This document shows positions 1-64,000 of a stretch of 64,000 bases of DNA, piece by piece (within the stretch, counting starts at the first letter, position 1; the number at the start of each line of letters is the position of its first letter). This DNA comes from Candidatus Endomicrobium labiotermitis (GTDB lineage Bacteria > Elusimicrobiota > Endomicrobiia > Endomicrobiales > Endomicrobiaceae), in the NCBI GenBank assembly GCA_009778965.1, contig WRFE01000003.1, forward strand, positions 2,585-66,584, written 5' to 3'. The notes below the pieces were generated by a model that was given only the letters and a program-made list of their open reading frames with translations, was not told where the DNA came from and did no database searches. The position numbers were made by a program, and so were the translations under genes.

Positions 1-235
1 ATAAATGGCGACTTTTGGTCCTCTAACCGTGTTTGTATTTTTACAAACAGATGAAGGTTCTACCTTCAACCAAAAGACATTATTAATTTAAGCTTGTATG
101 CTTACATATACGACAAATACTCCTAAAATTTACTTTCTTGCATTATATAAAAGCACTCGGATAAATACAAATTGTATCTAACATTTTAATTTTTTGAGGC
201 TTTTATCTTCAAAAATATAGTACGTACTCTATGGT

Positions 236-2323
236 TTAATTATTTGCTGTTATCCCGTTGTAAAAATATTCTAATATATATGTTTCAAATGGATGTATAT
301 CTTGAATTTTTGACTTCATTATTTCAAATCCAATTCCATTGAATTTGACAATTACATCATGAATTGTTAAGTTTTCATCTTCAAAATTTATAATATTTGA
401 ATTTTGTATTTTTCTACTAATCATTCTCGGTAAACCATATTCTTCCAAAGCATAGACTATTTTCGGTAAAAAAGCATTTGAAAGTTTGAATACAAAAGGT
501 GATATATCTACGTTATTCTCACGTAAGCAGTATTTCTGCAAAACATTAACATCATTTAAAAGGGCAGCAAAATTAAATGTAACAAATTTTTCAAAATGAA
601 AATATTTTTCTGTAGATAAATTATTAAAACTAGATAAAATGTCAGGTATAGGTTTAGACCAATTATTAGATATAGCTTTTATATAAGAAACCATGTTTAC
701 ATATTCCGTGCCTACTGCCCCTCCGCAAAATTTTAAAAGCTTATATAACATTCTATCCCAATTATCAACATCTGAAGAAACAATGTATGCTAATCCATTC
801 CATTCTTTCGAATTGTTCTGCATGTCAGTTATTATATCCCGATGAAGTTCATGATCCATTGTCTGTAAAGCATGTTGTTTTATGAGCTTTTTATAAACTT
901 TTTCGCCCAATAAATTATCCATTTCTTCTTCCAATACTTTTATCTTTTTAATTTGCTCTCTGGTTAAATCTTGTTCAAATTTTGCTTCATCTATACTGCT
1001 TAGTAGTTCTTCTGGAAAAGGAAGTGTTAATTCAATTGGTTTTTCTTCCGGAGGTTTTTCTAATAAAAAAACCTTTCCTATGAAGTGCTTAAACATCCTA
1101 CCGCCTCGACCAATTATATTTTTATATTTGAAAATATTTAATTTAGGTCTGCCGTCTTTGTTCGCCCATAAAATAATATTTTCTGCTGATGTGTTTATTC
1201 CCTCAATAATAGAAGATGTAGAAATTATGCTATCTAAACCTTTTTTTTCTTCAAATAAAGATATTTGTATTTGACTCAAAGATCTATGCAATTTCCCATT
1301 ATGTATCCCTATCCCTTTTTTTGATAACTCTGCTAAAGTGTAATTTTTACTATAGTTTTTTATTAACCAATCAGAAAATGAGTCTAGTAGAGTATCATTT
1401 TTTTGAGGTATTTCTCGATTAAGATATTGTGACACTATATCTATATTGTTATATGTTCCACAATATATTAATGTTTTTGAGGAATACTTCTTAAGAATTT
1501 CTAAAAGCTCTTTATTCTTATCTACTTCAGACTCTTTATATCTTTCATTTTGTTCCAAAAATACAGTATTGAAATCTATTGGTATAAACTCCATATCCTT
1601 TGTGAATTGGTTATCTTTTGCAATCGATGAAATATTTGGAGATAAATAATATTTTTGTTTTGATTTTTTACCCAATTCTAATATTACTTTTAAAAGAGCT
1701 GAAGTTCTTCCTTCATCATCAAACTCGGCCTTATAAAATTCATCAACTATTAAAATATCTATTTCTTCTATTGTATTTATATATGTGAGAGCTCTTTCTT
1801 GTGGAAAAATAAGTATATTTTTATCCGCTAATTCCGCATCAGGCATTGTAATAATCTTATATTCTTTGGCAAATTTTTTATACAACCGCCTTCGAGTCTC
1901 ATCTGTCAAAGCGATAGTAGGTACAATTACAACAACATTTTTTGGTTTTTTTATTGCAATAAAAGCATCTATTATAAAACTTTTTCCAAAGCTTGTTGAA
2001 GCACTAACTGCTATGTTTTTACCGTTCAGTAATTTTTGTAATAAAAGAGATTGCTCTCTGTGCAATGTAAGCTCTTCATCAGTTCCAACATTAACTTTAA
2101 AAGCGTTATAGACATATTGCTCTTGCCAACTTGAGGTTTCAAAATCCATATAAGGATATAATCCAACCTCTCTGATTAGATAGTTAATTAACTCATTATA
2201 TTCAATATTGTTTTGCTTACAAACATCAAGCAATTTGATAAGTTCATTTCGTGCTTCATTTTCATTGTTATTTAACAATAAATTATTAATATTAGCACAT
2301 GACTCGAAAACATCAATCTTCAT
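236..2323 (-). CDS. hamB: Hachiman B, SF2 (Ski2-like) helicase, 695 aa
   Basis: Walker A ASTSFGKS, IVDEFYK, GIHNG, STSSIIEGIN and GRGGR helicase motifs; starts 1 nt after the hamA stop. Confidence 0.85.
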   Translation of the reverse strand: MKIDVFESCANINNLLLNNNENEARNELIKLLDVCKQNNIEYNELINYLIREVGLYPYMDFETSSWQEQYVYNAFKVNVGTDEELTLHREQSLLLQKLLNGKNIAVSASTSFGKSFIIDAFIAIKKPKNVVVIVPTIALTDETRRRLYKKFAKEYKIITMPDAELADKNILIFPQERALTYINTIEEIDILIVDEFYKAEFDDEGRTSALLKVILELGKKSKQKYYLSPNISSIAKDNQFTKDMEFIPIDFNTVFLEQNERYKESEVDKNKELLEILKKYSSKTLIYCGTYNNIDIVSQYLNREIPQKNDTLLDSFSDWLIKNYSKNYTLAELSKKGIGIHNGKLHRSLSQIQISLFEEKKGLDSIISTSSIIEGINTSAENIILWANKDGRPKLNIFKYKNIIGRGGRMFKHFIGKVFLLEKPPEEKPIELTLPFPEELLSSIDEAKFEQDLTREQIKKIKVLEEEMDNLLGEKVYKKLIKQHALQTMDHELHRDIITDMQNNSKEWNGLAYIVSSDVDNWDRMLYKLLKFCGGAVGTEYVNMVSYIKAISNNWSKPIPDILSSFNNLSTEKYFHFEKFVTFNFAALLNDVNVLQKYCLRENNVDISPFVFKLSNAFLPKIVYALEEYGLPRMISRKIQNSNIINFEDENLTIHDVIVKFNGIGFEIMKSKIQDIHPFETYILEYFYNGITANN

Positions 2324-2324
2324 T

Positions 2325-3242
2325 TTATATTTCCCTTATCTTTTTAGCCGCACTCACAAACTGCTTGCTAATGATATTTTTATTAGGCACAGGAAACAGC
2401 ATAATGTGAAAGGATATTTTGTCATAATATGTTATTCTTCTTGATAATTTGTTGATTTGTTTTTGATAATATGCAGTCGCTTTTTCTCTATGGTAAGCTA
2501 CGATATCATCCTTGTATTTTTTGTTTGACTCTTTGGCATTGGCGGTTATCGAACACTCATGCAGTAATAGAATAGGGATATGCAATTTAGGTTTTAATTT
2601 ATCTATTGATGTTTCAGTAAGCAAAATGCGTTTGATTTTACCGAGCAGGGTTGGTTTATTTCCTAATATTCTATCTAAATCTGCTATGTTAGTAATAATA
2701 CTATTTTCTTTTTTTAATTTTTTTGTTAATAAGGAATTGCCTACAGATTCTATTATTTTGTCTAGGCGAGAATTTGTTATTGAATTATAAAATTTTGCTT
2801 CTCCAAACCATAAAGAAAAATCATCATTACTTTCAATGACAATATGAACGCTATCAGAACCTTTTGCATAATCATTATTATTTTGCTTATAAAATATTTT
2901 AGGTACGATTGATAATGCACCATAATAATGTTTCATGATGCCATATAATAAAATTTCCGCTAGTTCGCTAGCACCATTAACATCATTTTCTAGTAATCTT
3001 AATTTTTTTGCTGATTCAGAAAGTTTAGACATATCCACTAATGAACGTCTTTCTTTCAGTGTTAATGCCGTTTCTGATATATTATCCCATATAAATCTTT
3101 GAAATTTAGAGTATCTCCATTTCTTATCTTCGAAATCATTTATAATACTTAATACATATTTATTATCAATTGGGGACAATGTATTATCTGTTGTCACATT
3201 AATGAATCTGTCATCAATTAAAACTTCAAAATTTGGAGGCAT
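2325..3242 (-). CDS. hamA: Hachiman A (DUF1837) nuclease, 305 aa
   Basis: LAEILLY...KIFYK...KGSDSVHIV...LWFGEAKFY pattern typical of DUF1837; coupled to the helicase. Confidence 0.85.
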   Translation of the reverse strand: MPPNFEVLIDDRFINVTTDNTLSPIDNKYVLSIINDFEDKKWRYSKFQRFIWDNISETALTLKERRSLVDMSKLSESAKKLRLLENDVNGASELAEILLYGIMKHYYGALSIVPKIFYKQNNNDYAKGSDSVHIVIESNDDFSLWFGEAKFYNSITNSRLDKIIESVGNSLLTKKLKKENSIITNIADLDRILGNKPTLLGKIKRILLTETSIDKLKPKLHIPILLLHECSITANAKESNKKYKDDIVAYHREKATAYYQKQINKLSRRITYYDKISFHIMLFPVPNKNIISKQFVSAAKKIREI

Positions 3243-3294
3243 GTGTTTCCTTTTAAATACCTAATCTAAAAAAATTTAATGTTTATAATCCCTA

Positions 3295-4215
3295 CTACTT
3301 AATCTCTTTTATTTGGTCTTTTGAAAACAGCATATAGTCGCCGTCGGTTTTAGCAACGGGCTTAATTTTGCCTATTCTTAAATAATATCTTATTGTTGAT
3401 ACCGGAACGCCTGCCGCTTTCGCAAAATCGCTGATTTTAAGCAGTTTATTTACCGGAATATCAGACGCTTTTTCATCAAACATTTCTATATAAACATTCA
3501 TAGAGCGTATATACGCCTGAAGCATAAACTTTTCGTAATTTTCGGTTTTCTGCGGCGTTAATTGTGCCTGTTCAATAACATTTATGTAATGCTTGCGGTC
3601 TCTGGGTCTTATGATTAAAGGCAAAAAACCGTTTTTCAATAAAATGAGATTTAGCAAAAGCCTTGCGGTTCTGCCGTTGCCGTCAATAAAAGGATGGATT
3701 GAAACAAACTTAAAATGAGCGACAGCCGCTTTGTGGGCAGGAGTTAATTCGCTTGTTTCAAGCCATTTCACGAAGTCTTGCATCAGGTCGTAAACTTTCG
3801 CGGGATTTGGCATAATTACCTGCGATCCGGCTATTCTTACGCGGACATTTCTGTATCTTCCGCTAAATTCTTCATCTATTCCTTTCAATATTTGCCTGTG
3901 AATCTCCAAAATATCGTTTTCCGTGATATTTCTTTTATCTTTGGCTAATTCCAAAACAAATTTAAAAGCATCCGCATGATTTTTTGCTTCAAGATAATCT
4001 TTAACCGGCTTTGAACCCGTGGTTATATTGTCACAAATTACCCTGCAGGTTTCTTTTCGCGTTAAAGTATTGCCTTCAATTGCATTAGATGTATATGCAA
4101 GTTCGGTCAAAAGCCAATCCTCCAACACCCTCATTTTCTGGGTATCGCGGGAAATAAGCTTTATTTGCTCTTCCTTTATGGCAATTTCTTTTAAAAGGTC
4201 TTCCATATTTTGCAT
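3295..4215 (-). CDS. Fic-family AMPylase with C-terminal MerR-type HTH, 306 aa (likely start Met at 4206 or 4215)
   Basis: Intact HPFIDGNGRTAR; inhibitory-helix motif SNAIEG; C-terminus LLKISDFAKAAGVPVSTIRYYLRIGKIKP fits a MerR HTH. Confidence 0.9.
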   Translation of the reverse strand: MQNMEDLLKEIAIKEEQIKLISRDTQKMRVLEDWLLTELAYTSNAIEGNTLTRKETCRVICDNITTGSKPVKDYLEAKNHADAFKFVLELAKDKRNITENDILEIHRQILKGIDEEFSGRYRNVRVRIAGSQVIMPNPAKVYDLMQDFVKWLETSELTPAHKAAVAHFKFVSIHPFIDGNGRTARLLLNLILLKNGFLPLIIRPRDRKHYINVIEQAQLTPQKTENYEKFMLQAYIRSMNVYIEMFDEKASDIPVNKLLKISDFAKAAGVPVSTIRYYLRIGKIKPVAKTDGDYMLFSKDQIKEIK

Positions 4216-4230
4216 AATACCGCCTTTATT

Positions 4231-4285
4231 TTTAGTGCATAGTTTTATTTATTACAACTATACACTAAACTTCGAATAATGTCAA
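4231..4285 (-). promoter_or_regulatory. sigma70 promoter of fic (TTGACA-17-TATAGT) overlapped by a 14-bp inverted repeat
   Basis: -35 at 4280-4285 and -10 at 4257-4262 on minus; arms tttagtgcatagtt (4231-4244) and aactatacactaaa (4256-4269), 13/14 complementary. Confidence 0.75.
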
Positions 4286-4533
4286 TCAACTTTTTTGTTT
4301 TATCTGCTTTGCCACTGAATTGCATATACGAAAGGGGAGCGCTGCGCCTCCCAACTTCCGCCATACTTTTTGCAGACAGTCAAAAAGTATGCAAAAACCC
4401 TGCCGCTGACACTAATTCGCTCGTATTTTTTAGGCGGCTGTGGAACTCGCTTCGCTCAGACAGTCCTCGCCGACTACTCCTAAAAAATTCTCGTTCATAT
4501 ATGCGTGTATGCGGCACTACAACTACAAAACAT

Positions 4534-4663
4534 GGATTCCGGATCAAGTCCGGAATGACAGAAAGGACAGACCCTTCGGCTTCGCTCAGGGTGACAAACC
4601 GAGAAAGTATGCATTATTACGACAATACCGCCCTCACCCTACCTCTCCCTGACAAGGGAGAGG
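4534..4663. repeat. Cluster of palindromic repeats (two GTCA-tagged REP-like hairpins plus a CCCTCACCCT..CTCTCCC..GGGAGAGG element)
   Basis: ggattccggatcaagtccggaatgac 4534-4559; gacccttcggcttcgctcagggtgac 4570-4595; 4631-4663 recurs at 14050-14085. Confidence 0.85.
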
Positions 4664-5503
4664 AGTTACTAACCAACAATAAGTAAAAAAATACCCTAAA
4701 ACTAGCAAACCTAGCGCTATTCTGTACCAGCCGAATGCTTTAAAATCGTGCTTTTTAACATAACCTAACAAGAAACGTATAGTAACAATAGATACTACAA
4801 AAGCAATTACCATGCCAAGAATGAGCGTTATTGCTTCTGCCGCGGTAAAATTCATACCGAATTTTGAAAGTTTTAACGCGCTTGCGCCAAACATAACAGG
4901 CACTGCAAGAAAAAACGTGTATTCCGCGGCAACGGTTCTTGAAATACCAAGAATCAGCCCGCCGATTATTGTAGATCCTGAACGCGAAGTACCGGGAAAA
5001 ACAGCCGCGATAAGCTGAAATAAACCTATTACAAATGCCATCATAAATGTTATTTCCGCAATTGAATTTATTTTAGGAGGAACGTTTTTGTTGCGGTTTT
5101 CAACAATAATAAAAAATATACCAAACAATATCAGCATTATGGCTACGGTTGTATAGTTATAGAAAAGTTCGTTCATTTTTTTATCAAACAAAACGCCTAT
5201 TACTGCCGCCGGTACGCACGAAACCGCTATTTTCAGCCACATTATTATGGTTTCTTTTTTTATTGCAATTTTTTTGTTTTCAAAAGATACCGGTAAAAGC
5301 CTTTTCCAGTAAAGCACAACAACCGCAAGAATTGAACCAAACTGTATTACAACCAAAAACATCTCTTTAAAAGCTTCGGTTATATTTAAATGTATAAACT
5401 CATCCGCAAGTATCATGTGACCGGTACTGCTTATAGGCAGCCATTCCGTTACGCCTTGTATAATACCTATAATAACAACTTTGACTATTTCTATAAATTC
5501 CAT
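4634..5503 (-). CDS. uppP: Undecaprenyl-diphosphate phosphatase (BacA/UppP)
   Basis: [13 protein letters not shown] and PGTSRSGST motifs; multi-pass hydrophobic protein. Confidence 0.95.
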
Positions 5504-5550
5504 TATTCCTCCTGTGTTTATAACGGTATTCTATGATAAATTTTAAATCA

Positions 5551-5578
5551 ATGCAATAAAAATTCCGGGGCTTGCGTT
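5551..5578 (+). promoter_or_regulatory. Conserved bipartite motif ATGCAATAAAA-N11-TGCGTT (candidate ECF-sigma promoter); also at 8296-8323 and 39976-40003
   Basis: Three copies with identical spacing, each 59-99 nt upstream of an exported-protein start codon. Confidence 0.55.
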
Positions 5579-5636
5579 ACTTTATCAAGGATTTGCAAAA
5601 AGCAGAATCCAAAAAACAAGGAAAAGGAGAAGTATC

Positions 5637-6098
5637 ATGATGAAAAAAATGGCGTTGGTAATGTTAGGATTGTTCGTAATGAGCAGCTTAGGTTTCGCGG
5701 GCGGAATTAAAGGCGAAGGGAAAGGCAAACAAATGGACCCGGAACAGAAAGCTAAATTTGAAGCAATGAAGAAAGAAAGAACGGAATACTTTAAAAACTT
5801 GGAAGTTCTTGTAGCAAAGTATAATGCCGCTTCCGAAAAAGACAGAGTAGCTGTAAAGAAAGAAATTACTAATCTTGTAACAACGAAAACCAATAAAAGA
5901 ATTGCTGATAAAAAAGCAGAAGTAGCAAAACTTGAAAAGAACAGAACCGCAGATGTAAACAAAAAAGTAGATTTTTTGCTTAGCGCGGAAGGACAAGCGA
6001 AAATGCAGAAAATGAAAGAAAAAGGCTTGCAGGCAAAAGGCGATAAAAGCTGCAAAAAAGATTTTAAGAAAAACAAAGGCGAAAAGATTAACGCATAA
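5637..6098 (+). CDS. Secreted Lys/Glu-rich helical protein, paralog A (Spy/CpxP-like), 153 aa
   Basis: Signal peptide ending GFA; RBS aggag; MDPEQKAKFEAM resembles the LTPEQ motif; clear paralog of 8384-8848. Confidence 0.8.
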   Translation: MMKKMALVMLGLFVMSSLGFAGGIKGEGKGKQMDPEQKAKFEAMKKERTEYFKNLEVLVAKYNAASEKDRVAVKKEITNLVTTKTNKRIADKKAEVAKLEKNRTADVNKKVDFLLSAEGQAKMQKMKEKGLQAKGDKSCKKDFKKNKGEKINA

Positions 6099-6113
6099 GG
6101 CTTGAGAATAGGT

Positions 6114-6156
6114 AAAAAGTCACTTGTCCGAAGATGAATCGGACAAGTGACTTTTT
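6114..6156 (+). terminator. Intrinsic terminator (18-bp perfect stem)
   Basis: aaaaagtcacttgtccga / tcggacaagtgacttttt. Confidence 0.9.
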
Positions 6157-6226
6157 CGCTTAGAATAATTTTATTAAAAACAGTCTTTTAAATCGCTGCT
6201 CACTATATTTTCAATACAATACTAAT

Positions 6227-6613
6227 ATGACAAAATTTGGTAAAACAATTATTCCATTCGAGTATCGCCCGGAACCGCATGAACTTGATACGGCAAAATT
6301 TTTCAACAAACTCGGAAAAGATGTAGAATTTCTTGCTCCGGTATATGTAAAAAATGCTAAAACGCCAGATATAAAAATGGACTGACTTTTATGGGAAATA
6401 AAAGCTCCGACAGGCAATAGCAGCCGTACTATTGAAAATAATTTAAGAGCTGCTTTAAAGCAATCCGCAAATCTGATACTTGATTTGCGCAGAATAAAAT
6501 TAAATGAACGAAAGGCTATTGCTCAAATTAACAGAGCGTTTAAAATAAGCAAGAAAATTGTAAGACTGTTCGTCATAAAAAAGAACCAAACTTTTCTTGA
6601 CATAAAAAGATAA
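6227..6613 (+). pseudogene. Stand-alone PD-(D/E)xK nuclease (CdiA C-terminal tRNase-like), 128 codons with an in-frame TGA at codon 53; absent from the ORF track
   Basis: Hand translation: MTKFGKTIIPFEYRPEPHELDTAKFFNKLGKDVEFLAPVYVKNAKTPDIKMD*LLWEIKAPTGNSSRTIENNLRAALKQSANLILDLRR...DIKR; TGA at 6383-6385 lies between the PD and ExK motifs. Confidence 0.7.
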
Positions 6614-6683
6614 ATAACCTATACTACTGTCAGACGGGGCGCAACCACTGCTGAATAGCGGAGGTTTCGCTCCGTCGCTTTTT
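6597..6683 (+). ncRNA. Candidate ~50-nt small RNA (about 6631-6683) with its own sigma70 promoter and terminator
   Basis: TTGACA 6597-6602, 17-nt spacer, TATACT 6620-6625; two hairpins followed by a T-run at 6679-6683; no ORF. Confidence 0.55.
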
Positions 6684-6703
6684 CGCAACAACCGGACAAC
6701 TTG

Positions 6704-6867
6704 GATTGCCACGTCGCTATCGCTACGAGCAATGACGATCAAGAAGACAACATACTGCGCAGTACTGCTGTCATTCCGGGCTTGACCCGGAATCTATGAT
6801 TTTGTAACCCTAAACTTATTTTTCATGTTTTTAACTACCGGATGCTGAAACAAGTTCAGCATGACAC
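6704..6867. repeat. REP-like hairpin cluster downstream of rtcB
   Basis: gattgccacgtc...gcaatgac 6704-6736; gtcattccgggcttgacccggaatc 6770-6794; gatgctgaaacaagttcagcatgacac 6841-6867. Confidence 0.85.
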
Positions 6868-6904
6868 ACATTAAACAAGCCAGCAATGACGACAAAGGCA
6901 CTTT

Positions 6905-8074
6905 CTACCCTTTTACCACAGCAAGCGGGGTTAATTCTGTTTCTATTGAAACTAAATCCCTTTGCGCCTGCATAACATCTTCTATATTTTTATACGCGCC
7001 GGCGGCTTCGTCTAATTGTCCTCTGCCTGTTATTGAATGAATAATTCCTTGCGAATCAAGTTTATTTTTTTCTTTATGGAAATCCAGCTCTCTTATGGCC
7101 TGCTTTCTGCTCATTTTTCTGCCTGCCCCGTGCGAACAGGACATAAAGCTTTCCTCATTGCCAAGCCCTTTTACTATATAAGACTTTGTACCTTGGGAAC
7201 CCGGAATTATGCCGGTTTGCCCGTTATAAGCAGACGTTGCGCCCTTTCTGTGAACCCATACTTCTTTTTTAAAATGTTCTTCCTTTTTGCAGTAATTATG
7301 CGCTATATCAATATCATCATAAAAAGAACATCCCGGTATTTCTTCCGTAAAAATGCCTTTTACAATGTTTGCCATGGTTTTTCTGTTAAGCAAAGCAAAT
7401 TCTACGCAAAAGTTCATTTCGGCAAGATATTCCTTAAATAATTTTTCAGTTATAGGAATAAAGGCTAAATCCGCCTCTTTTGGAACGTGGGGAAAATTCG
7501 GCATATTAAGCTTTTTTGCCTGCAAATTATAGTATTCGGCAACCTGTTTGCCCAAATTTCTGCTGCCGCTGTGTATCATAAACCAAATATGCCCGTCAGA
7601 CCCTTTTTGAATTTCTATAAAATGATTGCCGCCGCCTAAAGTGCCGGCTTGAAAAGTCGCCGCTTTATATTGCTCACTGACTATTTTCATAGGAGTTTTT
7701 GTTTTTTCTTTCCATTTATTGAGCGGCAAAATTTCTACGGGAGTTTTTCTGTGTTCAAAACCTACGGGTATAGATTTTTTAATTTTATGCGTAATTTTCA
7801 GCAAAGTTTTCGCGTCAATTTCTTTAAGATTGGTTTTAACCGCGCGCATTCCGCAGCCTATATCCACCCCAACCGCGTTTGGGATTACAACGTCTTTACA
7901 TGCAAGTATCCCGCCGATTGGCATACCGTAGCCGCTGTGAGCGTCCGCCATTAAAGCTATATGACGAAACGCAAAAGGAAGCTTTGCCAAATTTAACGCC
8001 TGCTTTTTTGAAGCTTCGTCTAAATCTTTACACCATGATTTTATTATAAGCCCTTCGGTTTCTATGTGTTTCAT
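6905..8074 (-). CDS. rtcB: RNA 2',3'-cyclic phosphate/3'-phosphate ligase RtcB, 389 aa
   Basis: DAHSGYG, GVDIGCG, GGGNHFIE, IHSGSR, HRKGAT, SHGAGR and DEAAGAYK motifs. Confidence 0.95.
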   Translation of the reverse strand: MKHIETEGLIIKSWCKDLDEASKKQALNLAKLPFAFRHIALMADAHSGYGMPIGGILACKDVVIPNAVGVDIGCGMRAVKTNLKEIDAKTLLKITHKIKKSIPVGFEHRKTPVEILPLNKWKEKTKTPMKIVSEQYKAATFQAGTLGGGNHFIEIQKGSDGHIWFMIHSGSRNLGKQVAEYYNLQAKKLNMPNFPHVPKEADLAFIPITEKLFKEYLAEMNFCVEFALLNRKTMANIVKGIFTEEIPGCSFYDDIDIAHNYCKKEEHFKKEVWVHRKGATSAYNGQTGIIPGSQGTKSYIVKGLGNEESFMSCSHGAGRKMSRKQAIRELDFHKEKNKLDSQGIIHSITGRGQLDEAAGAYKNIEDVMQAQRDLVSIETELTPLAVVKG

Positions 8075-8114
8075 TTTGGTCCTTTATAATACATTAATCT
8101 ATGATTTACTACGA

Positions 8115-8242
8115 GATTGCGGATCAAGTCCGCAATGACAGTATAGAAATACCGTTTCCCGGGTTGTCACCCTGAACTCGTTTTAGGGTTAGACAATTTA
8201 TATTTTTAGCAACGAGATGCTGAAACAAGTTCAGCATGACAC
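8115..8242. repeat. REP-like hairpin cluster upstream of rtcB
   Basis: gattgcggatcaagtccgcaatgac 8115-8139; gtcaccctgaactcgttttagggtt 8166-8190; 8216-8242 identical to 6841-6867. Confidence 0.85.
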
Positions 8243-8383
8243 CCCTAAAACAAAACCGCAATGACAGACACTATTTTAGCGATTCCCTAAATCAAATGCA
8301 ATAAAAAATCAGCAGCCTGCGTTAGTTTATCAAGGATTCACAAAAAAGACAGAATCCAAAAAACAAGGAAAAGGAGAAGTATC

Positions 8384-8848
8384 ATGATGAAAAAAACAGC
8401 GTTGGTGATGGCAGTAATGTTCGCTCTTAGCAGCATAGGTTTCGCAGGCGGAATGAAAGGCGAAGGAAAAGGCAAACAAATGGACCCCGAACAGAAAGCT
8501 AAAATGGAAGCAAAAAAAGCAGAGAAAGCGGAATACTTTAAAAACCTGGAAGTTCTTATAGAAAAGTATAATAACGCCGCCGAAAAAGATAAAGCCGCGA
8601 TAAAGAAAGAAGTTACTAATCTTGTAACAAAACAACAAGACAAAAGAATCGCATCAAAAAAAGATGAAGTCAGTAAACTTGAAAAGAACAAAACTGCCGA
8701 CATAAACAAAAAAGTAGAATTTTTGCTTAGCGAAGAAGGACAAGCGAAAATGCAGAAGATGAAAGAAAAAGGAAACAAAGAAGGTAAAGGCGAATTCAAG
8801 AAAGGCAAAGGCGGCAAAAAAGATTTTAAGAAAAATAAAGCTGAATAA
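8384..8848 (+). CDS. Secreted Lys/Glu-rich helical protein, paralog B, 154 aa
   Basis: Signal peptide; shares GKGKQMDPEQKAK, EYFKNLEV and INKKVEFLLS with paralog A; upstream ~90 nt also duplicated. Confidence 0.8.
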   Translation: MMKKTALVMAVMFALSSIGFAGGMKGEGKGKQMDPEQKAKMEAKKAEKAEYFKNLEVLIEKYNNAAEKDKAAIKKEVTNLVTKQQDKRIASKKDEVSKLEKNKTADINKKVEFLLSEEGQAKMQKMKEKGNKEGKGEFKKGKGGKKDFKKNKAE

Positions 8849-8870
8849 CCTTTAAAGTTAAAATAGAAAT

Positions 8871-8907
8871 CCCCGCCGGCAAATTAAGCTGCCGGCGGGG
8901 GTATTTT
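8871..8907 (+). terminator. Intrinsic terminator
   Basis: ccccgccggca / tgccggcgggg followed by a T-rich tail. Confidence 0.8.
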
Positions 8908-8939
8908 ATTTGTTTACAAATGGTTGTATTGCTTTTAGC

Positions 8940-9088
8940 GTCATTGCGATGAGCAACGAAAGTTGCGAAGAAGCAATCCATTGTTACTCACATACCCCGT
9001 CGGCTTTTGCCGACACCCCTTTATCTTAAAGGGGAATAACGGCGGAAGACAACGCGGATTGCTTCGTCATTTTATTCCTCGCAATGAC
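8940..9088. repeat. Paired REP (REPIN-like) element
   Basis: gtcattgcg...gcaatc 8940-8978 facing gattgc...cgcaatgac 9057-9088. Confidence 0.75.
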
Positions 9089-9111
9089 ATCCGAGGAGAT
9101 ATCTTGCGATA

Positions 9112-9489
9112 TTATTCTGCTTCTAATGACTTTTTTAATTTTATTTCTGTTAAAAGTTTAGCTAATTCTTCGAAAAAAATCGGCTTTTGCATATATCCCG
9201 CAGCGCCGAGTTCTTTTGCGTTTTCTTCCGTAAAGACCGATCCTGAACCTGTCATAAAATAAATATCAACATCCGCGTTAAGCTCTTTAAAATACGGAAA
9301 TAAATGATCGCCGTCCAAATCAGGAAGCATCAGATCTAAAAAAATAACGTCCGGCTTTTCGTTTTTACAAATTTCAAGCGCTTCTTTAGCCGTGCCCGCA
9401 AGAAAAACAGAAAAACCTTCTCTTTGCATAAATCTTGCTATGCTTTCTCTGGCAAAAACTTCATCATCAACTAACATAATTTTAATCAT
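9112..9489 (-). CDS. Single-domain response regulator (receiver), 125 aa
   Basis: MLVDDE, FLDLMLP (phospho-Asp), MTG and QKP motifs. Confidence 0.92.
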   Translation of the reverse strand: MIKIMLVDDEVFARESIARFMQREGFSVFLAGTAKEALEICKNEKPDVIFLDLMLPDLDGDHLFPYFKELNADVDIYFMTGSGSVFTEENAKELGAAGYMQKPIFFEELAKLLTEIKLKKSLEAE

Positions 9490-9553
9490 AACAAGATTTT
9501 ATCAAAAATAATTCCAAATATAAAGTTGTTAAGAGAGCATAAAATTCCATTTT

Positions 9554-9636
9554 GTCACCCTGAGCGAAACCGAAGGACCTGCCGTTAAAAAGCAGATGTT
9601 TCGGCTGCGCAACTGCGTTGCTCCGCTCAACATGAC
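9554..9636. repeat. Paired REP element in the divergent promoter region
   Basis: gtcaccctgagcgaaaccgaaggacc ... gatgtttcggctgcg...ctcaacatgac. Confidence 0.7.
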
Positions 9637-9650
9637 AACGCAAACATTCA

Positions 9651-9679
9651 TTGTAAAATATATATTATTTTGGTATTAT
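9651..9679 (+). promoter_or_regulatory. sigma70 promoter for the ALDH-kinase operon
   Basis: TTGTAA-17-TATTAT with TGn extension; RBS aaggagg before GTG at 9724. Confidence 0.6.
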
Positions 9680-9723
9680 CTCTCAATACAAATTATTCTG
9701 ATAAAAACGGCGAAGGAGGCTAG

Positions 9724-11328
9724 GTGATTAATAAGAAGATTAATCAATTTAACCTTTTTGTTGACGGAAAAGAAGTTGACACCGGCGTTTATGATTACAC
9801 TCCCTATTCAGATAAATTTATAACAGAATTCAAAAACACATACCGCATAATTACAAAATTAAAAAAAGACGAAATACCCGATAATGCAGACGAATATATC
9901 TATGCCCGCTACTGCGTAGGCGATGATTCTTTAAATTTAAAAGCTATAGACGCCGCGCATCGCGCCGCAAAAGAGTTTGGATCTTTTCCGGTTTCAAAAA
10001 GAAGAAAGATTATGCATGATATTCATGATAATCTTGAAAAAAACAAAGATAAGTTTATTAAAATGCTGCAAATAGAAGGTCATCCCATGAGCCTTGCTGA
10101 ATGGGAATACAGAGGAATGGAACTGATTTTTTCCGAGAAATCGGCAAAATTTTATGCCGACGAACTTTGGCGCGAAGTAACCCGTTTTAGAAACGAAACG
10201 CTTTATTTCGCAAGACGACCCGACGGAGTAGTTTGCATATCTTCCCCAAAAAACGCGTCGGCAAGCAATTCCAGCCTCGGGATTCACGCGCTGCTTAGCG
10301 GCAATACCTTAATAATAAAACCTCCTTTAAAAGCTCCGGTTTCCACTATATTTCTTTGGAAAGACATAATAAACCCCATGCTTGAAAAAAACGGCGCTCC
10401 CGCAGGCGCTATAAATATAGTCGTAGGAAATTCCAAAAGGATTATGGAGCAATGGCTGGCGTCGCCAAAAGTAAACGACGTATTGTTTTTCGGCGAAAGC
10501 GACGCGGGTCTTGAGATAGGCAGACAATGTTATAATGCCGGCAAAAAACCCATACTTGAACTTTCGGGCAGCGACCCGTTAATAGTATGGAAAGACTGCG
10601 ACGTTGACGACGCTGCAGATTCGGCCATGGACGCTTTTTTAGGCTCCACGCAGATTTGCATGGTACCGAAAAAGTTTATAGTGCACGAAGACATTTATGA
10701 TACTTTTGTGGATATAATGAAAGAAAAGATATCGAAAATAGTTTACGGACTGCCGTCGCAGCCTAACGTAATACTTTCTCCGGTAGTTAAAACCGACACT
10801 TTTGAAGAGTATTTTAAAGAAGCGCTGAGTAAAGGCGCAAAACTTTTATGCGGCGGAGCAAGAATAAATTATGACAATACGCTTAATCCGAAAGGGGCGT
10901 ATGTACGGCCTACCCTTATACAAATCGATGATGAACTGGATCCTTATTCTTTTTCCTGCGTTAAAAATGAGAGCTTTTTTCCGCTTATTCCCGTTATAAA
11001 AGTTAAGTCTTCAAAACCCGGAGCCGAAAAAGACAAGGAAATCTTTTCCAAAATGATAGATCTGGTTGACCAGAATGAATTCGGCTTAAGAATTTCCGCC
11101 TGGATAAAATCATACGTATATATAAGGCAGTTTATAAAATATCTTTCCAATTCCGGTCTTTTGAGAATAAACGCCAAACACGTTGAAGTTTCGGAATGTC
11201 TTGCCAGCCACGGCGGAACAAGAAAAACCAGCGGACCATTCGGCGAAATGAATTACATGTGGCTTAAAACCACTCATCTTCAAGGAATAACATTAGCAAG
11301 AGAAAGACGCAAAAACAGAAGAGACTGA
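9724..11328 (+). CDS. Divergent aldehyde dehydrogenase-superfamily protein, 534 aa
   Basis: SPKNAS (catalytic Asn), KPPLKAP, FFGESDAG, ELSGSDP (Glu), STQICMVP (Cys), NESFFP. Confidence 0.85.
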   Translation: MINKKINQFNLFVDGKEVDTGVYDYTPYSDKFITEFKNTYRIITKLKKDEIPDNADEYIYARYCVGDDSLNLKAIDAAHRAAKEFGSFPVSKRRKIMHDIHDNLEKNKDKFIKMLQIEGHPMSLAEWEYRGMELIFSEKSAKFYADELWREVTRFRNETLYFARRPDGVVCISSPKNASASNSSLGIHALLSGNTLIIKPPLKAPVSTIFLWKDIINPMLEKNGAPAGAINIVVGNSKRIMEQWLASPKVNDVLFFGESDAGLEIGRQCYNAGKKPILELSGSDPLIVWKDCDVDDAADSAMDAFLGSTQICMVPKKFIVHEDIYDTFVDIMKEKISKIVYGLPSQPNVILSPVVKTDTFEEYFKEALSKGAKLLCGGARINYDNTLNPKGAYVRPTLIQIDDELDPYSFSCVKNESFFPLIPVIKVKSSKPGAEKDKEIFSKMIDLVDQNEFGLRISAWIKSYVYIRQFIKYLSNSGLLRINAKHVEVSECLASHGGTRKTSGPFGEMNYMWLKTTHLQGITLARERRKNRRD

Positions 11329-11370
11329 TTTTGTTTATAAATATACCTATAAAAAGGATTCTTTAGACCG

Positions 11371-13548
11371 ATGTTTTCGCTTTCTAATTATTTTTTTAAT
11401 ATATACGCAATCCCGCCTCTTATAACAGCTTTTTTTGTTATTTTCATAACAATTAAAATGCTCGCCAATTGGGACAGATCCGACGCGATAAAGTATTTTG
11501 TGCTTTTTTGCTGTTCGCTTATTCTATGGCTGCTCGGCTTTTCAATGATGTACTTTTCGGCGAATCCCGATATTGCTTTCTTTTGGGCAAGAGTCGGATT
11601 TTTGGGAGTAACTTTCATTCCGGTTCTGGCTTTAATGTTCGTTTACGCTCAAGTCGGAACAAAAAAAATAAAAAGCAGCATATGGTATTTTGTCGCTTTC
11701 GCAGTTGTATGCTTAATCATTAACTGGTCAACCACTTTAATTTATAACGGCGTTAAACTTCATTTTTGGGGTTATTATCCTATAGCCGGCAAGCTTTACA
11801 TAATATTTTTGCTTATGTTTGTCGTTCTTTTCTCAATGTGCTCCTTTATTCTTTTTAAATCGGCTTTTAATTATTCGCTTCCTGCCGCGCAAAGACGCCA
11901 GATAGTTTATGTTTTTACGGCCTTTACCATATGCTTGCTCGGGGTTGTAGATTATATCGCCAAATATGAAGGCATAGAACTGTATCCTTTCGGTTATATA
12001 CTGATTGTTTTTTTCATAACTTTAATAAGTTTTGCGATAATAAAATATAATCTGCTTGACGTAGAGCTTGTTTTAGCCAGAACAGGACTGTATTTGCTGT
12101 TATATACCATTTTATTCGGCATTCCGGTTTTGATCGGGGTCAAAACCGGCAACTGGAAATTAGCTACTTTTATAGCCGTTATATTTGCGTCAATAGGAAC
12201 CATGGTTTTTAACGGCATACAAAAGAAAACCGAAAATCTGATGCTTGCGGAACAGCGTTCGTACCAGAATATTTTACTGCAGGCTGCCGCCGGGATGATG
12301 CAGCGCCACGACCTTAAAAAGCTTTTAAAAATAGTAGTTCATCTGGTAAAACGGTCGGTTAAAATAAAATTCGCTGCAATTTATCTTCTGGACGACGACG
12401 CGAAAGAATATAGAATAGTATCTTTCAGAGCTGATGACCGTCAGCATATTTTCAAAAATGCCCCTCCGGTTTTCTCGGACTCGCCTTTTGTTGAATTCAC
12501 AAAATCAAAAGAAATGCCTTTTGTTTATGAAGAAATTCCCGAAGCCGTTAAAAAGAAAATCCATTTTGATTTCAGAATAGGTCTTATAGTGCCGACTTTC
12601 GCGCTAAAAGAAGTAAACGGCTTTTTGCTGCTTGGTGAAAAAAACAACCACAAACCGTATTCCAAAGACGACATTAACATATTCAATATTCTTGCCTCCC
12701 AAACGGCAATGGCAATAGAAAACTGTATGTTTATCGAAGAATTTAAAAAAGCTCAGGAAAAAGTTTTTTCCGCGGAAAAGCTTGCTTCAATCGGCGGGCT
12801 TGCCGAAGGCGTAGCGCATCAAATTAACAACAGGCTTAACCATTTCTCCGTAATAGCCGGCGAAATGTACTATGAATTGGAAGAATTTAAAAATAAAATG
12901 ACGCCGCTTGTAAGCGACCAGAAAACTTTTTCCGAATCAATAAAATATTTTTATGACCTTTCGCATTCGCTTTCCGATAATGTAAAACGCACTAGCGCCA
13001 TAATAAAAGGCATTTTAAATTATGCGAGAGTTGAAGCAAGTGAAACGCAGTATAAAGAATTTGAACTTAAAGAAGTCGTTGAACTTTCAATAGATTTGCT
13101 TAAAGTCAAACATCACATAAAAGCAGAATCGCTTGTTGATTATTCCTCGGTCGGAAATAAAACGATATTCGGCATAAAATCGCTTATTATGGAATCGGTC
13201 TATAATCTTGTTGATAACGGCTATGAAGCAACGCTTGAAATGAAAGATTATGTGTCAAAACATAATCCCAGTATTAAGTATAATCCTAAAATAACCATTA
13301 TTCTTAATGATAATCCGGATTCAAGCGAAATAATAGTCGCGGATAACGGAATAGGAATAAAACCTGAAAATTTCAAGAAAACTTTCGCGCCGTTTTTTAC
13401 TACTAAATCTTCATATAAATCCGGCTCGGGAATAGGAATGTATGTCGTAAAAAGAATGATAGAAGAAATGCATAAAGGAAGTATTTGGATTGAATCCGAA
13501 TACTTGCAGGGAACAAAGATATATATTAATTTGCCTAAACCATCCTAA
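11371..13548 (+). CDS. Sensor histidine kinase: N-terminal 7TM sensor region, GAF-like domain, HisKA, HATPase; 725 aa
   Basis: About 7-9 hydrophobic helices; H-box VAHQINNRL; N-box NLVDNG; DNGIGI, PFFTTK, GSGIGM. Confidence 0.92.
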   Translation: MFSLSNYFFNIYAIPPLITAFFVIFITIKMLANWDRSDAIKYFVLFCCSLILWLLGFSMMYFSANPDIAFFWARVGFLGVTFIPVLALMFVYAQVGTKKIKSSIWYFVAFAVVCLIINWSTTLIYNGVKLHFWGYYPIAGKLYIIFLLMFVVLFSMCSFILFKSAFNYSLPAAQRRQIVYVFTAFTICLLGVVDYIAKYEGIELYPFGYILIVFFITLISFAIIKYNLLDVELVLARTGLYLLLYTILFGIPVLIGVKTGNWKLATFIAVIFASIGTMVFNGIQKKTENLMLAEQRSYQNILLQAAAGMMQRHDLKKLLKIVVHLVKRSVKIKFAAIYLLDDDAKEYRIVSFRADDRQHIFKNAPPVFSDSPFVEFTKSKEMPFVYEEIPEAVKKKIHFDFRIGLIVPTFALKEVNGFLLLGEKNNHKPYSKDDINIFNILASQTAMAIENCMFIEEFKKAQEKVFSAEKLASIGGLAEGVAHQINNRLNHFSVIAGEMYYELEEFKNKMTPLVSDQKTFSESIKYFYDLSHSLSDNVKRTSAIIKGILNYARVEASETQYKEFELKEVVELSIDLLKVKHHIKAESLVDYSSVGNKTIFGIKSLIMESVYNLVDNGYEATLEMKDYVSKHNPSIKYNPKITIILNDNPDSSEIIVADNGIGIKPENFKKTFAPFFTTKSSYKSGSGIGMYVVKRMIEEMHKGSIWIESEYLQGTKIYINLPKPS

Positions 13549-13592
13549 AAATGTACATTATATAGACATTCTCTATTTTGAGGCAGGAATTT

Positions 13593-13937
13593 ATGACTAA
13601 AGCAAAAAAAGTTTTGATTGTAGAAGATGATATTTTTATGCGACGCTTTCTCACGCGTTTCGGAGTAGAAAACGACGTGGCAAAAGACGGCGAAACCGCT
13701 CTTGAATTGTTAAAAGACAATTCTTATGACTGCGTTTTTCTAGATTTAAACTTAGGGACCGGAATAAGCGGTTTTGAAGTTTTAAAAAACATTAAATCGG
13801 ACAAACCTAAAACAGCGGTTATAATAATATCAGGCAGCGACGCGAAAGATGAAACAATCAGCATGGGAGCCGACTATTTTCTGGCAAAACCCATAGATTT
13901 GATTGAACTTAAACAAGTAGTAGAACATTATTTGTAA
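13593..13937 (+). CDS. Single-domain response regulator (receiver)
   Basis: VLIVEDD, FLDLNL, ISG and AKP motifs; start moved to the ATG at 13593. Confidence 0.9.
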   Translation: MTKAKKVLIVEDDIFMRRFLTRFGVENDVAKDGETALELLKDNSYDCVFLDLNLGTGISGFEVLKNIKSDKPKTAVIIISGSDAKDETISMGADYFLAKPIDLIELKQVVEHYL

Positions 13938-13970
13938 CCGACAAAAGCAGGTTGTACTTCCGCTCTTTTG

Positions 13971-14290
13971 TCATCCTCGAAATTTCCCCGATTACGAATT
14001 TCGAGGACATGATCCATCGGGATCCATTTTAACTATTATAGTCGTTGTACCCTCACCTTAATCCTCTCCCTGACAAGGGAGAGGATAGTTTTTTCGTCAT
14101 TGCGGACTTGATCCGCAATCTATACCTTTAATAAAAACCCCGCCTGCAAAATAAATTGCAGGCGGGGGTTTTCTTTGCTTATTTCTATAATGTTTTTTCG
14201 TCTTTGTCTGTCATACTGAGGCAGCTTTATTGCCGAATGTATCCAGTAGTTAAAGGTATGGATTCTTCACCCTGCGGGATTCAGAATGAC
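13971..14290. repeat. Composite repeat cluster with a bidirectional terminator (14133-14172)
   Basis: REPs at 13971-14026, 14096-14120 and 14210-14290; 14050-14085 is a copy of 4631-4663; 17-bp stem aaaaaccccgcctgcaa / ttgcaggcggggttttt. Confidence 0.8.
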
Positions 14291-14320
14291 AAACATTACC
14301 GGCAATCAAGAAATCGTAAT

Positions 14321-14821
14321 TTATTCCGTTATTTTAAAACCTTCCGGAAAATCGGATTGGGGAAAACTCTTCCATGTTTGGGTTCTGCTAAAAGGTCCAA
14401 GCTTGCCGCGGACTTTTAACTCTCCGTTTTCAAGCCAGATTTCAGCTTTATACGGGTCACCGCCTTTGTTTGGGTCTACAATCGTTCCTCCGGAATATTT
14501 TCCGCTTTTGTCTAAACGCAAATCTTTTATAATAACTAATCCGGCAAAAGGCTGATTGTCCATTTTAGGAGCAACTCTTTCTTTATTCGCGACAAAATTC
14601 CCTTCCTCGTCTTTAACAATATCTAGTTTTCCATCAGTATAAACGGCTATAATTTTCGCAAAAACCGCGCCGTCTTTTTCGTAAACAGACACTATGCTTT
14701 TAGGCTCTTTTGTTTTGTCATCAATTGTCTGCCAGAAACCAGTTACGGAATTACCGCTTTGCGCAAAACATACTGCTGCCGTAAAAAAACAAAATGCTAA
14801 AACTGCCATAAATCTTTTCAT
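14321..14821 (-). CDS. DUF2147-family exported protein, 166 aa
   Basis: Signal peptide; GFWQTIDD...GTIVDP..G..YKAEIW...LKVRGKLG..SRTQTW. Confidence 0.85.
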   Translation of the reverse strand: MKRFMAVLAFCFFTAAVCFAQSGNSVTGFWQTIDDKTKEPKSIVSVYEKDGAVFAKIIAVYTDGKLDIVKDEEGNFVANKERVAPKMDNQPFAGLVIIKDLRLDKSGKYSGGTIVDPNKGGDPYKAEIWLENGELKVRGKLGPFSRTQTWKSFPQSDFPEGFKITE

Positions 14822-15387
14822 TTAATCTCCTTATACACAAAACAGTCCGTAAGATGATCATTAACCATACCTGCTGCCTGCATAAACGCGTAAATTATGG
14901 TTGAACCGACAAATTTAAAACCCATTTTTTTCAAATCTTTGCTTATTTTATCGGAAATCGGAGTGGTTGCGGGGATATCTTTAAGTTTTTTCCGATGATT
15001 TATAATAGGCTTATAATCCACATATCCCCAGATAAACTTATCAAAACTCCCGTATTTTTTCACAATTTCCAAAAATAACTTTGCATTAGTAACAGCCGAG
15101 TTAATTTTCAGACGGTTTCTTATTATTCCGGGATTTGCCATAAGCTTTTCTATTTTTGCATCGCTGTAACGGGCTACTTTTTTAGGATCAAACCCGTCAA
15201 AAGCTTTCCTGTACGCTTCTCTCTTCTTAAGCACGGTTATCCACGAAAGCCCTGCCTGAGCGCCGTCTAAAATCAACATTTCAAATAGATGGCGGTCATC
15301 ATGTACAGGCCGCCCCCACTCATTGTCATGATAGTCTATGTATATGGGAATATCTCCCGGCCAAGGACATCTGATTTTTTCTTTCAT
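14818..15387 (-). CDS. tag: DNA-3-methyladenine glycosylase I
   Basis: RCPW, YHDNEWG, LDGAQAGLSW, IIRNRLKI, FKFVGSTI and NDHLTDC motifs; RBS ggagg before 15387. Confidence 0.95.
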   Translation of the reverse strand: MKEKIRCPWPGDIPIYIDYHDNEWGRPVHDDRHLFEMLILDGAQAGLSWITVLKKREAYRKAFDGFDPKKVARYSDAKIEKLMANPGIIRNRLKINSAVTNAKLFLEIVKKYGSFDKFIWGYVDYKPIINHRKKLKDIPATTPISDKISKDLKKMGFKFVGSTIIYAFMQAAGMVNDHLTDCFVYKEIK

Positions 15388-15474
15388 AAAGCCTCCTGCT
15401 ACATTATACAAAATTCAGTTGGTCACAAATTGTGACCTCAAGTCAGCATATTCGCTTTTTGTAATTGCCAATGT

Positions 15475-15720
15475 TTATATATTTTTCTCTTTGTGCGCTG
15501 TAATTATTGTAAAACTATACGCATTAACGGTTATCACGGAATTATCGACTTGCACATACCAATTCTTCCCTTTTCTGTTTATATTACTTGCTTTCTTGAT
15601 TTTACGCTTGCACCATGTCACAACATCATCAGTATCTAAGCCTAAATTATTTTTAATTCGCTCAATCCCTAATTCAGTTGTATGTATTTTATCAAGATTG
15701 TCTAATAAACTATTATTCAT
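15475..15720 (-). CDS. Small DUF3781-like protein, 81 aa
   Basis: IHTTELGIERIKNNL...RKGKNWYV...ITVNAYSFTIITAH; RBS gagg. Confidence 0.75.
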   Translation of the reverse strand: MNNSLLDNLDKIHTTELGIERIKNNLGLDTDDVVTWCKRKIKKASNINRKGKNWYVQVDNSVITVNAYSFTIITAHKEKNI

Positions 15721-15835
15721 TTCACCCTCGTTTCTTGTTTTTCGTCAATTGTGTCGACAATGTCGACACAATTTAAAATCTTTAAATTGTCATACCAGTG
15801 GGACGACAATTATGTAATCCAAATTTTTTCAAAAT

Positions 15836-16672
15836 CTATTTTGATTGTTTCAGCTTTTTTCTCTTTTCGGTTTCGATTTGTTTGATACCTTTTTCAGTCC
15901 TTGGCAAATCTTCAGGCATTGTCCCGCCAAGTTCTTTAATAGTTTGCCTTACTTTTTTGCCAACCTCGTGATGAGTGCAATTTGCCTGATTTTTGCCTTT
16001 AATATCTTCTCTTTTTAATTTTTCTTCAGTCTGTGTAGCTCTAAATAAATTAGCGGCAAGTTCCGTACTTCCCATATAATCTAATATTTCCTGGCTTTTC
16101 TTTAAATCTTTTCTTTTGTGAATATCTTTACGCCCGAGTCCGCCGTAAAGCCCTTTATAGCCATAATCTTGAAATATTGCATAATCCAATGGCAACTCAA
16201 CACCTGCTTCTTTTGCCGCTGCCGCAAGTTTTTTATTATGAAACTTCATTTCGTTCCTTAACAACAAACGCTTTTCATTTTCGGTTATTTCCATATTCCT
16301 ATCCGATAATTCCTGTCGGCGCGTTTGTATGGCAAAATAAGTTTGACCTATCGAAACAAGCGGTTTTGCCGGATCCGCATTTTGAATAATCAAATAACAT
16401 GCATAACGAGATAAAGCAAAATCTTTAACTTTTCTGTTTGCACCCTTTGCTAAATTTATCATTTTGTTGATTTCAACAAAATGATAAGCCTCGTCGGCAC
16501 CAACTGTTTTTGATGAAATAACAGCTTTGTTCAAAACATTTTCAAAATTGCGCCACTCATCATAACCTAATAGTTTTGATAAATCTCTTGCATACCATCT
16601 TTCAATATCGTTTTCATCAATAAATTTAATTTCCTCAAATGGACTTTTGTTTTTTATTGTAATTTCCGTCAT
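15836..16672 (-). CDS. dinD: DNA damage-inducible protein D (BRO-N domain), 278 aa
   Basis: WYARDL..LLGY..W, LSRYACYLI.QNADP, QTYFAIQTRRQE, ELAANLFRATQTEEKL. Confidence 0.9.
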   Translation of the reverse strand: MTEITIKNKSPFEEIKFIDENDIERWYARDLSKLLGYDEWRNFENVLNKAVISSKTVGADEAYHFVEINKMINLAKGANRKVKDFALSRYACYLIIQNADPAKPLVSIGQTYFAIQTRRQELSDRNMEITENEKRLLLRNEMKFHNKKLAAAAKEAGVELPLDYAIFQDYGYKGLYGGLGRKDIHKRKDLKKSQEILDYMGSTELAANLFRATQTEEKLKREDIKGKNQANCTHHEVGKKVRQTIKELGGTMPEDLPRTEKGIKQIETEKRKKLKQSK

Positions 16673-16720
16673 TTTTACACCTCTATATCAATTTTATTAG
16701 CTTAACATCTTGTATAACAC

Positions 16721-16750
16721 ATTATAGAATACATCTGTATTCCGCGTCAA
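16721..16750 (-). promoter_or_regulatory. dinD promoter TTGACG-18-TATAAT with a perfect palindromic operator in the spacer
   Basis: GAATACA-TC-TGTATTC at 16727-16742. Confidence 0.7.
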
Positions 16751-16920
16751 GTAGCATACAATTCCTTTAATCACGTAAAAAAGGATTTAATAAAAATTTT
16801 GCCCCAGGCTTGTATAATAAAAGCTTATTGAATTTTATCAAACATAAGTTATATAATAATTAAACAATATTGATTGTTCTTTGATATTAAAAATTTACTT
16901 CTTATTAGCAATGAGCCTTG

Positions 16921-17880
16921 GTTCCCATTGCGCGTTGTGGAGTAAGGAAACGGTTTAAGTGGAGCAAATATAACTGGTGGACAAGAGTTCCCATTGCGCG
17001 TTGTGGAGTAAGGAAACGGTTTGCAGACAGAATATACAGTACCACAACTGATGTTCCCATTGCGCGTTGTGGAGTAAGGAAACGGTTTATAAGAACAAAT
17101 CTTCAACATATTCCAGAAGTTCCCATTGCGCGTTGTGGAGTAAGGAAACGGTTTTATATGAAGTCAGGAATAGCAGGCTCGTTAGTTCCCATTGCGCGTT
17201 GTGGAGTAAGGAAACGGTTTAGTGAACGGCACGAAGCTGTTGACGGATTCGTTCCCATTGCGCGTTGTGGAGTAAGGAAACGGTTTTTGTTTTAGTATAG
17301 CACAGTGTGATAATCCGTTCCCATTGCGCGTTGTGGAGTAAGGAAACGGTTTTGGGTATATAGAATATGAAGGTAAAAAGTAGTTCCCATTGCGCGTTGT
17401 GGAGTAAGGAAACGGTTTACAAAATTTGCGCGAGCCGTACGCAGCGCAGTTCCCATTGCGCGTTGTGGAGTAAGGAAACGGTTTGCCAACAAATCAGTGG
17501 AAACCAGAATACTTGTTCCCATTGCGCGTTGTGGAGTAAGGAAACGGTTTTTTATAAAAAATACAAAAATTGACAAAATAGTTCCCATTGCGCGTTGTGG
17601 AGTAAGGAAACGGTTTAAGAGAAGCGATCAGAACAGCGTTGGGTATGTTCCCATTGCGCGTTGTGGAGTAAGGAAACGGTTTATTGAGAAACATATTCCT
17701 GTAGCAAAAGCAGTTCCCATTGCGCGTTGTGGAGTAAGGAAACGGTTTAGCGCGCGCTCGGAAACACGGCGATTCTCGGTTCCCATTGCGCGTTGTGGAG
17801 TAAGGAAACGGTTTAAAACCAAAATCATCCACCCATGTGTCATAGTTCCCATTGCGCGTTGTGGAGTAAGGAAACGGTTT
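16921..17880 (+). CRISPR. CRISPR array: 15 repeats of 36 nt, 14 spacers of 30 nt
   Basis: Repeat GTTCCCATTGCGCGTTGTGGAGTAAGGAAACGGTTT with strict 66-nt period; repeats appear identical; strand inferred from tracrRNA pairing. Confidence 0.99.
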
Positions 17881-17944
17881 CTATCTTTAAAAAAGCCTTT
17901 ATAAATAAAGATTTTTTTAAAGATAATTACAAAAACTTCACAAG

Positions 17945-18010
17945 TTCAATCCTTACTCCAACAAATGCGCCATCTTGGGTAACAAGGGCTTAAAAGCCCG
18001 CAAAATTTTT
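17945..18010 (+). ncRNA. tracrRNA (boundaries approximate)
   Basis: Anti-repeat tccttactcca (17950-17960, 11-nt exact) ...tgcgc...tgggtaac (17976-17983), then AAGGGCT-TAAA-AGCCC nexus hairpin and a T-run. Confidence 0.85.
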
Positions 18011-18019
18011 AAAAAAAGA

Positions 18020-18361
18020 TTAATCCCCAAACAATACGAGTTGTTCGTATTTTTTGGGGATTTTTTCTTTTTCCTCTTTATGACCATAGTAATTTTTTAT
18101 CATCCCATATTGTTTATCTGTTATTTGTATAAAAGCACACTGCCCCTCTTCAGGAGTACAAGCTCCCATCCTTTTGATTAATGCTTCAGCCTTATGTTGT
18201 GTAGGCATATTGCGAACATATACTGAAAATTGCATCATAGTAAATCCGTTTTCCAACAATAACTTACGGAATTTACTATATCGTCTTTTTTGCGAAACAG
18301 ATTGAGTAGGCAAATCAAACGATGCCATTACCCACATAGAGCGCCACCCGTTAAATTTCAT
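18020..18361 (-). CDS. cas2: Cas2
   Basis: WVMASFDLPT, FRKLLLENGFTMMQFSVY. Confidence 0.97.
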   Translation of the reverse strand: MKFNGWRSMWVMASFDLPTQSVSQKRRYSKFRKLLLENGFTMMQFSVYVRNMPTQHKAEALIKRMGACTPEEGQCAFIQITDKQYGMIKNYYGHKEEKEKIPKKYEQLVLFGD

Positions 18362-19325
18362 ATTTAGTATGAAACAATTCAGGCATTTCCATCTTTACAC
18401 CTCTTGAAGTCGGCATATTAGGTAGTAGTAATTTTCTGCGCGGATCTTCAAGAGTGTTACAAAAACTATCAACCATAAAATCTACAGCTTCAAATAATCT
18501 ATAATTTTTATTCTCTACTCTTACAACTTCTTGTAAAATACGTGATAACAATTCTCTTTTTAAGACAGTATTTAAAGATTCGTAATCATTATCTGAAAAA
18601 ATTTCAAAAATCACTTTATCTGCCACAAACCTAAACGGCTCTATAAAATCTTCAACCAAATTAAAAGGATTATCTCTTCTGCTGTGTCCAATCCCAAGAT
18701 TTAAGCATAGTCCTGCGCTTACAAGAGAACGCGCTACCATAGAACGAATAATCGCATAAGCATAATTAAGAGAGGAATTTATTACATCTGTTGCGCCTTG
18801 TTTTTCTCTTTTACGAACTGTTTTATTCAGTACTCCAAAAAAAACATCCCAATAAAATCTCGCAGACTGCCCTTCTTTATTGTCATCATCCCCATCAATT
18901 ACCTTATTTGCAATAGTAGTAAGTCTTTGAGATTCGTCTTTTGCAAAAGCCTCTAATACTGATGCTTGACCTAAAATTTTTGATTTTATTACCTGCCGCC
19001 ACCAAGGTTTTGTTAAGTTAGAATTTATATATTTGGCTTGCAAGTGAGGTCGCTTTGCGCCGTCTAAATTTATACCTATTGGTAAAGTTATACCGATAGG
19101 CATGTAATTATCTCCAACATAAACTATAGCTACACCTGCGTTTGAAAGTTCTTTTGAAACAGCAGAAGAAAGCAAAATTGAAGTGTGCGCCAAAATTAAA
19201 ACAGCAATATCAAAAGGCGCAAAATAATGCTTTTCGCCTTTTTCTATAAAGTTTATTTCTAACCTGCCCGTATCAATAGAAAGTTTCGCAGGCTTTTCTA
19301 TACTTATAATATGATTATTTGCCAT
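18351..19325 (-). CDS. cas1: Cas1 (type II)
   Basis: EGQSARFYW, NSSLNYAYAIIRS, GIGH...FNLVEDFIEPFR. Confidence 0.97.
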   Translation of the reverse strand: MANNHIISIEKPAKLSIDTGRLEINFIEKGEKHYFAPFDIAVLILAHTSILLSSAVSKELSNAGVAIVYVGDNYMPIGITLPIGINLDGAKRPHLQAKYINSNLTKPWWRQVIKSKILGQASVLEAFAKDESQRLTTIANKVIDGDDDNKEGQSARFYWDVFFGVLNKTVRKREKQGATDVINSSLNYAYAIIRSMVARSLVSAGLCLNLGIGHSRRDNPFNLVEDFIEPFRFVADKVIFEIFSDNDYESLNTVLKRELLSRILQEVVRVENKNYRLFEAVDFMVDSFCNTLEDPRRKLLLPNMPTSRGVKMEMPELFHTKYEI

Positions 19326-22300
19326 TTTTTATTTTTGCAATATCAGAACGGGTTTTTATTAACAACATATCTTTTAAACTATTAACATCGCGCCCATCGT
19401 CATTGACTTCCGAATGTAATATACAATGAAGCCCATCCCTAAACTTAAAACTTTGCACTTTATAAAAATTATTATTTTTCTTATCAAATAATATATCGCC
19501 AATAAAAATACGAATTATATTATTAGGTATTGGCTTATTAAAATAATCTCTGTAGTATGTTGCTATAGGAATTATATTAATTCTTTTTCTATTTTCTGCA
19601 TCAAAATCCATACAAGCAAAACCATCATTCATATAATACTTATTACCAATTTTTTGTCCTTTTTTGTTTACTAAAGTAATTTTTTTATCCCTTTCTTCTT
19701 TGTAATATGATTCCTGATATATTCCGCGAAGCTTTTTTACCTTATGCCCCCTATAAAATATACCATCATTTTCATTCTCCCCAAGAAAGGCATCTTTTAA
19801 TGATAATCCTTTTCTTGTTCTTTCTTGTAGCTGTTTAATAATTTCTTGTTTTAGTGTATTCCCTTCTACAAAAACATTAAGTTTTTTTATTAATTTGTCC
19901 AAATTAGTTTCCTTGCCTAAAATATCGGACAAAAAATACTTTTTCACAAATCTTTCATTCTCGTCACCTTTTAGAATTTTTACCGCATCGTATGCAAAGT
20001 CTTTAAAGAACGCTCCGCTTGGGAAATGGTCCGGTTTATGCCAAACGACAAAGTTTGTAAGATATTTTAAAGCTTTTTCTTTTATGATTTTATAAAGCAA
20101 GGCATCTTCTTTTTTAATCTCAAAATGAGGAATTTCTACTTCGCCTTTGTCGTTTTTAACTTCATACAATCCGCCATATTTTGCATTATGTTGTGAAGCC
20201 TGTTGAATTAACGAAAGAGTTGAAAGCCCTATAATTGCCGCGTCAACCGCATGATGCCTGTGGTCGCAACGTTTATTGAATTTATTTTCTTGACGCAAAT
20301 CTTGGCAAATTTTTTTGAATTGTTCTTGTTTATCAGTATCATTTATAGGTTTATCGCTTTCTTCTAAATCGTTTATATAATCCTCAAAGTTTTCCATCAA
20401 TGTTTTAGTATTTGAAAGACTTAAATCATGTTTTATCCATAATTCCTGCCATTTTTTGCTGTCTATCTCTTTGTCATTTTCATCAAAGAGTTTTTTACCT
20501 TCGGAAATACGAACAAGAGGTAAAATTTCACTAAAATTCCATTTGCTTCTCAAATACGCGGTAAGCGCTCCAAAAGATGGAGTAACTTTTGGACAAATAT
20601 CTTTACTCCAATCCATAATAATTTTATTTATCCAGGCAGTAGAATTTAAATGCAGATTTGAAAACTCACCTATAATATCTTTTATTTCATCGGGCTTTGT
20701 TAAAATAAAGTTGATTTTATCAAGCAGGCGCTTGCCTTTCTGAGTTGCAGTCCATTTTCTTTTACGTTTGTCATAATAACCTTTACTTTCTTTTGTGTAT
20801 TTTTGCCAAAGAGATTTAACTAAATTTATTAAAGAGCTATCTTTACGAAAATCTATCTTTTCATCTTTGCCGGCTTTTTTAGACTTTTTCTTCTCTTGCA
20901 AAAAAGCAATATAATCTTCTATATCTTTTTGAAATTTATATTCGTAAGGGATTTTATTGCCTTTATCATGGTTACACTTTGTATGGGCTAAAATTTTATT
21001 TGAAAAGATATTTGGTCCGCCTATTGCCTGTGGAATTATATGATCTATTTGGGTATTATTTACTATGTCGCCTATAGATAAAGTTTGACCGCAGTAAGGG
21101 CAGTGATTGTCTTGCTCTTGTCTCAAAAGATATTTCTCAATATTTTCACCTGACAAATAAATATTGTGGCTTTTTAATTCATTTATAGCTTTTGTTCTAT
21201 CGTCTTGCGCTATTTGATTTTGTTTTTCAATATAGCTTCTTTTTGCTAAAGAATTTTTTAATTCGCGGGTAAGTTCTATTGTCATTTCAGCAGGATTGCC
21301 GTCAAATTTCTTAACGATAAAATCCATTGTCCGTTTAAATTCACGTAACACTTTATCTATTACCGGATTATTTGTGGCAACTTTTTCATAATCTCTCAAA
21401 ACAGGATTTTCTTGGCTTTCAGATTTTGGCGGATAAAGTTTATTAATGATATTTTGCTCGTTTTCACTTTTTAGAAGTTCCGGAATAATTCTATTTAATG
21501 CTTTAATGCTATAACTTGCACGCCCTTGTTCCAAATCAAATTTATTGTTGTAAAAGATCTCTTCTTTACGCAGCATTTTTATAAACATAATTGCTTTTTG
21601 ATTATCTTCTTCTGTTTTATTTTTTACATTTTTTGTAAGTTCAGGAAATTTTAAATCTATATAACCGTCTTCATTTTCTTGAATATCAGCATATTTTGTT
21701 ATATTTGCTAAAAATTCCATTGCAAGTTCTTGCACTTTTTCAGAAAGAGAGTTAAAAGCGTTTATAAATTTAAAATCTTCTTTGTCGCAATTATAAAAAG
21801 CTTGTAAAGTTGTTATGCCTTTAAGTCCTGCGTCTTTTGCCGCATCGCCTTTGGCGCGGTCAATGGTAAATTTTTCGTTATCTCTAAAGCCAAGCTTTTC
21901 GTAAATCAGTTTATACGATATTTTTGCTCTATCATTGTATAGTTTAAAATTTTCACAAACAAAATCATAAATTTTTTTAATTTCATCTTCTGTTAACGAA
22001 CACTCTTCTTTTGAACCCAATGTTTTAACCCTTAAATTTGCAATGTTTGCTGCAAGACGGTATTTTTGAAAAACAGGTTGAGCAACAGCAGAGCGGTATT
22101 CGTCTTCTTCTAAACTGCAAAACCCGACAGTCTCCGGTTTCCACTTGATAGGTCTTTGATAAAACATCGCGCTAAAAAAAGCGTCTTTTAGCAAGACTTC
22201 ATCTTTGCCTGCGTGGTTAGTAAACATTTCTTTGTATGTAATTTGGTAATTGCCCTTTAATTCTTCGTGATGATTTATCTGTTTTTGCCAAATTTTTTCA

Positions 22301-22866
22301 AATTCATCCTCAATAATATCTCTTGTAATGAACGTTCCATCTTGATTTAACTTTCGCCAAGGGGTATTGTTTTCTGCCGCCTCTCTTTTTTCATACAGCA
22401 ATTGCCCTAATGTTTTATCGCCTAACATTGATTTTGTTTCTTTGATTTTTGAGCCAACATCGCCTTCAGCGCGTTTTAAATCACCTTTGTATCCTCTGTT
22501 TTTCACAATATGGCTGAATACTTTTATAAGTTCCGGCAAAGTTAATTTTTCAGAAATTGCTTTTGCCCGAAGCGCTATGACATCGCTGTCTTTTATAGCA
22601 TCTAGATTTTCTTTTGACACGCCAATGCTTTTTACAATATAGGTTAACTTTTTGAGCCTTTTGGCTTTCCGTTCTATTTGGCGGCGAATAAGGCGGGCTG
22701 AACGTCTGTCAGTGTTTAACGTAACCATAGCTTTTGGATTTACAGGTTCTCCAAAAATATAGCTATCCATATAGATTAAATCATCTATCTCATTATTTTC
22801 TTTAAGACTAAAAGCTGCAATTCCTATTGAAGATGTTCCTAAATCAATACCAAGTCTGTATTTCAT
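19315..22866 (-). CDS. cas9: Cas9, type II-C, 1183 aa
   Basis: RuvC-I GIDLGTSSIG; Arg-rich bridge helix; RuvC-II IELTRE; HNH CPYCG..IDHIIP..NKILAH..CNHDKGN; RuvC-III HHAVDA; no csn2 or cas4 in the locus. Confidence 0.97.
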   Translation of the reverse strand: MKYRLGIDLGTSSIGIAAFSLKENNEIDDLIYMDSYIFGEPVNPKAMVTLNTDRRSARLIRRQIERKAKRLKKLTYIVKSIGVSKENLDAIKDSDVIALRAKAISEKLTLPELIKVFSHIVKNRGYKGDLKRAEGDVGSKIKETKSMLGDKTLGQLLYEKREAAENNTPWRKLNQDGTFITRDIIEDEFEKIWQKQINHHEELKGNYQITYKEMFTNHAGKDEVLLKDAFFSAMFYQRPIKWKPETVGFCSLEEDEYRSAVAQPVFQKYRLAANIANLRVKTLGSKEECSLTEDEIKKIYDFVCENFKLYNDRAKISYKLIYEKLGFRDNEKFTIDRAKGDAAKDAGLKGITTLQAFYNCDKEDFKFINAFNSLSEKVQELAMEFLANITKYADIQENEDGYIDLKFPELTKNVKNKTEEDNQKAIMFIKMLRKEEIFYNNKFDLEQGRASYSIKALNRIIPELLKSENEQNIINKLYPPKSESQENPVLRDYEKVATNNPVIDKVLREFKRTMDFIVKKFDGNPAEMTIELTRELKNSLAKRSYIEKQNQIAQDDRTKAINELKSHNIYLSGENIEKYLLRQEQDNHCPYCGQTLSIGDIVNNTQIDHIIPQAIGGPNIFSNKILAHTKCNHDKGNKIPYEYKFQKDIEDYIAFLQEKKKSKKAGKDEKIDFRKDSSLINLVKSLWQKYTKESKGYYDKRKRKWTATQKGKRLLDKINFILTKPDEIKDIIGEFSNLHLNSTAWINKIIMDWSKDICPKVTPSFGALTAYLRSKWNFSEILPLVRISEGKKLFDENDKEIDSKKWQELWIKHDLSLSNTKTLMENFEDYINDLEESDKPINDTDKQEQFKKICQDLRQENKFNKRCDHRHHAVDAAIIGLSTLSLIQQASQHNAKYGGLYEVKNDKGEVEIPHFEIKKEDALLYKIIKEKALKYLTNFVVWHKPDHFPSGAFFKDFAYDAVKILKGDENERFVKKYFLSDILGKETNLDKLIKKLNVFVEGNTLKQEIIKQLQERTRKGLSLKDAFLGENENDGIFYRGHKVKKLRGIYQESYYKEERDKKITLVNKKGQKIGNKYYMNDGFACMDFDAENRKRINIIPIATYYRDYFNKPIPNNIIRIFIGDILFDKKNNNFYKVQSFKFRDGLHCILHSEVNDDGRDVNSLKDMLLIKTRSDIAKIKNGK

Positions 22867-22907
22867 CTTTTTTCTTCCTATAAATGTAATAATTTCTTCA
22901 AAATAAT

Positions 22908-22948
22908 CAAAAAGCCCCTTTGACTTATTAGGTCTCAGGGGCTTTTGT
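22908..22948 (-). terminator. Intrinsic terminator after gyrA (coordinates approximate)
   Basis: aaaagcccc...ggggctttt stem with A/T tails between the gyrA stop and cas9. Confidence 0.8.
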
Positions 22949-22950
22949 TT

Positions 22951-25470
22951 TTATTTCTTTTCTTCCGTTGTTTCTTGTGTTTCGCCTTCGTCGTCTTCTT
23001 TTACCACGCTGGCGATGGCTGCGACCTTGTCGTCCGCGTCCAGCTTGACCAGGCGGACCCCCTGGGTATTTCGGCTTATTACCGAGATGTTATCTACTTT
23101 CATTCTTATTGTTATGCCGTTTTGTGTCATTATCATTATTTCTTCGCCGGGGTTAGCGCGTTTTATGCCTACAACTTTGCCGTTTCTGTCAGTCGTTTGC
23201 ATATTTATTACGCCTTTGCCGCCGCGATGCGTTAAGCGATATTCGCTTACTTTTGTACGTTTTCCGTATCCGTTTTCGCTTACCGCAAGCACTGTGTCGT
23301 CTTTGCAAAGCACTTCCATACCTATAACTTCATCGTCTTTTCCTATGTCTATGCCGTTAACGCCCATACCCGTTCTGCCTATGGCGCGGACTTCGCTTTC
23401 TTTAAAGTGTATGGCTTGTCCGTCTTTGGCTGCTATCAACACTTCCGGACATTTGCCTATTGCTTTAACTTCGGCTAAAATGTCGCCGTCGTCAAGTTTT
23501 ATGGCAACTATGCCGCCTTTTCTCGGGTTGGAAAATTCTTCAAGCGCAATTTTTTTGATTGTGCCGTTTCTTGTACACATAAGCAAGTATTCATCTTTTA
23601 TTTCTTTAAGATTAAGCGTTCTTATAGGTATTGCCGCTGTAATTTTTTCTTCCGGGGCAAGCTGCAACAGATTTACTATTGCTTTGCCTTTTGACGCTCT
23701 GCCGGCTTCGGGTATTTCGTAAACCCTGTTCCAATACAAACGTCCGCGGCTTGTGAAGAACAACAGATAGGCGTGCGAACTTGTTATGAAAAGATTTTCA
23801 ACAAAATCTTCTTCTTTTGTGGTCATAGCGGTAATTCCGCGGCCGCCTCTGTGCTGCGCTTTGTAAGTGTCCAGCGGAATACGTTTAATATAGCCCGCGT
23901 GCGACATTGTTACCGCGACTTCTTCTTCCTGAATTAAATCTTCTATATTGAAATCCGCTTCGGCGGCCTGAATTTGCGTTCTTCTCTTATCGCCGTATTC
24001 TTCTTTGATTTCTTCAATTTCGGCTTTAATTAATGCAGCAACTTTTTTCGGATCTGCCAAAATTGAACGCAGCCTTTCGATTGTTTTTATGATTTCAAGA
24101 TATTCTTTGTCTAATTCTTCCCTTTCAAGTCCGGTCAGCTGATGCAGACGCATTTCCAAAATAGCTTCGGACTGGACTTTTGAAAGTTTGAATTTCGCCA
24201 TCAGTTGTTCGCGCGCGTCATCTTTATCTTTAGCGCCTCTGATAATTTTTACTACCGCGTCTATATTATCAACCGCGATTTTCAAACCTTCCAAAATGTG
24301 CGCTCTTGCTTCGGCTTTTTGAAGCTCAAACTTTGTGCGGCGTACAATAACGATTTTTCTGTGCTCGATGTGATGCTCAAGCACTTCTTTTATGTTCATC
24401 ACTTTCGGGCGGTTGTTGACAAGCGCAAGCATTATAACGCCAAAAGACGACTGCAAAGCGGTGTGTTTGTATAACTGGTTTAAAACAACCTGGGCGTTTG
24501 CGTCCCTTTTAATTTCTATGATTATTCTTATGTCGTCGCGTGCTGATTCGTCGCGAAGGTCGGAAATGCCGTCGATTTTTTTATCTTTTACAAGTTCGGC
24601 TATGGACATTATCAGGTTTGCTTTGTTTACCTGATAAGGAATTTCGTTGACTATAATTGTTTCCCTGCCGTTTTTGGCTTCTTCGATTTCGACTTTGGCT
24701 CTCATTTTTATGGAACCTCTGCCTCTTTCGAAATAGTCTTTTATGCCGCCTTTGCCAAGTATTATTGCGCCGGTAGGAAAGTCCGGACCTTTTATGTATT
24801 TGCCGATTTCCGAAACGGGAAGTTCCGGATCGTCTATCAAAGCGGAAACAGCATCGCAGACTTCGCTTAAATTATGCGTTGGAACGTTTGTCGCCATACC
24901 TACCGCGATACCTTGCGAACCGTTAATCAAAAGTCCAGGAAGTTTTGCGGGAAGAATTACGGGTTCTTTTAACGAACCGTCGTAGTTTGGCATAAAGTCA
25001 ACTGTATTTTTGTCTAAATCGGCAAGCATTTCATCCGCAATCGCGTCCATACGCGCTTCGGTATAACGCATTGCCGCGGCAGAGTCGCCGTCTATGCTGC
25101 CGAAGTTTCCCTGACCGTCAACCAAGGGGTAACGCAAAGACCATTCCTGCGCCATACGCACCATAGATTCGTAAATCGCGCTGTCGCCGTGCGGATGGTA
25201 TTTACCCATAACGTCACCGACTACCCTTGCGGATTTTTTATATGCGGTGCCGTGCTTCATCCCCATTTCTTTCATGGTATAAAGTATGCGCCTGTGAATA
25301 GGCTTTAAACCGTCGCGGACATCCGGAAGCGCTCTTCCCACGATTACGCTCATGGCGTAATCTATGTAAGACGTTTTCATTTCGTCTTCAATGTTGCGCG
25401 GAAAAATACCTGCAGGAAGCGCCGCTTCCTGTTCTTCGTTCTTTTTGGTGTCTTTGTCTGCCATTTTCAT
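22951..25470 (-). CDS. gyrA: DNA gyrase subunit A (start may be 25464)
   Basis: [25 protein letters not shown] (catalytic Tyr); GyrA-box QHRGGRG; C-terminal beta-pinwheel repeats. Confidence 0.99.
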
Positions 25471-25504
25471 TTCCTTTACGTGGATTTATTATTTTTTAAT
25501 TCTT

Positions 25505-25573
25505 TCAATTACTTCGCTAGTAGATTTTAGTAGCAAGCTAGTAGCAAATATTAAAATTCATTGAAAATACAAT
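25505..25573. repeat. 69-bp direct repeat, copy A (upstream of gyrA)
   Basis: 59/69 identical to 26974-27042 by manual alignment; contains three (c)tagtag units. Confidence 0.9.
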
Positions 25574-25577
25574 GAAT

Positions 25578-26915
25578 TTAATTGTTATTGTCTTTCAATT
25601 TTTCCTTTAATTTATTACTTAGAGAATAAACAAATTGTTTGATTCTTTTATTCTTTGTCAAAAAGCCTTTTTTTACAAGAAAGTCTAGGTCTTTCCTGGT
25701 AGTTTCATAAGCAACATTTAAAGTGTTTTTAAAATACTCTATATTTCTTATGTTCCTGTCCTTAATAAACGTTTTCATTATACTTCTTTGCCTGAAATTT
25801 AATTCTATGTCTTGTTCTATTAAATCCGCTGTTTTTTTATTTTCTTCTTTTTTATTTTCGGCATATTCGTCAAATCGTTTTATTGCATCGAGTATAATAT
25901 CTAAATTAAAATTGACAAAATAAGTTAAATCATTATCGTCGTATTCGCTATAAAGATATGCTCTTGCATACTGTATAGGTTTTTCTTTTAAAATACGCGA
26001 TATAACCAAATATTTAAAACTCTTATAACCGCTTTTTAATATATACCAATAAAACAATGCCCTTGCCGTACGACCGTTTCCGTCAACAAAAGGATGTATG
26101 TATGCAAGCCAAAAATGTATAGCTATGGCTTTTATAGCCGGATGAATAAAATCATCCTCGTCATTTTTATTAGCATAAGAGCATAATTGTTCTATAAGGT
26201 ACTCAACATTTTCCGCTTTAGGAGGATCAAACAACAAAGTATTATCTCTTGAGTCAACAACGCGTACATTATCAGTATCTTTTCTAAACATTCCGGCTTT
26301 TTCTTCATTTTCAAGCGTTTTTTCGGTAATAATTTTATGAATATATTTTATCTTTTCCGGACTTAACGTATCTCCACACTTCGTATCTATATATTCCATC
26401 GCTTTGTAATTATTTAAAATCATCTGTTCGTCTATGCTTTTCGGCAAGCTGTTTGTTCGCAGCATCTCTTTTGCTATTTCCCGAGTAACAGCCGCGCCTT
26501 CCAATTGACTTGAAGCAATACCTTCTTCCATTAATGAGTTTACAGAATATTCGTTTGCTTCTTCTGCTGTCAAATTATATTTAGAAAAATGCCTGTCAAT
26601 AATGCTTAATTTTTTTTGTATTTCTGATGTTTCAAGAATTTTACAATTTTGATCGCCTATATATATCTGTTTTTTACTGATATTTGATTTCCTAAAATTA
26701 ATCAACGCCCAAAATTGTTCCGGAGTTATATTTTCCGGGAGCGAATAATATTTTACGCTGTCCCAGTAATCACAGTTATTAATAGCTTTTTTTACTGCTT
26801 TATCTAATTCAGAATCTGTATCAGTTAAAAGATATGCAAATAAATCAATATTTTCTTGGCTTATTTGTTTTAATATTTCAATCCAATTAAAGTTTGGTTT
26901 TTCAGGTAATTTCAT
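25578..26915 (-). CDS. Fic-family protein with C-terminal winged HTH, 445 aa
   Basis: HPFVDGNGRTAR; inhibitory motif SSQLEG; C-terminal LNVAYETTRKDLDFLVKKGFL. Confidence 0.92.
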   Translation of the reverse strand: MKLPEKPNFNWIEILKQISQENIDLFAYLLTDTDSELDKAVKKAINNCDYWDSVKYYSLPENITPEQFWALINFRKSNISKKQIYIGDQNCKILETSEIQKKLSIIDRHFSKYNLTAEEANEYSVNSLMEEGIASSQLEGAAVTREIAKEMLRTNSLPKSIDEQMILNNYKAMEYIDTKCGDTLSPEKIKYIHKIITEKTLENEEKAGMFRKDTDNVRVVDSRDNTLLFDPPKAENVEYLIEQLCSYANKNDEDDFIHPAIKAIAIHFWLAYIHPFVDGNGRTARALFYWYILKSGYKSFKYLVISRILKEKPIQYARAYLYSEYDDNDLTYFVNFNLDIILDAIKRFDEYAENKKEENKKTADLIEQDIELNFRQRSIMKTFIKDRNIRNIEYFKNTLNVAYETTRKDLDFLVKKGFLTKNKRIKQFVYSLSNKLKEKLKDNNN

Positions 26916-26947
26916 TTTATTCTACCAATAGTTTTATTATTAGTAAT

Positions 26948-27042
26948 TAGTGTATAAAATCTGTTTCGCTTTGTCAATTACTACACTAGTAGGTTTTAGT
27001 AAAAAGCTAGTATCAAATACTAAAATTTGTTGAAAAAACAAT
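26948..27042 (-). promoter_or_regulatory. fic promoter (TTGACA-17-TACACT) adjoining direct-repeat copy B (26974-27042)
   Basis: Minus strand reads ttgaca aagcgaaacagatttta tacact; the -35 overlaps the repeat end. Confidence 0.75.
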
Positions 27043-27073
27043 AATTTTTTATTTATTATTTTTTCAAAAAATA

Positions 27074-27421
27074 TCACTTTTTACTACTTTTAACTTTTCC
27101 TGTTTTCTTTTTAGCTTTTGGCTTTGGCAAAGGCGTATTTTTTTCTAAAATACGCGTAACGTCTTTTGCAAGTACCGCATCATCTATATCTAAAATATAA
27201 TGTTCTTTCGCGCCTTTGTAAGGAAACCCTTTTGAGGAATTCTCCATTAAATCTTCCACGCAAGACAGCATTTTAACAAATACCGTATTATCGCAAACAA
27301 GCAAAACAGGCTTATCGTTAACATAAACCATATATTCGCCAAACATCTTTTTGTACCGGATGTTTCCGGTACCGGCTATTTGTTCGCAAATATAATCAAT
27401 AAAATCTTGTCTTGTTGCCAT
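27074..27421 (-). CDS. TfoX/Sxy N-terminal domain protein
   Basis: YKKMFGEYMVY..DK..LLVCDNTVFVK. Confidence 0.85.
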   Translation of the reverse strand: MATRQDFIDYICEQIAGTGNIRYKKMFGEYMVYVNDKPVLLVCDNTVFVKMLSCVEDLMENSSKGFPYKGAKEHYILDIDDAVLAKDVTRILEKNTPLPKPKAKKKTGKVKSSKK

Positions 27422-27433
27422 TTTTTTCTCAAA

Positions 27434-28606
27434 TTAAGAATTTACCGCTTTTTCAAGTCTTTTTAGCGCTTCTTTTATTACAGATAACGGCGAAGCGGCA
27501 TTCATTCTGAAAAAACCTTTTCCCTCTATGCCGAATGTTTGTCCGTAGCTAAACCACAGTTTTGCTTTTTTTGATACTAAGTCTTTTAATTGCTGCGGTT
27601 TTAAATTTAAAGAACGAAAATCCAGCCATAACAAATACGTTCCCTGCGGTCTTATAAGTTTAATTTGCGGCATATTTTCTTTTAGAAACGTTTCCACAAA
27701 ATCTATATTTTTTTCAATGTACGCGTTTAGCTCGTCAACCCATTTTTCGCCGTATAAATACGCTGCTTTGCAGGCAACAAGCCCCATAGTGTTGGCTTGC
27801 TCATAGCCGGTTTTTTTAATCTCTTCTTCAAATTTCTTTCTTAAAAGATCGTTTGCTATAAAAATATTAGACGCCTGAAGCCCTGAAAGATTAAAAGTTT
27901 TGCTCGGCGCGGTACATGTTACGCTATTTTTTAAAAATTTTTCGCTCAAGCCCGCAAATACAGTATGCTTGAAACCTTTGTAAACAAAATCACAGTGAAT
28001 ATCATCTGAAACAACAATTACGCCGTATTTAAGACAAATGTTTCCTATTTTTTTCAGCTCTTCCTTAGACCACACTCTGCCCACGGGATTATGCGGACTG
28101 CACAAAATAAAAAGTTTAACTTTTTCTTCTTTAATTTTCTTTTCAAAGTCCGCGAAATCTATTTCATATTTTCCGCCGCGCAAAACTAAAGAATTTTTTA
28201 CTAACTTTCTTTTGTTTACTTTAACGACCGCGTGAAAAGGATGATAAACGGGCGTTTGTATAAGCACTGCGTCAGATTGTTTTGTAAAAGCTCTGATAGC
28301 CATCGATATCGCAAAAACAACTCCGGGCGTTTGGACAATCCATTCTTTTTCGCTTTTAAAATTAAATCTTTTAAGAAACCAATTTTGAACGGCTTGATAA
28401 TAATCGTCTTTCGCAACTGTATAACCAAAGATCGCGTGCCGCGCGGATTTTACAAGAGCGTCAGTTACTTCCGGCGGAGCGGGAAAATCCATATCTGCCA
28501 CCCACAAAGGAAGCGTACCTTCGCAAAATCCGTATTCTTTGACAAAATCGCATTTTAAAGAATCTGTATTTTTTCTGTTAATTACTTTGTCAAAATTGTA
28601 TTTCAT
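27434..28606 (-). CDS. patB: PLP-dependent C-S lyase, MalY/PatB family
   Basis: PLWVADMDF, LCSPHNPVG, SDDIHCD, APSKTFNL (PLP Lys). Confidence 0.92.
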   Translation of the reverse strand: MKYNFDKVINRKNTDSLKCDFVKEYGFCEGTLPLWVADMDFPAPPEVTDALVKSARHAIFGYTVAKDDYYQAVQNWFLKRFNFKSEKEWIVQTPGVVFAISMAIRAFTKQSDAVLIQTPVYHPFHAVVKVNKRKLVKNSLVLRGGKYEIDFADFEKKIKEEKVKLFILCSPHNPVGRVWSKEELKKIGNICLKYGVIVVSDDIHCDFVYKGFKHTVFAGLSEKFLKNSVTCTAPSKTFNLSGLQASNIFIANDLLRKKFEEEIKKTGYEQANTMGLVACKAAYLYGEKWVDELNAYIEKNIDFVETFLKENMPQIKLIRPQGTYLLWLDFRSLNLKPQQLKDLVSKKAKLWFSYGQTFGIEGKGFFRMNAASPLSVIKEALKRLEKAVNS

Positions 28607-28632
28607 TTTTATTTTAATCTTTTTATGCCGGC

Positions 28633-29220
28633 TTAATTTGCATACCCTATAGGATGAACAATCATAACTTCATAACCTTTCGGCAACGGGAGCGTTCCTT
28701 TAAGCGTATCTCTGCCGTTTGCTTTGACTACGTTCGCAAAACCTGCGGAAGCGCAGTATAGTCCCGCGTTTTGATAAAGCGTGCCAACGTGCATTTGGGC
28801 AAACGCGTCGCCAGCATCCGCGGCATAAAGCAATGTAACGCCCGCAGGCGAAAATTTGCTTCTTTCATCCGAACTTAAAATTTGCTGCAATCTGTTGTTT
28901 TTTGCATCGTATAACCAAACGCCGTCTTGTAAAACAGCATAAACTTCAATTCTTTGGCTGTTTCTCGCGGTAGGCGCAGTGCGTCTGCCGTCAGCGCGGT
29001 TTATGCCCCAAGTTGCCCACAAAAGATTTGAAAGTTCTTGCGCGGGAAGAGGTTTTGCGCTTATATTTCTGTCTGTTTTTCTTAAATTAAGAGCTTCCAT
29101 TAATGGCTTTCCGCCGGTTTTGTCCGGTTCAGGCAAATTTTTAAAATTTTGGGCAAATGCAACTCCCGAAAAAATAAAAGCAAAGGACAAACAAATAAAA
29201 ATTTTTGATAATTTAGACAT
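28633..29220 (-). CDS. Exported nitroreductase-family (SagB-like) protein
   Basis: Signal peptide; ALNLRKTDR, LSNLLWATWG, RTAPTA; RBS aggag before 29220. Confidence 0.85.
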   Translation of the reverse strand: MSKLSKIFICLSFAFIFSGVAFAQNFKNLPEPDKTGGKPLMEALNLRKTDRNISAKPLPAQELSNLLWATWGINRADGRRTAPTARNSQRIEVYAVLQDGVWLYDAKNNRLQQILSSDERSKFSPAGVTLLYAADAGDAFAQMHVGTLYQNAGLYCASAGFANVVKANGRDTLKGTLPLPKGYEVMIVHPIGYAN

Positions 29221-29276
29221 TTTGATTCTCCTTTTCCTAATTTCTGCAACCTTTAATGTTTGCATTTTAGAAACAA

Positions 29277-30836
29277 CTACCTTACTTTAAAATATTTTTT
29301 TAACTTCTCTCTCATTTTGCGCTCTCGTGTTTTATAAAAATTGTCAAAATCTCTTAATAGCAACGATGTATTTTGCTTCAAAAAATGATCCTCTCTGTTT
29401 AATGCTTTTTTATGTTTATTCCAATAAGCTTCAAGAGAGCTTTTATTTTTTTCCTTGTTTTTTCTTGCATGCAACATCTCCAAATTAGGCAGACGGTCTT
29501 TTTTCGTTCTCCATTCTATAAAGCATTGTTCCGCTCTTATTTTTGTTATTCTTTCTTTCTGTAATTTTTCAATTAATCCGTCTTTGTTTTCAAAGATGCT
29601 ATGCGGATGCATATGATCCTGGTCAAAATCTTTTTCAGAATAATTATAATCATCATACAGTATCATTAATGCCAGCTTGCTATATTTACTTTTCTTAAAA
29701 TCTAGAATTTCAGATATATCATGAGCTGAAAGGACAAACAAGTCATTTTTTAAAATACTTCCTAAAGAATTTGACTTATTTTTATCTATAATATTTCTTA
29801 CTTTTAATAATGTTGTATCTGTAGATTTTCCATAAATTCTTTTTAAAAACGATCTAAATAAATATTCTTTAATTTCATCATCTGATCTTTTCTTGTTTTT
29901 ATAAAATATATATACAAGAGGAATAAGGGCACTATCAGATGTTATATTTTTATCGCTAAACCCAAGCTGATTGATTTTGCCTGCCATACGCAAAATAGCT
30001 TTTTCTATTCTGTTCCAATTTTTATATATTACATCTAATGATTTATCAATTTTATCAGTTATGCCTTGATTTGCTTTGAATTTAATAGTTTCGCCCGATA
30101 AAAACAAGCTTGTCTTCATTATAAATTCATAATCTATTGAAATTTCAAATTCTTTTTCAATTTTTCGCCTTAAATTTTCTAATTTTTTCCTTCCATCCTT
30201 TCCCCATTCTGGTTTAGCCGTCAATCTTGAGAGTAAGACTTGGCTGTTTGATAACGAGGTTCCTCCCTTGTTAACTCTCTCAAAAATATCTGTTATTTCG
30301 CCAATATCACCATTAACTTCATGACTGATAAAGAGTGCTTTTTGAAACTTATTTTTGAATTCTCGAAATTTTGGATCAAGTTGTTTGTTTCCGATAAGAA
30401 TATCGCCCACTTTAAAAAAACCTTTGCCTGCTTGATGCTCATCTAAAAACTTGAATGGATTTTCATTGCGTTTACATTCTGTATTAAAGTAAAGTTTTCT
30501 TTCATTGTAAGAACCATATAGCCCGATAGATATAGCGCTTAATCTTTGTTGTCCGTCTAAAACACCTATTTTGTCTTGAATATTTAAATCTGTCGCTTTT
30601 ATTGTTTCTTTGGAATTATAATATTTCAGAAGCTGCCAATATCCTACTTTTTCCAATTCGCTTGCTTTACTTGGTTTCCAAATCCAGAACATTCCTATAA
30701 AATATCCTTTATTGATTGAATCAAACAATTTTTCAACCTGTTTTTCCCTCCAAACAAAATTACGTTGGATATTGGGCATTACAATTTTATTTTTATTTTT
30801 TTCAAACCAATTGGCAAGATAAATTTTCTTACTCAT
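29277..30836 (-). CDS. DUF262 protein with C-terminal HNH-like (DUF1524-type) region, GmrSD-like, 519 aa
   Basis: PNIQRNFVW, LDGQQRL, FERVNKGG..LS; DQDHMHP...NLEML...KN. Confidence 0.82.
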   Translation of the reverse strand: MSKKIYLANWFEKNKNKIVMPNIQRNFVWREKQVEKLFDSINKGYFIGMFWIWKPSKASELEKVGYWQLLKYYNSKETIKATDLNIQDKIGVLDGQQRLSAISIGLYGSYNERKLYFNTECKRNENPFKFLDEHQAGKGFFKVGDILIGNKQLDPKFREFKNKFQKALFISHEVNGDIGEITDIFERVNKGGTSLSNSQVLLSRLTAKPEWGKDGRKKLENLRRKIEKEFEISIDYEFIMKTSLFLSGETIKFKANQGITDKIDKSLDVIYKNWNRIEKAILRMAGKINQLGFSDKNITSDSALIPLVYIFYKNKKRSDDEIKEYLFRSFLKRIYGKSTDTTLLKVRNIIDKNKSNSLGSILKNDLFVLSAHDISEILDFKKSKYSKLALMILYDDYNYSEKDFDQDHMHPHSIFENKDGLIEKLQKERITKIRAEQCFIEWRTKKDRLPNLEMLHARKNKEKNKSSLEAYWNKHKKALNREDHFLKQNTSLLLRDFDNFYKTRERKMREKLKKYFKVR

Positions 30837-30887
30837 TATTCTCTCAGGGTTCCCTTTTTTTCGTGATAATTATTTGTAACTGCCTTT

Positions 30888-30999
30888 AAGGCTTAAAATT
30901 TTGTGGCAAGGCGAAGAAAAATGTAAACGAAGTTTACGAAAAGCCGAGCGGTAAATGAGTTTACATTTTTCAAAGTCGCAGCCCAAAATTTTAAGCCGC
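30888..30999. mobile_element. ~112-bp MITE-like element with terminal inverted repeats; inverted copy at 51785-51897
   Basis: Reverse complement aligns end-to-end with 51785-51897 at about 90%; ends ggcttaaaattttg...caaaattttaagcc. Confidence 0.75.
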
Positions 31000-31006
31000 C
31001 ACAACA

Positions 31007-33526
<2,520 letters not shown>

Positions 33527-33564
33527 TTAAAACTCCTTCAAGCAAAGCTTGTTTTTATATAAGA

Positions 33565-33879
33565 TTATTTAATAGTAACTTTTATGTTTTTTATTTTTGC
33601 GTTGCCTACATATTGGTTAAGTTTGTTAATTATTTCTTTTTTACGGATTAAAATTTCGTTTATTACCGCGTTATATTTTGTTTGGGCAAAAATTGTTCCG
33701 TCTTTGTAGCCGCATACTTCCACACCGTCTATGCCAAGTTCTTTGTCCCACACTTTCATTATTGTAAAAAAATCTTCATCCAGCCCCAGCATTTTTTTTA
33801 TGGGTTCTAAAATGTCTGCTACGGGCAAAAGTTCGGATTTTCTTTTTTTATAGGATTTTTTTTCTTCAAAATAAGCCAT
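33565..33879 (-). CDS. dciA: DciA/DUF721-family protein
   Basis: About 100 aa between dnaN and gyrB; C-terminal pattern W...G..L......EI..KLN..VG...IK.I. Confidence 0.7.
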   Translation of the reverse strand: MAYFEEKKSYKKRKSELLPVADILEPIKKMLGLDEDFFTIMKVWDKELGIDGVEVCGYKDGTIFAQTKYNAVINEILIRKKEIINKLNQYVGNAKIKNIKVTIK

Positions 33880-33916
33880 ATGTTTTTAAAATGGAAAGTT
33901 AGGATGATAATCAATA

Positions 33917-34016
33917 ACCCTGGATTGCCGCGTCAGGATTTCGTCCTTCCTCGCAATGACGGCAACAACCTTTGCCGTTAACTTCACTCTCCACACTCCA
34001 CTCTTCAAACTGCCGT
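33917..34016. repeat. REP (33917-33962) plus pyrimidine heptamer-like tract
   Basis: accctggattgccgcgtcagg...ctcgcaatgacgg is 42/46 identical to 38882-38927 inside mnmE. Confidence 0.88.
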
Positions 34017-35138
34017 TTAAACTCTCATCGGCATTACTACGCAAAGGTAGTTTTTATCTTTTTCGGGGGAAAGGGTCGCGGGGTTTAACGCGTTGGTAAA
34101 CGCAAATACCGCAGACTCTTCGTCAACATTTTGCAGAACTTCTTTTATAAAATTAGGGTTAAAATTTATTTCCGTTGGTTCGCCTTTATAATCTACTTCC
34201 ACTTCCACTTCTCCAGAACCAAGTCCTGCCGTTGATGCGGAAATTCTTAATACGTTAGCGCTAAAATAAAATTTTACAGCTGAAGATCTGTCCGAAGAAA
34301 GTTTGTCGCCGGTTAAAAGCGCCATTTGTTTTACGGCTGTTAAAGTATCTTTTACGCTAAGTTTTACCTGCGATTCAGTCTTTTTAGGTATTACCTGCTC
34401 ATAGTTGGGGAAAACGCCTTCTATAAGCGTTGATAAGAACGTTATATCTTTAAATTCTATAGCGCACTGATTGTCCGCTATTCCTACTTTTATATCTTCT
34501 GCCGTATCAGCTGCAGAAATAAGCCTTAACATGTCTGCAATGGCTTTTGTTGGCACAATAGCTTTGCCTTTTATTTTTTTATCAAGCGACTCCGATGTAA
34601 CGTAGGCAAGCCTTCTGCCGTCTGTAGCAACCATTCTTAAAATGCCTTCTTCGGCTATAAAATAAACGCCGTTTAAAACATATCTTTGTGTATCTTTGGA
34701 AACAGCAAAAACCGTCTTTTTAAGCATTGATGAGAAAACGTCGGATTTTATAGTAAAATTATTTTCTTTAGGAAATTCCGGAATAACGGGATATTCTGTT
34801 TTAGATATTCCCATTAAAGTAAATTTTGATTTTCCTGATTTTATGTTTATTTGGTTTGTTTCGTCTGCTCTTATTTCTATTTCCGCGTCATTGGAAAGTT
34901 CTTTTATTATATCGGCAAATCTTTTAGCGGGTATTGTTATTCCGCCTTCTTCTATGATTTCGCCTTTAATTTGGCATTTTACCGCTATTTCTAAGTCGGT
35001 AGATGAAAGTTTTATTATATTTTTTTCGGTTTCAAATAAAAAGTTTGACAATACAGGAAGCGTGCTTTTTGAAGACGCTACGGGTGAAACTGTTTGAATC
35101 CCTCTCATTAATTCTTCTTTTCCACAAATTACTTTCAT
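34017..35138 (-). CDS. dnaN: DNA polymerase III beta clamp
   Basis: STLPVLSN, STDLE, VATDGRRL, IEGVFPNY, VVMPMRV. Confidence 0.98.
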   Translation of the reverse strand: MKVICGKEELMRGIQTVSPVASSKSTLPVLSNFLFETEKNIIKLSSTDLEIAVKCQIKGEIIEEGGITIPAKRFADIIKELSNDAEIEIRADETNQINIKSGKSKFTLMGISKTEYPVIPEFPKENNFTIKSDVFSSMLKKTVFAVSKDTQRYVLNGVYFIAEEGILRMVATDGRRLAYVTSESLDKKIKGKAIVPTKAIADMLRLISAADTAEDIKVGIADNQCAIEFKDITFLSTLIEGVFPNYEQVIPKKTESQVKLSVKDTLTAVKQMALLTGDKLSSDRSSAVKFYFSANVLRISASTAGLGSGEVEVEVDYKGEPTEINFNPNFIKEVLQNVDEESAVFAFTNALNPATLSPEKDKNYLCVVMPMRV

Positions 35139-35502
35139 TTCTTTATTCTCCTTTTTTAAAAAAAAGATTGTTATTATAATAGGCGGCTGTATATTGTTAA
35201 TAAGTGTTTAGTAATGTAAATAATCTATAATTATAAATATAAATTTAAAAAAAGTTGAGTTTAATAATTACGTTGGTAAAACCGTAAAGTTATAAACATT
35301 ATCAGCGTATAGAAATATTATACAAATTTTAGAGCAATTATGCACGTAAACATACAATTATTAATTGATAAATAATGAATGAAAATATTGCTTAATATAT
35401 TGCTTTGTAATATTGAACGGAACAATGTAATTGCGAAGTCGAAATATTTGCCTTTTAACGGCAGACACTTCGGCTTCGCTCAGTGTGACAATATAATAGT
35501 TG
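35139..35502. other. Predicted oriC unwinding region between dnaA and dnaN
   Basis: AT-rich; relaxed DnaA boxes at 35195-35203, 35215-35223, 35290-35298 and 35318-35326; minus strand reads box-ATATACAG-CCGCC-TAT TAT AAT AAC AAT (DnaA-trio-like, 35181-35167). Confidence 0.72.
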
Positions 35503-36861
35503 TTAATTGTCGCTGGATTCTCTTATTTTTTTGATAAGCTGGTTGATTTTTGTATTAAAATACGGGTCGGAGTTTACTTTTTCCGATATTTTTTTACAAG
35601 CGTGCATGACTGTGGTATGATCTCTTCCGCCGAAAGCTTCGCCAATATCGTTTGTAGAAAATTCATCAGAAAGAGTGCGCGCGAGGTACATTGCTATTTG
35701 TCTCGGGAACGCTATCGCGTCTGTTCTGCGCTTGGAACGCATATCTCTTAAGTCCATATTAAAATCCTGCGCTATAACTTTTTGTATTTGTTCTATTGTT
35801 ATGCGGACATCAGTTTGTTTTATTATGTCTTTCAATATTTTTTGGACAGAGTCCACAGTTAAAGGAGTGCCTGTAAAAGCCGCAAACGCGGTAATTCTTA
35901 ACAAAGAGCCTTCCAATTCCCTGATATTAGATTTTATATGCGTGGCGATATATAAAAGAACATCGTCCGGAACATAAAATTTTTCATCTTCCGCTTTTTT
36001 GCGAAGAATCGCTATTCTTGTTTCCAAATCCGGCGCCTGAATGTCCGCTGCAACGCCCCACTCAAAGCGCGAAATAAGCCTTTCTTCTATGTTTTCAAGC
36101 TCTTTGGGAGGACGATCCGAAGACACTACAATTTGTTTGCCTGAAGTATGAAGCGTGTTGAACATATTGTGAAATTCTTCCTGAGATTTTCCTTTGCCGC
36201 CCAAAAACTGTATATCGTCTATTAAAAGACAATCGAGGCTTCTGTATTTCTTGTGAAACTCAGGCATTTTGTCAAAACGCAAAAAATCTATAAATTCGGA
36301 AGTAAATTTTTCGGTTGTCGTGTATAAAACCCTCAAGTTAGGGTTGGACTGTTTTATATAATTGCCTATTGCGTGAAGCAAATGCGTTTTTCCGAGCCCT
36401 ACACCGCCATAAATAAAAAGCGGATTAAACTGTTTCCCAGGATTTTTTGCTACTGATTCCGCGCATGCGTGGGCAAATCTGTTTGAAGAACCTACGACAA
36501 AACGATCAAAAACGTATTTAGGGTTTATTTGGTCTTTTTGGACGCTTTGTACCTGCGGGACGTCTGCAGGCGCGGGCGTGTTTTCACCCTGCGCTATAAT
36601 GGGCTTTAAATCCTGCTGCGGTTTAAATTCAAGACTTGTCTGCTGCGCTAAAACGTCGGTTAAAAACTGTTCTATATTTTTTTTGTGATGGGTTTCTATC
36701 CATTGAGAAAAGTAAACATTTGGCACAGCTACCGTAAAAATATTGTTTTCTAAATTTAGCGGTTTTAGCGGCGCAATCCATAAATTATAGGTTTCCTGCG
36801 AAACGGATAAATTGATGTTATCCACAACTTTTTGCCATAGTTCTACAATCGAAACGCTCAT
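35503..36861 (-). CDS. dnaA: Chromosomal replication initiator DnaA
   Basis: NPLFIYGGVGLGKTHL, LLIDDIQF, RELEG, GGRDHTTVMHA. Confidence 0.99.
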   Translation of the reverse strand: MSVSIVELWQKVVDNINLSVSQETYNLWIAPLKPLNLENNIFTVAVPNVYFSQWIETHHKKNIEQFLTDVLAQQTSLEFKPQQDLKPIIAQGENTPAPADVPQVQSVQKDQINPKYVFDRFVVGSSNRFAHACAESVAKNPGKQFNPLFIYGGVGLGKTHLLHAIGNYIKQSNPNLRVLYTTTEKFTSEFIDFLRFDKMPEFHKKYRSLDCLLIDDIQFLGGKGKSQEEFHNMFNTLHTSGKQIVVSSDRPPKELENIEERLISRFEWGVAADIQAPDLETRIAILRKKAEDEKFYVPDDVLLYIATHIKSNIRELEGSLLRITAFAAFTGTPLTVDSVQKILKDIIKQTDVRITIEQIQKVIAQDFNMDLRDMRSKRRTDAIAFPRQIAMYLARTLSDEFSTNDIGEAFGGRDHTTVMHACKKISEKVNSDPYFNTKINQLIKKIRESSDN

Positions 36862-36976
36862 ACAATCCTCAAGTTATCCACAAGTGTGAATATAGTTATC
36901 AACAACATCAAAACTCATTGAAAAATGAAAGATTTTTGACAAATAAAATTGTATAAAATTTGTGATATTTTGTCAA
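36818..36976 (-). promoter_or_regulatory. dnaA promoter (TTGACA-17-TACAAT) and DnaA boxes
   Basis: Perfect TTATCCACA at 36818-36826 and 36874-36882; TTATCAACA at 36896-36904; -35 at 36971-36976 and -10 at 36948-36953. Confidence 0.88.
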
Positions 36977-37018
36977 GTATTCTTTTTATTTTGTTTGCTT
37001 TGGCACAGAATTTTGTTT

Positions 37019-37083
37019 GCAGTTATTTTTGCCAGTCTGTCATTCCGGACTTGATCCGGAATCCATGGTTTAATGAGAGATTG
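37019..37083. repeat. Paired REP (REPIN-like) element
   Basis: gtcattccggacttgatccggaatcc...gattgcggatcggtgtccgcaatgac; related copy at about 47101-47158. Confidence 0.85.
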
Positions 37084-37124
37084 CGGATCGGTGTCCGCAA
37101 TGACAACACAGAAATGCAGAGTTT

Positions 37125-38015
37125 TTAGATATACAATTTTTCAGTTAGATTTACAAAGTCTGATAAAGAAAGTTTTTCGGGGCGCAGCATGGGGTCTAAA
37201 CTGCAGGATTTTAGAATTTCAGCGGCTTTGATTTTGTCGATATTTGCAAAAGAGCTCAAAGAGTTCAGAATGGTTTTTCTGCGCTGGCTGAAAGCGTGTT
37301 TTATAAAAGGGAAAAGCAGTTTATTCGGTTCAGGCGAATTTTTGTTTGTAAGTTTTATTACTGATGAAATTACTTTCGGCGGCGGATTAAAACATTTGGG
37401 CGAAACGTCAAAAAGGATTTCGCGGTTAGCGTAATATTGTGTAAAAAGCGAAATGTAGCCGTATTCGTCATCATCCGGATTAGCCGCAAGCCTTTCAATA
37501 ACTTCTTTTTGAAGCATAAGGACACATTGTGTCCAGCTTGGCATAGGCAGAATCTTTTGAATAATTGCGGTGCCTACATTGTAAGGGAGATTGGAAATAA
37601 CCTTGAAAGGCAAAGTGAAGAGTGAAGACTGAAGAGTTGAGTTCACTGCCATTTTCTGCGTCGTCATTGCGGCCTCTGAGCCGCAATCTTGTTGTAAATC
37701 GGAGATCGCGGGTCGTTGCCCGCAATGACAAATAGGTTTTTTGTCATCAATGTTTAGCTTTAAAAAATCAGCAGTTATTATTTCAATGTTATTAATGTTG
37801 TGGAATGAATAATAATAATTTAATTTCTGCGATAAAGCCGGATCTATTTCCACAGCGGTTAAATGTTTAACTTTTGGCTGTATAAGTTTTGTCAAAACGC
37901 CTTTTCCCGGACCGATTTCGAGGACATTGTCCTCATTAGTTAGTTCGGCGGCTTTGATTATGTTGTTTGCTATATTGTTGTCTATTAAGAAGTTCTGTCC
38001 GTGTTTTTGTCTCAT
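37125..38015 (-). CDS. rsmA: 16S rRNA m6,2A dimethyltransferase RsmA/KsgA with an in-frame repeat-derived insertion
   Basis: HGQNFL, LEIGPGKG, AVEID and NLPYN motifs; 51 aa between DFLK and KVISNLPY. Confidence 0.96.
   Translation of the reverse strand: MRQKHGQNFLIDNNIANNIIKAAELTNEDNVLEIGPGKGVLTKLIQPKVKHLTAVEIDPALSQKLNYYYSFHNINNIEIITADFLKLNIDDKKPICHCGQRPAISDLQQDCGSEAAMTTQKMAVNSTLQSSLFTLPFKVISNLPYNVGTAIIQKILPMPSWTQCVLMLQKEVIERLAANPDDDEYGYISLFTQYYANREILFDVSPKCFNPPPKVISSVIKLTNKNSPEPNKLLFPFIKHAFSQRRKTILNSLSSFANIDKIKAAEILKSCSLDPMLRPEKLSLSDFVNLTEKLYI
37663..37729. repeat. Paired REP element inside the rsmA coding sequence
   Basis: Terminal inverted repeats GTCATTGCGG...CCGCAATGAC enclosing two hairpins. 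Confidence 0.9.
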
Positions 38016-38046
38016 AAAGAAAAGACCCTTTTATAATATTGGGAGT

Positions 38047-38496
38047 TTAACGAACAGTTTGGTTAATATAAGTATTTCTTTTTTCTATATGCGTTGTTAC
38101 GGGAACAGGTATGGCATTTGTATATTTTATTGCAATAGCGGTTGCCGTATACTTGATTTCTTTTATCGGATCGAATTTATTTTTAGTAGGCAAGACTTCT
38201 TCATCTATTCTTAAATTCATAATATCATCCGCACCAAGATTTTGAGCTTCTTTCATTAGCATCTCGTAAGTTATGCGAGACCCTTTTACGACTTCTCTTC
38301 CACGGATGTCTACTTTTTCTATTGCTGTTGATTTTAGAAAAATAATACCTTTTACTTCAAAATCTTTTACAACTGCATTATTGACGTCTGAAACAGAGCC
38401 ATAACTCTGTTGTTTGGATGTTGTTGTTGCGCATCCGTTAAAGAATAATATTGTTGTTGCTAAAAATACAAAACAAATATATTTATAAGCTTTCAT
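38047..38496 (-). CDS. Small lipoprotein of unknown function, 149 aa
   Basis: Lipobox-like FNGC after a hydrophobic stretch; RBS ggagg. Confidence 0.8.
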   Translation of the reverse strand: MKAYKYICFVFLATTILFFNGCATTTSKQQSYGSVSDVNNAVVKDFEVKGIIFLKSTAIEKVDIRGREVVKGSRITYEMLMKEAQNLGADDIMNLRIDEEVLPTKNKFDPIKEIKYTATAIAIKYTNAIPVPVTTHIEKRNTYINQTVR

Positions 38497-38574
38497 ACAT
38501 CCTCCATTTTTAGTTTTTGTGAATAAATTTTATCAAATTTAACACTAGCAGACAATAAAAATAATGTTTGAGTT

Positions 38575-39957
38575 TCATTTTCCTATGCAAAAATTTGAGA
38601 AGATTGTATCCAAAATATCATGAGAGGTGGTTATTCCTAAAATATCTTCGTAGGCTGCTAAAGCGGTGCGAAGTTCAAACGCTGCGATTTCATCTGCGTC
38701 TTGCAGCATATATTGCTCTTTTGTTTTTTCCAAAGCGCATTGTGCTTTTTTTAGCAGGTCAAAATGACGGGATGTTATCATTAAATAATCGTTAGTTTCG
38801 GTTATTCCTGCTATTTTGGCAATAGCATCTAATAGTTCTGGGATTCCGGAGCCGGTTTTTGAAGATACGGCTAATGAAGCGACCCTGGATTGCCGCGTCA
38901 CGACTTTGTCGTTCCTCGCAATGACGGACGGTAAGTCAGATTTATTGACTACTTCTATTATAGGTGTATTTAAGTTTGATTTTGTTATAAAGTCCGCGAT
39001 TTCCTGATCGTTTTTATCTAAGGGCTGCGAGCCGTCTATTACCCATATTATTAAATCCGCTTTTTGCACGGCGTCTTTTGAGCGCTCCTGCCCTAAAACT
39101 TCAATAGAATTTTCTGTATGCGTTCTTATTCCCGCGGTATCTATTATTGTTAAAGGAATGCCGCGGCAGTCTATTATTTCTTCTATGGTATCGGTTGTAG
39201 TTCCCTCTATTTCAGTTACAATCGCGCGGTTTTTGCCTAAAATCGCGTTTAAAAGTGAAGATTTTCCTGCGTTTGGCTTTCCTATAATTGCGGCTTTCAA
39301 GCCTTTTTGCAGACTTTCGCTTACTTTATAGTTCTCTATAAGTTTTTGGTTTTGCTCTATTAAATTGCCAAGCCGCTCAGTCTTTTCTTCTCGCGATAAA
39401 AACATTATATTTTCTTCCGGATGGTCTAGCGACACTTCCATATAAGCAAGCAAATTAATAAGAGTATTTTTGATGCCTTTAATTTTGTTTGAAAATTCGC
39501 CGCTTACATTATTTAACGCTGCTTTCGCGGCAGCCGCCGTTTTGCTTGAAATTAAAGCGCAGACAGCTTCTGCCTGGGCCAGATCTTTTTTCCCGTTTAT
39601 AAAAGCTCTGTATGTAAACTCTCCGGGCTCGGCCGGACGCGCGCCGTTTTTGTATAAAAGGTCTAAAATCTCTTTTACAATAACAGGATTTCCGTGCGTT
39701 GAAATTTCAATCAAATCTTCACCGGTATATGTATCAGGGGCTTTAAAAAAGGCACATAGTACCTCGTCTATTTTGTTGTTTCCGTCAACTATATAACCGT
39801 ATTTTATTTGTTTATCTTGAGATTTCGTTTCGAAAATCTTTTCTATAATATCAGGCGACTGCCTGCCGGAAAGACGTATAACCGCGATCGCGGATTTTCC
39901 CGCGGCGGTCGATAAAGCGGCAATAGTATCTTCTGTTTCGTAATTCATAATGTTCAT
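38575..39957 (-). CDS. mnmE: tRNA modification GTPase MnmE/TrmE (start 39948 or 39957)
   Basis: DTIAALST, YTGED, GKPNAGKSS, GTTTD, DTAG, NKSD and FSNFCIGK motifs. Confidence 0.98.
   Translation of the reverse strand: MNIMNYETEDTIAALSTAAGKSAIAVIRLSGRQSPDIIEKIFETKSQDKQIKYGYIVDGNNKIDEVLCAFFKAPDTYTGEDLIEISTHGNPVIVKEILDLLYKNGARPAEPGEFTYRAFINGKKDLAQAEAVCALISSKTAAAAKAALNNVSGEFSNKIKGIKNTLINLLAYMEVSLDHPEENIMFLSREEKTERLGNLIEQNQKLIENYKVSESLQKGLKAAIIGKPNAGKSSLLNAILGKNRAIVTEIEGTTTDTIEEIIDCRGIPLTIIDTAGIRTHTENSIEVLGQERSKDAVQKADLIIWVIDGSQPLDKNDQEIADFITKSNLNTPIIEVVNKSDLPSVIARNDKVVTRQSRVASLAVSSKTGSGIPELLDAIAKIAGITETNDYLMITSRHFDLLKKAQCALEKTKEQYMLQDADEIAAFELRTALAAYEDILGITTSHDILDTIFSNFCIGK
38882..38927. repeat. 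REP copy in-frame inside mnmE (G4-G5 loop)
   Basis: 42/46 identical to the intergenic copy at 33917-33962; encodes SVIARNDKVVTRQSRV. Confidence 0.92.
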
Positions 39958-40101
39958 TATTATATCATAATATGTATGCAATAAAATTGTTGAACCTTGC
40001 GTTTAGTTATTGAAAGTTGATTTTAATTGAAATAAATAATAGAATTGAAACACTTTCAGCAATGCTTTATTTGCTATATTCAAAACACAGGGGGAAGAAG
40101 T

Positions 40102-41982
40102 ATGAAAAATGGTTTATTTTTTGCTTTAGCTGTTGCTGTTTTCGGACTTGCAAGCTGTACGCACACGGTTGTTCATGAAAGAGTTGTTGAAGCCCAGCCT
40201 TCGGCAGTAAAAAATGTGTCAACAACGCAGTTGATATACGCGGCAGGCACAGGTAATGTTACTGAAGTAAGACGTCTTGTTAATGAAGGGTATGACGTAG
40301 ACGAAGCATATTACGCGTCAGGTTTTGAAGCGACTGCTTTAATGGAAGCCGCGAAAAAGAACCAGTATACAGTAGCGACGTTTTTGGTCAACACTGCGCG
40401 CGCGGATGTTAATATAGACGTTAATGACCAAACGGCTTTAACTATTGCCGTTGGCAGAAATTATTTGTCTATGGTTCAGCTTTTGGTGAACAATCATGCT
40501 GATATTTATAATTACCCTATATTGCAAATGGGCGTGAACAATCCAAACGATGCGAAAGTTTTGGAAGTGCTTGTAAGAGCGGGCGCGGGCAGAAGAGATT
40601 ATGATTATTCGGCCTGGGACGCTGACGAAGCTTTAATTAAAGCGGCGAAGCTAGGCAATAAAGAAGCTGTAAGAGTTTTACTGCAAGCCGGAGCGGACGC
40701 GGGAATGGGCGATGAACAAGGACGCGGACTTGTATTTTATGCCGCGCAGAGAAAAGATGCCGTTCTTTTAGAAGCGGCAGCCCCTTATATTGCCAACGAT
40801 ATTAATACTATTGATATAAACGGTATGACTCCTTTAATGGTCGCGGTACAAAGCGGAAATATTGCGGGAGTAAAATTTTTAGTCGCTAAAGGCGCGTATA
40901 TTAACATACAAGAAGACAGAGGCTATACTGCGATAGATTTTTCAAAAAATATTGATATAACCAACTTTTTAAAAGAAGCGCTTGAAGGACCAAAGAACGA
41001 AATGCCTGTGAATTATGAAGTAAAAAAGACTCAATCCGTAAGAACAGTCGCACAGCCGCAAAACAGAAATGTAAGAACTCCTTCTACTACAAGAGCTCCG
41101 GCTCCAAGAGCAGAAGCCGCTGTTGAGCCTGAGCCGGAACCGGAAGAAGAAGTTGAAATGGTAACTGTTACAGATACAAAAGGCAATGTCAGGCAAATGC
41201 CCGTAAAACAGCCTGCGAAACAGCAGCCTAATAATACTCCCGGAAGAAATACGCCTGCGCAGACAAAACCCGCAGATCCGGCAAAGCCAGCCGAACCGGC
41301 AGTTGTTGAAGAACCGAAGCCTGAACCAGTTGTTGATCCTAAAAATAATAATAATTCAAGACAGCCTGCGCCTGGAGTAAAGCAGCCGCCAACGCCTGCA
41401 AAACAGGCCCCGTCTGTTCCTAACAGAAATACGCCTTCGACGCCTGCAAAACCTGCAGAGCCAGCGAAACCGGCTGAACCGGCAGTTGTAGAAGAGCCAA
41501 AACAAGAGCCGGCGGCTCCGGAAGTAAAACAGCCGTCGACACCTGCTGGCAAGCAGCCGACGCCTGTAAAACAAGCGCCGACTCCTCCTGCAAGAAATAC
41601 GCCTGCGCAGCCTGCAAAGCCGGCAGAACCTGTAAAACCTGCGGAACCAGTTGTTGAGCAGCCAAAACCAGCAGAGCCTGCAAAACCTGCAGCTCCTGCG
41701 GTGAAACAGCCAGCGGCGCCCGCGCCAAAACAACCAGCGGCTCCGGCAAAACCGGCAACTCCTGTAAAACCTACAGCCCCTGTGAAAGACGAAGTGAAGA
41801 AAGTAGAAGAAAAAGTTGTTGAAGAAGTAAAAGAAATTGAAGAAGAAGTAACCAAAGAAGCGGAAAAAGTGGAAGATAAAACTAAAGGCAACAATGCCAA
41901 TACCGGCTATGGACAAACTTCTGACAAAGGCGCCCAGCAGGCTGACAACAGCAGAAAGCCGGGAACCGACAACAAGAAATAA
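40102..41982 (+). CDS. Ankyrin-repeat lipoprotein with long Pro/Ala/Lys-rich repetitive tail
   Basis: Lipobox LASC; ankyrin repeats TALMEAA, TALTIAV, ALIKAAKLG, TPLMVAVQSG; PAKPAEP repeats; RBS before 40102. Confidence 0.88.
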   Translation: MKNGLFFALAVAVFGLASCTHTVVHERVVEAQPSAVKNVSTTQLIYAAGTGNVTEVRRLVNEGYDVDEAYYASGFEATALMEAAKKNQYTVATFLVNTARADVNIDVNDQTALTIAVGRNYLSMVQLLVNNHADIYNYPILQMGVNNPNDAKVLEVLVRAGAGRRDYDYSAWDADEALIKAAKLGNKEAVRVLLQAGADAGMGDEQGRGLVFYAAQRKDAVLLEAAAPYIANDINTIDINGMTPLMVAVQSGNIAGVKFLVAKGAYINIQEDRGYTAIDFSKNIDITNFLKEALEGPKNEMPVNYEVKKTQSVRTVAQPQNRNVRTPSTTRAPAPRAEAAVEPEPEPEEEVEMVTVTDTKGNVRQMPVKQPAKQQPNNTPGRNTPAQTKPADPAKPAEPAVVEEPKPEPVVDPKNNNNSRQPAPGVKQPPTPAKQAPSVPNRNTPSTPAKPAEPAKPAEPAVVEEPKQEPAAPEVKQPSTPAGKQPTPVKQAPTPPARNTPAQPAKPAEPVKPAEPVVEQPKPAEPAKPAAPAVKQPAAPAPKQPAAPAKPATPVKPTAPVKDEVKKVEEKVVEEVKEIEEEVTKEAEKVEDKTKGNNANTGYGQTSDKGAQQADNSRKPGTDNKK

Positions 41983-42016
41983 CCGTGTGTAAAAATTAAC
42001 AATATAAGCAAAGTAG

Positions 42017-42048
42017 AAAAGACCTGAGAAATTCTTCAGGTCTTTTTT
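42017..42048 (+). terminator. Intrinsic terminator
   Basis: aaaagacctga / tcaggtcttttt. Confidence 0.85.
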
Positions 42049-42101
42049 ATTTTGGGTGTTTTTGTTGTTGGTTATTATTGCGGCAGATTCTTTTAAAGTA
42101 T

Positions 42102-42364
42102 GTCATGCTGAACTCTCGTTTCAGCATCCCGTCGTTAAAATATAAACTACATGACCCTGAAACAAGTTCAGGGTGACACTTAGGACACGGAATAGATTGC
42201 GGATTCCCGTGTAAATTGTATAGGGCACTCACATCTCGTGCCCGCCGTTGGCATGCGCTCCTTATTCGTCGCGCAACGGATGGGACAGGCTTGCTTCGCG
42301 ACTGTAATGACGATAATAGAAAAAATGGATTGCTTCTTCGGAAAAATGTTTCCTCATCGCAATG
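42102..42364. repeat. REP cluster between convergent genes
   Basis: gtcatgctgaactctcgtttcagcatc 42102-42128; gaccctgaaacaagttcagggtgac 42153-42177; further gattgc...aatgac units to 42364. Confidence 0.82.
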
Positions 42365-42385
42365 ACATTAACGACGGTTTTATTT

Positions 42386-43069
42386 TTAACTCTTAACTGC
42401 TTTCACGCCGACTTTTCTGAATGCGCCTTCGCCTTCGGAAAAGGTTTCTACTTTGGAGTTGTTTTCAAGATAAGTGTGTATTATTTTTCTTTCTTTTGCG
42501 CCCATAGGATCGAAACGGTAAATTTTACCTGTGCGAATAACATATTCCACGGCTTTATCAGCTAAGATTTTCAGTTTTTCGGTTTGTTTTATTCTGTAAT
42601 TTTCGCAGTCAATGTTTACCTTTATTTTAAAAGCCGAATCGTTGTTTGCGATAATTTGAATTATATATTCCAAAGCGTCTAAAGTCTGGCCGTTTTTGCC
42701 TATAATAAAACTTCCGTTGCTTGCGGAAACCTGGGCGTTTACGGTTTTGTTTTCATAAGATGAACTGATTTCTTTAAACTCAATGCCCATGTTATTTAAA
42801 ATATTTTTTAAAATAGTTTCAACATTTTCGCGAATCTTTTTTACGTCGGCTTCGCTTTCTTTTTCACTGATCTGAACTTGCTCAGAGCATTTTGAAGAAC
42901 TTACGGAAATCAAAACTCTTGCCGGTTTCGCGCCCATAAGCCCGAACAGTCCGCTTGAACCTTCATCAAGAATTTTTATTTCAGCGTCTTTTCTTTCACA
43001 GCCCAGCTGAGCAAGCCCTTTATTTATTGCTTCTTCTATTGTCTTTCCCGTAATTTCTATTTCAGGCAC
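42386..43069 (-). CDS. jag: Jag/EloR/KhpB RNA-binding protein
   Basis: GKTIEEAI, GLFG, KH domain IIGKNGQTLDAL, R3H-like ERKIIH. Confidence 0.95.
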   Translation of the reverse strand: MPEIEITGKTIEEAINKGLAQLGCERKDAEIKILDEGSSGLFGLMGAKPARVLISVSSSKCSEQVQISEKESEADVKKIRENVETILKNILNNMGIEFKEISSSYENKTVNAQVSASNGSFIIGKNGQTLDALEYIIQIIANNDSAFKIKVNIDCENYRIKQTEKLKILADKAVEYVIRTGKIYRFDPMGAKERKIIHTYLENNSKVETFSEGEGAFRKVGVKAVKS

Positions 43070-44642
43070 GATTCACTCCCGAGAGTTGTACTCTTTCTTT
43101 ATCTTTTTTTAGTACAAAATATTGCAAGCCCATTGAGAACACGCTGTTTGTAAGCCAGTAGAGGACAAGTCCGGACGGGAATGTCCAAAACAAGAACGTG
43201 AAAATTATAGGCATTAAATACATTATTCTTCTTTGCATCGGGTCGGAAGATACCGCCGTCATTTTTTGCTGTAAAAACATCCCTAAGCCCATTATCAAAG
43301 GAAGCAGGTTTATAGTTAAAAATCCCAAATCCATGAATTGGTCAGGAGCGGATAAATCTTTTACCCACAAAATCCAGGGCTCGTTTCTAAGTTCATAAGC
43401 GTTTCTGAGCATTGAGAAAAACGCCCAGAAAATAGGCAATTGCAAAATCATAGGAAGACAGCCGCCCAAAGGATTAACTTTTTGCGTTTTGTAAATGTTT
43501 AACATTTCAGCCTGCAGTCTTTTCGGGTCGCCTTTGAATTTGTCCTGAATTTCTTTTATCATCGGCTGAACGCGTTTCATAGCAGCCATGGCCTTGTAGC
43601 TTTTTAAAGATAAAGGCATAACTATAATCTGAATTATTATAGTGAGCATTATTATTGCCCAGCCGTAATTATGGGTAATTTTATAAAAATACGATAAAAC
43701 CGCAAGTGCCCATTTGCCTAAAAAGCCGAACATGCTGAAATCCACGGCTGATTCAAGGCCTATATTGAATGTTCTTAAAAAGGTAAAGCCTTTAGGACCT
43801 ATGTAGAAGTCCACCGAATAATCTTTTGACGCATTATCTGCAGGTGTTATGGCATTTATATGCAGCGAAAAAGGATGTTTTTTGCTTTGGCGCGACGGCG
43901 TAATTTGGTCAAAATCGATTGATTTTTCAGGTATAAACGCGGCAAGGAAATATCTGTTGTCTATTGCCGCCCATCTGAAAAGCCCGAAAGGTTCAGGCTC
44001 TTTTTTTAAGACTTTCAGCTTTCCGGGTTTTGTCGCGGTAAAAGCGATTATTCTTGTAACGGACGTATTTTCTTTCATCTCTTTCGCGTCTGTGCCAAGT
44101 CCGGGTCCCCAGTCAAGTTCTATGTTCGGGAGCTTCACTTCTTCTTTGGTTCTTGCAAGAGCTATATTAAGGTTGTGCATGAATGAATCTTGCGATAAAG
44201 TGTAGGTTTTTGTTATTTTCCAGCCTTGCGCCGAAGCGTATTCAAAAACAACTTTTTCATTGGATTTTGAAACGATTTTATAGTTTGCGCCGGGAAAATT
44301 TGCCATCATTGGAGCTGCGCCGGGCAATACTAAATCTACCCATTCTCCGTTTCTTTCTTTAATAGACCATTGTATTACAGCCGCGCCTCTGTTTGAAAGC
44401 GTAGCTCTGTATCTGGCGGTTTCAATATTTATTGTCTCTTCCTGAACAAAACCGCCATCCGATTCTTTTATTATTGAAACGGATTCCGCTGCGTTTGCTG
44501 CAGATTGGGCAGTCTGTGTTTGGACTGTTTGCGTTTGTCCGGGCTGATTTTGTTCCGGATTAGGCTTTGGAGCCGCGAAATAGTAATATACAAGAAGCGT
44601 CATCGCGGAAAAAACTAAAAATAACATCGAATTTTTGTTCAT
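43062..44642 (-). CDS. yidC: Membrane protein insertase YidC
   Basis: NYGWAII.LT, NPLGGCLP, LSAPD; position after yidD. Confidence 0.97.
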   Translation of the reverse strand: MNKNSMLFLVFSAMTLLVYYYFAAPKPNPEQNQPGQTQTVQTQTAQSAANAAESVSIIKESDGGFVQEETINIETARYRATLSNRGAAVIQWSIKERNGEWVDLVLPGAAPMMANFPGANYKIVSKSNEKVVFEYASAQGWKITKTYTLSQDSFMHNLNIALARTKEEVKLPNIELDWGPGLGTDAKEMKENTSVTRIIAFTATKPGKLKVLKKEPEPFGLFRWAAIDNRYFLAAFIPEKSIDFDQITPSRQSKKHPFSLHINAITPADNASKDYSVDFYIGPKGFTFLRTFNIGLESAVDFSMFGFLGKWALAVLSYFYKITHNYGWAIIMLTIIIQIIVMPLSLKSYKAMAAMKRVQPMIKEIQDKFKGDPKRLQAEMLNIYKTQKVNPLGGCLPMILQLPIFWAFFSMLRNAYELRNEPWILWVKDLSAPDQFMDLGFLTINLLPLIMGLGMFLQQKMTAVSSDPMQRRIMYLMPIIFTFLFWTFPSGLVLYWLTNSVFSMGLQYFVLKKDKERVQLSGVNRA

Positions 44643-44780
44643 TTGAAATCCTTTTTTAACTACAGATTAAAGAGTTTAAAGTGAAGAGTTAAGATACTGA
44701 GTTTTCGCAAAGCGAAAACTAATTAGTTAGATTTCGGCTTAGCCGAAATTCAATATCTCCACTCTTAATCTTTTCAATCT

Positions 44781-44999
44781 TCACTCTGTCTTTTGTGGTA
44801 CCGGATCTTCGCCGCCTTTGCAAAAAGGGTGACAGCGTATAATCCGTTTAAACGCTAAAAATATTCCTTTAAAAAAACCGTGAATTTCTATTGCCTGATA
44901 AGCGTAAGCGGAACAACTCGGCGTGAACCTGCATCTTGGAGGAAGAGTTGATGATACTGCCTGGTAACATCTTATCAAAAAAAGCGCGGTCCGTTTCAT
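44781..44999 (-). CDS. yidD: Membrane protein insertion efficiency factor YidD
   Basis: CRFTPSCSAY, RIIRCHPF..GG.DPVP. Confidence 0.95.
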   Translation of the reverse strand: MKRTALFLIRCYQAVSSTLPPRCRFTPSCSAYAYQAIEIHGFFKGIFLAFKRIIRCHPFCKGGEDPVPQKTE

Positions 45000-45367
45000 A
45001 ATTGTTCTGATTTGTCTTTATAAAAACCCGCGCTTTCAAGAAGCTCTAAAACTGTTTTTTTCAAGTCGCTGTAATCCGATGATGCGGTTTGAGGTTTGGA
45101 AATGAAAATCAAATCCAAGCCGGGTTCCAACAAATGCTTATGGGTTCTAAAAATTTCCCGTAACCTTCTTTTTGTTCTGTTTCTTTCAACGGCAGTCCCG
45201 ACTTTTCGGGAAGTCACAAGACCTAATCGCTTTAAATAAAGACCGTCATTCTTATATGCCAGAATTTTTATCTTTTTATCTTCGAGCCTGCGCCCGAGTT
45301 TAAAAACTTTTTTAAAGTCTTTCTGCAGATGAAGCTTTTCGCGATAAGAAAAAGAAAACTGTTTCAT
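44996..45367 (-). CDS. rnpA: Ribonuclease P protein component
   Basis: RLGLVTSRKVGTAVERNRTKRRLRE. Confidence 0.96.
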   Translation of the reverse strand: MKQFSFSYREKLHLQKDFKKVFKLGRRLEDKKIKILAYKNDGLYLKRLGLVTSRKVGTAVERNRTKRRLREIFRTHKHLLEPGLDLIFISKPQTASSDYSDLKKTVLELLESAGFYKDKSEQL

Positions 45368-45370
45368 TTT

Positions 45371-45462
45371 AGACGATGAGATGTTGAGAAGTTAAGATGT
45401 TGAGAGGAGCTCTGGTTGTTAAAGCCGTTGCCGTTACTCATCTTCCCTTCTGCCCACCTTCT
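45371..45462. repeat. Heptamer-tract hairpin element; related copies at 45687-45780 and about 58113-58198
   Basis: Purine-rich gatgagatgttgag arms with pyrimidine counterparts; 39-nt core 33/39 identical between the two copies flanking rpmH. Confidence 0.75.
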
Positions 45463-45466
45463 GTAG

Positions 45467-45601
45467 TTACGCGCTTAAAGTTTTTCTGCCTTTTCTTCTG
45501 CGCGCGCTCAATACTCTTCTTCCGCCCGGCGTCGCCATTCTCGCCATAAAGCCGATTTTCTTTTTTCTTCTGTCTTTGTTTGGTTGGAACGTTCTTCTCA
45601 T
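45467..45601 (-). CDS. rpmH: 50S ribosomal protein L34 (44 aa; absent from the ORF track)
   Basis: Hand translation [44 protein letters not shown]. Confidence 0.98.
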
Positions 45602-45795
45602 TTTTTAAGTCCTTTTTTTCTATTGAGGCTTTGCCTCTTTTTTGGTATTATATCTAAATTGCCGTTTGACTGTCAAACGCAAACGGCAGAAGGTGAGATG
45701 ATGAGAGGTTGAGAGAAGCTCCGGCTGCTTAAGCCGTTGCAGTTGCTCATCTTCCCAACATCCCATCTTCTCATCGTCTATATATAAGGGATTTT

Positions 45796-47091
45796 ATGAA
45801 AAAGATTTTTGGCGTGTTGCTGCTTATGATAATTGCTGTTGCTTATGCGGCGGCGGAAACAAAATTAACTTATGACGGTCTTGCGCGCGGACGTTACGAA
45901 TACCATTCAAATCTTATAGACGCGGGTTATACAGGTAAAGATGAAAAAAGTTTTTTCAGGTTTAAATTTCTCGCGGGTATTACTGCTGATTTTGACGAAT
46001 GGGTGTCCGCTTGTTTCAGAATGGGTACAGAAAGCCGTTCTTTTATATACAATGCAGGCGGCAGTACCGAATATAATGTCAACGAATTTTTTATAGACAA
46101 TTTGTATGTAAAAATTCCTTATTTTATGGATGTTTTGGAATTAAAAGCAGGAAGAATGGATTTGCCGATTTCGGAATACGGCGAAGGTTTTTTGATAGCC
46201 GACGGTACTCCCTTAGACGGCTCCAGAACTTGGTACTTTAACGCGATTAAAGCTAAATTTCTTCTAGGTGAAAATAAAACAAGCACCGTTGAATTTATAG
46301 GAATATACAATCCGCGCGTTGATGATGTTTTGCCCGTGATAAACCAAAACACGCCGCCCACGCCTTTAAACGATTCGCTGGAAACCGGATTTGTAGTTTA
46401 CGGAAGAACCGGCGATAAAGATAAGTTGTATTTTGAACCTTATTATATGTATAAACACGAAGACGCCGCCCAAGGCGGACGTCTTGAAGAGGATGTTCAT
46501 ACGTTTGGTTCTTATATGAAATACACGTTAAACGATGTTGCCGTTTTGCGCTGTCAGGGAGCAATGCAGATAAACAATTACGGCAGGGAAATAAATACTG
46601 CTTTTGGCGGATACGTTTTTACAGATTTTTCTTTGGGAATGCTTAACCCGCTTTCAATAGGATATGCTTATCTTTCCGGAAATGATCCGGACACCCTAGG
46701 CGCGGAAGGCTGGAATCCGTTATTTTCCCGTTATCCGTGGATGTCGGAAGCGGTAGGTTATTTATATAGATACGAGTCAGGTCTTTTGTATTGGACGAAC
46801 TTGCAAATATGTAAAGCGGATTTAAACATTTCTCTCAGCAAAGAATTGAAAATTCTTTTGTCCGGCGCTTTGCTTTATGCAAATGAAACCGTTGATAACG
46901 CGTCTGCTATATATCCGATGTTTGGCGAAGGCAAAAACAGAGGAACTCTGGCAGGGGCAAAAGTTTCTTATGTCTTTTCAAAATATGTAAGCTCTTATAT
47001 TTTGTGCGAATATTTTAAACCCGGCGATTTTTATTTTAGCAAAGCGAAAGACTTGGTTTTTGCAAGAATAGAATTGGCTGCTAAATTGTAA
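45796..47091 (+). CDS. Outer-membrane beta-barrel, alginate-export-like, 431 aa
   Basis: Signal peptide; alternating aromatic beta strands; LKAGRMDL..YGEGFLI; GYAYLSG.D; ends in RIELAAKL. Confidence 0.7.
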   Translation: MKKIFGVLLLMIIAVAYAAAETKLTYDGLARGRYEYHSNLIDAGYTGKDEKSFFRFKFLAGITADFDEWVSACFRMGTESRSFIYNAGGSTEYNVNEFFIDNLYVKIPYFMDVLELKAGRMDLPISEYGEGFLIADGTPLDGSRTWYFNAIKAKFLLGENKTSTVEFIGIYNPRVDDVLPVINQNTPPTPLNDSLETGFVVYGRTGDKDKLYFEPYYMYKHEDAAQGGRLEEDVHTFGSYMKYTLNDVAVLRCQGAMQINNYGREINTAFGGYVFTDFSLGMLNPLSIGYAYLSGNDPDTLGAEGWNPLFSRYPWMSEAVGYLYRYESGLLYWTNLQICKADLNISLSKELKILLSGALLYANETVDNASAIYPMFGEGKNRGTLAGAKVSYVFSKYVSSYILCEYFKPGDFYFSKAKDLVFARIELAAKL

Positions 47092-47214
47092 AACCCTATT
47101 TCTTGATCCGCAATCTATGATTTACGACGAGATTGCGGCTCAAAGTCCGCAATGACGACACAGAAATGCAGATTTTTAGAGAAACTAAATTAAATATCCG
47201 ACAGGAGAAAAATT

Positions 47215-47607
47215 ATGAAAAAAATATTATTTTTGTTTGTGGCGGCTTTAATGCTTGCAGGTCTTTCTTCTTGCGATAATAATATTTTATATCCGGTTAA
47301 CAGGGTTGAAATACATGACGCTGCCGGAAATAAACTGCCCGCTTATAAACCGGGCGGATTTCCCGTTGCGTCATTTGTTCAGCTTAATGCGGTGTTTTTA
47401 AATTCCAAAAATGAATCTTTGGAAGTTTCTAATCCCGAAGAGATTTTATGGACTATGAGCAACGGACAAGATTCGTGGTTTTTGCCGACAAATGCAGGAT
47501 ATGAAGTTTATTTTAATCCTCCGGCAGAGGCAGCTGGCCCAGATATGCTTTATATGAAAGTTGAATACAGAGAGTTTTCCGCGATTGTAAATTTTGCATT
47601 AAATTAA
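47215..47607 (+). CDS. Hypothetical lipoprotein, 130 aa
   Basis: Lipobox LSSC; RBS aggag. Confidence 0.75.
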   Translation: MKKILFLFVAALMLAGLSSCDNNILYPVNRVEIHDAAGNKLPAYKPGGFPVASFVQLNAVFLNSKNESLEVSNPEEILWTMSNGQDSWFLPTNAGYEVYFNPPAEAAGPDMLYMKVEYREFSAIVNFALN

Positions 47608-47620
47608 TTTTTTCGTTTTA

Positions 47621-47814
47621 TTTATTCAAGCGCTGAGCGCTACTGTGTCTGTCATTCCCGAAATCCGTTATCGGGAATCCATTTTGTATTTAACTTGGAT
47701 CCCCGATTTAGGCATTCGGGGATGACAAAAGAAAGGATTTAAATCCGCTTTTGTCAATTTCTAATTCATAGACCGCGCTAATGCGCTTTCCATAAACAAA
47801 ACCGGGTATTTAAC
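47621..47814. repeat. Modular repeat whose two end modules recur inverted at 55748-55920
   Basis: tttattcaagcgcYgagcRc (47621-47640 / rc 55901-55920) and ctaattcatagacYgcgctaatgc...accggg (47761-47814 / rc 55748-55801). Confidence 0.75.
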
Positions 47815-47857
47815 TACAACGACAAAAAATAAAAAATATAAATATACAGGAGAAGCA

Positions 47858-49576
47858 ATGAAAACAACACTGTTATTGTCAGGCGATGAAGCAATCGCTC
47901 GCGGCGCTTACGAAGCGGGATTAAAAGTGGCGGCGGCTTATCCGGGAACGCCTTCCACGGAAATTTTAGAGTATGTGTCGCAGTTTCCCGAAGTTGACGC
48001 CCAATGGGCAGTTAACGAAAAAACTTCTTATGAAGTAGCTTTAGGAGCTTCAATCGCGGGCGTAAGAAGTATGTATTCGTCAAAGCATGTGGGTTTAAAC
48101 GTAGCGATGGATCCTTTAATGACATCCATATATTCGGGAATTACCGGCGGTTTTATTGTTGTGGTTGCCGACGATCCGCAGATGGCCTCTTCCCAAAACG
48201 AGCAGGACTGCAGACTTCTTGCGAAATTTGCAAAAATGCCTATGCTTGAACCTTCTAGCCCGAGCGAAGCATATACAATGACAAAAATGGCGTTTGATTT
48301 AAGCGAAAAGTTTGACACGCCCGTGATGATACGTATTACTACGCGCGTGGCGCACACAAAAGAAAATGTTGAAATCGGCGAAAGAGTAGAAGTTGCGGAT
48401 AAACCATTTGTGCCTAATGCGCCGAAATACGTTATGGCGCCGGGATTCGCGTATAAAAAGCATATAGCGCTTGAAGCAAAACTTTTAGAAATGGCGAAAT
48501 ATGCCGATGAATCGGAATTAAATACCATTGAAATAAACGATAAATCCATGGGTATTATAACCGATGGCGTTGCTTATCTATATGTTAAAGAGGCGTTTCC
48601 GAATGCCTCTGTTTTAAAATTAGGTTTTACCTATCCTTTTCCTGACGAAAAAATAAAAGAATTCGCAAAACAGGTAAAAGACCTCTTTGTTATAGAAGAA
48701 CTTGAGCCGTTTATTGAAGAGCATGTTAAACAATTAGGCATACCCGTAAAAAGCAAAGATATTTCCTACAGAATAGGGGAATTAAACCCGACATTAGTTA
48801 AAGAAATAATTGAAGGCAAAACAAAAGTTGAAAAGCCCGCTAATTCCAGAAAGCCTGTTATGTGTCCGGGATGTTCGCACCGTCCGGTATTTTATGCTTT
48901 GAAAAAACTTGGCGTAATAGTTTCCGGTGATATCGGTTGTTATACTCTTGGGGCGTTAAAGCCTTTGGAAGCGCTGCACACGACTATATGTATGGGCGCG
49001 GGTGTTACTGTTTTTGCAAGTATGTCAAAAATTTTGGGAAGCAATAAAGTTGTCGGAGTTGTCGGCGATTCGACTTTTGTCCATTCGGGAATAGAAGGTT
49101 TAATAGACGCGGCATATAACGGCACTAAAGGTCTTCTTTTGGTTTTAGATAACGGAACGACAGGCATGACAGGCGCCCAGCATAATCCTTCGACGGGCAT
49201 TAACGCTAAAGGCGAAAAAACAAAAAAACTCAGCCTTGAAGAAATCAGCAAAGCTTCGGGCGCTGACATTGTTGAAGTAATAGACGCTTTTGCGGATAAT
49301 CTCCAGGATAAAATTAAAGAATTAATGAACAAAGACGCGCTGTCGGTTTTAATAGTGAGATATCCGTGCAGAATGATTGACAGAACAAAGAAGCCTTTGC
49401 CGGTATTTGATTCAAGCAAATGCAAAAATTGTAATGCGTGTCTTGTCGTGGATTGTCCAGCCATATCCAAAAACAAAGAGAATAAAATAGCTTTAGACGA
49501 ATATTTATGCGTCGGATGCGACGTATGCGTAAAGACCTGCAAATTCGGAGCGTTAACGAAAAGAGGTAACGAATAA
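47858..49576 (+). CDS. iorA: Indolepyruvate:ferredoxin oxidoreductase alpha subunit
   Basis: GDEAIARGA, YPGTPSTEI, KHVGLNVA, CPGCSHR, GDIGCY, GDSTFVHSG; C-terminal 2x[4Fe-4S]. Confidence 0.95.
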   Translation: MKTTLLLSGDEAIARGAYEAGLKVAAAYPGTPSTEILEYVSQFPEVDAQWAVNEKTSYEVALGASIAGVRSMYSSKHVGLNVAMDPLMTSIYSGITGGFIVVVADDPQMASSQNEQDCRLLAKFAKMPMLEPSSPSEAYTMTKMAFDLSEKFDTPVMIRITTRVAHTKENVEIGERVEVADKPFVPNAPKYVMAPGFAYKKHIALEAKLLEMAKYADESELNTIEINDKSMGIITDGVAYLYVKEAFPNASVLKLGFTYPFPDEKIKEFAKQVKDLFVIEELEPFIEEHVKQLGIPVKSKDISYRIGELNPTLVKEIIEGKTKVEKPANSRKPVMCPGCSHRPVFYALKKLGVIVSGDIGCYTLGALKPLEALHTTICMGAGVTVFASMSKILGSNKVVGVVGDSTFVHSGIEGLIDAAYNGTKGLLLVLDNGTTGMTGAQHNPSTGINAKGEKTKKLSLEEISKASGADIVEVIDAFADNLQDKIKELMNKDALSVLIVRYPCRMIDRTKKPLPVFDSSKCKNCNACLVVDCPAISKNKENKIALDEYLCVGCDVCVKTCKFGALTKRGNE

Positions 49577-50055
49577 TGGATAAAAAAATTACAAATATTT
49601 TGTTTTGCGGTACCGGCGGACAGGGCGTTTTGACAGCTTCGGAAATAGCCTCGCTTGCTGCAATGTATGACGGATTTCATGTTAAAAAATCAGAAGTTCA
49701 CGGAATGGCGCAGCGCGGCGGTTCTGTAGAATCGCATGTTCGTTTCGGGGAAAATGTGTCATCTCCTTTAATGGAAGCAGGGCAGGCGGATTTTTTAGTT
49801 CCGTTTTATAAAGACGAACACGACAGACTGATTTCATATCTTTCCAAAGACGGAAAAGATTTAGTCGACGATTTGGAGCAGGCGCATCTTAAATGCGAAA
49901 ACAAAAAATTTGTAAACACTTATATGCTTGGCAGGCTTTCAAAATATCTAAACGTATCGGAAGCAAGCTGGCTGAAAGCGCTGGAAGTCGGTTTTAAAGG
50001 CAGATTTGTCGAAGAAAACCGTAAAGTTTTTCTGGATGCAAGAAACGATAAATAA
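49576..50055 (+). CDS. iorB: Indolepyruvate:ferredoxin oxidoreductase beta subunit (short, 159 aa)
   Basis: GTGGQGVL, SEVHGMAQRGGSVESHVRFG. Confidence 0.93.
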   Translation: MDKKITNILFCGTGGQGVLTASEIASLAAMYDGFHVKKSEVHGMAQRGGSVESHVRFGENVSSPLMEAGQADFLVPFYKDEHDRLISYLSKDGKDLVDDLEQAHLKCENKKFVNTYMLGRLSKYLNVSEASWLKALEVGFKGRFVEENRKVFLDARNDK

Positions 50056-50064
50056 GAGGAAAAT

Positions 50065-50427
50065 ATGAAAAAAATAGTAAGTTTTGTCGCGATTCTTTCT
50101 TTTTTGTGTATGATTTCCGCGTGCGCTGCAACGACAAAAAAGGAATCGATGATATGTGAGAAAAAACAATCCGGAATGTCGCGCAGCGGCTGTTCAAAAG
50201 ATTTCGCAGATAAAAAAGAATGTTGTTCCGCAGAAGCTTCTTCTAATAAGAAATGTTGCGATTGTTCTTGCGAAAAATCGGACTGCTGCTGTTCGGAAGA
50301 TTCTGTAAATACAAAAGAATGTTCCGGAATGTCTTCCGCTGATAAAGAATGCTGCGATTGTTCATGCAAGAATAAACAAGCTGAAAAGAAATGTTCTAAT
50401 AAAGTGAAAACCGGATGTAAGAAATAA
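50065..50427 (+). CDS. Cys-rich (20 Cys/120 aa) predicted lipoprotein, metallothionein-like composition
   Basis: Lipobox ISAC; two CCDCSC motifs and a CCC; RBS gagga; fills the iorB-paaK gap. Confidence 0.75.
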   Translation: MKKIVSFVAILSFLCMISACAATTKKESMICEKKQSGMSRSGCSKDFADKKECCSAEASSNKKCCDCSCEKSDCCCSEDSVNTKECSGMSSADKECCDCSCKNKQAEKKCSNKVKTGCKK

Positions 50428-50474
50428 GAAGAGTTTTGATAAGAAATTTCTGAGTTATATAATTAAGAGGCGCT

Positions 50475-51776
50475 ATGATTTTCAATGAAAAGTTTGAGAC
50501 AATGGATTTGCTGGATTTAAAAAATCTGCAGTCGGAGCGTTTGCGTAAGCTTGCCGCGTATGTTTATAAAAATTCGCCTGTATATAAAAAAATGATTGAT
50601 GCAAGCGGTTTTTCGGTTTCCGATATTAAAACCATAGACGATATAACAAAACTTCCTTTTACCACAAAAGACGATATGAGGGACAATTATCCTTTTGGTC
50701 TTTTTTCCATGCCTATTGAGCAAATTGCAGAAGTGCACGTTTCAAGCGGCACTACTGGAAACCCTGTTGTTTCGGGTTATTCCAAAGAAGACATTGATCT
50801 TTGGGGCGAAGCCGTGGCGCGTTCCATTGTGTGCGCCGGAGGAAAGCCCGGAGATGTTATACAAATAGCTTACGGTTACGGTCTTTTTACCGGAGGTCTG
50901 GGGCTTCATTACGGAGCTTTAAAAATGGGCGCCACTATTATGCCTATGTCGTCAGGACAAACGCAAAGACAGATAAAGCTTATGAACGATTTTAAACCTA
51001 AAATTTTGGCTTGTACGCCAAGTTTTGCTTTATATATGGGCGAAGAAGCGCGCAATATGGGATTTAAGCCGGAAGATATTTCGTGGCAGATCGGTATATT
51101 CGGCGCAGAGCCCTGGACAATCGCGCTTCGCGACCAGATAGACAAATCTTTAGGAATGCTTGCTACTGATATTTACGGACTTTCCGAAATTACGGGTCCC
51201 GGAGTAGCGCAGGAATGTCATTTGAGAAACGGTTTGCATATATGGTCGGACGTTTTTTATCCGGAAATAATTGATCCTGTAACCAATAAGCCTGTTAAAG
51301 AGGGCGAAACTGGCGAGCTTGTTATAACCACGCTTACAAGAACAGGAATGCCGCTGCTGAGGTATCGCACAAGAGACTTGGTTTCTATTAACAACGAGCG
51401 CTGCGGCTGCGGGAGAACCATTCCGAGAATATCGAAAATTAAAGGCAGAACCGATGATATGATAATTGTGCGCGGAATAAATATTTTCCCCACGCAAATA
51501 GAATACGCGCTGCTGCAGGTTGAAGAATCTCTGCCGAATTATCAGATTGTTGTTGACAGAGCCGTGAATGGTCTTGATACTATAGAAGTTCAGGTAGAAA
51601 TTGACGAGAAGTTTTTCTCGGACGATATGGACAAGCTTGAAGCTGTCAGAAACAAAATTAAAAAGAGCATAGAAAACACAATTCTTGTCGGCGTAACCGT
51701 GAAACTTGTAGAACCGAAAACTATTACAAGAAGCGAAGGGAAAGCGAAACGAGTTATCGACAACAGAAAAATGTAG
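50475..51776 (+). CDS. paaK: Phenylacetate-CoA ligase family protein
   Basis: SSGTTG, YGLFTGGLG, YGLSEI.GPG, LLRYRTRD, GRTDDM, GKAKRV. Confidence 0.95.
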   Translation: MIFNEKFETMDLLDLKNLQSERLRKLAAYVYKNSPVYKKMIDASGFSVSDIKTIDDITKLPFTTKDDMRDNYPFGLFSMPIEQIAEVHVSSGTTGNPVVSGYSKEDIDLWGEAVARSIVCAGGKPGDVIQIAYGYGLFTGGLGLHYGALKMGATIMPMSSGQTQRQIKLMNDFKPKILACTPSFALYMGEEARNMGFKPEDISWQIGIFGAEPWTIALRDQIDKSLGMLATDIYGLSEITGPGVAQECHLRNGLHIWSDVFYPEIIDPVTNKPVKEGETGELVITTLTRTGMPLLRYRTRDLVSINNERCGCGRTIPRISKIKGRTDDMIIVRGINIFPTQIEYALLQVEESLPNYQIVVDRAVNGLDTIEVQVEIDEKFFSDDMDKLEAVRNKIKKSIENTILVGVTVKLVEPKTITRSEGKAKRVIDNRKM

Positions 51777-51784
51777 CATCTATA

Positions 51785-51897
51785 GCGGCTTGAAATTTTG
51801 GGCTGCGGCTTTGAAAAATGTAAACTCATTTACACGCGCGGCTTTTCGTAAACTTCATTTACATTTTTCTTCGCCTCGCCGCAAACTTTTAAGCCTT
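51785..51897. mobile_element. MITE-like element (inverted copy of 30888-30999)
   Basis: About 90% identity to the reverse complement of 30888-30999; 9 nt after the paaK stop. Confidence 0.75.
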
Positions 51898-51918
51898 TGA
51901 AATTCTGAGGAGGCTGAA

Positions 51919-52104
51919 ATGTCATTACTGGAAAAGATTAAATCGTTGTTTTGTTGTTCGGGAAAATGCTGCGGCAAAAAACAGGAAGATGATTTAAAAG
52001 GCGATGAAACAGTTCAAAAATTTGAAGATGACGGCGCGGAGATTTTAGGCGCTGACGCGGAAGAAAGAGAAGTTACGGAAAGACCGATGAAAGACGGAGA
52101 TTAA
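51919..52104 (+). CDS. Small acidic protein with CCxxxCC, 61 aa
   Basis: Strong RBS gaggagg; in operon context. Confidence 0.6.
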   Translation: MSLLEKIKSLFCCSGKCCGKKQEDDLKGDETVQKFEDDGAEILGADAEEREVTERPMKDGD

Positions 52105-52134
52105 CGGCAATTACGAATGAGATGGGAGAACGAA

Positions 52135-52572
52135 ATGAAAATAACGCAAGTGTCGGTGTTTATAGAGAATACAAAAGGCAGATTGTATAATTTGTGCGAT
52201 TTGCTGGGAAAAAACAAAATAGATATTAAAGCGCTTACCCTTGCCGAAAGTCCGGATTTCGGAATAGCCAGATTTATAGTCGCAAATGCCGATGAAGCTT
52301 TGGATATTGTCAAAAAGAGCGGCTTTACCGCTTCAATAGCTCACATTGTTGCCGTTGAAGTAAGCGATACGCCCGGCGGGCTTGCCGCGATTTTAAAAAT
52401 TCTTTCCGAAAACGACATAGATATAAAATATATGTATGGTTTTGTTGAAAAAGCGTCTGAAAAGGCTTTGATGGTTTTTAAATTTGCAGATATAGACAAA
52501 GCTATAGACGTTTTGCAAAAGAACGCAGTTCCGATAGTTTCAAAAGAAATGATTTTTAAAGGCAATAATTAA
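52135..52572 (+). CDS. Tandem ACT-domain amino acid-binding protein
   Basis: QVSVFIENTKGRL, D.PGGLA; usual paaK neighbour; RBS before 52135. Confidence 0.93.
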   Translation: MKITQVSVFIENTKGRLYNLCDLLGKNKIDIKALTLAESPDFGIARFIVANADEALDIVKKSGFTASIAHIVAVEVSDTPGGLAAILKILSENDIDIKYMYGFVEKASEKALMVFKFADIDKAIDVLQKNAVPIVSKEMIFKGNN

Positions 52573-52619
52573 CAGCAGATAATAGAGAAAAAAGAATAGA
52601 TAACAGACAACAGCCTTTG

Positions 52620-52669
52620 TCGTCATTGCGAGAAGAAAACGAAGTTTTCGACGTGGCAATCCAGGGTTG
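52620..52669. repeat. REP copy (family also found in mnmE)
   Basis: gtcattgcgag...gacgtggcaatccagggtt; reverse complement resembles 33917-33962. Confidence 0.8.
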
Positions 52670-52727
52670 TTTTTAAGAGTAATAATTTTTCAAGTTCCTG
52701 AATTATTAATTTTATCTGGAGTTGAAA

Positions 52728-53096
52728 ATGGATGAAAATAAAAAAATTGCGGTTATAGGCGTTTCCGATAATTGCGAAAAGTTCGGATATAAAATATTTA
52801 CGGATTTGTGCAAAGCGGGATTTGACGTTTGCGCTGTCGGCGTGCGCGGCGGTACGGTTGAAGGCAAGACTGTTTATAAGTGCTTAAAAGATTTGCCGTC
52901 AAAACCTGATTTGATAATTACCGTTGTTCCGCCGGTTGGCACGGACAAATTCGTGGACGAGGCAATAGAGCTTGGAATAAAAGAAGTCTGGATGCAGCCG
53001 GGATCTAAGTCCGCGGAAGCGGTGGAAAAAGCGAAAAACGCGGGGATGAAAGTTACTGAGCACGGATGTTTTATGGTCGCACATGGTATTTGGTAA
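52728..53096 (+). CDS. CoA-binding protein (YccU-like)
   Basis: IAVIGVS....KFG, VWMQPG, GCFMV. Confidence 0.88.
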   Translation: MDENKKIAVIGVSDNCEKFGYKIFTDLCKAGFDVCAVGVRGGTVEGKTVYKCLKDLPSKPDLIITVVPPVGTDKFVDEAIELGIKEVWMQPGSKSAEAVEKAKNAGMKVTEHGCFMVAHGIW

Positions 53097-53232
53097 ATTA
53101 TAACGGTTTAAAATCCCAGACTGCAATTTTTAATAAGGATAGTTTGCTCAAATCACATCATGCGCTATCGCGCATACGTGCCCGTCGCGTTGCGACTCAC
53201 AAGCATTTAAGCCTTTTGACGACAAAATAAAA

Positions 53233-54960
53233 ATGATTGAAAAATTAATAACTTTTTACAGAAAGAATGATTATATTATTCTTGCGGTTTTGCTGGGACT
53301 TATTATTTTTACGATATTTTGTCCGGTTGTTAAACATGACTTTATAAATTTTGATGACAATCTTCTTGTTTACGAAAATGATGATATAAAGCGTCTGGAT
53401 ATCTACAGTATAAAACAATTTTTTTCTAAATCTTACCACAATCTGTATCATCCCCTTGTTTACGTTTCTTTCGCGTTGGATTATAAAATTGCCGGTTTTA
53501 TGGATCCTAGCGTTTTTCATACGACAAATTTATTACTGCATATATTCAATTCTTTTCTGATCATGTTTTTAGTTTATCTGATATCAAAAAATATAACGCT
53601 ATCTTTTTTTGCCGCGGTTTTTTTTGCCGCACATCCCATGCATGTGGAACCGGTCGCATGGGTATCCGGAAGAAAAGAACTGCTCTTTGCGTTTTTTTAC
53701 TTGTTGTCATTAATGTTTTACATACTTTTTAAAACAAAAGATAAAAGAAAAACCTTATTTTATATTTTTTCAATTTTGATGTTTTTATGCTCACTGTTTT
53801 CCAAAGTGATGGCGGTTACTCTTCCGGCTGTTCTGGTTCTTTACGATTATATTTTTGCAGATAATTCTTTCGGCAAGAATTTAAAAGATAAACTTTTCGG
53901 GGTTTCGGTTAAAGATAAAACCCCTTTTTTTGTTTTATCGGCAGTTTTTGTTGTTATAGGGATATTGTCTGTCGCATCATCCTTTGACGGAAATATTTTT
54001 ACAGATTTTTTTAGAAACGCATACAGGGCGGCTTTTCAATATACTTTTTATATCATGAAGTTTTTTATTCCGCTAAATCTTTCGATAGTTTATCCTCCGG
54101 AAATGGAAAATAATACGATTTATAAAATTTTCATTCCCATATTTATGCTGTTTTGGGCGTATATAAACATTTGGGCGCTTAAACATTCAAAAAAAATATT
54201 TTTCGGTTTAATGTTCTACTCTATAACCATATTGCCTGTTTTAAATATGGTTCCGTTCGGCTTGAGCATTCCGGCAGACAGATTTACGTATATTCCTTAT
54301 TTCGGGCTGGCTTATTCTTTAATAGTTGCTGTTTATTTGATAAACTCTGGAACAAAGAAAAAAATTGCGCTTGTTTTTCTTTGCTTGTTTATAGCGCTTT
54401 TATTCTTTTTATCGCGAGATAGAGTAGGAGAATGGCAGAATAATATAGTATTGTTTACAAAAGCGATTGAAAGGCATCCTACGTATATTGCTTACACAAA
54501 TCGGGGTGCGGCGTATCTTGATATAAAAGAGTACGATCTTGCTCTTTCTGATGCAAAGATGGCATTAGAAACAGATTATCATTATAAAGCAATCGCGCAT
54601 ATTGTTCTTGCTTCTATATATAAAGAAACCGGCGATTATGGTAAGGCTTTGGAAGAAATAAATATTGCCTTGGAAAGCATTTCTTATGATGACGCAAAAG
54701 ATGCATACTTTATAAGAGCCGATATATACAGTCTGATGAAGCAGCCGGATAAAGCAATAGAAGATTTAAGATATTTGTATGATAATTATGAAAACATTAA
54801 TTATATTTTTTGGGCGGCTTCATCCGTATATGAAAAGGAAAGCAAGTATTCTTTGGCTGCTTATGAAATGGATAAGCTGTTAGCCATTGAGCCACATAAT
54901 AAACCTGCGGAAGAACACAGAAAAAAATTGCTTATAAAGCTCTTGGGAAATGAAAAATAA
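53233..54960 (+). CDS. TMTC-like membrane glycosyltransferase (GT-C) with C-terminal TPRs, 575 aa
   Basis: FINFDD, YHPL, HP.HVEPVAWVSGRKE, SKVMAV.LP and ADRFTY motifs, then TPR-like repeats. Confidence 0.85.
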   Translation: MIEKLITFYRKNDYIILAVLLGLIIFTIFCPVVKHDFINFDDNLLVYENDDIKRLDIYSIKQFFSKSYHNLYHPLVYVSFALDYKIAGFMDPSVFHTTNLLLHIFNSFLIMFLVYLISKNITLSFFAAVFFAAHPMHVEPVAWVSGRKELLFAFFYLLSLMFYILFKTKDKRKTLFYIFSILMFLCSLFSKVMAVTLPAVLVLYDYIFADNSFGKNLKDKLFGVSVKDKTPFFVLSAVFVVIGILSVASSFDGNIFTDFFRNAYRAAFQYTFYIMKFFIPLNLSIVYPPEMENNTIYKIFIPIFMLFWAYINIWALKHSKKIFFGLMFYSITILPVLNMVPFGLSIPADRFTYIPYFGLAYSLIVAVYLINSGTKKKIALVFLCLFIALLFFLSRDRVGEWQNNIVLFTKAIERHPTYIAYTNRGAAYLDIKEYDLALSDAKMALETDYHYKAIAHIVLASIYKETGDYGKALEEINIALESISYDDAKDAYFIRADIYSLMKQPDKAIEDLRYLYDNYENINYIFWAASSVYEKESKYSLAAYEMDKLLAIEPHNKPAEEHRKKLLIKLLGNEK

Positions 54961-54983
54961 TTAATTTATAATAAGGGAATTAA

Positions 54984-55640
54984 ATGAAAGTTAAAAAATT
55001 TAAAACAGTATTGTTTGACATGGATGGTGTGGTTGTAGATACAATGCCATATCATTTTATTTCGTGGTTTGAAGTGTTAAAGCGTTACGGCGTGAGAATT
55101 TCCCCTATGACTATTTTTGAAATGGAAGGCGCAAAATGGGACGCGGTTATAAAACTTGCTTATGAGCAATCCGGCAAAAAATTAGCTGCCGGGCTTGCCG
55201 ATAAAATCCGTTTTGAAAGAGAGAAGATTTTTAAAAAGTATTTTAACAGATATATTTTTGACGGAATTTCTGAATTCATAAAATCATTGAAAAAACAAGG
55301 AGTTTTAGTTGGTCTTGTTACCGGTTCTTCGTTAAAAGAGGCGAAAAGATTTTTGCCTAAAGAATTGTATAGTATGTTTAATGTTGTTGTGGCTGGTGAT
55401 ATGATAAAACGTTCAAAGCCTTATCCGGATCCATATCTTACTGCCGCAAAACAACTTGACGTTTTGTCTAAAGAATGTGTGGTTATAGAAAATGCCCCTT
55501 ATGGCATAAAGTCAGCTAAAGCTGCAAAAATGTATTGTATAGCGCTGGCAACAAGTCTTCCGAAAGATAAATTGTTAGAGGCCGACCGGGTTTTTAATAC
55601 GCATAAAGAACTGTATAAGTATTTTGATAAAAATAGTTGA
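54984..55640 (+). CDS. HAD-superfamily phosphatase (beta-PGM/CbbY-like)
   Basis: FDMDGVVVDT, VTGS, KPYPDPY, VIENAPYG. Confidence 0.93.
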   Translation: MKVKKFKTVLFDMDGVVVDTMPYHFISWFEVLKRYGVRISPMTIFEMEGAKWDAVIKLAYEQSGKKLAAGLADKIRFEREKIFKKYFNRYIFDGISEFIKSLKKQGVLVGLVTGSSLKEAKRFLPKELYSMFNVVVAGDMIKRSKPYPDPYLTAAKQLDVLSKECVVIENAPYGIKSAKAAKMYCIALATSLPKDKLLEADRVFNTHKELYKYFDKNS

Positions 55641-55933
55641 GAAATCAGTGTGTTTTTATTTTGGAATTTTAATGAATGCAGTCTGGAATCAAACGACATA
55701 AGTTTGTCGTTGTGCCGCATTAGCGCAGCAACTATAATAGTTTTGTTGTTAATCCCCGGTTTTGTTTATTTCAAAGTGCATTAGCGCAGTCTATGAATTA
55801 GACATTTTAAAATTACAATTGAGGACTGTCCGAAGCGGCAACCTTGAAAGATGTTATTTGCCGCAAGTTTCACAAATTGTTTTAAAAATTTCTAATGAAT
55901 GTGCTCGGCGCTTGAATAAACAAAACAAAAAAC

Positions 55934-55949
55934 TGTTTCACGTGAAACA
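55934..55949. promoter_or_regulatory. parS site 1
   Basis: Perfect TGTTTCACGTGAAACA. Confidence 0.97.
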
Positions 55950-55954
55950 ATCGT

Positions 55955-57361
55955 ATGAAAATTTTACTAATAAATCCCCCCATTTATGATTTTGCCGCTT
56001 TTGACCTTTGGGTTAAGCCTTTAGGTCTTCTTTATCTAGTCTCGATACTGAAACAGCAGGGCGTTGAAGTAGAAATGTTGGACTATATGGATAGACATTT
56101 CGCAGAGTCAGTCATTTCGAGACACGAAGCTATAAAAAATCCAAAAAAATCAGATGCTGTTGGGGTAATATCTTCTGCGTATAACAAGCAAGAGTATGGT
56201 TGCGGTCATTATATAAAGCAGGAAATAGAAAAACCTGCGGCTTTAAAACATATTCCCCGCCATTTTTTTCGCTACGGATTGCCAAAAGAAAATGCTGTTA
56301 ATTATTTAAAGAAGCAATATTCCTCTCCTCCGGATTTAATAATTGTTACTTCGGTAATGACATATTGGTATCCCGGGGTTTTTGAAGCGATAAAAACTGT
56401 TAAAGAAATTTTTCCTAAAACGTCTGTTGTTTTGGGCGGGGTATATGCAACACTTTGTTATGAGCATGCGCAAAAAAGCGGCGCGGATTACGTTTTAAAA
56501 GGCGGAATCGAAAATTTAAACAGTCTTTTTAAGGCGAAAACTGCGAGAATTGCGATTCCTTGCAGTTTTTCTGGCTTTCCTATACCATACCATCCTCCAA
56601 ATCAAAATAGGGGGTATGCGGTTTTGCGAATTTCTGCAGGTTGTCCGTTCAGGTGTAGTTATTGCGCACAAGATATTTTGTCAGGCGGTAACTTCGTTTC
56701 AAAACCATGGGAAAAAGTTTTTAAAGAAATCAAAGAGTTTGCTGACAGGGGAATAAACAATATAGTTTTTTATGATGACGCCCTTTTATATAACAGTGAA
56801 GCGGTTATAAAACCATTGTTAAAAAAAATAATAGAAAGCAATTTAAAAATAAATATACACACGCCAAACGGGTTGCATTTAAGGTATATGGATTTAGAGC
56901 TTGCCTGTTTAATGAAGAAAGCAAACTTTGTTATGCCAAGATTTAGTCTTGAAAGCGCAGATGCGCATATACAAAAAGAAACAGGAGCTAAGATTACAAA
57001 CGAAGGCTTTGAGAAAGCTGCAGCAGTGCTTCAAGAAGCAGGATATAAAAAAGGCGAATATTTGATATATCTATTAATGGGCATGCCGGGGCAGCCTTTG
57101 GCGGATGTAGAAGAATCTATGAGATATGTTCATAAGTTCGGTGCAAAAATCTCTTTATCGGAGTACTCGGTTGTTTCTGGGACTAAAGACTTTGAAAGGC
57201 AATTACAAATGACTAATGACGAATTGCGAATAAACGGTAAAGACTTTGCAAAAGAACCTCTGCTTCATAACAAATCTGTTTATCCCCTTTTTGATGTTAA
57301 AGGCTGGAGCGAGATTTACCGAATAAAAAATCTTGCAAAAGAGCTAAATAGTTTGTTATAA
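55955..57361 (+). CDS. B12-binding radical SAM protein, 468 aa
   Basis: N-terminal LLINPP..PLGLLYL; CPFRCSYC (CxxxCxxC). Confidence 0.92.
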   Translation: MKILLINPPIYDFAAFDLWVKPLGLLYLVSILKQQGVEVEMLDYMDRHFAESVISRHEAIKNPKKSDAVGVISSAYNKQEYGCGHYIKQEIEKPAALKHIPRHFFRYGLPKENAVNYLKKQYSSPPDLIIVTSVMTYWYPGVFEAIKTVKEIFPKTSVVLGGVYATLCYEHAQKSGADYVLKGGIENLNSLFKAKTARIAIPCSFSGFPIPYHPPNQNRGYAVLRISAGCPFRCSYCAQDILSGGNFVSKPWEKVFKEIKEFADRGINNIVFYDDALLYNSEAVIKPLLKKIIESNLKINIHTPNGLHLRYMDLELACLMKKANFVMPRFSLESADAHIQKETGAKITNEGFEKAAAVLQEAGYKKGEYLIYLLMGMPGQPLADVEESMRYVHKFGAKISLSEYSVVSGTKDFERQLQMTNDELRINGKDFAKEPLLHNKSVYPLFDVKGWSEIYRIKNLAKELNSLL

Positions 57362-57377
57362 TGTTTCACGTGAAACA
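57362..57377. promoter_or_regulatory. parS site 2
   Basis: Perfect TGTTTCACGTGAAACA. Confidence 0.97.
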
Positions 57378-57493
57378 AAGCAGCAATTGTCAAATTACAA
57401 AGTACAATTAACAAAAATAGCAAGAGGTTTTAAATTTGTTATTTGTAAATTGTTCATTGTTAATTATTAATTGAAGTCCGGAGTTTTTTGTTT

Positions 57494-58084
57494 ATGATGA
57501 TGAACATGTCGGTTTTAGTATCAGTTGTGTTTTTTCTTTTGTTGTTTGCCGGAAGAACTTTAATGCTTATGCGAAATGGCGTTAAAGTTTTTGTTTTTGA
57601 CAAAGGCGAGAACAAAACTTTTGCAGAAAAATATCTTGTGATATTCGCAATACCCATGATTGCCCTTTTTGTATTAAAGGTCGTTTTTAGCAGTTTGAAT
57701 ATTAAGCTTTTTTTGGTATCTCCGTTTTTCAATAACAAATATATTGCTTTATTTGGCATAATTCTTTGTTTTGTAAGTATTATTATTTTTCTTTTTGCCT
57801 TAATAGATTTTGGCAGTGCGTGGCGGATAGGTGTAGATAAACAAAACAGCCACAGGCTTGTAACGCGCGGCATATTTTCATGCTCAAGAAATCCTGTTTT
57901 TGTTTCAATGGGTGCATATGTAACCGGTATTTTTTTAATATTTCCGAATTGGATTTTTCTTGCGTTTCTTATACTGGCGTATATCGGACTGCATTTGCAG
58001 GTGTTAAATGAAGAAAAGTTTCTTAAAGAAAAGTTTGGCAGTGAATATAAAAATTACTGCTTGGCAGTAAGAAGATATTTTTAG
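57494..58084 (+). CDS. ICMT/PEMT-family membrane methyltransferase
   Basis: WRIGVD, LVTRGIF..SRNP.F, EEKFL..KFG.EY..YC..VRRY. Confidence 0.9.
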   Translation: MMMNMSVLVSVVFFLLLFAGRTLMLMRNGVKVFVFDKGENKTFAEKYLVIFAIPMIALFVLKVVFSSLNIKLFLVSPFFNNKYIALFGIILCFVSIIIFLFALIDFGSAWRIGVDKQNSHRLVTRGIFSCSRNPVFVSMGAYVTGIFLIFPNWIFLAFLILAYIGLHLQVLNEEKFLKEKFGSEYKNYCLAVRRYF

Positions 58085-58092
58085 CAGAGTAT

Positions 58093-58108
58093 TGTTTCAC
58101 GTGAAACG
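58093..58108. promoter_or_regulatory. parS site 3 (one mismatch)
   Basis: TGTTTCACGTGAAACG. Confidence 0.9.
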
Positions 58109-58216
58109 TTTTAGATGCTGAGAGGGTGAGAAGTTGAGAGGATGGGCAAGGACGTTAGCCTGTATTTTCTCAACACTCAACATCCCATCATCTCATCTTC
58201 CATAAATGGAGTTTTT

Positions 58217-58984
58217 ATGAGCAAAGTCATTGCAATAGCAAATCAAAAAGGCGGGGTCGGCAAAACTACTACCGCTATTAACTTGGCGGCAAGTTTGGCG
58301 CATTTGGGTCAGGAGTGTTTGCTTATAGATATGGATCCGCAAAGCAATACTACAAGCGGTCTGGGGATTGACCAGTGTAATGTAGAAAAAAACATATACA
58401 ATGTTTTGATAGATGAAGTTGCGTTAGAAGACATTCTTCACAGTACCGAAATGGACTGGCTGGATATTGCCCCTGCAACTACCGATTTAAGCGGCGCGGA
58501 AGTAGATTTAGTAAATATGGCAAATAGGGAACAAAAGCTAAAATCTGCTTTGGAGAAATTCCAGAAAGTTTACAAATACATTATAATTGATTGTCCCCCT
58601 TCCTTAGGGCTGCTCACTATAAATGCTTTAGTTGCTGCGGATACGGTAATAATCCCCATGCAGTGCGAATTTTTTGCTTTGCAGGGTTTGGGGCAGCTTT
58701 CAAAAACGATTTTTGCGCTTATGGAAAATTATAACTTAAATCTAGAAGGTGTACTGTTTACAATGTTTAATTCGCAGACAAACCTTTCGCATCAGGTAGT
58801 AGAAGAAGTCAAAAAGTTTTTTGGCGATAAAGTGTATGATACAAAAATACCAAGAACAATAAAGCTTGCCGAAGCGCCCAGTTTTGGAAAACCGGTATTA
58901 TTATATGATCCGCGCGGTAAAGGCACAGAGGCGTATATGGAGTTTGCGAAAGAATTTTTAGAAAGGCAGAGCAGCGGCAATTAA
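58217..58984 (+). CDS. parA: Chromosome partitioning ATPase ParA/Soj
   Basis: NQKGGVGKTTT, IDCPPSLG, LAEAPSFG; real start at ATG 58217. Confidence 0.98.
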   Translation: MSKVIAIANQKGGVGKTTTAINLAASLAHLGQECLLIDMDPQSNTTSGLGIDQCNVEKNIYNVLIDEVALEDILHSTEMDWLDIAPATTDLSGAEVDLVNMANREQKLKSALEKFQKVYKYIIIDCPPSLGLLTINALVAADTVIIPMQCEFFALQGLGQLSKTIFALMENYNLNLEGVLFTMFNSQTNLSHQVVEEVKKFFGDKVYDTKIPRTIKLAEAPSFGKPVLLYDPRGKGTEAYMEFAKEFLERQSSGN

Positions 58985-59004
58985 TACAAAAAAGAGGAAA
59001 GAAT

Positions 59005-59865
59005 ATGCAAAAGAAAGCACTAGGAAGAGGACTTGAATCACTAATACCATCGCTTGCGGCAAACAAGGCGCCGGCAGGGGAAGCGGTCATAACCATAGCT
59101 TTAAATAAAATAAAGCCTAATAGATTTCAGCCAAGACAAAATTTTGATAAATCAAAACTTCAGGAACTTGCGGACTCTATAAATAAGCATGGCCTTGCCC
59201 AGCCTATTTTGGTCGCGCCTTCAATATCTCCCGGAGAATATGAAATTATAGCCGGCGAACGCAGATTCCGCGCTTCAAAAATGGCAGGTAAAAAAGATAT
59301 AAGAGCTATAGTTCAAAAATCGGCTGATGATAAAAAGCGTTTTGATATAGCTTTAATAGAAAACTTGCAAAGGCAGGATTTGGATGCAATTGAAGAAGCT
59401 AAAGCGTACAAAAGACTTATTGAAGAATTCAACCATACTCATGATGATATAGCGGAAATAGTAGGCAAAGACAGATCCGTTATAACAAATACTTTAAGAC
59501 TTTTGGTTTTGCCCGAAGATATCCAGATCTTAATAACGGAAGGGAAGATTTCGGCAGGTCATGGCAGGATGCTTGCCGGCATTGAAGAAGAAGCTGAGCT
59601 TCGTGCGCTTGTAGAACAAATTGTTGAAGAAAAGCTTTCTGTCCGCGCTACGGAAAAAATTGTTTCTAAGAGCAAACTGGAAAAAGGGACGAAGTCCCAC
59701 AAAAAGCAGGAGATTGAGATTGTCCATTTGCAGGAAGAAATTCAAAGAAAACTGGGAACAAAGGTAAATATTTCCGGCAGCAGTAAAAAAGGCAAAATAG
59801 AAATTTATTATTATTCTTTGGAAGAATTGGAGCGTATCGCAAAAGAATTGAATTGTAATATATAA
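59005..59865 (+). CDS. parB: ParB/Spo0J
   Basis: ALGRGL, QPR, IAGERRFRA, ENLQR.DL, GHGR.L. Confidence 0.98.
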   Translation: MQKKALGRGLESLIPSLAANKAPAGEAVITIALNKIKPNRFQPRQNFDKSKLQELADSINKHGLAQPILVAPSISPGEYEIIAGERRFRASKMAGKKDIRAIVQKSADDKKRFDIALIENLQRQDLDAIEEAKAYKRLIEEFNHTHDDIAEIVGKDRSVITNTLRLLVLPEDIQILITEGKISAGHGRMLAGIEEEAELRALVEQIVEEKLSVRATEKIVSKSKLEKGTKSHKKQEIEIVHLQEEIQRKLGTKVNISGSSKKGKIEIYYYSLEELERIAKELNCNI

Positions 59866-60014
59866 AATATTTGTTGATAAATTAAAAATAATTTTTTATA
59901 AAAAATCAGTTTTTGATAAAATAATAAAAATACTTTCAAAAAATTAATTGAAAAATCAATTGATAATGCAAAATGTTAGGATTATGTTAAGTAGAAAGTC
60001 ATAAAAATTGTGGT

Positions 60015-60034
60015 TGTGAATAACTTGTTGATAA
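60015..60034 (-). promoter_or_regulatory. Tandem DnaA-box-like pair in the AT-rich gap after parB
   Basis: TGTGAATAA 60015-60023 and TGTTGATAA 60026-60034, each one mismatch from TGTGGATAA. Confidence 0.6.
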
Positions 60035-60290
60035 CATTTTAAAAATCAGCTAATAAATAGTAGTCAAAAATAAATAAATTTTAAGAATTTTTGCTGATCT
60101 TGCCTTTGAAGTTGTTGTTTATAGTTATAGAATAATCTAGATCTCCGCTATATTTACTTGGAAGGCAATTTAGGAAATAAAGCCGGTAAAATACAATTCA
60201 ATATCAGGGTCATTTCAGCAGTAAATCTGTTTTTTAATTACAGCCAATAAAAGCCCAATCTAAAATTCAAAAAAATTTTGCAAATATCAG

Positions 60291-60319
60291 TTGACAAAAT
60301 TTACCTTTCTGTATACAAT
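60291..60319 (+). promoter_or_regulatory. sigma70 promoter TTGACA-17-TACAAT; predicted +1 coincides with ATG 60326 (leaderless)
   Basis: -35 at 60291-60296, -10 at 60314-60319, 6 nt to the ATG, no RBS. Confidence 0.78.
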
Positions 60320-60325
60320 ATCAAT

Positions 60326-60820
60326 ATGTTCAAAAAGACAATAGCTTTAATTTTTGCCCTGACAATAGTTTTGGGTAACGTTTCTTTTGCCGCTGTGGAA
60401 ATCAGAAGCATGAATTTTTCCGCAAAAGATAACGTTGCTGTATCTTTTAATTCTAATGTATTGTTTGTTCAGGATTACGGCAAAATCCTTTCAAATATAT
60501 GCGATTCTTTGCAAAATGCCTTGCCGATGGCGGTGTTGTCTGCGGATTCATTTAAATTCATGTTTTTTGATAAAAGCAATGCGGAGCATTTTATAATCGG
60601 AGGTGTTACTAAATTTTTTATTAAATTTAGCGCCTTTTTCGTATCGCCTGAAAATATTTATATCGGAAGTATAGTTCTTCAGCAAGCTTTGTTTATGCTT
60701 TTTATGATTATTTCTTTTATGCTAAGTTATTTAGGTTTGTTGCGCCTGTTCAGCGCTGCGTCAAAAATTAATTTTTCAAAAATAAAATATAATGTAAAAA
60801 ATCCCGGTTTTGCGTATTAA
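60326..60820 (+). CDS. Leader membrane protein (signal peptide plus C-terminal TM helix), 164 aa
   Basis: MFKKTIALIFALTIVLGNVSFA...; hydrophobic ALFMLFMIISFMLSYLGLL; stop codon lies in the terminator loop. Confidence 0.7.
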   Translation: MFKKTIALIFALTIVLGNVSFAAVEIRSMNFSAKDNVAVSFNSNVLFVQDYGKILSNICDSLQNALPMAVLSADSFKFMFFDKSNAEHFIIGGVTKFFIKFSAFFVSPENIYIGSIVLQQALFMLFMIISFMLSYLGLLRLFSAASKINFSKIKYNVKNPGFAY

Positions 60821-60836
60821 CGCAAGCCGGGTTTTT
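60803..60836 (+). terminator. Intrinsic terminator-like hairpin overlapping the leader ORF stop
   Basis: cccggttttgcgt-atta-acgcaagccggg followed by ttttt; TAA at 60818-60820. Confidence 0.8.
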
Positions 60837-60856
60837 ACTATCTTAAGAGGAAACCT

Positions 60857-63800
60857 ATGACCTTCAAAAAACTGTGTTCGATTTTTACCGCGGCATGTTT
60901 CATGTTTTCTTTAGGCGGACAAGCTTTTGCCTCAGTGCCGGCAGGAATGCCTGTTGAGAAAATTAATATAGAGAACACTGTTCTCTTTTCCGATAAATTT
61001 GGCGCGGTAACCCAGAACCAAAACTACGGAAGCCCGCAGGTAATCATAAATATTCAAGATTTGCACAGCCATCCGCAGGTACAGAAAAATATAGCGTCAA
61101 TTCTTGAAAATTTGGATAACAAATATAAAATAAAAGCAGTTTATCTTGAAGGCGGCAGCGGAAAAGTTGATGTTTCATGGCTTGAAAAGGTTTCGGCTTC
61201 AAATAATGCTTTGATAGACCAAATGATAAAAGACGGATCTTTAACAGGTGTTGAATTATTCGCGGTTACGAATAATAAAAATAATATTTACGGACTTGAA
61301 AATACGGCAGTCCACCGCAAAAATCTGGAAAGGCTTGGAATGATTTATGATAACGAATCAAAATATACGCAGAAACTAAACAGAATTGAAAATGAAGTTA
61401 ATTATCTGTATAAAAAATACTCGGGCAAAGAAAATAAAAAATTCTCAAATGTTGTCGCAAAGTATCGCAGCGGAAAAATTGATGCGGTTAAGTATTATGA
61501 AGAAATGATTAAGGCAGCAGAAAGAATCAATGCCAATCCTGGCAAATACGATAATATTTTTTCGATAAATTTAGCGGATTTTTATGAAATACAAAGAGTT
61601 GCCGCGATAGACAGATTGTCAAAACAACTTGATACCAAAAGACTGAATGCCGAACTGCAAAAATATTTATCCGAACTTCAAGGAAGAATAAGTTATTCCG
61701 AATATAGAAACCTTCTTGAAAATACCGATAACTTACAGGATATCGGCATGGCAGTTAAGTACATAAGAGCTTACGGCGTTGACGGCAAAAGGATGCCTCA
61801 GCTTAAAGCGTTTGTTTATATAAAAGAATTGAGCTCGGATATTAATCCGGTTGAGCTTTACGGACAGGAGCAGCTGCTTCGCGAAAAAATAATGTCGGCT
61901 TTTTCAGCTTCAAAGCTGGAAAGCGAAACTGTGTTTTTAAAAGATTTTTATATGTATTTTTCAAACTATATGAAAAATAATCTTACGGCTGCCGACGAAG
62001 AATATTTTAACGGAAGATTTGAGCTTTTTTCAAACATTTATGGTAAATACGCGGCGGTAAATATTATTAAGGAAATGGAAAGTGAGTTTCCTGTTTTAAA
62101 TTCGTACTATGCCGCTAACAATAAAAGAAATGAAATTTTTATTGAAAATATAGAAAAAAATACAAAGCTTGTTTCCGGGCTTACAAAATCAGGAAAATCT
62201 CCGAACGAAATGTTGGAAAATGCGAAAGAAATTATAGTTGTTGTTTCCGGCGGTTATCACAGCCGCGGGCTTAATGAAATTTTAGACGGCAAAAAAATAA
62301 GCCACATGACAATAACCCCCAGAATTTCCGGCGGAGTTGAAAGCGCTCTTGCCAATTACAGACAAATTATAACGGAGCAAAGCCGTTTTTTTAAAGAAGC
62401 TTTGGCTTTTGCGGTAGCTTCTCAAATGCCGGGATCGAAAAAATTTGAGCTTATTGTTAATACCGTAAACGATCTTCTTAATAAAGTGGAATTCAATGAT
62501 AAAAATATTGAAGATTTAAGATTTGAGCTTGAAAAAGTTTTGGGAGAAGCCATAAGAATCGAAAAGTCCGACTCTGACTCTAATAAAGTATATATAAAAT
62601 CCGCTTCAGGCTTTGAGGTTTTAATCAGTAATGAAAACAATGCTATGCAGGCAATCCCAGTGGCGCCTTCGTCGGATTTAAAATTAGGGACTAAAGAGTT
62701 TAAAGCGTTTATGGGAAAAGCCTTTAACTTGTCGTCGCTTGCAAACATAATAGATGATAATACTTATGATTTTTGGAAAAAGATTTTCTTCGCAACGACT
62801 TTTGACAATGATTATGCCGACGGATTTTATCCGGAAGTCGAAAGATTAATCATTGCTCATTCGTATGATAGACTAAATGAAATTGACGGTTTTCCTATAG
62901 AACAATTAGCCAGAACTCCCAAAGATTTTCAAATGAAAGTTGTAAGGAAACAATTGGACATAGATTCCGGAGCCGTATCTGCGGACAGAGCGTCATCTTC
63001 CAATTGGTCAGGGTTTAAGAGTGCTGCGGCAAGAACAATACTAGGATTAATGCTTTTTGTAAGTTTCTTGTCTATTACGTCTTGTAGTTTGTTTGATCCG
63101 GGAAATCCCCCCGGAATAGTTCAAACTATACCTGACTTCAGCAAACAAAGCATTAAAAGCGTTGAATCCGTAAACGTTAAAACAACAAATGGAATAAGAC
63201 AGCTTGTTGTCGAAAATCAAGATGGCAAAGAACTGGCGTTAACAGGTAAAATTGTTTGCGTGGGTCCTGAAGCATTTACTTATTACGGGCATGAAAGCGT
63301 GGTTAAAATGATGAATTTTGCCGGCGCTACTACAATGAGATTATACGAGCTTCCATATGGAGATGTCGGGAAAACGCTTGAATTGTTAAACTATTTCAAA
63401 GAACACGGAATAACCGTTATAATGGGTTTTTCCGTTGAGGATATGCGTCCAGGAGCCGTTGGAGAACGTTTTTTTGAGACAACTTATACTGATGAAAACG
63501 GAGAAACAAAAAAACTGGGAAATCATTCTCAAATTCTTTTTTATGAGGTTGGAAATGAAGTAAGGCTTGTTTTTGGCGAATGGGTTCTTCAAAAAAACAA
63601 AGGGGACAGATTTGACGGCGCCACGTTTACCGAAAGCGTATGGAATGATCTGTTCAAATCATTTTTATCAAAAGTAAAAAGTTCTACGGAAAGGCCGTTT
63701 GGAACGGTTTTCGCCGATGTTCCTGATGTTAAAACGGTAAATTTTTATAAAGACTATGTGAGTATTATGGGAGTAAACTGTTACAGAGGGCACGCAAATG

Positions 63801-64000
63801 ATCCTGGCAGCTGGAGTTTCATGGATGTAAACGGCAAGCATGCCGGAGAACAGCTTTTGGCAATAACAGATGACGATATATGGGTTTATTTTGCGGAGTT
63901 TGGCATAAGCGCCAGAACTACCGGCGCCAGAATGGGACAGTACGATTTTGAAATTGACGGAAAAAGAGAGCAGTCTGAAGTGGGATATAGGCTTTTTCAA
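60857..64000 (+). CDS. 5' part (>=1048 aa, runs off the window) of a very large exported protein: signal peptide, ChaN/EreA-like domain, internal TM helix, clan GH-A glycoside hydrolase domain
   Basis: Frame read by hand is open from ATG 60857 to 64000; RBS agagga; IQDLHSH..Q.NI, YLEGG, GGYHS; GATTMRLY, YEVGNE, MGVNCYRG, FAEFG. Confidence 0.9.
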   Translation, partial: MTFKKLCSIFTAACFMFSLGGQAFASVPAGMPVEKINIENTVLFSDKFGAVTQNQNYGSPQVIINIQDLHSHPQVQKNIASILENLDNKYKIKAVYLEGGSGKVDVSWLEKVSASNNALIDQMIKDGSLTGVELFAVTNNKNNIYGLENTAVHRKNLERLGMIYDNESKYTQKLNRIENEVNYLYKKYSGKENKKFSNVVAKYRSGKIDAVKYYEEMIKAAERINANPGKYDNIFSINLADFYEIQRVAAIDRLSKQLDTKRLNAELQKYLSELQGRISYSEYRNLLENTDNLQDIGMAVKYIRAYGVDGKRMPQLKAFVYIKELSSDINPVELYGQEQLLREKIMSAFSASKLESETVFLKDFYMYFSNYMKNNLTAADEEYFNGRFELFSNIYGKYAAVNIIKEMESEFPVLNSYYAANNKRNEIFIENIEKNTKLVSGLTKSGKSPNEMLENAKEIIVVVSGGYHSRGLNEILDGKKISHMTITPRISGGVESALANYRQIITEQSRFFKEALAFAVASQMPGSKKFELIVNTVNDLLNKVEFNDKNIEDLRFELEKVLGEAIRIEKSDSDSNKVYIKSASGFEVLISNENNAMQAIPVAPSSDLKLGTKEFKAFMGKAFNLSSLANIIDDNTYDFWKKIFFATTFDNDYADGFYPEVERLIIAHSYDRLNEIDGFPIEQLARTPKDFQMKVVRKQLDIDSGAVSADRASSSNWSGFKSAAARTILGLMLFVSFLSITSCSLFDPGNPPGIVQTIPDFSKQSIKSVESVNVKTTNGIRQLVVENQDGKELALTGKIVCVGPEAFTYYGHESVVKMMNFAGATTMRLYELPYGDVGKTLELLNYFKEHGITVIMGFSVEDMRPGAVGERFFETTYTDENGETKKLGNHSQILFYEVGNEVRLVFGEWVLQKNKGDRFDGATFTESVWNDLFKSFLSKVKSSTERPFGTVFADVPDVKTVNFYKDYVSIMGVNCYRGHANDPGSWSFMDVNGKHAGEQLLAITDDDIWVYFAEFGISARTTGARMGQYDFEIDGKREQSEVGYRLFQ

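Follow-up and report, generated by a model that had tools for sequence, protein, structure and literature searches.

The window analysed here, a 64,000-nt stretch of the genome of Candidatus Endomicrobium labiotermitis (GCA_009778965.1, WRFE01000003.1:2585-66584), contains a pseudogenised nuclease gene, a promoter reaching into its 3' end and the gene of a small hairpin RNA, all on the same strand (Table 1). The nuclease frame translates into 52 aa, a TGA, 75 aa and then a TAA, and because the TGA splits it, the mechanical ORF list gives only the fragments 6227-6385 and 6485-6613. The 128-codon frame that the initial annotation had described as overlooked by the ORF track was thus confirmed, together with the motifs TPDIKMD*LLWEIK quoted for it.

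Table 1. Features of the nuclease/RNA locus and its surroundings (positions counted from the first letter of the window)
Feature	Coordinates	Strand	Basis or remark
Fic/DOC-family protein gene, C-terminal HTH	3295-4215	-	2 kb upstream of the nuclease module
REP-like palindromes	4495-4560		
Lys-rich lipoprotein-like gene, 153 aa	5637-6098	+	starts MMKK
-10-like box TACAAT	6215-6220	+	6 nt 5' of the ATG; sequence reading; toxin mRNA apparently leaderless
CdiA_C-type PD-(D/E)xK nuclease gene, free-standing, 128 codons, pseudogenised	6227-6613	+	one in-frame TGA
In-frame TGA, codon 53	6383-6385	+	protein cut before the ExK motif
Sigma-70-type promoter TTGACA-17-TATACT	6597-6625	+	11/12 matches
-35 box TTGACA	6597-6602	+	followed by a 17-nt spacer
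-10 box TATACT	6620-6625	+	
Small RNA hairpin, 18 pairs	6633-6676	+	fold, covariation, model score
Conserved apical core CCACUGCUGAAUAGCGGAGG	6645-6664	+	near-identity across phyla
GC + U-run (GCUUUUU), intrinsic terminator tail, 3' end of the small RNA	6677-6683	+	sequence
REP-like palindromes (GTCATTCCGGGCTTGACCCGGAATC and GATGCTGAAACAAGTTCAGCATGACA types)	6760-6800, 6825-6870		fill the spacer past the RNA
RtcB RNA ligase gene, intact, 389 aa	6905-8074	-	convergent on the module, ~220 nt past the RNA
REP-like palindromes	8124-8260		
Lys-rich lipoprotein-like gene, 154 aa	8384-8848	+	starts MMKK

The TGA is the single lesion of the gene. Its closest homologues, including L013, have a Gly codon at position 53, and across 21 aligned homologues this position is mostly Gly but also N, E or S, in agreement with the earlier proposal that the toxin was inactivated by a nonsense mutation. 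Since the TGA precedes the ExK motif (E57 and K59 are lost), the local product would be inactive. Comparison of the window gene with the gene of its nearest homologue revealed 16, 11 and 48 differences at codon positions 1, 2 and 3, respectively, indicating that it was under purifying selection until recently. The lesion is probably recent, and the TGA would represent either a young mutation or an assembly error. A change of genetic code, with TGA decoded as Gly or Trp, is unlikely: table 11 leaves rtcB and other adjacent genes open, and the second copy of the gene in this genome lacks an internal stop. At the 5' end, 36 distinct upstream regions of homologues were compared; in 18 of them a -10 box with at least 5/6 matches has its end 6-8 nt from the ATG, and in 20 the distance is 3-13 nt. 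Moreover, the window gene has no Shine-Dalgarno sequence, and an SD-like motif was found in just 2 of the 36 regions; the toxin mRNA appears to be leaderless.

For the protein searches the TGA was read through. The resulting protein matched the Pfam family CdiA_C (PF18451) over residues 45-122 (E 1.8e-18, 66.9 bits; curated cut-off 26.6 bits). An AlphaFold (AF2) model built on 21 homologues (pLDDT 91.7, pTM 0.84) found its best Foldseek match in the PDB in 4g6v_A (E 1.1e-7, TM 0.73; next match E 0.09), and 4G6V chain A was its sole PDB match at E <= 0.001. These two matches place the protein among the PD-(D/E)xK CdiA-CT nucleases, as originally suggested, and within them in the Bp1026b-type family. 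H18, E19, P47, D48, W56, E57 and K59 were invariant in 21 aligned sequences, and E19, D48, E57 and K59 are predicted to be the catalytic residues of a canonical E...PD...ExK site. In a profile alignment to 4G6V, E19, D48 and E57 stand opposite its Glu, Asp and Asp, which we take to be the residues numbered E187, D214 and D223 by Morse et al. 2012, a numbering consistent with the 9-residue spacing. The window family has the canonical ExK lysine, whereas 4G6V has a Tyr at that place. PF18451 is listed for the Bp1026b tRNase and for SitA3 (PMC9990079). The protein is a predicted tRNase or RNase of the Bp1026b-type CdiA_C family.

A first search returned 129 homologues, mostly from Endomicrobia and other Elusimicrobiota, nearly all of them free-standing, mostly 125-135 aa long and with precomputed PF18451 matches on nearly all. 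A profile search against 1.8 billion representatives yielded 844 clusters (50% identity) at E <= 1e-10, and most of the best 150 of these 844 are likewise about 125-135 aa. NCBIfam, PADLOC and sequence searches of the PDB gave nothing useful for the nuclease (no PADLOC model matched), the matches in PHROGs were limited to the C-terminal portion of 'head maturation protease' fusions, and no homologue was found in the PLSDB plasmids.

The CdiA-CT(II)/CdiI pair of Burkholderia pseudomallei 1026b (PF18451, 4G6V) shares the nuclease family and fold with the window protein, with aligned acidic residues, and is a toxin requiring a neutraliser that is encoded directly downstream. The window protein, in contrast, begins at its own ATG and stands alone at 128 aa, without a CdiA filament, a VENN/pretoxin region or CdiB, and its neighbours are a lipoprotein gene and rtcB, so that it does not belong to a CdiBAI locus. 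A CdiI-like protein is absent, and the downstream slot is occupied instead by the promoter and the RNA gene. The earlier observation that no protein immunity partner is encoded thus holds: none adjoins the nuclease gene, and no conserved neighbouring protein gene was detected in the window or among the fetched relatives' loci, the surroundings of which are prophages or defence islands (integrase, Phd, SAVED/AbiC).

With respect to the local neighbourhood, RtcB repairs cleaved tRNA, and its gene was considered as a functional partner of the nuclease. However, no homologous locus has rtcB nearby, indicating that the adjacency in the window is probably a coincidence. The two paralogous lipoprotein-like genes bracket the module together with rtcB, and the module may lie inside a duplicated segment. 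Elements similar to the REP-like palindromes around the module disrupt toxin genes elsewhere (L093 and probably L052). In addition, the Fic/DOC gene and the nuclease module hint at a small cluster of toxin-type genes.

The promoter in the 3' end of the gene matches the sigma-70 consensus closely, and no other site of such quality occurs in 5500-7500. The -35 box lies within the Leu-Asp-Ile codons of the toxin C-terminus and the -10 box just 3' of the stop; the promoter sequence given in the initial annotation was confirmed. The same layout recurs almost everywhere among the relatives: the final codons contain TTGAC, the -10 box stands 16-18 nt further on, and a hairpin follows, usually with a T-run. 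Of 69 non-identical RNA units, 53 have a promoter with at least 9/12 matches in the 45 nt that precede them, compared with 5% of control windows. The units without their own promoter are mostly second or third ones abutting the previous unit, and these would be co-transcribed with it. Furthermore, the C-terminal Asp codon within the -35 box is GAC in 39 of 44 distinct genes (39:5), as against 67 GAC and 187 GAT (26% GAC) among the remaining Asp codons of the same genes (Fisher, p = 3e-15), and the codon before that Asp ends in TT in 43 of the 44, indicating selection at synonymous sites for the -35 box (TTGAC).

The hairpin of the predicted RNA starts about 7-8 nt after the -10 box and is one long interrupted helix, in which a C/U mismatch separates an outer stem of 9 bp from a middle one of 4 bp, and an A/A mismatch separates the latter from an apical stem of 5 bp capped by a GAAU loop (MFE -29.1 kcal/mol, z = -5.0 vs shuffles). 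It had been described as a short, terminator-bounded RNA with two hairpins; the quoted sequence and its U-tract are present, but the fold is a single interrupted hairpin. The tail of the RNA probably also ends the toxin mRNA. No Rfam family reached its gathering score in the window, and nothing overlapped the hairpin on the + strand at E <= 10 when 6100-6950 was searched.

In a gapless alignment of 30 units, 81% of the cells were paired and 15 of the 18 pairs had compensatory double changes, a result equalled in none of 500 shuffles; when the partners were slid, the paired share fell to 34-51%. A covariance model built from this alignment (R1) recovered 74 units, 63 of them distinct, and scored the window RNA at 62 bits, with far lower scores on the minus strand. 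Among the 63 distinct units, 82.5% of the cells were paired (36-51% with slid partners), and compensatory double changes were detected in 15 of the 18 pairs (203 cells vs 74 in shuffles). The outer stem thus varies freely provided that pairing is kept. The apical 20 nt, in contrast, are identical or nearly so between Elusimicrobiota and Saccharibacteria loci, the proteins of which are just 44-80% identical. The loop reads G-N-A-Y with a closing U-A, or else U-G-N-A-A-U; N takes all four values and the letters U-G-N-A are close to universal, being retained even in distant relatives. G.U cells clearly outnumber A.C cells (129 vs 38), and one U.G is conserved, indicating that it is the + strand transcript that folds and not double-stranded DNA. 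Promoter and hairpin together exceed what chance would produce, judging by their recurrence, with covariation, behind homologues in other phyla.

The likeness to tRNA ends (GGGGC, ACCA) noted earlier did not stand up: both strings exist, but in stem positions that vary between loci, and they are therefore not conserved features. A tRNA decoy by sequence was likewise rejected, since the 42 tRNAs of the genome (aragorn) and both of its RNAs shared only chance matches of 6-8 nt (blastn-short). On the other hand, U-G-N-A corresponds to positions 33-36 of tRNAs with GNA anticodons, the loops of which read CUGNAAA in this genome, so that mimicry of an anticodon loop is conceivable; a role of the RNA loop as such a pseudo-substrate is speculative.

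Loci fetched from genomes, metagenomes and assemblies cover Endomicrobium, Ruminimicrobiellum, Ectomicrobium, Saccharibacteria, Nomurabacteria, Lachnospiraceae and Saccharofermentans. The genome of Ca. Endomicrobium labiotermitis itself (1.89 Mb) encodes the protein twice, as the window copy and as an intact, 50%-identical copy on contig C11, and contains exactly two strong matches to the RNA model, one behind each gene copy. A dispersed repeat or REP-like element was ruled out, as there are just these two RNA copies. Across 201 sampled Elusimicrobiota genomes, the RNA was found in 17, with 33 matches lying nearly all directly behind the gene. A closed 1.6-Mb genome of the genus Endomicrobium likewise has an intact module (L057). 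The exceptions among the 33 matches are relics that keep a remnant gene end or promoter (L061, L072 and L074) and orphan RNA units without a recognisable gene relic (L069 and L070), while the match at L062 is a probable false positive.

Linkage was counted for those intact genes, 40 in all, behind which the available sequence extends over at least 120 nt. The RNA model matched behind 30 of them, mostly 8-23 nt after the stop, that is, behind all 30 close homologues that could be checked; conversely, no intact toxin without the RNA was found in this close family. The other ten comprise the nine most distant homologues and L093, which lost its gene end to an insertion. The model does not score below about 40% protein identity, and the hairpins in that range were judged by eye: seven of the nine distant homologues have a promoter and a divergent hairpin on the strand of the gene, and the remaining two (L038 and L109) have a convergent RNA. 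Stand-alone homologues with a 3'-embedded promoter and a covarying downstream RNA, which had been set as a test of the original proposal, were thus found.

In L038 and L109, both from Saccharibacteria, toxin and RNA genes converge from opposite strands. The RNA gene of these loci has a promoter of its own (TTGACA-17-TATATT or TTGACA-17-TATGAT) and, read along its strand, the same loop U-G-G-A-U, suggesting that the RNA probably acts in trans. Moreover, many loci have 2-4 units, each of which copies the gene 3' end, promoter, hairpin and terminator, and together with the convergent RNA genes these arrays argue against a purely cis role as a terminator or 3' UTR element.

The arrays also differ between lineages. 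In rumen Elusimicrobia (L008, L021, L022, L080, L082, L083 and L087), arrays of 2-4 units are composed of three recurring types that differ in the outer stem (GGGCAUUGUAUGU.., GGACACGGGA.., GAUAUUGGGGAUUGA..) and are kept between species in varying order. In a subfamily from termite-gut Endomicrobia (L016, L017, L023, L024 and L026), the protein C-terminus is LLDLKK or FLDFKK and is followed by two different tandem hairpins, the first with two U/U mismatches (CCUUUGCU..AGCUUAGG) and the second of the standard type, often without its own promoter.

At five loci the toxin gene is broken and the RNA kept: besides the window, these are L101 (stop), L052 (insertion), L058 (frameshift) and L055 (5' truncation). 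With the relics L061, L072 and L074, eight loci show this decay pattern. Such an asymmetry would be expected of an antitoxin, but it is weak evidence, because mutations have a target about 4-5 times larger in the gene than in the RNA, and a result of 8/8 would arise by chance about 1 time in 6.

The family and fold of the protein, the conservation, covariation and strand of the RNA, the selection on its promoter, the tight linkage of the two genes and the lack of a conserved protein partner are established. The reading that we favour, with a probability of roughly 0.55, is a toxin/RNA-antitoxin module of type III-like function, in which both the fold of the toxin and the RNA would be new. The protein would be a free-standing, cytoplasmic copy of the PD-(D/E)xK RNase/tRNase domain that tips CdiA, SitA and phage MuF toxins, and a hairpin RNA of about 46-50 nt, transcribed from a strong promoter with its -35 box in the last toxin codons, would replace the protein immunity gene. 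Present in excess, perhaps owing to the near-consensus promoter and, in relatives, to the 2-4 tandem units, the RNA would bind the nuclease via its conserved apical stem and U-G-N-A loop and keep it inactive, as either an inhibitor or a pseudo-substrate. Once transcription stopped, for example because a phage attacked or the element was lost, decay of the RNA would release the nuclease. In the window, the toxin half of such a module would have been knocked out by the nonsense codon with the RNA gene left intact, and the second module, on the other contig, would be intact in both halves. For this reading, we infer from the sequences the toxicity of the protein, the expression of the RNA, the binding between the two, the neutralisation and a role in defence or addiction.

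Among the alternatives, the least implausible, though still unlikely, is that the RNA is a working partner of the protein (a cofactor, an activator or scaffold, or a dedicated substrate), forming a functional ribonucleoprotein and not a toxin-antitoxin pair. The domain, however, is not known in any role but that of a toxin tip dependent on an immunity factor (PMC9990079, PMC5576092), and the loci offer no other immunity candidate. Linkage and covariation would suit a cofactor, a substrate or an autoregulatory site just as well as an antitoxin. The linkage, covariation, conserved apex and trans layout would fit any specific protein-RNA complex, and the several conserved tandem unit types in the rumen loci could mean RNAs with separate roles; nevertheless, the variable part of the RNA is base-paired and so leaves no guide sequence, and its genes outlast broken protein genes, which would be odd for a cofactor without its enzyme.

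Slightly less probable again is that the RNA controls the expression of the toxin and not its activity, either through binding of the protein to the 3' hairpin of its own mRNA or through type I-like pairing. Such control would be in keeping with the same-strand layout, in which the toxin mRNA should end in the same hairpin, and with L038 and L109, where the small RNA would complement the toxin 3' UTR as in 3'-overlapping type I pairs. Elsewhere the RNA usually shares the strand of the toxin and hence cannot be antisense to it, and duplexes of the RNA with the 5' region of the cognate mRNA are no better than non-cognate ones (-16.5 vs -15.9 kcal/mol). Furthermore, a leaderless mRNA has no ribosome-binding site to mask, and the conserved apical loop and stem have no conserved complement in the gene.

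Quite improbable is a plain intrinsic terminator without RNA function, next to a promoter-like sequence that is a by-product of the conserved C-terminal peptide. Hairpin and U-run do resemble a terminator, and the -35 box does overlap conserved L/I-D codons, but synonymous codon choice maintains TTGAC, and the non-coding -10 box is conserved at 17 nt. In addition, T-runs follow most units and are missing from some (L003), the apex is near-identical across phyla while the proteins differ by about 50%, arrays of 2-4 units with their own promoters and convergent RNA genes occur, and orphan units remain without a gene. The least probable alternative of all, a DNA-level element (for example a site at which DNA is recombined or nicked, or one end of a small mobile cassette, seen by the nuclease as a DNA hairpin or cruciform), might be suggested by the fact that PD-(D/E)xK enzymes are mostly DNases and by the varied genomic contexts of the module, as for a mobile cassette, but is contradicted by the roughly threefold excess of G.U over A.C with one conserved U.G, by good folding of one strand only and the far lower minus-strand model scores, by a promoter and a terminator on each unit, by just two copies in the genome of Ca. 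Endomicrobium labiotermitis in place of dispersal, and by a conserved centre and variable outer stem without attC-like conserved outer boxes. An attC/integron site was rejected separately, as the conservation is the inverse of that of attC and no ORFs lie between tandem units.

Compared with known systems, the favoured toxin/RNA-antitoxin module resembles type III systems (ToxIN, CptIN and TenpIN; AvcID and AbiF) in that a protein toxin gene is tightly linked to an adjoining gene for a small, structured non-coding RNA. In classical type III systems, a tandem-repeat RNA lies upstream of a ToxN-like toxin, which processes it. The loci described here have, instead of such an upstream array cut by the toxin, 1-4 units that lie downstream or convergent, most of them equipped with a separate promoter and terminator; in place of a pseudoknot repeat, the RNA forms a long hairpin of simple design, and the toxin has the PD-(D/E)xK and not the ToxN/AbiQ-like fold. 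AvcID and AbiF illustrate that type III systems are not confined to one fold. Further likenesses to type III systems are a dosage of RNA raised by repetition, the occurrence in prophages and defence islands, and the proposed principle that an unstable RNA would restrain a stable nuclease (PMC5086642, PMC8860590, PMC10511110). The 3'-overlapping type I pairs of Firmicutes (txpA/RatA, bsrG/SR4) likewise have a small RNA gene at the 3' end of the toxin gene, and their convergent arrangement is found in a minority of loci here (L038 and L109). However, the RNA here is usually on the same strand and shows no cognate complementarity, so that it is not an antisense RNA to the toxin mRNA, and the toxin is a predicted soluble nuclease and not a membrane peptide.

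The same C-terminal domain occurs on MuF/minor-capsid proteins of temperate phages, the MuF polymorphic toxins (PMC5576092). In the MuF forms the domain is fused to a phage head protein, with a total length of 390-560 aa. On the viral contigs inspected, a -10-like box and a hairpin likewise come after the end of the gene, but the hairpin sequence differs. A hairpin after the stop of such fusions, here of 390-480 aa, was observed in L113, L115, L117 and L125 (IMG/VR) and in L129:1880-1975 (Streptococcus phage phiGBSVK-C_GBSInt4), with a promoter-like site TTGAAx-17-TACxAT 5' of it in L115 and L117. These hairpins form another sequence class, GCCAGCCCACC...GGGCAGGC, and in Streptococcus GACCCACCGCC...GGGCG. 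Their position suggests that RNA partners may exist also for phage polymorphic toxins.

A broader proposal, which we hold tentatively and at a little short of even odds, is that these loci represent a large class in which a hairpin RNA, and not a protein, would immunise against a PD-(D/E)xK RNase of the polymorphic-toxin type, in Elusimicrobiota, Saccharibacteria and other Patescibacteria, Bacillota and possibly phage MuF loci, with the U-G-N-A loop maybe serving as a pseudo-substrate. Searches of the literature on CdiA_C (PF18451), on new type III toxin-antitoxin families and on MuF toxins yielded no description of this nuclease-hairpin pairing. To our knowledge, all characterised CdiA-CT, SitA and MuF polymorphic toxins are neutralised by a protein, and we know of just a handful of families of RNA antitoxins that act on a protein. 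If the favoured reading is true, the module would extend the type III-like systems by another toxin fold and by a new RNA of very simple design, would explain hundreds of 'orphan', immunity-less nuclease genes, would offer a compact and easily engineered protein-RNA pair, and would show a promoter written into the codons of the very gene that is guarded against. Moreover, such modules occur commonly in bacteria that are difficult to cultivate, such as the Endomicrobia of termite guts and rumen and the Saccharibacteria, in which such systems are almost unexplored.

Follow-up and report, generated by a model that had tools for sequence, protein, structure and literature searches.

A divergent aldehyde dehydrogenase (ALDH) and a histidine kinase with HisKA_7TM and GAF domains were found to constitute a dedicated, near-obligate pair, which recurs in Elusimicrobiota, Omnitrophota, Nitrospirota and bins labelled Planctomycetota. 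The pair was analysed in a 64,000-nucleotide stretch of the genome of Candidatus Endomicrobium labiotermitis (i.e. the window), and the results suggest an undescribed signalling unit, its enzyme controlling or reporting on a small, probably lipid-like molecule detected by the sensor. No account of such a pair was found in the literature searched, where subscription journals are thinly covered; HisKA_7TM appeared there in domain censuses only, with no mention of a ligand, partner or enzyme pairing.

The arrangement proposed in a preliminary description of this DNA (i.e. ALDH, kinase and receiver, with a second receiver transcribed divergently) was confirmed by the open reading frames and their Pfam domains. 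The reported 42-nt gap between the ALDH stop (11328) and the kinase ATG (11371; whole ORF 11371-13548, + strand) proved exact, and a terminator scan found no terminator-like hairpin in either intergenic gap of the ALDH-kinase-REC2 series. The promoter also stood up to comparison, as the block is kept in five Endomicrobium loci (i.e. the window, L009, L010, L011 and L012). Since this block is common to the five loci while the genes upstream of it differ, the ALDH-sensor pair appears to travel as a unit together with its predicted promoter. Pfam searches detected no DNA-binding domain in the receiver-ALDH-kinase-receiver set, in agreement with the earlier statement that a DNA-binding output is absent; both receivers matched Response_reg only.

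Table. Features of the ALDH-sensor locus, in window coordinates
Feature	Position	Strand	Details and basis
REC1, stand-alone receiver, 125 aa	9112..9489	-	Divergent from ALDH operon; Pfam Response_reg only, 1e-24
Predicted sigma-70-type promoter of ALDH operon	9651..9679	+	TTGTAA, 17 nt, extended -10 TGnTATTAT; consensus scan
Ribosome-binding site GAAGGAGG	9712..9719	+	4 nt upstream of ALDH GTG start; read from sequence
ALDH, divergent, 534 aa, GTG start, cytoplasmic	9724..11328	+	Pfam Aldedh
Sensor membrane input part	11371..12255	+	HisKA_7TM domain plus two more helices (predicted); Pfam PF16927
Sensor cytoplasmic GAF domain	12256..12735	+	Pfam GAF_3 and GAF_2, residues 313-451 (GAF_3, 314-451)
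Sensor histidine kinase core (DHp and catalytic domain)	12736..13548	+	Pfam HATPase_c 9e-20, residues 606-724
REC2, stand-alone receiver, last gene of operon	13593..13937	+	Pfam Response_reg only, 5.5e-21
Two terminator-like hairpins closing operon	14061..14167	+	14061-14086 and bidirectional 14138-14167; terminator scan

The pairing was surveyed from the ALDH side in 47 species-representative genomes, each of which has a full-length orthologue followed by no less than 900 nt of sequence. A HisKA_7TM ORF in the same orientation followed the ALDH within 1.5 kb in 45/47 loci and within 150 nt in 39/47, and in most loci the start and stop codons overlapped, as was often the case, or lay 5-40 nt apart. 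All seven metagenomic homologues at 50-86% identity carried the pair amid unrelated flanks. An even sample of the phylum (121 Elusimicrobiota genomes) contained the ALDH in 13 genomes, with the sensor directly adjoining in 12 of them, and 12 of the 13 best-scoring sensors of this sample adjoined an ALDH. The ALDHs of a distant clade, which share 30-40% identity and come from Actinomycetota and Thermoanaerobaculia, provided an internal control and exhibited sensor linkage at 0/11 loci. Chance adjacency was rejected on the basis of these differences (45/47 and 12/13 versus 0/11). The preliminary description had suggested a neighbourhood analysis of this ALDH subfamily, with non-linkage among the outcomes that would count against a circuit; linkage was what was observed.

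Exceptions to the pairing were few on the ALDH side, where two orthologues had no sensor nearby (L051 and L053). One genome (G028) has kept the orthologous kinase and lost the ALDH, and 7TM-family sensors without ALDH occur in 24 other Elusimicrobiota genomes. The idea that ALDH-linked sensors form a separate clade was rejected, as unlinked copies fall within the linked ones as local duplicates, with 7 changes on the tree. No ALDH-sensor fusion was present among the matches listed (54 for the sensor-side search), within limits set by protein length and word matching. The ALDH is better conserved than the sensor (mean p-distances of 0.45 vs 0.66). Pairwise distances of the two proteins were correlated (r = 0.85; Mantel 0/2000), a value computed without species-tree control and confounded by shared species history; it was set aside as evidence of co-evolution and kept as consistent with it.

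Superfamily membership of the ALDH was established by a match to Pfam Aldedh (PF00171) over residues 66-503 (1.8e-66; 225 bits, cut-off 23) and by an AF2 model (pLDDT 86.5) with the canonical ALDH fold, which a fold search aligned to many solved ALDHs with TM values of 0.77-0.84 at 20-24% identity. Departures from consensus had been noted at SPKNAS, FFGES, ELSGSDP and NESFFP. These motifs were verified and align to the canonical PWNFP, FTGS, ELGG and EEIFGP, but they are not specific to this gene and, as judged by alignment, are the signature of a large, well conserved, uncharacterised subfamily (at least 722 homologues found; mean column identity of 44% among 26 diverse homologues). The claim that the enzyme retains its catalytic Asn, Glu and Cys was upheld: N177, E279, C312 and E416 are invariant across the 26 homologues and align to catalytic/cofactor motifs in 8HAP, in which K199, also invariant among homologues, pairs with the canonical KPS lysine. 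In ALDH2 numbering, the canonical catalytic cysteine is Cys302, Glu268 serves as the general base and Asn169 as the oxyanion residue, and Glu399 and Lys192 belong to the cofactor site. The enzyme is predicted from these residues and its fold to be catalytically competent. The N-terminal insertion of the earlier account is also real; it is helical (about residues 28-60), family-wide and missing from those ALDHs used as alignment partners.

Assignment of the enzyme to a named ALDH type was rejected. All 25 named NCBIfam equivalogs among the matches listed, including lactaldehyde, succinate-semialdehyde, ketoglutarate-semialdehyde and betaine-aldehyde dehydrogenases, scored far below their cut-offs (best, NF040648 with 191 bits vs a cut-off of 650), and PDB searches returned generic ALDHs at 20-24% identity. 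The closest equivalogs (lactaldehyde, ketoglutarate-semialdehyde and succinate-semialdehyde dehydrogenases), themselves far below cut-off, are short-chain enzymes, which counts against a lipid substrate.

The sensor belongs to the HisKA_7TM family (PF16927; 66.4 bits vs a cut-off of 28.6, residues 17-231), and its membrane part is predicted to contain nine helices (i.e. the 7TM domain and two others). In the AF2 model of the helix bundle (pLDDT 92.4), the face that the positive-inside rule predicts to be the outer one carries a YPFGY loop and, at residues 125-139, a conserved beta-hairpin with the motif HFWGYYPxAG. A Foldseek search for a solved relative of the bundle yielded no more than a weak likeness to generic seven-helix bundles such as GPCRs (TM 0.4-0.5, E about 1e-3), from which neither homology nor a transporter or rhodopsin fold is read. 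Pfam HisKA has no match in the window kinase and matches some orthologues. The H-box histidine (H483) and the ATPase-domain residues N612/N616, D658xGxG (D658/G660/G662) and G685xGxG (G685/G687/G689) are invariant in 39 kinase orthologues, so that the protein possesses the DHp His and the N, G1, F and G2 boxes of a two-component histidine kinase. The GAF domain was found in all linked sensors, whichever output domain they carry.

That output is usually a kinase; it is replaced by Guanylate_cyc (class III cyclase) in L052 and L059 and by HD_5 (HD-GYP type), twice, in L029. Because the output varies among kinase, cyclase and HD-GYP while the ALDH stays, the enzyme appears to be tied to the input part of the sensor, and the conserved core, as judged by domain content, is the ALDH plus the 7TM-GAF input module and not a two-component system. 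About a tenth of the ALDHs, although not that of the window, bear an N-terminal PilZ domain, with Pfam matches (PF07238) in L048, L052, P0098, P0099, P0101 and P0118. Both RxxxR and [DN]xSxxG were present in 10/18 of the long ALDH forms examined (at least 560 aa), and fused ALDHs with the PF07238 match and both motifs have the features of PilZ c-di-GMP receptors; fusion to PilZ implies regulation at the enzyme step itself. Interchangeable outputs and PilZ fusions place the enzyme on the input side of signalling, of which conserved examples are rare.

Both receivers are response regulators by their PF00072 matches and by the key residues in their translations (REC1: acidic pair D8/D9, phospho-acceptor D52, T80 and K102; REC2, in 119-aa numbering: D18/D19, phospho-acceptor D56, S85 and K105). 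The start of REC2 is most likely the ATG at 13593 (114 aa) and not the TTG at 13578 of the ORF listing, because GAGG at 13580-13583 precedes the former. The preliminary description had included the two flanking receivers in the circuit, and this part did not survive the census: a receiver lies within 6 kb in only 20/47 loci, and the receivers were rejected as members of the conserved unit. A divergent receiver at the REC1 position also occurs in L003/L011 and L012 and is absent from L001/L009 and L010. A receiver at the REC2 position is present in L001, L006, L008 and many Omnitrophota loci. A REC1 paralogue (76% identical) is encoded elsewhere in the genome (G000:C1:4527-4892).

Genes with a potential connection to lipid chemistry were found near the pair in other lineages. 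In three Omnitrophota loci (L034, L045 and L047), paralogous 7TM-GAF kinases have an SRPBCC plus acyl-ACP-reductase-like protein (PDB 6JZQ, E 9e-36) encoded directly 5', and these reductase-linked sensor pairs stand in tandem with the ALDH pair. All three reductase-like genes of the Elusimicrobiota sample (3/3) abut a 7TM sensor, as in the HK1-SRPBCC-AAR-HK2 order of G028. Inside or beside the ALDH-sensor pair, some lineages also have FabK-like NMO genes (adjoining the ALDH in 8 loci), GMC oxidoreductase genes (2 loci) or a FabH-like gene (by the ALDH of L051), and an extra oxidoreductase gene separates ALDH and sensor in six loci (L029, L032, L034, L036, L044 and L070). The pairing of paralogous sensors with a fatty-aldehyde-forming, acyl-ACP-reductase-like enzyme gives circumstantial support to a signal that is an aldehyde or acid of lipid origin. 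Against this, the present Endomicrobium genome contains no acyl-ACP-reductase-like, FabK-like or GMC homologue that would explain where an aldehyde comes from. The earlier suggestion of a lipophilic aldehyde or acid sensed by the 7TM domain thus retains circumstantial support as to the ligand; as to the receptor, nothing favours the 7TM domain over the GAF domain.

The reading that we favour, with slightly more confidence than doubt, is a two-gene module in which the ALDH acts at the sensor input by setting the level of the ligand that the sensor reads. A single conserved promoter would drive both enzyme and sensor. The ALDH would determine how much of a small aldehyde, most likely derived from lipid, or of its acid the cell contains, and the input part of the sensor (helix bundle and/or GAF) would read that molecule. 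In this Endomicrobium, the sensor kinase would then phosphorylate the output-less receivers REC2, REC1 and possibly the REC1 paralogue, which may act on targets via protein-protein contact. In this scheme we infer that the ligand is a substrate or product of the enzyme and is lipophilic, and likewise which way the reaction runs and which proteins take part in phosphotransfer.

Three other explanations were weighed. The ALDH could be a protein co-sensor that contacts the cytoplasmic loops or GAF of the sensor and relays its own state, no diffusible ligand being supplied. It might relay whether substrate is bound, whether the cofactor is NAD(P)+ or NAD(P)H and, in PilZ forms, whether c-di-GMP is bound (cf. 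trigger enzymes and transporter co-sensors). Matched synthesis of the two proteins is suggested by the overlapping or closely spaced reading frames of most loci, PilZ fusions would suit an adaptor integrating c-di-GMP, and this explanation would also fit an ALDH that is better conserved than the sensor, carries a family-wide N-terminal helical insertion and almost never occurs without a sensor, while sensors without ALDH do occur. We nevertheless regard a co-sensor as rather unlikely: the full catalytic set is strictly invariant, arguing that turnover matters, and the intervening oxidoreductase gene of six loci suits a pathway better than a complex. In addition, no fusion of the two proteins was seen among the matches listed, and the N-terminal region is not specific to sensor linkage because the unlinked actinobacterial clade also matches over residues 1-528.

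Alternatively, an ordinary detoxifying or catabolic ALDH might merely be controlled by, or co-expressed with, the adjoining sensor; two-component systems are frequently encoded next to their own target genes. Enzyme genes beside their own regulators are the commonest cause of such neighbourhoods, the kinase of L048 is followed by an NtrC-type activator, and this is the sole true ALDH of a 1.9-Mb genome, so a housekeeping role is possible. This explanation appears distinctly improbable, however, given that the pair lacks a conserved DNA-binding regulator (receivers of any kind are near in only 20/47 loci), that the ALDH is retained where the sensor output is a cyclase or HD-GYP and that loss patterns link it to the sensor and not to any metabolic pathway. 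An enzyme gene 5' in the same transcription unit, often translationally coupled, would also be an unusual layout for a sensor and the target that it induces, and the enzyme-fused PilZ points to post-translational control. Finally, in a stronger form of the preliminary proposal, the ALDH could be an autoinducer synthase whose acid product is exported and sensed by the helix bundle at the cell exterior, as in CqsA/CqsS or in DSF signalling by RpfF/RpfC/RpfG. An enzyme, a polytopic membrane kinase and output-less receivers do recall the lqs and cqs clusters; the bundle displays its conserved aromatic loops on what is predicted to be the outer face, and the HD-GYP output of L029 is reminiscent of RpfG. 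Cell-to-cell signalling is nonetheless very unlikely, as the ALDH is cytoplasmic, no conserved exporter is nearby, the conserved cytoplasmic GAF suggests an internal ligand and both defining enzymes, the PLP acyltransferase of CqsA type and the crotonase of RpfF type, are absent.

To our knowledge, no ligand is known for most membrane sensor kinases or for any member of the HisKA_7TM family. Control of the ligand level by the ALDH would make the near-obligate enzyme partner informative, as it narrows the ligand search to ALDH substrates and products, a problem approachable with two expressed genes for a pair found mostly in uncultured groups. A broader and more doubtful extension, offered tentatively, is that HisKA_7TM-GAF proteins form a widespread bacterial receptor family whose ligands are aldehydes or acids of lipid origin, each receptor being wired to an enzyme that makes the ligand (i.e. 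SRPBCC plus acyl-ACP reductase) or removes it (i.e. the ALDH). The ancestral order might then have been ALDH-sensor1-SRPBCC-reductase-sensor2, a circuit of maker and breaker that is read out twice, feeds interchangeable outputs (i.e. phosphorelay, cyclic nucleotide synthesis and c-di-GMP hydrolysis) and, in some phyla, is under c-di-GMP control via the ALDH-fused PilZ. The acyl-ACP-reductase link, if it holds, would suggest that bacteria use fatty aldehydes in signalling or in the homeostasis of membrane lipids.

Among known systems, CqsA/CqsS of Vibrio and LqsA/LqsS/LqsR of Legionella comprise an enzyme that makes a lipophilic ligand read by a membrane domain. As in the window, the enzyme gene adjoins that of a polytopic membrane histidine kinase, and LqsR, a response regulator without a DNA-binding domain, resembles the receivers described here. 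However, CqsA and LqsA are PLP-dependent acyl-CoA transferases and the present enzyme is an ALDH; no aminotransferase-class gene occurs in the operon or is conserved across the 47 loci. CqsS and LqsS have six-helix sensors without GAF, in contrast to the nine predicted helices and GAF of this sensor. Unlike the Cqs and Lqs systems, moreover, the output here may also be a cyclase or HD-GYP and the enzyme sometimes carries PilZ. The quorum-sensing parallel drawn in the preliminary description stays an analogy; no enzyme of those families is present. In the DSF system of Xanthomonas (RpfF/RpfC/RpfG), a metabolic-type enzyme makes a fatty-acid-type signal beside a membrane sensor kinase, and an HD-GYP protein provides a link to c-di-GMP turnover. 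This is echoed by the HD-GYP output of one lineage (L029) and the PilZ domain of some ALDHs. RpfF is, however, a crotonase-fold enoyl-CoA hydratase and RpfC a five-helix hybrid kinase, no sequence relationship to either was found, and the chemistry differs, being putatively aldehyde to acid in the present case. A further likeness is to cyanobacterial acyl-ACP reductase (AAR; PDB 6JZQ) and a fatty-aldehyde-oxidising ALDH, i.e. a maker and a remover of long-chain aldehyde. No AAR-like gene is present in the window genome, and use of long-chain substrates by its ALDH is putative; the three Omnitrophota loci have an AAR-like gene within a few kb of this ALDH, and the AAR-like pair of G028 adjoins the remnant of an ALDH pair. 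The cyanobacterial enzymes serve alkane synthesis and detoxification with no sensor wiring, whereas here each enzyme is accompanied by its own 7TM-GAF sensor.

The source genome, that of an uncultured Endomicrobium (Elusimicrobiota), is 1.89 Mb in length and 99.97% complete. The four ORFs claimed in the preliminary description, i.e. an aldehyde dehydrogenase (ALDH), a HisKA_7TM-GAF histidine kinase (the sensor) and two stand-alone receivers (REC1 and REC2), were all present, as was the 42-nt gap between ALDH and the kinase. The claimed absence of a DNA-binding output domain was borne out by Pfam for the four ORFs, which likewise lack other output domains. For REC2, the most likely start on sequence grounds is the ATG at 13593, which is preceded by GAGG, rather than the TTG at 13578. 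A hairpin scan detected no terminator-like hairpins inside the ALDH operon. As the promoter is retained in five Endomicrobium species despite differing upstream genes, the operon brings its own promoter to every location.

Features of the ALDH operon and its flanks (window positions)
Feature	Position	Strand or location	Evidence
Receiver only (REC1)	9112-9489	-	Pfam
Promoter TTGTAA, 17 nt, TGnTATTAT	9651-9679	upstream of ALDH	conserved in five Endomicrobium species
Aldehyde dehydrogenase	9724-11328	+	Pfam, 1.8e-66
HisKA_7TM 17-231, GAF 314-451, HATPase_c 606-724 (residues)	11371-13548	+	Pfam
Receiver only (REC2)	13578-13937 as listed	+	Pfam
Two terminator-like hairpins	14061-14167	3' of operon	hairpin scan

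Between REC1 and the promoter lies a block of ~115 nt (9535-9649) that is missing from the orthologous intergenic regions of two other loci (L011 and L012). With its GC-rich inverted segments, it resembles a hairpin (REP-like) repeat; an element of similar look is found around 8930-9100. On either side of an RtcB RNA ligase gene (6905-8074, -) are paralogous genes (5637-6098 and 8384-8848) for Lys/Glu-rich exported proteins of 153 and 154 aa, both of which start with MMKK and have the block GEGKGKQMDPEQKAK in common. A Pfam search of the protein encoded at 8384-8848 gave no match.

A HisKA_7TM-GAF gene was located directly downstream of ALDH in 7/7 metagenomic homologues (50-86% identity) with unrelated flanks. 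The neighbourhood check proposed for this ALDH subfamily was performed on one genome per species (72 loci) using HMMs from the window and these seven homologues. Among full-length orthologues with sufficient downstream sequence (n = 47), 45 had a same-strand HisKA_7TM gene downstream, the exceptions being L051 and L053. The distance was <=150 nt in 39 of the 45 linked loci, with frequent start/stop overlaps, and every case of linkage comes from an uncultured organism. A distant clade within the family, at 30-40% identity and drawn from Actinomycetota and Thermoanaerobaculia, showed sensor linkage in 0/11 loci and has PLP enzymes, acyl-activating enzymes or a polyketide synthase as neighbours instead; it may offer a handle on the substrate class of the family in cultured organisms. 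In L064, L065, L060 and L077 of the distant clade, ALDH follows a PLP-dependent (PALP) enzyme and has AMP-binding and acyl-CoA dehydrogenase genes nearby, and in Lentzea it comes directly after a polyketide synthase ER-KR-ACP.

A second census covered 121 evenly sampled Elusimicrobiota genomes. ALDH was detected in 13 genomes with the sensor directly adjacent in 12, and ALDH adjoined 12 of the 13 best-scoring sensors, the thirteenth (in genome G028) having a 117-nt gap at the expected ALDH site. More distant 7TM-family sensors were present without ALDH in 24 genomes. Dependence within the pair is asymmetric: ALDH hardly ever lacks the sensor, whereas sensors do occur without ALDH. ALDH is also the better conserved partner (mean p-distance of 0.45 versus 0.66), and the distance matrices of the two proteins are correlated (r = 0.85) to an extent that shared species history alone could yield.

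The usual C-terminal output of the linked 7TM-GAF protein is a kinase, with a class III nucleotidyl cyclase in L052 and L059 and an HD-GYP-type HD_5 domain in L029. Flanking receivers did not hold up as a constant part of the unit, being present within 6 kb in only 20/47 loci. This variation in output domain and receivers indicates that the conserved partner of ALDH is the input module and not phosphotransfer. Roughly one in ten of the ALDHs listed had an N-terminal extension, mostly a PilZ domain with both c-di-GMP-binding motifs present, indicating that the enzyme step is a regulated point in its own right. Elsewhere in the window's genome, a stand-alone receiver (contig C1, 4527-4892, -; L083) is 76% identical to REC1 and lies upstream of two large exported/lipoprotein-like genes (277 and 1105 aa); it might be an additional partner in phosphotransfer and a clue to an output. 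An Omnitrophota contig encodes, adjoining ALDH, a 480-aa receiver fused to a methyltransferase-like domain (L041:722-2164), with a 7TM-only protein and a FabK-like gene downstream of it; this is among the few pair-adjacent receivers with an output domain.

Nine helices are predicted in the AF2 model of the sensor (pLDDT 92.4), helices 4 and 5 being separated by a conserved beta-hairpin (HFWGYYPxAG). The positive-inside rule would place the hairpin and a YPFGY loop on the outside and the GAF domain and kinase core in the cytoplasm. Foldseek found no solved relative of the helix bundle and, at most, a weak likeness to generic seven-helix bundles. H483 and the N, G1 and G2 boxes were invariant in 39 orthologues. 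In the searchable literature, HisKA_7TM was found in domain censuses only. The window's genome has a second HisKA_7TM-GAF histidine kinase (C42:8780-10939, -; L082:3778-5940) of 720 aa with a UvrC-like upstream neighbour and no ALDH or reductase upstream; paralogues of this type occur in all ALDH-bearing Endomicrobiaceae genomes sampled. Linked sensors of Nitrospirota have two tandem HisKA_7TM modules (974-1026 aa; L025:3306-6230, L048:7455-10535 and L056:7577-10510). The partner ALDH carries a PilZ domain in L048, where an NtrC-type sigma-54 activator follows the sensor, and in L056; in L025 it is extended at the N-terminus with no PilZ match.

Alignment placed the unusual motifs flagged in the ALDH against canonical ALDH motifs. 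These departures from consensus are real but, rather than being peculiar to one gene, mark a large subfamily with at least 722 matches (the best 120 at 49-100% identity) in Endomicrobia/Elusimicrobia, Omnitrophota and others. N177, E279, C312 and E416, which correspond to Asn169, Glu268, Cys302 and Glu399, were invariant in 26 diverse homologues, and Glu279 presumably fits a hydrolytic, acid-forming type rather than a CoA-acylating one. The AF2 model (pLDDT 86.5) adopts the standard ALDH fold and resembles many solved ALDHs to an equal degree (20-24% identity), and no curated NCBIfam equivalog came near its cut-off (best, 191 bits versus 650). This ALDH is the sole member of its subfamily in its genome, which has one further, weak and partial ALDH-profile match.

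Neighbouring genes bear on the nature of the signal. In L047, Polyketide_cyc is combined in one gene (1471-3033) with a full-length match to long-chain acyl-ACP reductase (6JZQ, E 9e-36), and this gene runs into the start of a paralogous 7TM-GAF kinase. The same SRPBCC plus reductase-like/kinase overlap recurs in L034 and L045 (L047:888-5195, L034:1-3552 and L045:1-3085; all Omnitrophota), with the ALDH-sensor pair a few kb further downstream and the genes in the order reductase, kinase, receivers, ALDH, kinase, receiver. A PlsC-type acyltransferase gene precedes the L047 reductase-like gene. In the Elusimicrobiota sample, 3/3 reductase-like genes abut a 7TM sensor. The G028 array (L081, C8:38000-51000) reads prfB, [ALDH lost], HK1, SRPBCC, reductase-like, HK2, purC, whilst in L053 the sensors are lost and ALDH is followed directly by purC; their gene orders suggest that they are what reciprocal losses have left of a single ancestral array. 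FabK-like FMN oxidoreductases adjoin ALDH in eight loci and GMC oxidoreductases in two, and L051 has a FabH-like gene. These pairings and neighbours point, circumstantially, to a signal from acyl-chain chemistry around an aldehyde. No acyl-ACP-reductase-like, FabK-like or GMC homologue was found in the window's genome.

We propose that ALDH would determine how much is present of an aldehyde or acid that is small and probably derived from lipid, that the 7TM and/or GAF input of the sensor would read this molecule and that, in the window's genome, the output would be phosphorylation of the output-less receivers. Direct protein contact, with ALDH as a co-sensor of the 7TM-GAF protein, would be a less likely arrangement with which the data are also compatible. 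That ALDH is a plain regulated target of the adjacent sensor system is improbable and is the reading most strongly opposed by the data, as the pair has no conserved DNA-binding regulator, the sensor has differing output domains and the enzyme comes with PilZ fusions. That the ALDH product is a secreted autoinducer is likewise improbable.

No description of the ALDH-sensor pair was found in the searchable literature. Its logic, an enzyme-controlled molecule that would be read by a neighbouring sensor, resembles that of CqsA/CqsS, LqsA/LqsS/LqsR and RpfF/RpfC/RpfG, but the defining enzymes and sensor domains of these systems are absent from the unit, indicating that the likeness is one of analogy and not of membership.

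Follow-up and report, generated by a model that had tools for sequence, protein, structure and literature searches.

Introduction

Among the hairpin-forming repeats of bacterial genomes, REPINs were reportedly described together with RAYT transposases by Bertels and Rainey in 2011. The CGTC superfamily consists of 20–40 bp palindromes ending in CGTC, and CGTC REPs occur without a dedicated transposase (PMC3733652). Intragenic REP dimers encode 20–30 amino acids in several species (PMC3733652), and the Rickettsia palindromic elements (RPEs) RPE-4 and RPE-6 are intragenic CGTC-tagged REPs (Di Nocera, De Gregorio and Rocco 2013, PMC3733652; Ogata et al. 2000, as far as it is related in PMC10969869). 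For the CGTC-tagged/NTS-like class, the partners known so far are single-strand nucleases of the small GIY-YIG type (Ssn) and not RAYTs (Chenal et al. 2025, PMC11893778). Two more distant systems are also comparable: the convergent pairs of GGGAATC heptamers in Xanthomonas (Rehm et al. 2015, PMC4692102), and the insertion of IS1111 into QMITE2 in Coxiella, where an existing palindromic repeat is the landing site for a mobile element (PMC5896051).

Here, we analyzed a 64,000-nucleotide stretch of a contig of Candidatus Endomicrobium labiotermitis, referred to below as the window. A preliminary description of this DNA held that in-frame palindromic insertions are documented mainly in Rickettsia and a few other taxa; the literature is in fact broader, as several species are known to carry them and both GTAG and CGTC REPs are involved (PMC3733652). 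Our literature search returned no report of in-frame hairpin repeats for Endomicrobia, and the host phylum, Elusimicrobiota, is new. We show that rsmA carries in-frame pieces of two selfish hairpin-repeat families in a surface loop of its product, a new example of a habit known from bacteria such as Rickettsia.

An intact rsmA gene with an enlarged loop

The gene and the conserved codons on either side of the insert are located in the window as follows.

37125..38015, minus strand: rsmA/ksgA coding sequence, 296 aa, uninterrupted (ORF, Pfam RrnaAD, AlphaFold and Foldseek).
37755..37769, minus strand: codons D83-F-L-K-L87 on the motif III side, the final conserved residues ahead of the insert (codon print-out and alignments).
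37581..37610, minus strand: codons P136-F-K-V-I-S-N-L-P-Y145, all intact; they cover strand beta4 and catalytic motif IV (NLPY).

The earlier claim that repeat DNA lies in frame within an intact RsmA/KsgA was confirmed. The single-copy rsmA gene encodes a protein that matches the RrnaAD profile PF00398 with 184.9 bits against a curated cut-off of 24 (E = 2e-54). The motifs GxGxG (E33-IGPGKG39), E56, D83 and N142-L-P-Y145 are present in columns that are invariant or nearly invariant in an alignment of 118 orthologues, and RsmA keeps 27/27 of the invariant and 73/73 of the nearly invariant columns listed. The AlphaFold model (pLDDT 87.9, pTM 0.83) is a confident two-domain KsgA fold, with a Rossmann-type N-terminal and a helical C-terminal domain. 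The top 47 Foldseek matches to this model are all KsgA, Dim1 or TFB1M structures, with target TM-scores of 0.83–0.90 for KsgA structures. pLDDT drops below 50 solely at residues 93–102 and 106–124, between strands 77–81 and 137–142, although such low values are no proof that the loop is disordered.

Fifty residues separate L87 and K138, between DFLKL and KVISNLPYN. The peptide ...CHCGQRPAISDLQQDCGSEAAMTTQKMAVNSTLQSSLFTL is placed between DFLK(L) and (PF)KVISNLPY, exactly where the preliminary description had put it. The corresponding loop has 7 residues in the base state of Endomicrobia and 14 in Bacillus subtilis KsgA. The net gain is 38 aa over the closest congener, within the 35–40 aa first estimated, and larger, ~43 aa, when measured over the base state.

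KsgA is reported to touch rRNA through loop1, the beta6/7 linker, loop12, loop14 and loop15 (bioRxiv 10.1101/2021.09.15.460497). The insertion loop, which maps to B. subtilis residues 109–122, is absent from this set. Because it lies outside the reported contact loops, the predicted dimethylation of A1518/A1519 by RsmA should persist. Taken with the conserved motifs and the modeled fold, the insert-bearing RsmA is probably a functional enzyme.

We also considered that RsmA has lost, or is losing, its activity through the insertion, in which case the gene would be a young pseudogene caught before the appearance of stop codons. ksgA is dispensable in E. coli, and a quick tree gave this protein (P0001) a terminal branch of 0.20 compared to 0.07–0.08 in its nearest relatives. 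However, the RsmA cores of the source genome (G000) and of congeners G001 and G003 all lie at the same distance from the outgroup, and their identity to Endomicrobium proavitum is 69.3%, 68.9% and 69.3%, respectively. At the level of sequence, the core thus evolves no faster in the source lineage than in its congeners. Moreover, the conserved residues are all kept, the inserted doublet is not young (92.5% identity to its nearest relative, with a family maximum of 94%), and congeners with bigger inserts, in loops of up to 103 aa, also have intact genes. Decay of the gene is therefore a quite improbable explanation.

The source genome is a 107-contig metagenome assembly containing hundreds of near-identical short repeats, a setting in which repeat reads could have been collapsed or misjoined inside rsmA. 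Nevertheless, the same gene was found in a second, independent assembly that follows another assembler naming scheme (ENA metagenome ERZ27257295, contig k141_164355; 1 mismatch in 3,891 bp); its sample may be that of the source genome or a sister of it. At ~120 nt, the insert is also shorter than one read pair. It keeps the reading frame, its sequence is unique, with only 92.5% identity to the nearest copy, and congeners carry inserts at the same site. We consider that there is hardly any chance of an assembly artefact.

The insert is a composite of two hairpin-repeat families

The insert combines an older heptamer-array arm with a younger REP doublet and its tail. Of the six reading frames across this composite, five contain stop codons, and the open one is that used by rsmA. 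Its parts and the two intergenic copies of the REP in the window are listed below.

37730..37754, minus strand: 25 nt encoding N-I-D-D-K-K-P-I, like the short ancestral loops DIPDKPL and EIPADKPF of related RsmA proteins.
37663..37729, unstranded: 67-bp REP doublet of two (T/C)GTCAT-tagged hairpins with tags outward, encoding ~C96–T118.
37646..37662, unstranded: REP subfamily tail with GACACAGAAATGCAG as its coding-strand consensus; encodes ~T119–A123 and shares ~4 nt with the heptamer arm.
37611..37649, unstranded: heptamer-array solo arm of AGTGAAG-type units, encoding (A)VNSTLQSSLFTL; the top-scoring solo arm (nhmmer E = 1e-5).
37039..37119, unstranded: intergenic REP doublet with tail, beginning 5 nt past the rsmA stop codon and inverted relative to the rsmA copy.
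47102..47171, unstranded: intergenic REP copy comprising the 3' half of the left hairpin, the spacer, the whole right hairpin and the tail.

The 67-bp unit with 10-bp terminal inverted repeats noted in the preliminary description was found, and the repeats, GTCATTGCGG and CCGCAATGAC, are perfect. Its two hairpins (37663–37689 and 37703–37729) are in opposite orientation around a spacer of 13–15 nt; one stem contains a single, G.U-compatible mismatch, and the right hairpin reads CGTCATTGCGG. The doublet encodes ~23 aa, or ~28 aa with the tail. Because the heptamer arm is a separate and older part, doublet and tail account for only ~27–28 of the extra residues. An alignment of 15 genomic copies revealed the same tail at 37105–37119 and 47157–47171 of the window, and in contigs C5, C33 and C41. 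As first observed, the flank matches the intergenic copies: GCAATGACGACGCAGAAA recurs at 37097–37114 and 47149–47166 (3 matches vs 0.05 expected). The hairpin pattern itself occurs 8 times in the window vs 0.19 expected.

The closest genomic copy of the doublet (C26:23203-23269) is 92.5% identical, two other copies are 87–88% identical, and identity within the family does not exceed 94%. This family, the ATTGCGG class, comprises ~95 perfect-stem single hairpins (12 perfect doublets) genome-wide. In total, the genome contains 356 perfect GTCAY-tagged hairpins, tagged with TGTC (272, 76%), CGTC (71, 20%), AGTC (8) or GGTC (5), and 88 outward-tag doublets with a commonest length of 66–67 nt. Strict matches to the ATTGCGG family number 37 in the source genome, 7 in G003 and none in G001 or G002, and among the compared congeners only the source genome has an ATTGCGG REP inside rsmA. 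The preliminary description had proposed that REP-free orthologues sharing the segment would count against an insertion. This attempt at refutation fails because G001 and G002, which are devoid of the REP family, are also devoid of the REP segment in rsmA.

The AGTGAAG heptamer tract that had been described as adjacent to the REP is real, but it is more than a neighbor, as it is the solo arm of an older palindromic family found across the genus. In the genome, this family is represented by 23 paired elements plus another 17 arms that stand alone, and it is restricted to Endomicrobium. Paired elements consist of inverted arms of ~32–39 nt around an interior of 7–82 nt able to hold further hairpins. 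Of the traits of a MITE, they have the inverted ends; their flanks showed no consistent target-site duplication, and no parent IS was found. REPs lie within heptamer elements in three cases only (rsmA, C1:92461 and C30:10199), a number that does not clearly exceed what the REP density between genes would give, and the idea of REP enrichment inside these elements was dropped.

The heptamer arm and its junction with the PFK codons (CACTTTG followed by CC(T/G)TT) are common to all four species representatives (G000, G001, G002 and G003). Both arms border the rsmA insert in G001 and E. proavitum, whereas only the PFK-side arm is left in G003 and in the source genome. The left junction differs in the latter, where the 25 nt at 37730–37754 lie. 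This segment has no repeat-family match in the genome, and its likeness to the short loops of related proteins is only suggestive of a derivation from the ancestral loop. A 9-mer that it has in common with the interior of one element is within chance and was rejected as a clue to its origin.

The RsmA loop is struck repeatedly, and MnmE also carries repeats

Loop length varies from 7 to 103 residues across the 118 RsmA orthologues. In 43 of them the loop is expanded (12–103 aa), and the tree requires at least 16 changes of state. The largest insert is found in E. proavitum, whose gene remains intact despite a 103-residue loop. The content of the insert is wholly different between close species. 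Comparison of these sequences indicates that the beta3–beta4 loop is a permissive site struck repeatedly by repeats in this group. The preliminary description had inferred an independent case of repeat-driven protein growth; the case is independent, but the site is a hot spot and the insertion no one-off.

The neighboring gene mnmE is affected as well.

38882..38927, unstranded: a different hairpin repeat in mnmE, in frame, in the G4–G5 loop of MnmE.

This repeat has an intergenic copy at 33917–33962. With MnmE domains placed by Pfam, repeat-derived inserts were found in the G4–G5 loop in all four congeners. Furthermore, a glycosyltransferase gene carries a clean in-frame repeat insert of 17 aa that is specific to the source genome, and in-frame hairpin repeats were found in genes for a U32 peptidase and a UvrD-like helicase. 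Two short REP-containing ORFs without a Pfam match (C1:88571-89074 and C6:33937-34509) were judged spurious, and a third (C51:227-715) was treated likewise.

rsmA and mnmE both bear inserts in every congener, an observation that could point to co-option. The inserted peptide might form a metal site or an interaction surface, using the Cys and His residues of the GTCATTGCGG words (CHCG...DCG), or a hairpin in mRNA or DNA might serve the mnmE-rsmA region as a signal that affects processing, stability or pausing. Insert content that differs wholly between close species speaks against either role. The RNA of the doublet does fold into a long hairpin that is more stable than shuffled sequence (z = -3.4), but no RNA family reached the Rfam gathering score between positions 30000 and 50000. 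AlphaFold gives the insert no structure. The repeats in rsmA and in the glycosyltransferase gene and a different GTCAT hairpin of E. proavitum rsmA are all read in one frame (xHCG), yet the choice of frame was forced because only one frame is open. Finally, the rsmA copy has diverged from its relatives as much as intergenic copies have, suggesting that it is under no extra constraint. Together, these observations make co-option unlikely.

In G001, one recently active 100-nt module, with as much as 98% identity to copies elsewhere in the genome, occurs in both rsmA and mnmE. Local gene conversion is not needed to explain these shared inserts, as dispersed copies are 96–98% identical to the rsmA copy vs 93% for the mnmE copy. 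In E. proavitum, rsmA and mnmE contain homologous heptamer-array arm DNA (92–97% identity), and the interior of their inserts was not found as a dispersed module. The insert DNA shared by the two genes in both species supports a further, tentative proposal, which we hold to be a minority possibility: the rsmA beta3–beta4 and mnmE G4–G5 loops might be true landing pads and more than tolerant sites, where an old lodged heptamer palindrome, extruded as single-stranded DNA, draws hairpins placed by hairpin-directed enzymes, for example the small Ssn-like GIY-YIG nucleases. If so, nests of selfish palindromes would turn over fast as DNA within conserved genes.

The repeats resemble the CGTC-tagged/NTS-like class

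No match to the RAYT/Y1 transposase profile (PF01797) was obtained in the 99.97%-complete genome, while control matches were obtained in 6/14 genomes, and neither IS110 nor TnpB was found in the genome. In a metagenome-assembled genome of 107 contigs, this absence carries little weight, since assemblies frequently miss multi-copy IS elements. The label REPIN given in the preliminary description is not supported in its strict sense, since the genome has no PF01797 match and the tag is TGTC/CGTC instead of GTAG. The lack of RAYT, IS110 and TnpB and the (T/C)GTC tag therefore indicate that the REP resembles CGTC-tagged/NTS-like repeats and not RAYT-driven REPINs. The likeness to REPINs is limited to inverted REP doublets that form one long hairpin and reach tens of copies per genome (88 doublets here); a RAYT/Y1 gene, a GTAG tag and a REP-flanked transposase are all missing from the genome.

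The genome contains four small stand-alone GIY-YIG genes (C1:83710, C70:2110, C23:7723 and C4:23039), each bordered by GTCAT-tagged hairpins of other stem classes. Two of the four have perfect inverted hairpins on both sides, comparable to the NTS-ssnA-NTS layout, and none (0/4) is flanked by the ATTGCGG class. The nearest solved relatives of the encoded proteins are UPF0213 proteins, with weak E-values. A search with the published SRM pattern HGTCWYN(0-2)YYVSBRHN(0-5)WNVSBRGN(0-2)RNCYNB (PMC11893778) returned 26 genome sites compared to 1 in the control. The repeats share the CGTCATT, stem, loop, stem, AATC architecture of NTS/SRM repeats (PMC11893778), and the ATTCCCG class of the genome has NTS stem words. 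In contrast, the ATTGCGG class found in rsmA fails the SRM pattern and borders no GIY-YIG gene: the pattern matched 0/95 ATTGCGG hairpins and neither of the rsmA hairpins, and formal membership of the rsmA hairpins among the SRMs was rejected. The arrangement of GIY-YIG genes between GTCAT hairpins is a hint that these repeats may have Ssn-type nucleases instead of RAYTs as partners in Endomicrobia.

Discussion

The repeats described here share with CGTC REPs and RPEs (PMC3733652) short GC-rich hairpins with a (C)GTC end tag, a mostly intergenic distribution, frequent inverted dimers, the lack of a known dedicated transposase, and in-frame dimers in conserved genes, with UvrD-type and RNA-modification genes among the hosts. 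They differ in that the Endomicrobium tag is mostly TGTC, whereas the superfamily is defined by CGTC, and they have no sequence relation to RPEs. Furthermore, the Endomicrobium dimer lies inside an older palindrome of the heptamer-array type, and the loop concerned has been struck repeatedly across the group. That palindrome is similar to the Xanthomonas heptamer pairs (PMC4692102), as each arm has ~4 tandem 7-nt units followed by a complementary array, and elements are dispersed, mostly near gene ends, with few intragenic copies. Unlike the Xanthomonas pairs, its unit is A/G-rich (AGTGAAG) with no G-quadruplex potential, its interior is 7–82 nt, and it is confined to one genus of Elusimicrobiota. 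As for IS1111 in QMITE2 (PMC5896051), an existing palindromic repeat would have received the incoming element, but the newcomers in Endomicrobium are tiny, gene-less hairpin repeats and the whole nest would be translated.

In our opinion, the extra loop of RsmA is likely selfish hairpin DNA, nested element within element, that a working enzyme tolerates because the surface loop concerned is permissive. Its history would comprise two steps. First, as its distribution among congeners suggests, a heptamer-array palindrome would have entered between strand beta3 (DFLK) and strand beta4 (KVISNLPY) in, or possibly before, an ancestor of the genus Endomicrobium. Later, and in the source lineage only, the 67-bp (T/C)GTCAT doublet with its ~15-nt tail came to lie within the heptamer element. 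Selection presumably kept only a readable version of the insert, because the composite is open in just one of six frames. The insert would then be translated as a flexible loop of ~40 residues that links the top of beta3 with the start of beta4, in an RsmA predicted to still dimethylate A1518/A1519.

Annotation pipelines may otherwise flag insert-bearing genes of the rsmA type as aberrant. The RsmA loop is marked as exceptionally permissive in a universally conserved enzyme, which is useful for KsgA engineering. In-frame hairpin repeats, for which the RPEs of Rickettsia and certain REPs are the best-known examples, now extend to Elusimicrobiota. The Endomicrobium group includes a cultivable species, E. 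proavitum, and translation of the inserts, activity of the enzymes that carry them and movement of the repeats become testable questions.

A composite palindromic insert is read in frame through rsmA

Homologues assigned the genome of the window's organism (G000; 1.89 Mb, 38% G+C, 99.97% complete) to the Endomicrobia (Elusimicrobiota) and to the genus of Endomicrobium proavitum. Its RsmA/KsgA gene is single-copy (Pfam RrnaAD, E = 2e-54), and comparison with solved structures using phmmer matched the protein in two segments, residues 4-89 and 138-295. Fifty residues separate D83-F-L-K-L87 from K138-V-I-S-N-L-P-Y145; in Bacillus subtilis KsgA, 14 residues occupy the equivalent gap.

37125-38015, minus strand: rsmA, 296-aa ORF
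37611-37649: solo heptamer arm
37646-37662: tail of the REP doublet
37663-37729: REP doublet, 67 bp
37097-37114 and 47149-47166: intergenic copies of the flank

The DNA features listed in the preliminary description were all found, namely the 67-bp unit with perfect 10-bp terminal inverted repeats and two internal hairpins, the adjoining AGTGAAG-type heptamer tract, and the flank common to intergenic copies. Both the hairpin pattern (8 matches vs 0.19 expected) and the flank (3 vs 0.05) occurred far beyond chance. The claim that selfish palindromic DNA is read in frame through an intact rsmA was right in substance. The insert is indeed palindromic repeat DNA, but rather than a single REPIN it comprises two nested elements of different age. 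The REP doublet and its tail contribute ~27-28 residues of the loop, the heptamer arm ~12, and the 8-residue stretch NIDDKKPI is encoded by 25 nt lying outside both. Judging from its residues, this stretch may resemble the ancestral short loop (DIPDKPL, EIPADKPF), a likeness that is suggestive only.

The doublet belongs to an abundant hairpin population

In the whole G000 genome, 356 hairpins have perfect stems and the order GTCAY, stem, loop, stem. Their stems form many classes (ATTGCGG 95, ATTCCGG 44, ATGCTGA 32, ATCCCCG 28, and others), and GTC is preceded by T in 272 hairpins and by C in 71. Tags-outward pairs within 40 nt number 88, with a commonest span of 66-67 nt; among these the rsmA doublet is unremarkable. 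Alignment of 15 copies gave the REP consensus TGTCATTGCGGGCT..GACCCGCAATCTATGATTTACGACGAGATTGCGGCTCA..G.CCGCAATGAC, with the tail GACACAGAAATGCAG, present in the rsmA copy, as an extra of one subfamily. The closest relative of the rsmA doublet (C26:23203-23269) is 92.5% identical, compared with a nearest-neighbour median of 91.7% and maximum of 94% for 12 perfect intergenic doublets; therefore, the rsmA copy stands out neither for youth nor for decay.

The heptamer tract is a second, genus-wide element

A G000 genome search revealed ~10 sites resembling the rsmA heptamer tract, surrounded by full palindromes in which a purine-rich arm is followed by an interior and a complementary arm. Each arm is built from roughly four units of 7 nt (for example, AGAGTGAAGATTGAAGAGTGGAGAGTTGAGAT), and the interior (7-82 nt) often contains small hairpins. 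An nhmmer arm model identified 62 arms in G000; 23 pairs make up elements of 70-141 nt, and of the 17 solo arms the rsmA arm scored highest (E = 1e-5). The rsmA tract is thus a second element, distinct from the REP doublet. The nearest published description is that of the convergent pairs of heptamer repeats of Xanthomonas (PMC4692102).

Matches to the three-heptamer pattern (control matches in parentheses)
G000: 45 (0)
G001, congener: 34 (0)
G002, E. proavitum: 40 (14)
G003, congener: 98 (19)
G015: 81 (37)

The pattern was common in each of the four species of the genus examined and, G015 excepted, essentially absent from the family's other genera examined.

Elsewhere in the window, two 79% identical copies of another palindromic element (45379-45462 and 45688-45771) have arms in which purine-rich units repeat in tandem (AGATGTTGAG / AAGTTAAG ...) before their complement follows, and may represent a second family of heptamer or octamer arrays. 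At 16921-17881, a 66-nt unit occurs 14 times head to tail (copies 75-85% identical), which probably marks either a repeat protein or a tandem array.

The RsmA loop is a recurrent target

Across 118 Endomicrobia RsmA proteins, the loop has 7 residues in most (NIPNTEL, DIPDIKR, and similar) and 12-103 residues in 43. When the tree was built with the loop columns removed, the expanded state required at least 16 changes. Hence, what had been presented as one case of repeat-driven expansion stands as an example at a recurrently targeted site. The proposed alignment of orthologues showed that the ATTGCGG REP is absent from rsmA in G001 and E. proavitum, the congeners in which the family has no copies. 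G000 had 37 strict matches and G003 had 7, against 3-4 for three other genera and 0 for G001 and E. proavitum; among the genomes compared, only G000 carries this REP in rsmA.

RsmA proteins of the four species
G001: 318 aa; GC-rich interior between the two heptamer arms (QSEEWR... and ...AVNSTPRFPLFT)
E. proavitum: 349 aa; both arms, 93-nt tandem duplication, other GTCAT-type hairpins
G003: 260 aa; PFK-side arm only
G000: 296 aa; PFK-side arm as in G003, REP doublet, 25 further nt

The junction between arm and PFK codons (CACTTTG|CC) is identical in all four species, indicating that the PFK-side arm was inherited. In the rsmA gene of E. proavitum, the cultivable type species (L006/L023; L023 4530-5579, minus strand), the 98% identical duplication takes in one heptamer arm together with a CTGAAGCAAGTTCAGGGTGA hairpin. 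The insert also carries a GTCATTGTGAGAC...GTCTCA hairpin whose in-frame reading is RCHCETLVSKS, and duplication and hairpins together produce a 103-residue loop.

In-frame repeats occur in other genes

Of the 356 hairpins, 19 are embedded in an open frame that continues for 60 or more codons in both directions. The genome-wide scan of coding sequences suggested in the preliminary description left real in-frame cases after Pfam screening, rsmA and four others.

C67:5814-7034, minus strand: GT4 glycosyltransferase, ATTGCGG REP in interdomain linker (RHCGQRVAQARHCGLDP)
C38:9259-11460, minus strand: U32-family peptidase, four GTCAY hairpins in frame
C11:31466-34438, minus strand: PHP-UvrD-like helicase, one hairpin in the linker preceding the helicase domain
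38575-39981 (window), minus strand: mnmE, in-frame repeat of a different class at 38882-38927

The glycosyltransferase insert (17 residues, 51 nt; loci L024-L026) is G000-specific and read in the same xHCG frame; both congeners compared have a clean empty site, against which no target duplication was evident. The peptidase hairpins encode VIPEKAGIH...MDSDFHRNDTD and SPCHPELASGSG...KMLKQVQHDTS. The mnmE repeat, of CCGTCATTGCGAGG...GCGGCAATCC type with a further intergenic copy at 33917-33962, falls in the G4-G5 loop of MnmE (VIARNDKVVTRQSRVASL), which contains repeat-derived inserts in all four species, of heptamer-array type in all three congeners. The in-frame habit is therefore general in G000 and the genus.

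In G001, and likewise in E. proavitum, the insert in mnmE and that in rsmA are homologous to each other as DNA (92-97% identity). The interior shared in G001 is a GC-rich module of ~100 nt dispersed over at least 6 sites (L002 3285-3430, contigs C33, C58, C59, C46 and C29; copies 92-98% identical, some 96-98% identical to the rsmA copy) and nested within the heptamer-array element in both genes. This module appears to have been recently active. Because the interior is dispersed, fresh insertions into existing palindromes are likelier than local gene conversion, at least in G001.

Between mnmE and rsmA lies an ORF of 149 aa that has a lipoprotein-type signal (…FFNGCATT…; 38047-38496, minus strand), also present in a second assembly; the two genes are directly adjacent in G001 and G003.

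Candidate mobilization partners

The REPIN reading does not hold in the RAYT sense, as we found no Y1/RAYT gene, nor any IS110 or TnpB gene, in the G000 genome, a type of assembly (metagenomic) that often loses multi-copy elements. In layout, the hairpins (C/TGTCATT, stem, loop, stem, AATC) resemble the CGTC-tagged REP superfamily, which lacks a dedicated transposase and forms intragenic dimers of 20-30 aa (PMC3733652). They also match the layout of the Neisseria NTS CGTCATTCCCGCGMAVGCGGGAATCYRG, whose partner is SsnA, a GIY-YIG single-strand nuclease (PMC11893778). G000 has four small stand-alone GIY-YIG genes (95-100 aa).

C1:83710-83931: GTCAT-tagged imperfect hairpins on both sides
C70:2110-2334: GTCAT-tagged imperfect hairpins on both sides
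C23:7723-7950: perfect inverted GTCAT hairpins on both sides, CTGAAC class
C4:23039-23254: perfect inverted GTCAT hairpins on both sides, ATTCCCG class

With 0.19 hairpins per kb genome-wide, this bracketing is far beyond chance, and it resembles the NTS-ssnA-NTS layout of the Ssn nuclease family. The published SRM pattern has 26 sites in the genome (control 1). However, the ATTGCGG class flanks none of the four genes and the SRM pattern matches 0 of 95 ATTGCGG hairpins; the link to Ssn thus amounts to a reasoned lead rather than membership.

The enlarged enzyme appears intact

G000 RsmA keeps all 27 invariant and all 73 nearly invariant columns listed from the 118-sequence alignment. An AlphaFold2 model run with this alignment (mean pLDDT 87.9, pTM 0.83) placed the insert between strands 77-81 and 137-142, with pLDDT below 50 only at residues 93-102 and 106-124, and KsgA structures were the first Foldseek matches (target TM-scores 0.83-0.90). 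Core identity to E. proavitum RsmA was 69.3% for G000, 68.9% for G001 and 69.3% for G003; DnaA and MnmE gave the same relative-rate pattern, with no excess divergence in G000. The rRNA-contacting loops of KsgA-30S complexes are loop1, the beta6/7 linker, loop12, loop14 and loop15 (bioRxiv 10.1101/2021.09.15.460497). The insertion loop, which maps to B. subtilis residues 109-122, lies outside them, and we infer that it is directed away from the 30S subunit.

The composite insert is open in one of six frames, and intergenic doublets in ~1.3 of six on average, which fits a selection filter rather than coding design. Furthermore, ENA assembly ERZ27257295 (contig k141_164355) encodes an identical RsmA protein, with 1 of 3,891 bases different.

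Selfish palindromes read in frame are already known as RPEs, intragenic REPs and QMITEs; we found no literature report of in-frame palindromic repeats for Endomicrobia. The cultivable relative of G000 offers a practical route to experiments.

Follow-up and report, generated by a model that had tools for sequence, protein, structure and literature searches.

An in-frame CGTC-tagged hairpin repeat in the G4-G5 loop of the mnmE gene of an Endomicrobium species

The gene mnmE codes for an essential tRNA-modification GTPase. In the Endomicrobium genome studied here, which comprises 1.89 Mb on 107 contigs with a G+C content of 38%, a 48-base intact copy of a DNA repeat encodes most of one surface loop of this protein, the connection between the G4 and G5 motifs. 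The locus raises the question of how a dispersed hairpin repeat came to occupy a loop of a conserved GTPase, what stood there before it and whether the protein tolerates it. The window is the whole stretch of 64,000 nucleotides from Candidatus Endomicrobium labiotermitis that was analysed, and positions are those of the window unless they carry a contig prefix such as C3. Major features are collected in Table 1.

The repeat in mnmE and its family

The host ORF fits the definition of MnmE/TrmE (TrmE_N, helical and G domains, motifs G1 to G5 and a C-terminal FC(V/I/L)GK). Its translation and alignment show that the motifs GKPNAGKS, DTAG, NKSD, SSK and FCIGK are all present, and all invariant MnmE residues of an 81-sequence alignment are retained. 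On the minus strand, the codons from 38929 down to 38882 are predicted to be read in frame as SVIARNDKVVTRQSRV, flanked by NKSDLP and ASLAVSSKTG. The coding strand between G4 and G5 runs TTA CCG TCC GTC ATT GCG AGG AAC GAC AAA GTC GTG ACG CGG CAA TCC AGG GTC GCT, translated as L P S V I A R N D K V V T R Q S R V A, and the repeat-encoded segment PSVIARNDKVVTRQSRVASL is rich in K and R.

A preliminary description of this DNA had reported a repeat copy at 38882-38927 that shares 42 of 46 bases with an intergenic copy at 33917-33962. The base count agrees, as does the in-frame translation between G4 and G5. All four differences between the two copies keep the hairpin: two bases make up a C-G to G-C swap in the inner stem, which is the compensatory pair change that had been described, a third (C to T) leaves a G-T wobble pair, and the fourth lies in the loop. 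Queried with an 18-nt arm, the window yields 3 sites, against 0.00 expected from shuffles.

Table 1. Coordinates of the mnmE gene, its repeat copy and related repeats in the window
Feature	Position	Strand	Description and basis
mnmE coding sequence	38575..39948	-	457-aa ORF; TrmE_N, MnmE_helical, G domain, C-terminal FCIGK; Pfam families and named homologues
G4 motif NKSD codons	38935..38946	-	K336 and D338 invariant in 81-sequence alignment
G5 motif SSK codons	38857..38865	-	Sequence and alignment
Type-A hairpin repeat (CGTC-tagged REP variant)	38882..38929	-	16 in-frame codons, SVIARNDKVVTRQSRV; nhmmer C3:41466-41513, 49.5 bits, E 4.6e-13
CGTC tag (GACG on + strand)	38923..38926	-	Directly 5' of outer stem; tag definition from PMC3733652
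Outer stem arm ATTGC	38889..38893	.	Partner of GCAAT at 38918-38922; no variation among 18 aligned copies; paired in 98.9% of cells
Outer stem arm GCAAT	38918..38922	.	Same 18-copy alignment
Inner hairpin ACGAC-TTT-GTCGT, variable covarying core	38900..38912	.	5/5 pairs changed on both sides across copies
CCA tail (TGG on + strand), then GGG	38886..38888	-	Sequence; tail definition from PMC3733652
Intergenic sister type-A copy	33917..33962	-	Between a 104-aa ORF and dnaN; 53.0 bits; heptamer tract beside it, 33975-34010
Third type-A copy, intergenic, opposite orientation	52617..52667	+	C3:55201-55251, 37.7 bits
Inverted type-B repeat pair and heptamer tract, in frame in rsmA/ksgA	37615..37729	-	Second RNA-modification enzyme of the preliminary description

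The repeat, here called type A, is abundant. An nhmmer profile built from 35 strict copies finds at least 83 type-A copies in the 1.89-Mb genome. Read from the tag, the elements follow in the order CGTC, ATTGC, GAGGA, a variable hairpin of 5-6 bp, GACG(C/A)(G/A), GCAAT and CCA, and the internal loop is conserved (GAGGA / GACGCG). In 18 copies of equal length, the arms show no variation, and all 5 pairs of the inner stem covary. This covariation involves 26 cells, 92% of them paired; none of 500 shuffles reaches the observed score, and the pairing of the inner stem is lost when the partners are slid by 1-3 columns. The predicted folding energy of the 60-nt RNA is not better than that of shuffles (z from -0.6 to +0.7), so support for the hairpin structure comes from covariation and not from folding energy. 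No Rfam family was matched at the gathering threshold over the window, and none at E values up to 1 around the intergenic copy.

Many type-A copies lie in tail-to-tail (inverted) pairs. Simpler relatives are also abundant, with rough pattern counts of 175 for type B (AGATTGCGGnTC...GnCCGCAATGAC) and 76 for type C (TGGATTCCCGA...TCGGGAATGAC). Heptamer tracts lie directly beside only about 4 of 50 type-A copies, and on this ground a composite element of tract and REP was rejected. Exact copies of the type-A termini are spread over many phyla, with examples in Bradyrhizobium, Rickettsiales, Chloroflexota, Patescibacteria and Bacillota. With the strict pattern, 35 type-A copies are counted in the present genome, against 1-2 per congener and 0 outside the genus; the burst of type A is confined to this Endomicrobium species.

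Relation to known repeat systems

Judged from its sequence, namely the CGTC tag, the stem starting with AT and the CCA tail, the element is assigned to the CGTC-tagged REPs and Ssn-related motifs. According to Di Nocera, De Gregorio & Rocco (2013, BMC Genomics 14:522; PMC3733652), CGTC-tagged REPs carry CGTC or TGTC as their tag, have a stem with complementary A/T at its first two positions and a CCA tail, lack a dedicated transposase and also lie within genes of known proteins. The mnmE copy shares tag, stem start and tail: its minus strand reads C-CGTC-ATTGCGAGG, with CGTC or TGTC in other copies, and ATTGC...GCAAT is followed by CCA(GGG). The family also resembles the published one in its tens to hundreds of interspersed copies, its frequent inverted pairs, the lack of a RAYT and the presence of intragenic copies. 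Published CGTC-tagged REPs have one stem of 8-9 bp and a loop of 4-5 nt, an architecture found here in type-C copies, whereas the mnmE copy contains a nested second, hypervariable stem and an asymmetric internal loop (5-bp outer stem, 5/6-nt internal loop, 5-bp inner stem and 3-nt loop). Elusimicrobiota lie outside the five phyla covered by that study, and trmE/mnmE is not among the targets in its supplementary tables.

GTAG REPs and REPINs with RAYT are likewise short GC-rich hairpins, often in inverted pairs, that probably move as single strands, but they carry a GTAG tag and a Y1 transposase, whereas the mnmE element has a CGTC tag in a genome without Y1. The Y1/RAYT transposase family (PF01797) has no match in the genome, while control genomes gave matches, and a RAYT/Y1 transposase was rejected as a partner for this reason. 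A REPtron-like gene bracketed by type-A copies was rejected as well, since the inverted pairs enclose only RtcB, a lipoprotein-like ORF and a citramalate/IPM-synthase-like ORF.

Chenal et al. (2025, Nat Commun 16:2388, PMC11893778) give the NTS of Neisseria as CGTCATTCCCGCGMAVGCGGGAATCYRG and show such motifs on both sides of ssnA, the gene of a small single-domain GIY-YIG nuclease (CDD cd10448) that acts on ssDNA; in-frame copies of the Ssn-related motifs are not discussed in that paper. The head CGTCATT and the tail AATCCAG of the mnmE copy equal those of the NTS consensus, and near-NTS copies are present in the genome (TGTCATTCCCGCGAAAGCGGGAATCCAC). The strict NTS consensus is not matched by the mnmE copy, and the SRM pattern HGTCWYN(0-2)YYVSBRHN(0-5)WNVSBRGN(0-2)RNCYNB is matched neither by it nor by the copy at 33917. 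Elsewhere in the genome this pattern has 26 matches, against 1-9 in shuffled genomes. Four single-domain GIY-YIG ORFs (PF01541; 95-100 aa) each have tagged hairpins of other subtypes on both sides, an arrangement that resembles the NTS-ssnA-NTS layout of Neisseria. Their coordinates are C1:83710-83931, C70:2110-2334, C23:7723-7950 and C4:23039-23254. No GIY-YIG gene in the genome is bracketed by type-A copies. Searched against NCBIfam, the four ORFs gave only weak, sub-threshold matches to a group I intron endonuclease family and no fitting family. GIY-YIG homologues lie near type-A-like repeats at 0 of 120 loci of other phyla, a count that is uninformative because the repeats are dispersed.

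Rickettsia palindromic elements (RPEs; Ogata et al. 2000, 2002; PMC10969869) offer a parallel at the protein level: they too lie in frame in many unrelated housekeeping genes, which remain functional, and mostly form surface segments. The type-A copies are similarly inserted in frame into ORFs for conserved proteins whose motifs are kept. RPE-6 and RPE-4 of Rickettsia are CGTC-1 and CGTC-4, respectively (PMC3733652), and it is solely through this statement that type A is linked to the RPEs. The classic RPE-1 is about 100-150 bp long and strictly additive, whereas the mnmE element has 48 bp and is net length-neutral. The setting also differs from that of Rickettsia in the phylum, in the free-living or gut lifestyle of the lineage and in the occurrence of different repeats at the same protein sites in sister species. 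Intragenic copies have already been described for this repeat superfamily, including RPE-4 and RPE-6 (PMC3733652, PMC10969869); new here are the host phylum and the host protein for CGTC-tagged REPs or RPE-like in-frame repeats. The phenomenon of repeats inside proteins, known from Rickettsia and a few other groups, is thereby extended to the Elusimicrobiota and to the G domain of a conserved GTPase.

Copies in other genes and in sister species

The mnmE copy is one of many inside genes. Fourteen type-A copies lie deep within long ORFs, 10 of which are confirmed by Pfam as MiaA, a DUF362 Fe-S protein, a GT2 glycosyltransferase, TrpF, PdxA, CoaB, Dcd, a GHMP kinase, a radical-SAM protein and Mfd. 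Altogether, type-A copies occupy at least 12 unrelated housekeeping genes. Types B and C add further hosts, with one or the other present in KsgA, an ABC-type ORF, a glycosyltransferase and a helicase-like ORF. The preliminary description had drawn attention to two neighbouring RNA-modification enzymes that both contain such segments. Both mnmE and rsmA/ksgA indeed carry repeats; given the number of unrelated host genes, however, the link to RNA modification is coincidental, and the closeness of the two genes has no functional meaning. For annotation, the wide range of hosts is a warning that odd loops of core enzymes in such genomes are repeat-derived and should not be taken for lineage-specific functional motifs.

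In-frame survival of the repeat is easy, since all three frames of the CGTC-first strand, as read from the sequence, are open across the conserved arms. The tag-first strand is used in all three of them (VIAR...TKQS, HCEE...DEAIQ and SLRG...RRGNPG), and the opposite strand in one (HGLPRQ...PRNDG).

Elsewhere the repeat is additive, contributing about 15 aa to Dcd, 15 aa to the DUF362 protein and about 28 aa to MiaA. In G003, the sister species, the DUF362 and MiaA sites are empty. At 5 of the 7 sites examined (mnmE, trpF, dcd, pdxA and coaB), G003 has repeat material at the same codon position. Its pdxA contains a different tagged REP (TGTC-ATTCT...AGAAT-CCAG) after the same AATAACA tract. Its coaB contains the same type-A arms, identical at 17 of 17 and 11 of 13 nt, around a wholly different palindromic core, while the flanking codons are about 78% identical. 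Because the coaB arms are better conserved than their flanks, an intact REP is not proof of a recent origin.

It is possible, if somewhat doubtful, that the same codon positions in surface loops of housekeeping proteins in Endomicrobium have been reoccupied repeatedly by different hairpin repeats. If so, either CGTC-type REPs home to earlier repeat scars or tracts, or a copy-and-replace process renews the core and keeps the arms. Such a finding would reveal how a repeat superfamily without a transposase propagates, and would make the loops natural cassettes for protein-loop turnover. The four Endomicrobium genomes form a comparative series, with the repeats in a given protein loop differing from species to species, a fresh expansion of one repeat family in one species and candidate ssnA-like nuclease genes, which makes them a practical system for studying the spread of CGTC-tagged repeats.

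The G4-G5 loop and its origin

From NKSD to SSK, the loop of the window protein measures 23 aa (the preliminary description had 22), and most relatives have 22-23. Measured from NKxD to the G5 turn in 116 Endomicrobiia MnmEs, the segment has 35-36 aa in 74 of them, 33-39 aa in 102 and 44-85 aa in 12; the window protein has 36 aa. The loop is thus of ordinary length, as had been stated, and the repeat is not a net addition. The peptide SVIARNDKVVTRQSRV is absent from the genomes of 40 relatives and from the best 120 database homologues. Its presence in distant MnmEs that lack the repeat had been named as the observation that would speak against a repeat origin; it occurs in none of about 160 related MnmEs.

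The window protein belongs to a 13-member clade (SH-aLRT 99) in which the loop varies from 13 to 72 aa, cannot be aligned between members and is non-homologous from one species to the next. Outside this clade the loop sequence is conserved, as in LPSKINQNDIKNLAKFNTIINI of the native-type orthologue P0018. At this site of mnmE, each of the three congeners has repeat-derived sequence of another kind, chiefly heptamer tracts and GC-rich repeats. In G003 it is GAGAAGG-type heptamer tracts arranged as an inverted pair, in E. proavitum (G002) two direct AGTGRAR tracts, and in G001 two tracts that flank GC-rich repeat sequence. The G001 loop was also considered as a decayed type-A REP, but the resemblance, noticed by eye, was not significant (nhmmer E = 4), and this reading was rejected. 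Between the anchors GACTTA and GCTTCAT there are 57 nt here and 72 nt in G003, both multiples of three. AGTGRAR tracts are found in all four members of the genus (8-31 pattern matches each) and in none of 5 genomes of other genera.

Since the tracts are genus-wide and the type-A burst is specific to one species, the simplest history would have a tract-derived loop first and the type-A copy later, an order suggested by parsimony. Most likely, the REP displaced an older repeat insert and not the native loop. The preliminary description had proposed that the repeat replaced native sequence: the copy does form the loop, and does so without a change in length, but the displaced material was probably an older repeat, to judge from the repeat-filled loops of the congeners.

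An AlphaFold2 model based on the 81-sequence alignment has a confident MnmE fold (pLDDT 85; TM-scores of 0.75-0.79 to the solved MnmEs 9hip_A and 1xzp_A). Residues 339-354 are modelled as coil with a mean pLDDT of about 63, and strand beta-6 starts at R355-V356, which are encoded by the repeat tail. P0018, modelled likewise, has a short helix at 346-350 with a pLDDT of about 88-90. In the models, the repeat-bearing loop lacks this short helix of native orthologues. Relative to solved MnmEs, the G domain has only about 4 extra residues. It appears that a hairpin-encoded segment of 16 residues can replace a short helix and the start of a beta-strand with the predicted fold undisturbed. Contacts between MnmE and MnmG involve the N-terminal and helical domains, and dimerisation of the G domains takes place across the nucleotide face (PMC12397908). 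The G4-G5 loop therefore lies outside the known interfaces and is unlikely to be functionally critical.

We consider it probable, at about 0.72, that a copy of an oriented hairpin DNA repeat sits here as a tolerated passenger, having displaced an earlier repeat by loop turnover. According to this model, heptamer tracts would have invaded the mnmE loop already in the ancestor of the genus, and type A would have multiplied in the present species. The REP would now stand where tract material was lost, the normal length of the loop being a result of turnover. The 16 translated residues would provide coil in place of a short helix, together with the first residues of strand beta-6, and would leave the GTPase motifs, the folate-binding domain and the catalytic FCIGK tail untouched. 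The REP-bearing MnmE most likely still works, with the insert neutral or slightly deleterious. The repeat probably spread through a single-stranded hairpin intermediate, for whose mobilisation the four small ssnA-like GIY-YIG genes would be the only candidate partners.

Several observations sit uneasily with the passenger model: type-A copies do not bracket GIY-YIG genes, the SRM pattern is unmatched and the coaB arms are conserved between species. The model leaves one feature without explanation: sites are occupied recurrently, and the core, for all its hypervariability, is always palindromic.

It is rather unlikely that the REP overwrote about 15 codons of the native loop in one step, by recombination or repair that kept the length. 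Such an event would account for a loop as long as the native ones, for the left flank LPS and for I..ND at the same positions as in the native LPSKINQND. The coaB and pdxA copies look overwritten by other copies, so replacement-type events may occur. However, the presence of other repeat material at this site in all three congeners speaks for an older insert. Moreover, the loop lengths within the clade vary so widely that there is no length constraint to explain, the repeat is additive elsewhere, and the 'PS' codons CCGTCC match common REP flanks.

Less probable again is a function of the hairpin within mnmE, whether as an RNA or DNA element (in mRNA stability, pausing, or as an Ssn cleavage or recombination site) or as an adaptive GTPase loop. 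Hairpin formation has been maintained across the type-A family, with invariant arms and a covarying inner stem; the coaB arms are more strongly conserved between species than the codons beside them, and Ssn nucleases act on such hairpins in Neisseria. Against this, the same element is present in more than a dozen unrelated genes and at many intergenic sites, Rfam has no match and the folding energy is unexceptional. At the protein level, the segment is modelled as a low-confidence coil away from known interfaces, and the congeners carry quite different sequences in its place.

An assembly chimera that put the repeat into mnmE, or a decaying gene, can hardly be the explanation, numerous as the repeats and contigs of this assembly are: the allele is present with 0 mismatches in 5 contigs of independent assemblies from ENA, Logan, JGI and NCBI (among them ENA ERZ27257295 and Logan SRR10512950) and is thus no artefact of a single assembly, the frame is open over 457 codons with the invariant residues in place, mnmE is single-copy in the genome, and its partner gene mnmG is intact.

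The left edge of the segment deserves a separate remark. Its LPS resembles native loops, as if the loop had never carried a tract, yet REP flanks are often CCGTC/GTCC, and CCGTCC is common among them.

Repeat-bearing sites shared with the sister species

At 5 of the 7 sites examined, repeat material is present both in this genome (G000) and in that of its sister species (G003). In both species, coaB and pdxA carry a tagged hairpin repeat (REP), and its codon position within each gene is identical between them. In coaB of the sister species the arms are again those of type A and the palindromic core is completely different, while its pdxA holds a REP of another subtype. Coordinates of these and further features are summarized in the table.

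Repeat-associated features in G000 (C, contig)
Feature	Position	Remark
Type-A copy in coaB	C5:3063-3104	compared with locus L201
Type-A copy in pdxA	C30:21938-21982	compared with locus L193
Third type-A copy of window	window 52617-52667	
GIY-YIG ORF, bracketing hairpins	C4:22959-23357	
GIY-YIG ORF, bracketing hairpins	C1:83450-84190	
GIY-YIG ORF, bracketing hairpins	C70:1850-2594	
GIY-YIG ORF, bracketing hairpins	C23:7463-8210	
Heptamer tract	window 33975-34010	
Heptamer tract	window 37615-37650	
Heptamer tract	C30:~17100	mfd
Heptamer tract	C2:~78000	GHMP kinase
Heptamer tract	C11:~3720	
Inverted type-B pair plus heptamer tract	window 37615-37729 (-)	in frame in rsmA/ksgA; encodes CHCGQRPAISDLQQDCGSEAAMTTQKMAVNSTLQSSLFTL
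Inverted pair of tagged REPs	window 8939-9092	heads ATTGCGATGAG / ATTGCGAGGAA; adjoins RtcB-like gene

Tails and inner loops of type-A copies

Genome-wide, five of the seven type-A copies tailed with CCAGGG are intragenic. Type-A copies that end otherwise lie mostly between genes and often stand tail-to-tail with a shorter TGGATTGCCGCGCTTCGCTCGCAATGAC repeat, approximately 12-15 nt apart. When the copies are aligned, the inner loop of many of them reads C(UUCG)G, a hyperstable RNA tetraloop, on the TGGATTGC strand, which is antisense to mnmE; this is a hint that some copies may act as RNA on that strand.

GIY-YIG ORFs bracketed by hairpins

The genome encodes four single-domain GIY-YIG ORFs of 95-100 aa, all located between CGTC/TGTC-tagged hairpins that are inverted relative to each other and have their tags on the outer side. 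The arrangement matches the NTS-ssnA-NTS layout of Neisseria (Chenal et al. 2025, PMC11893778). The hairpin subtype differs from one ORF to the next, and type A brackets none of the four.

Heptamer tracts and other in-frame repeats

Tandem heptamer tracts, read in frame, give rise to 7-aa peptide repeats: (ATTACGA)n yields ITNYELR, (AATAACA)n yields ITNNK, and (AGTGRAR)n yields SEKWKVE or, from the other strand, STLHSSLFTL. The AGTGRAR family is present in all four genus members and was found in none of the five genomes of other genera searched.

In relatives, MnmE and TrpF also contain an in-frame GC-rich repeat, whose peptides are PSPLAGEGRGEG-like (L007 and L169, mnmE and trpF of the congener G001, and protein P0007); it is a further repeat family using the same loops.
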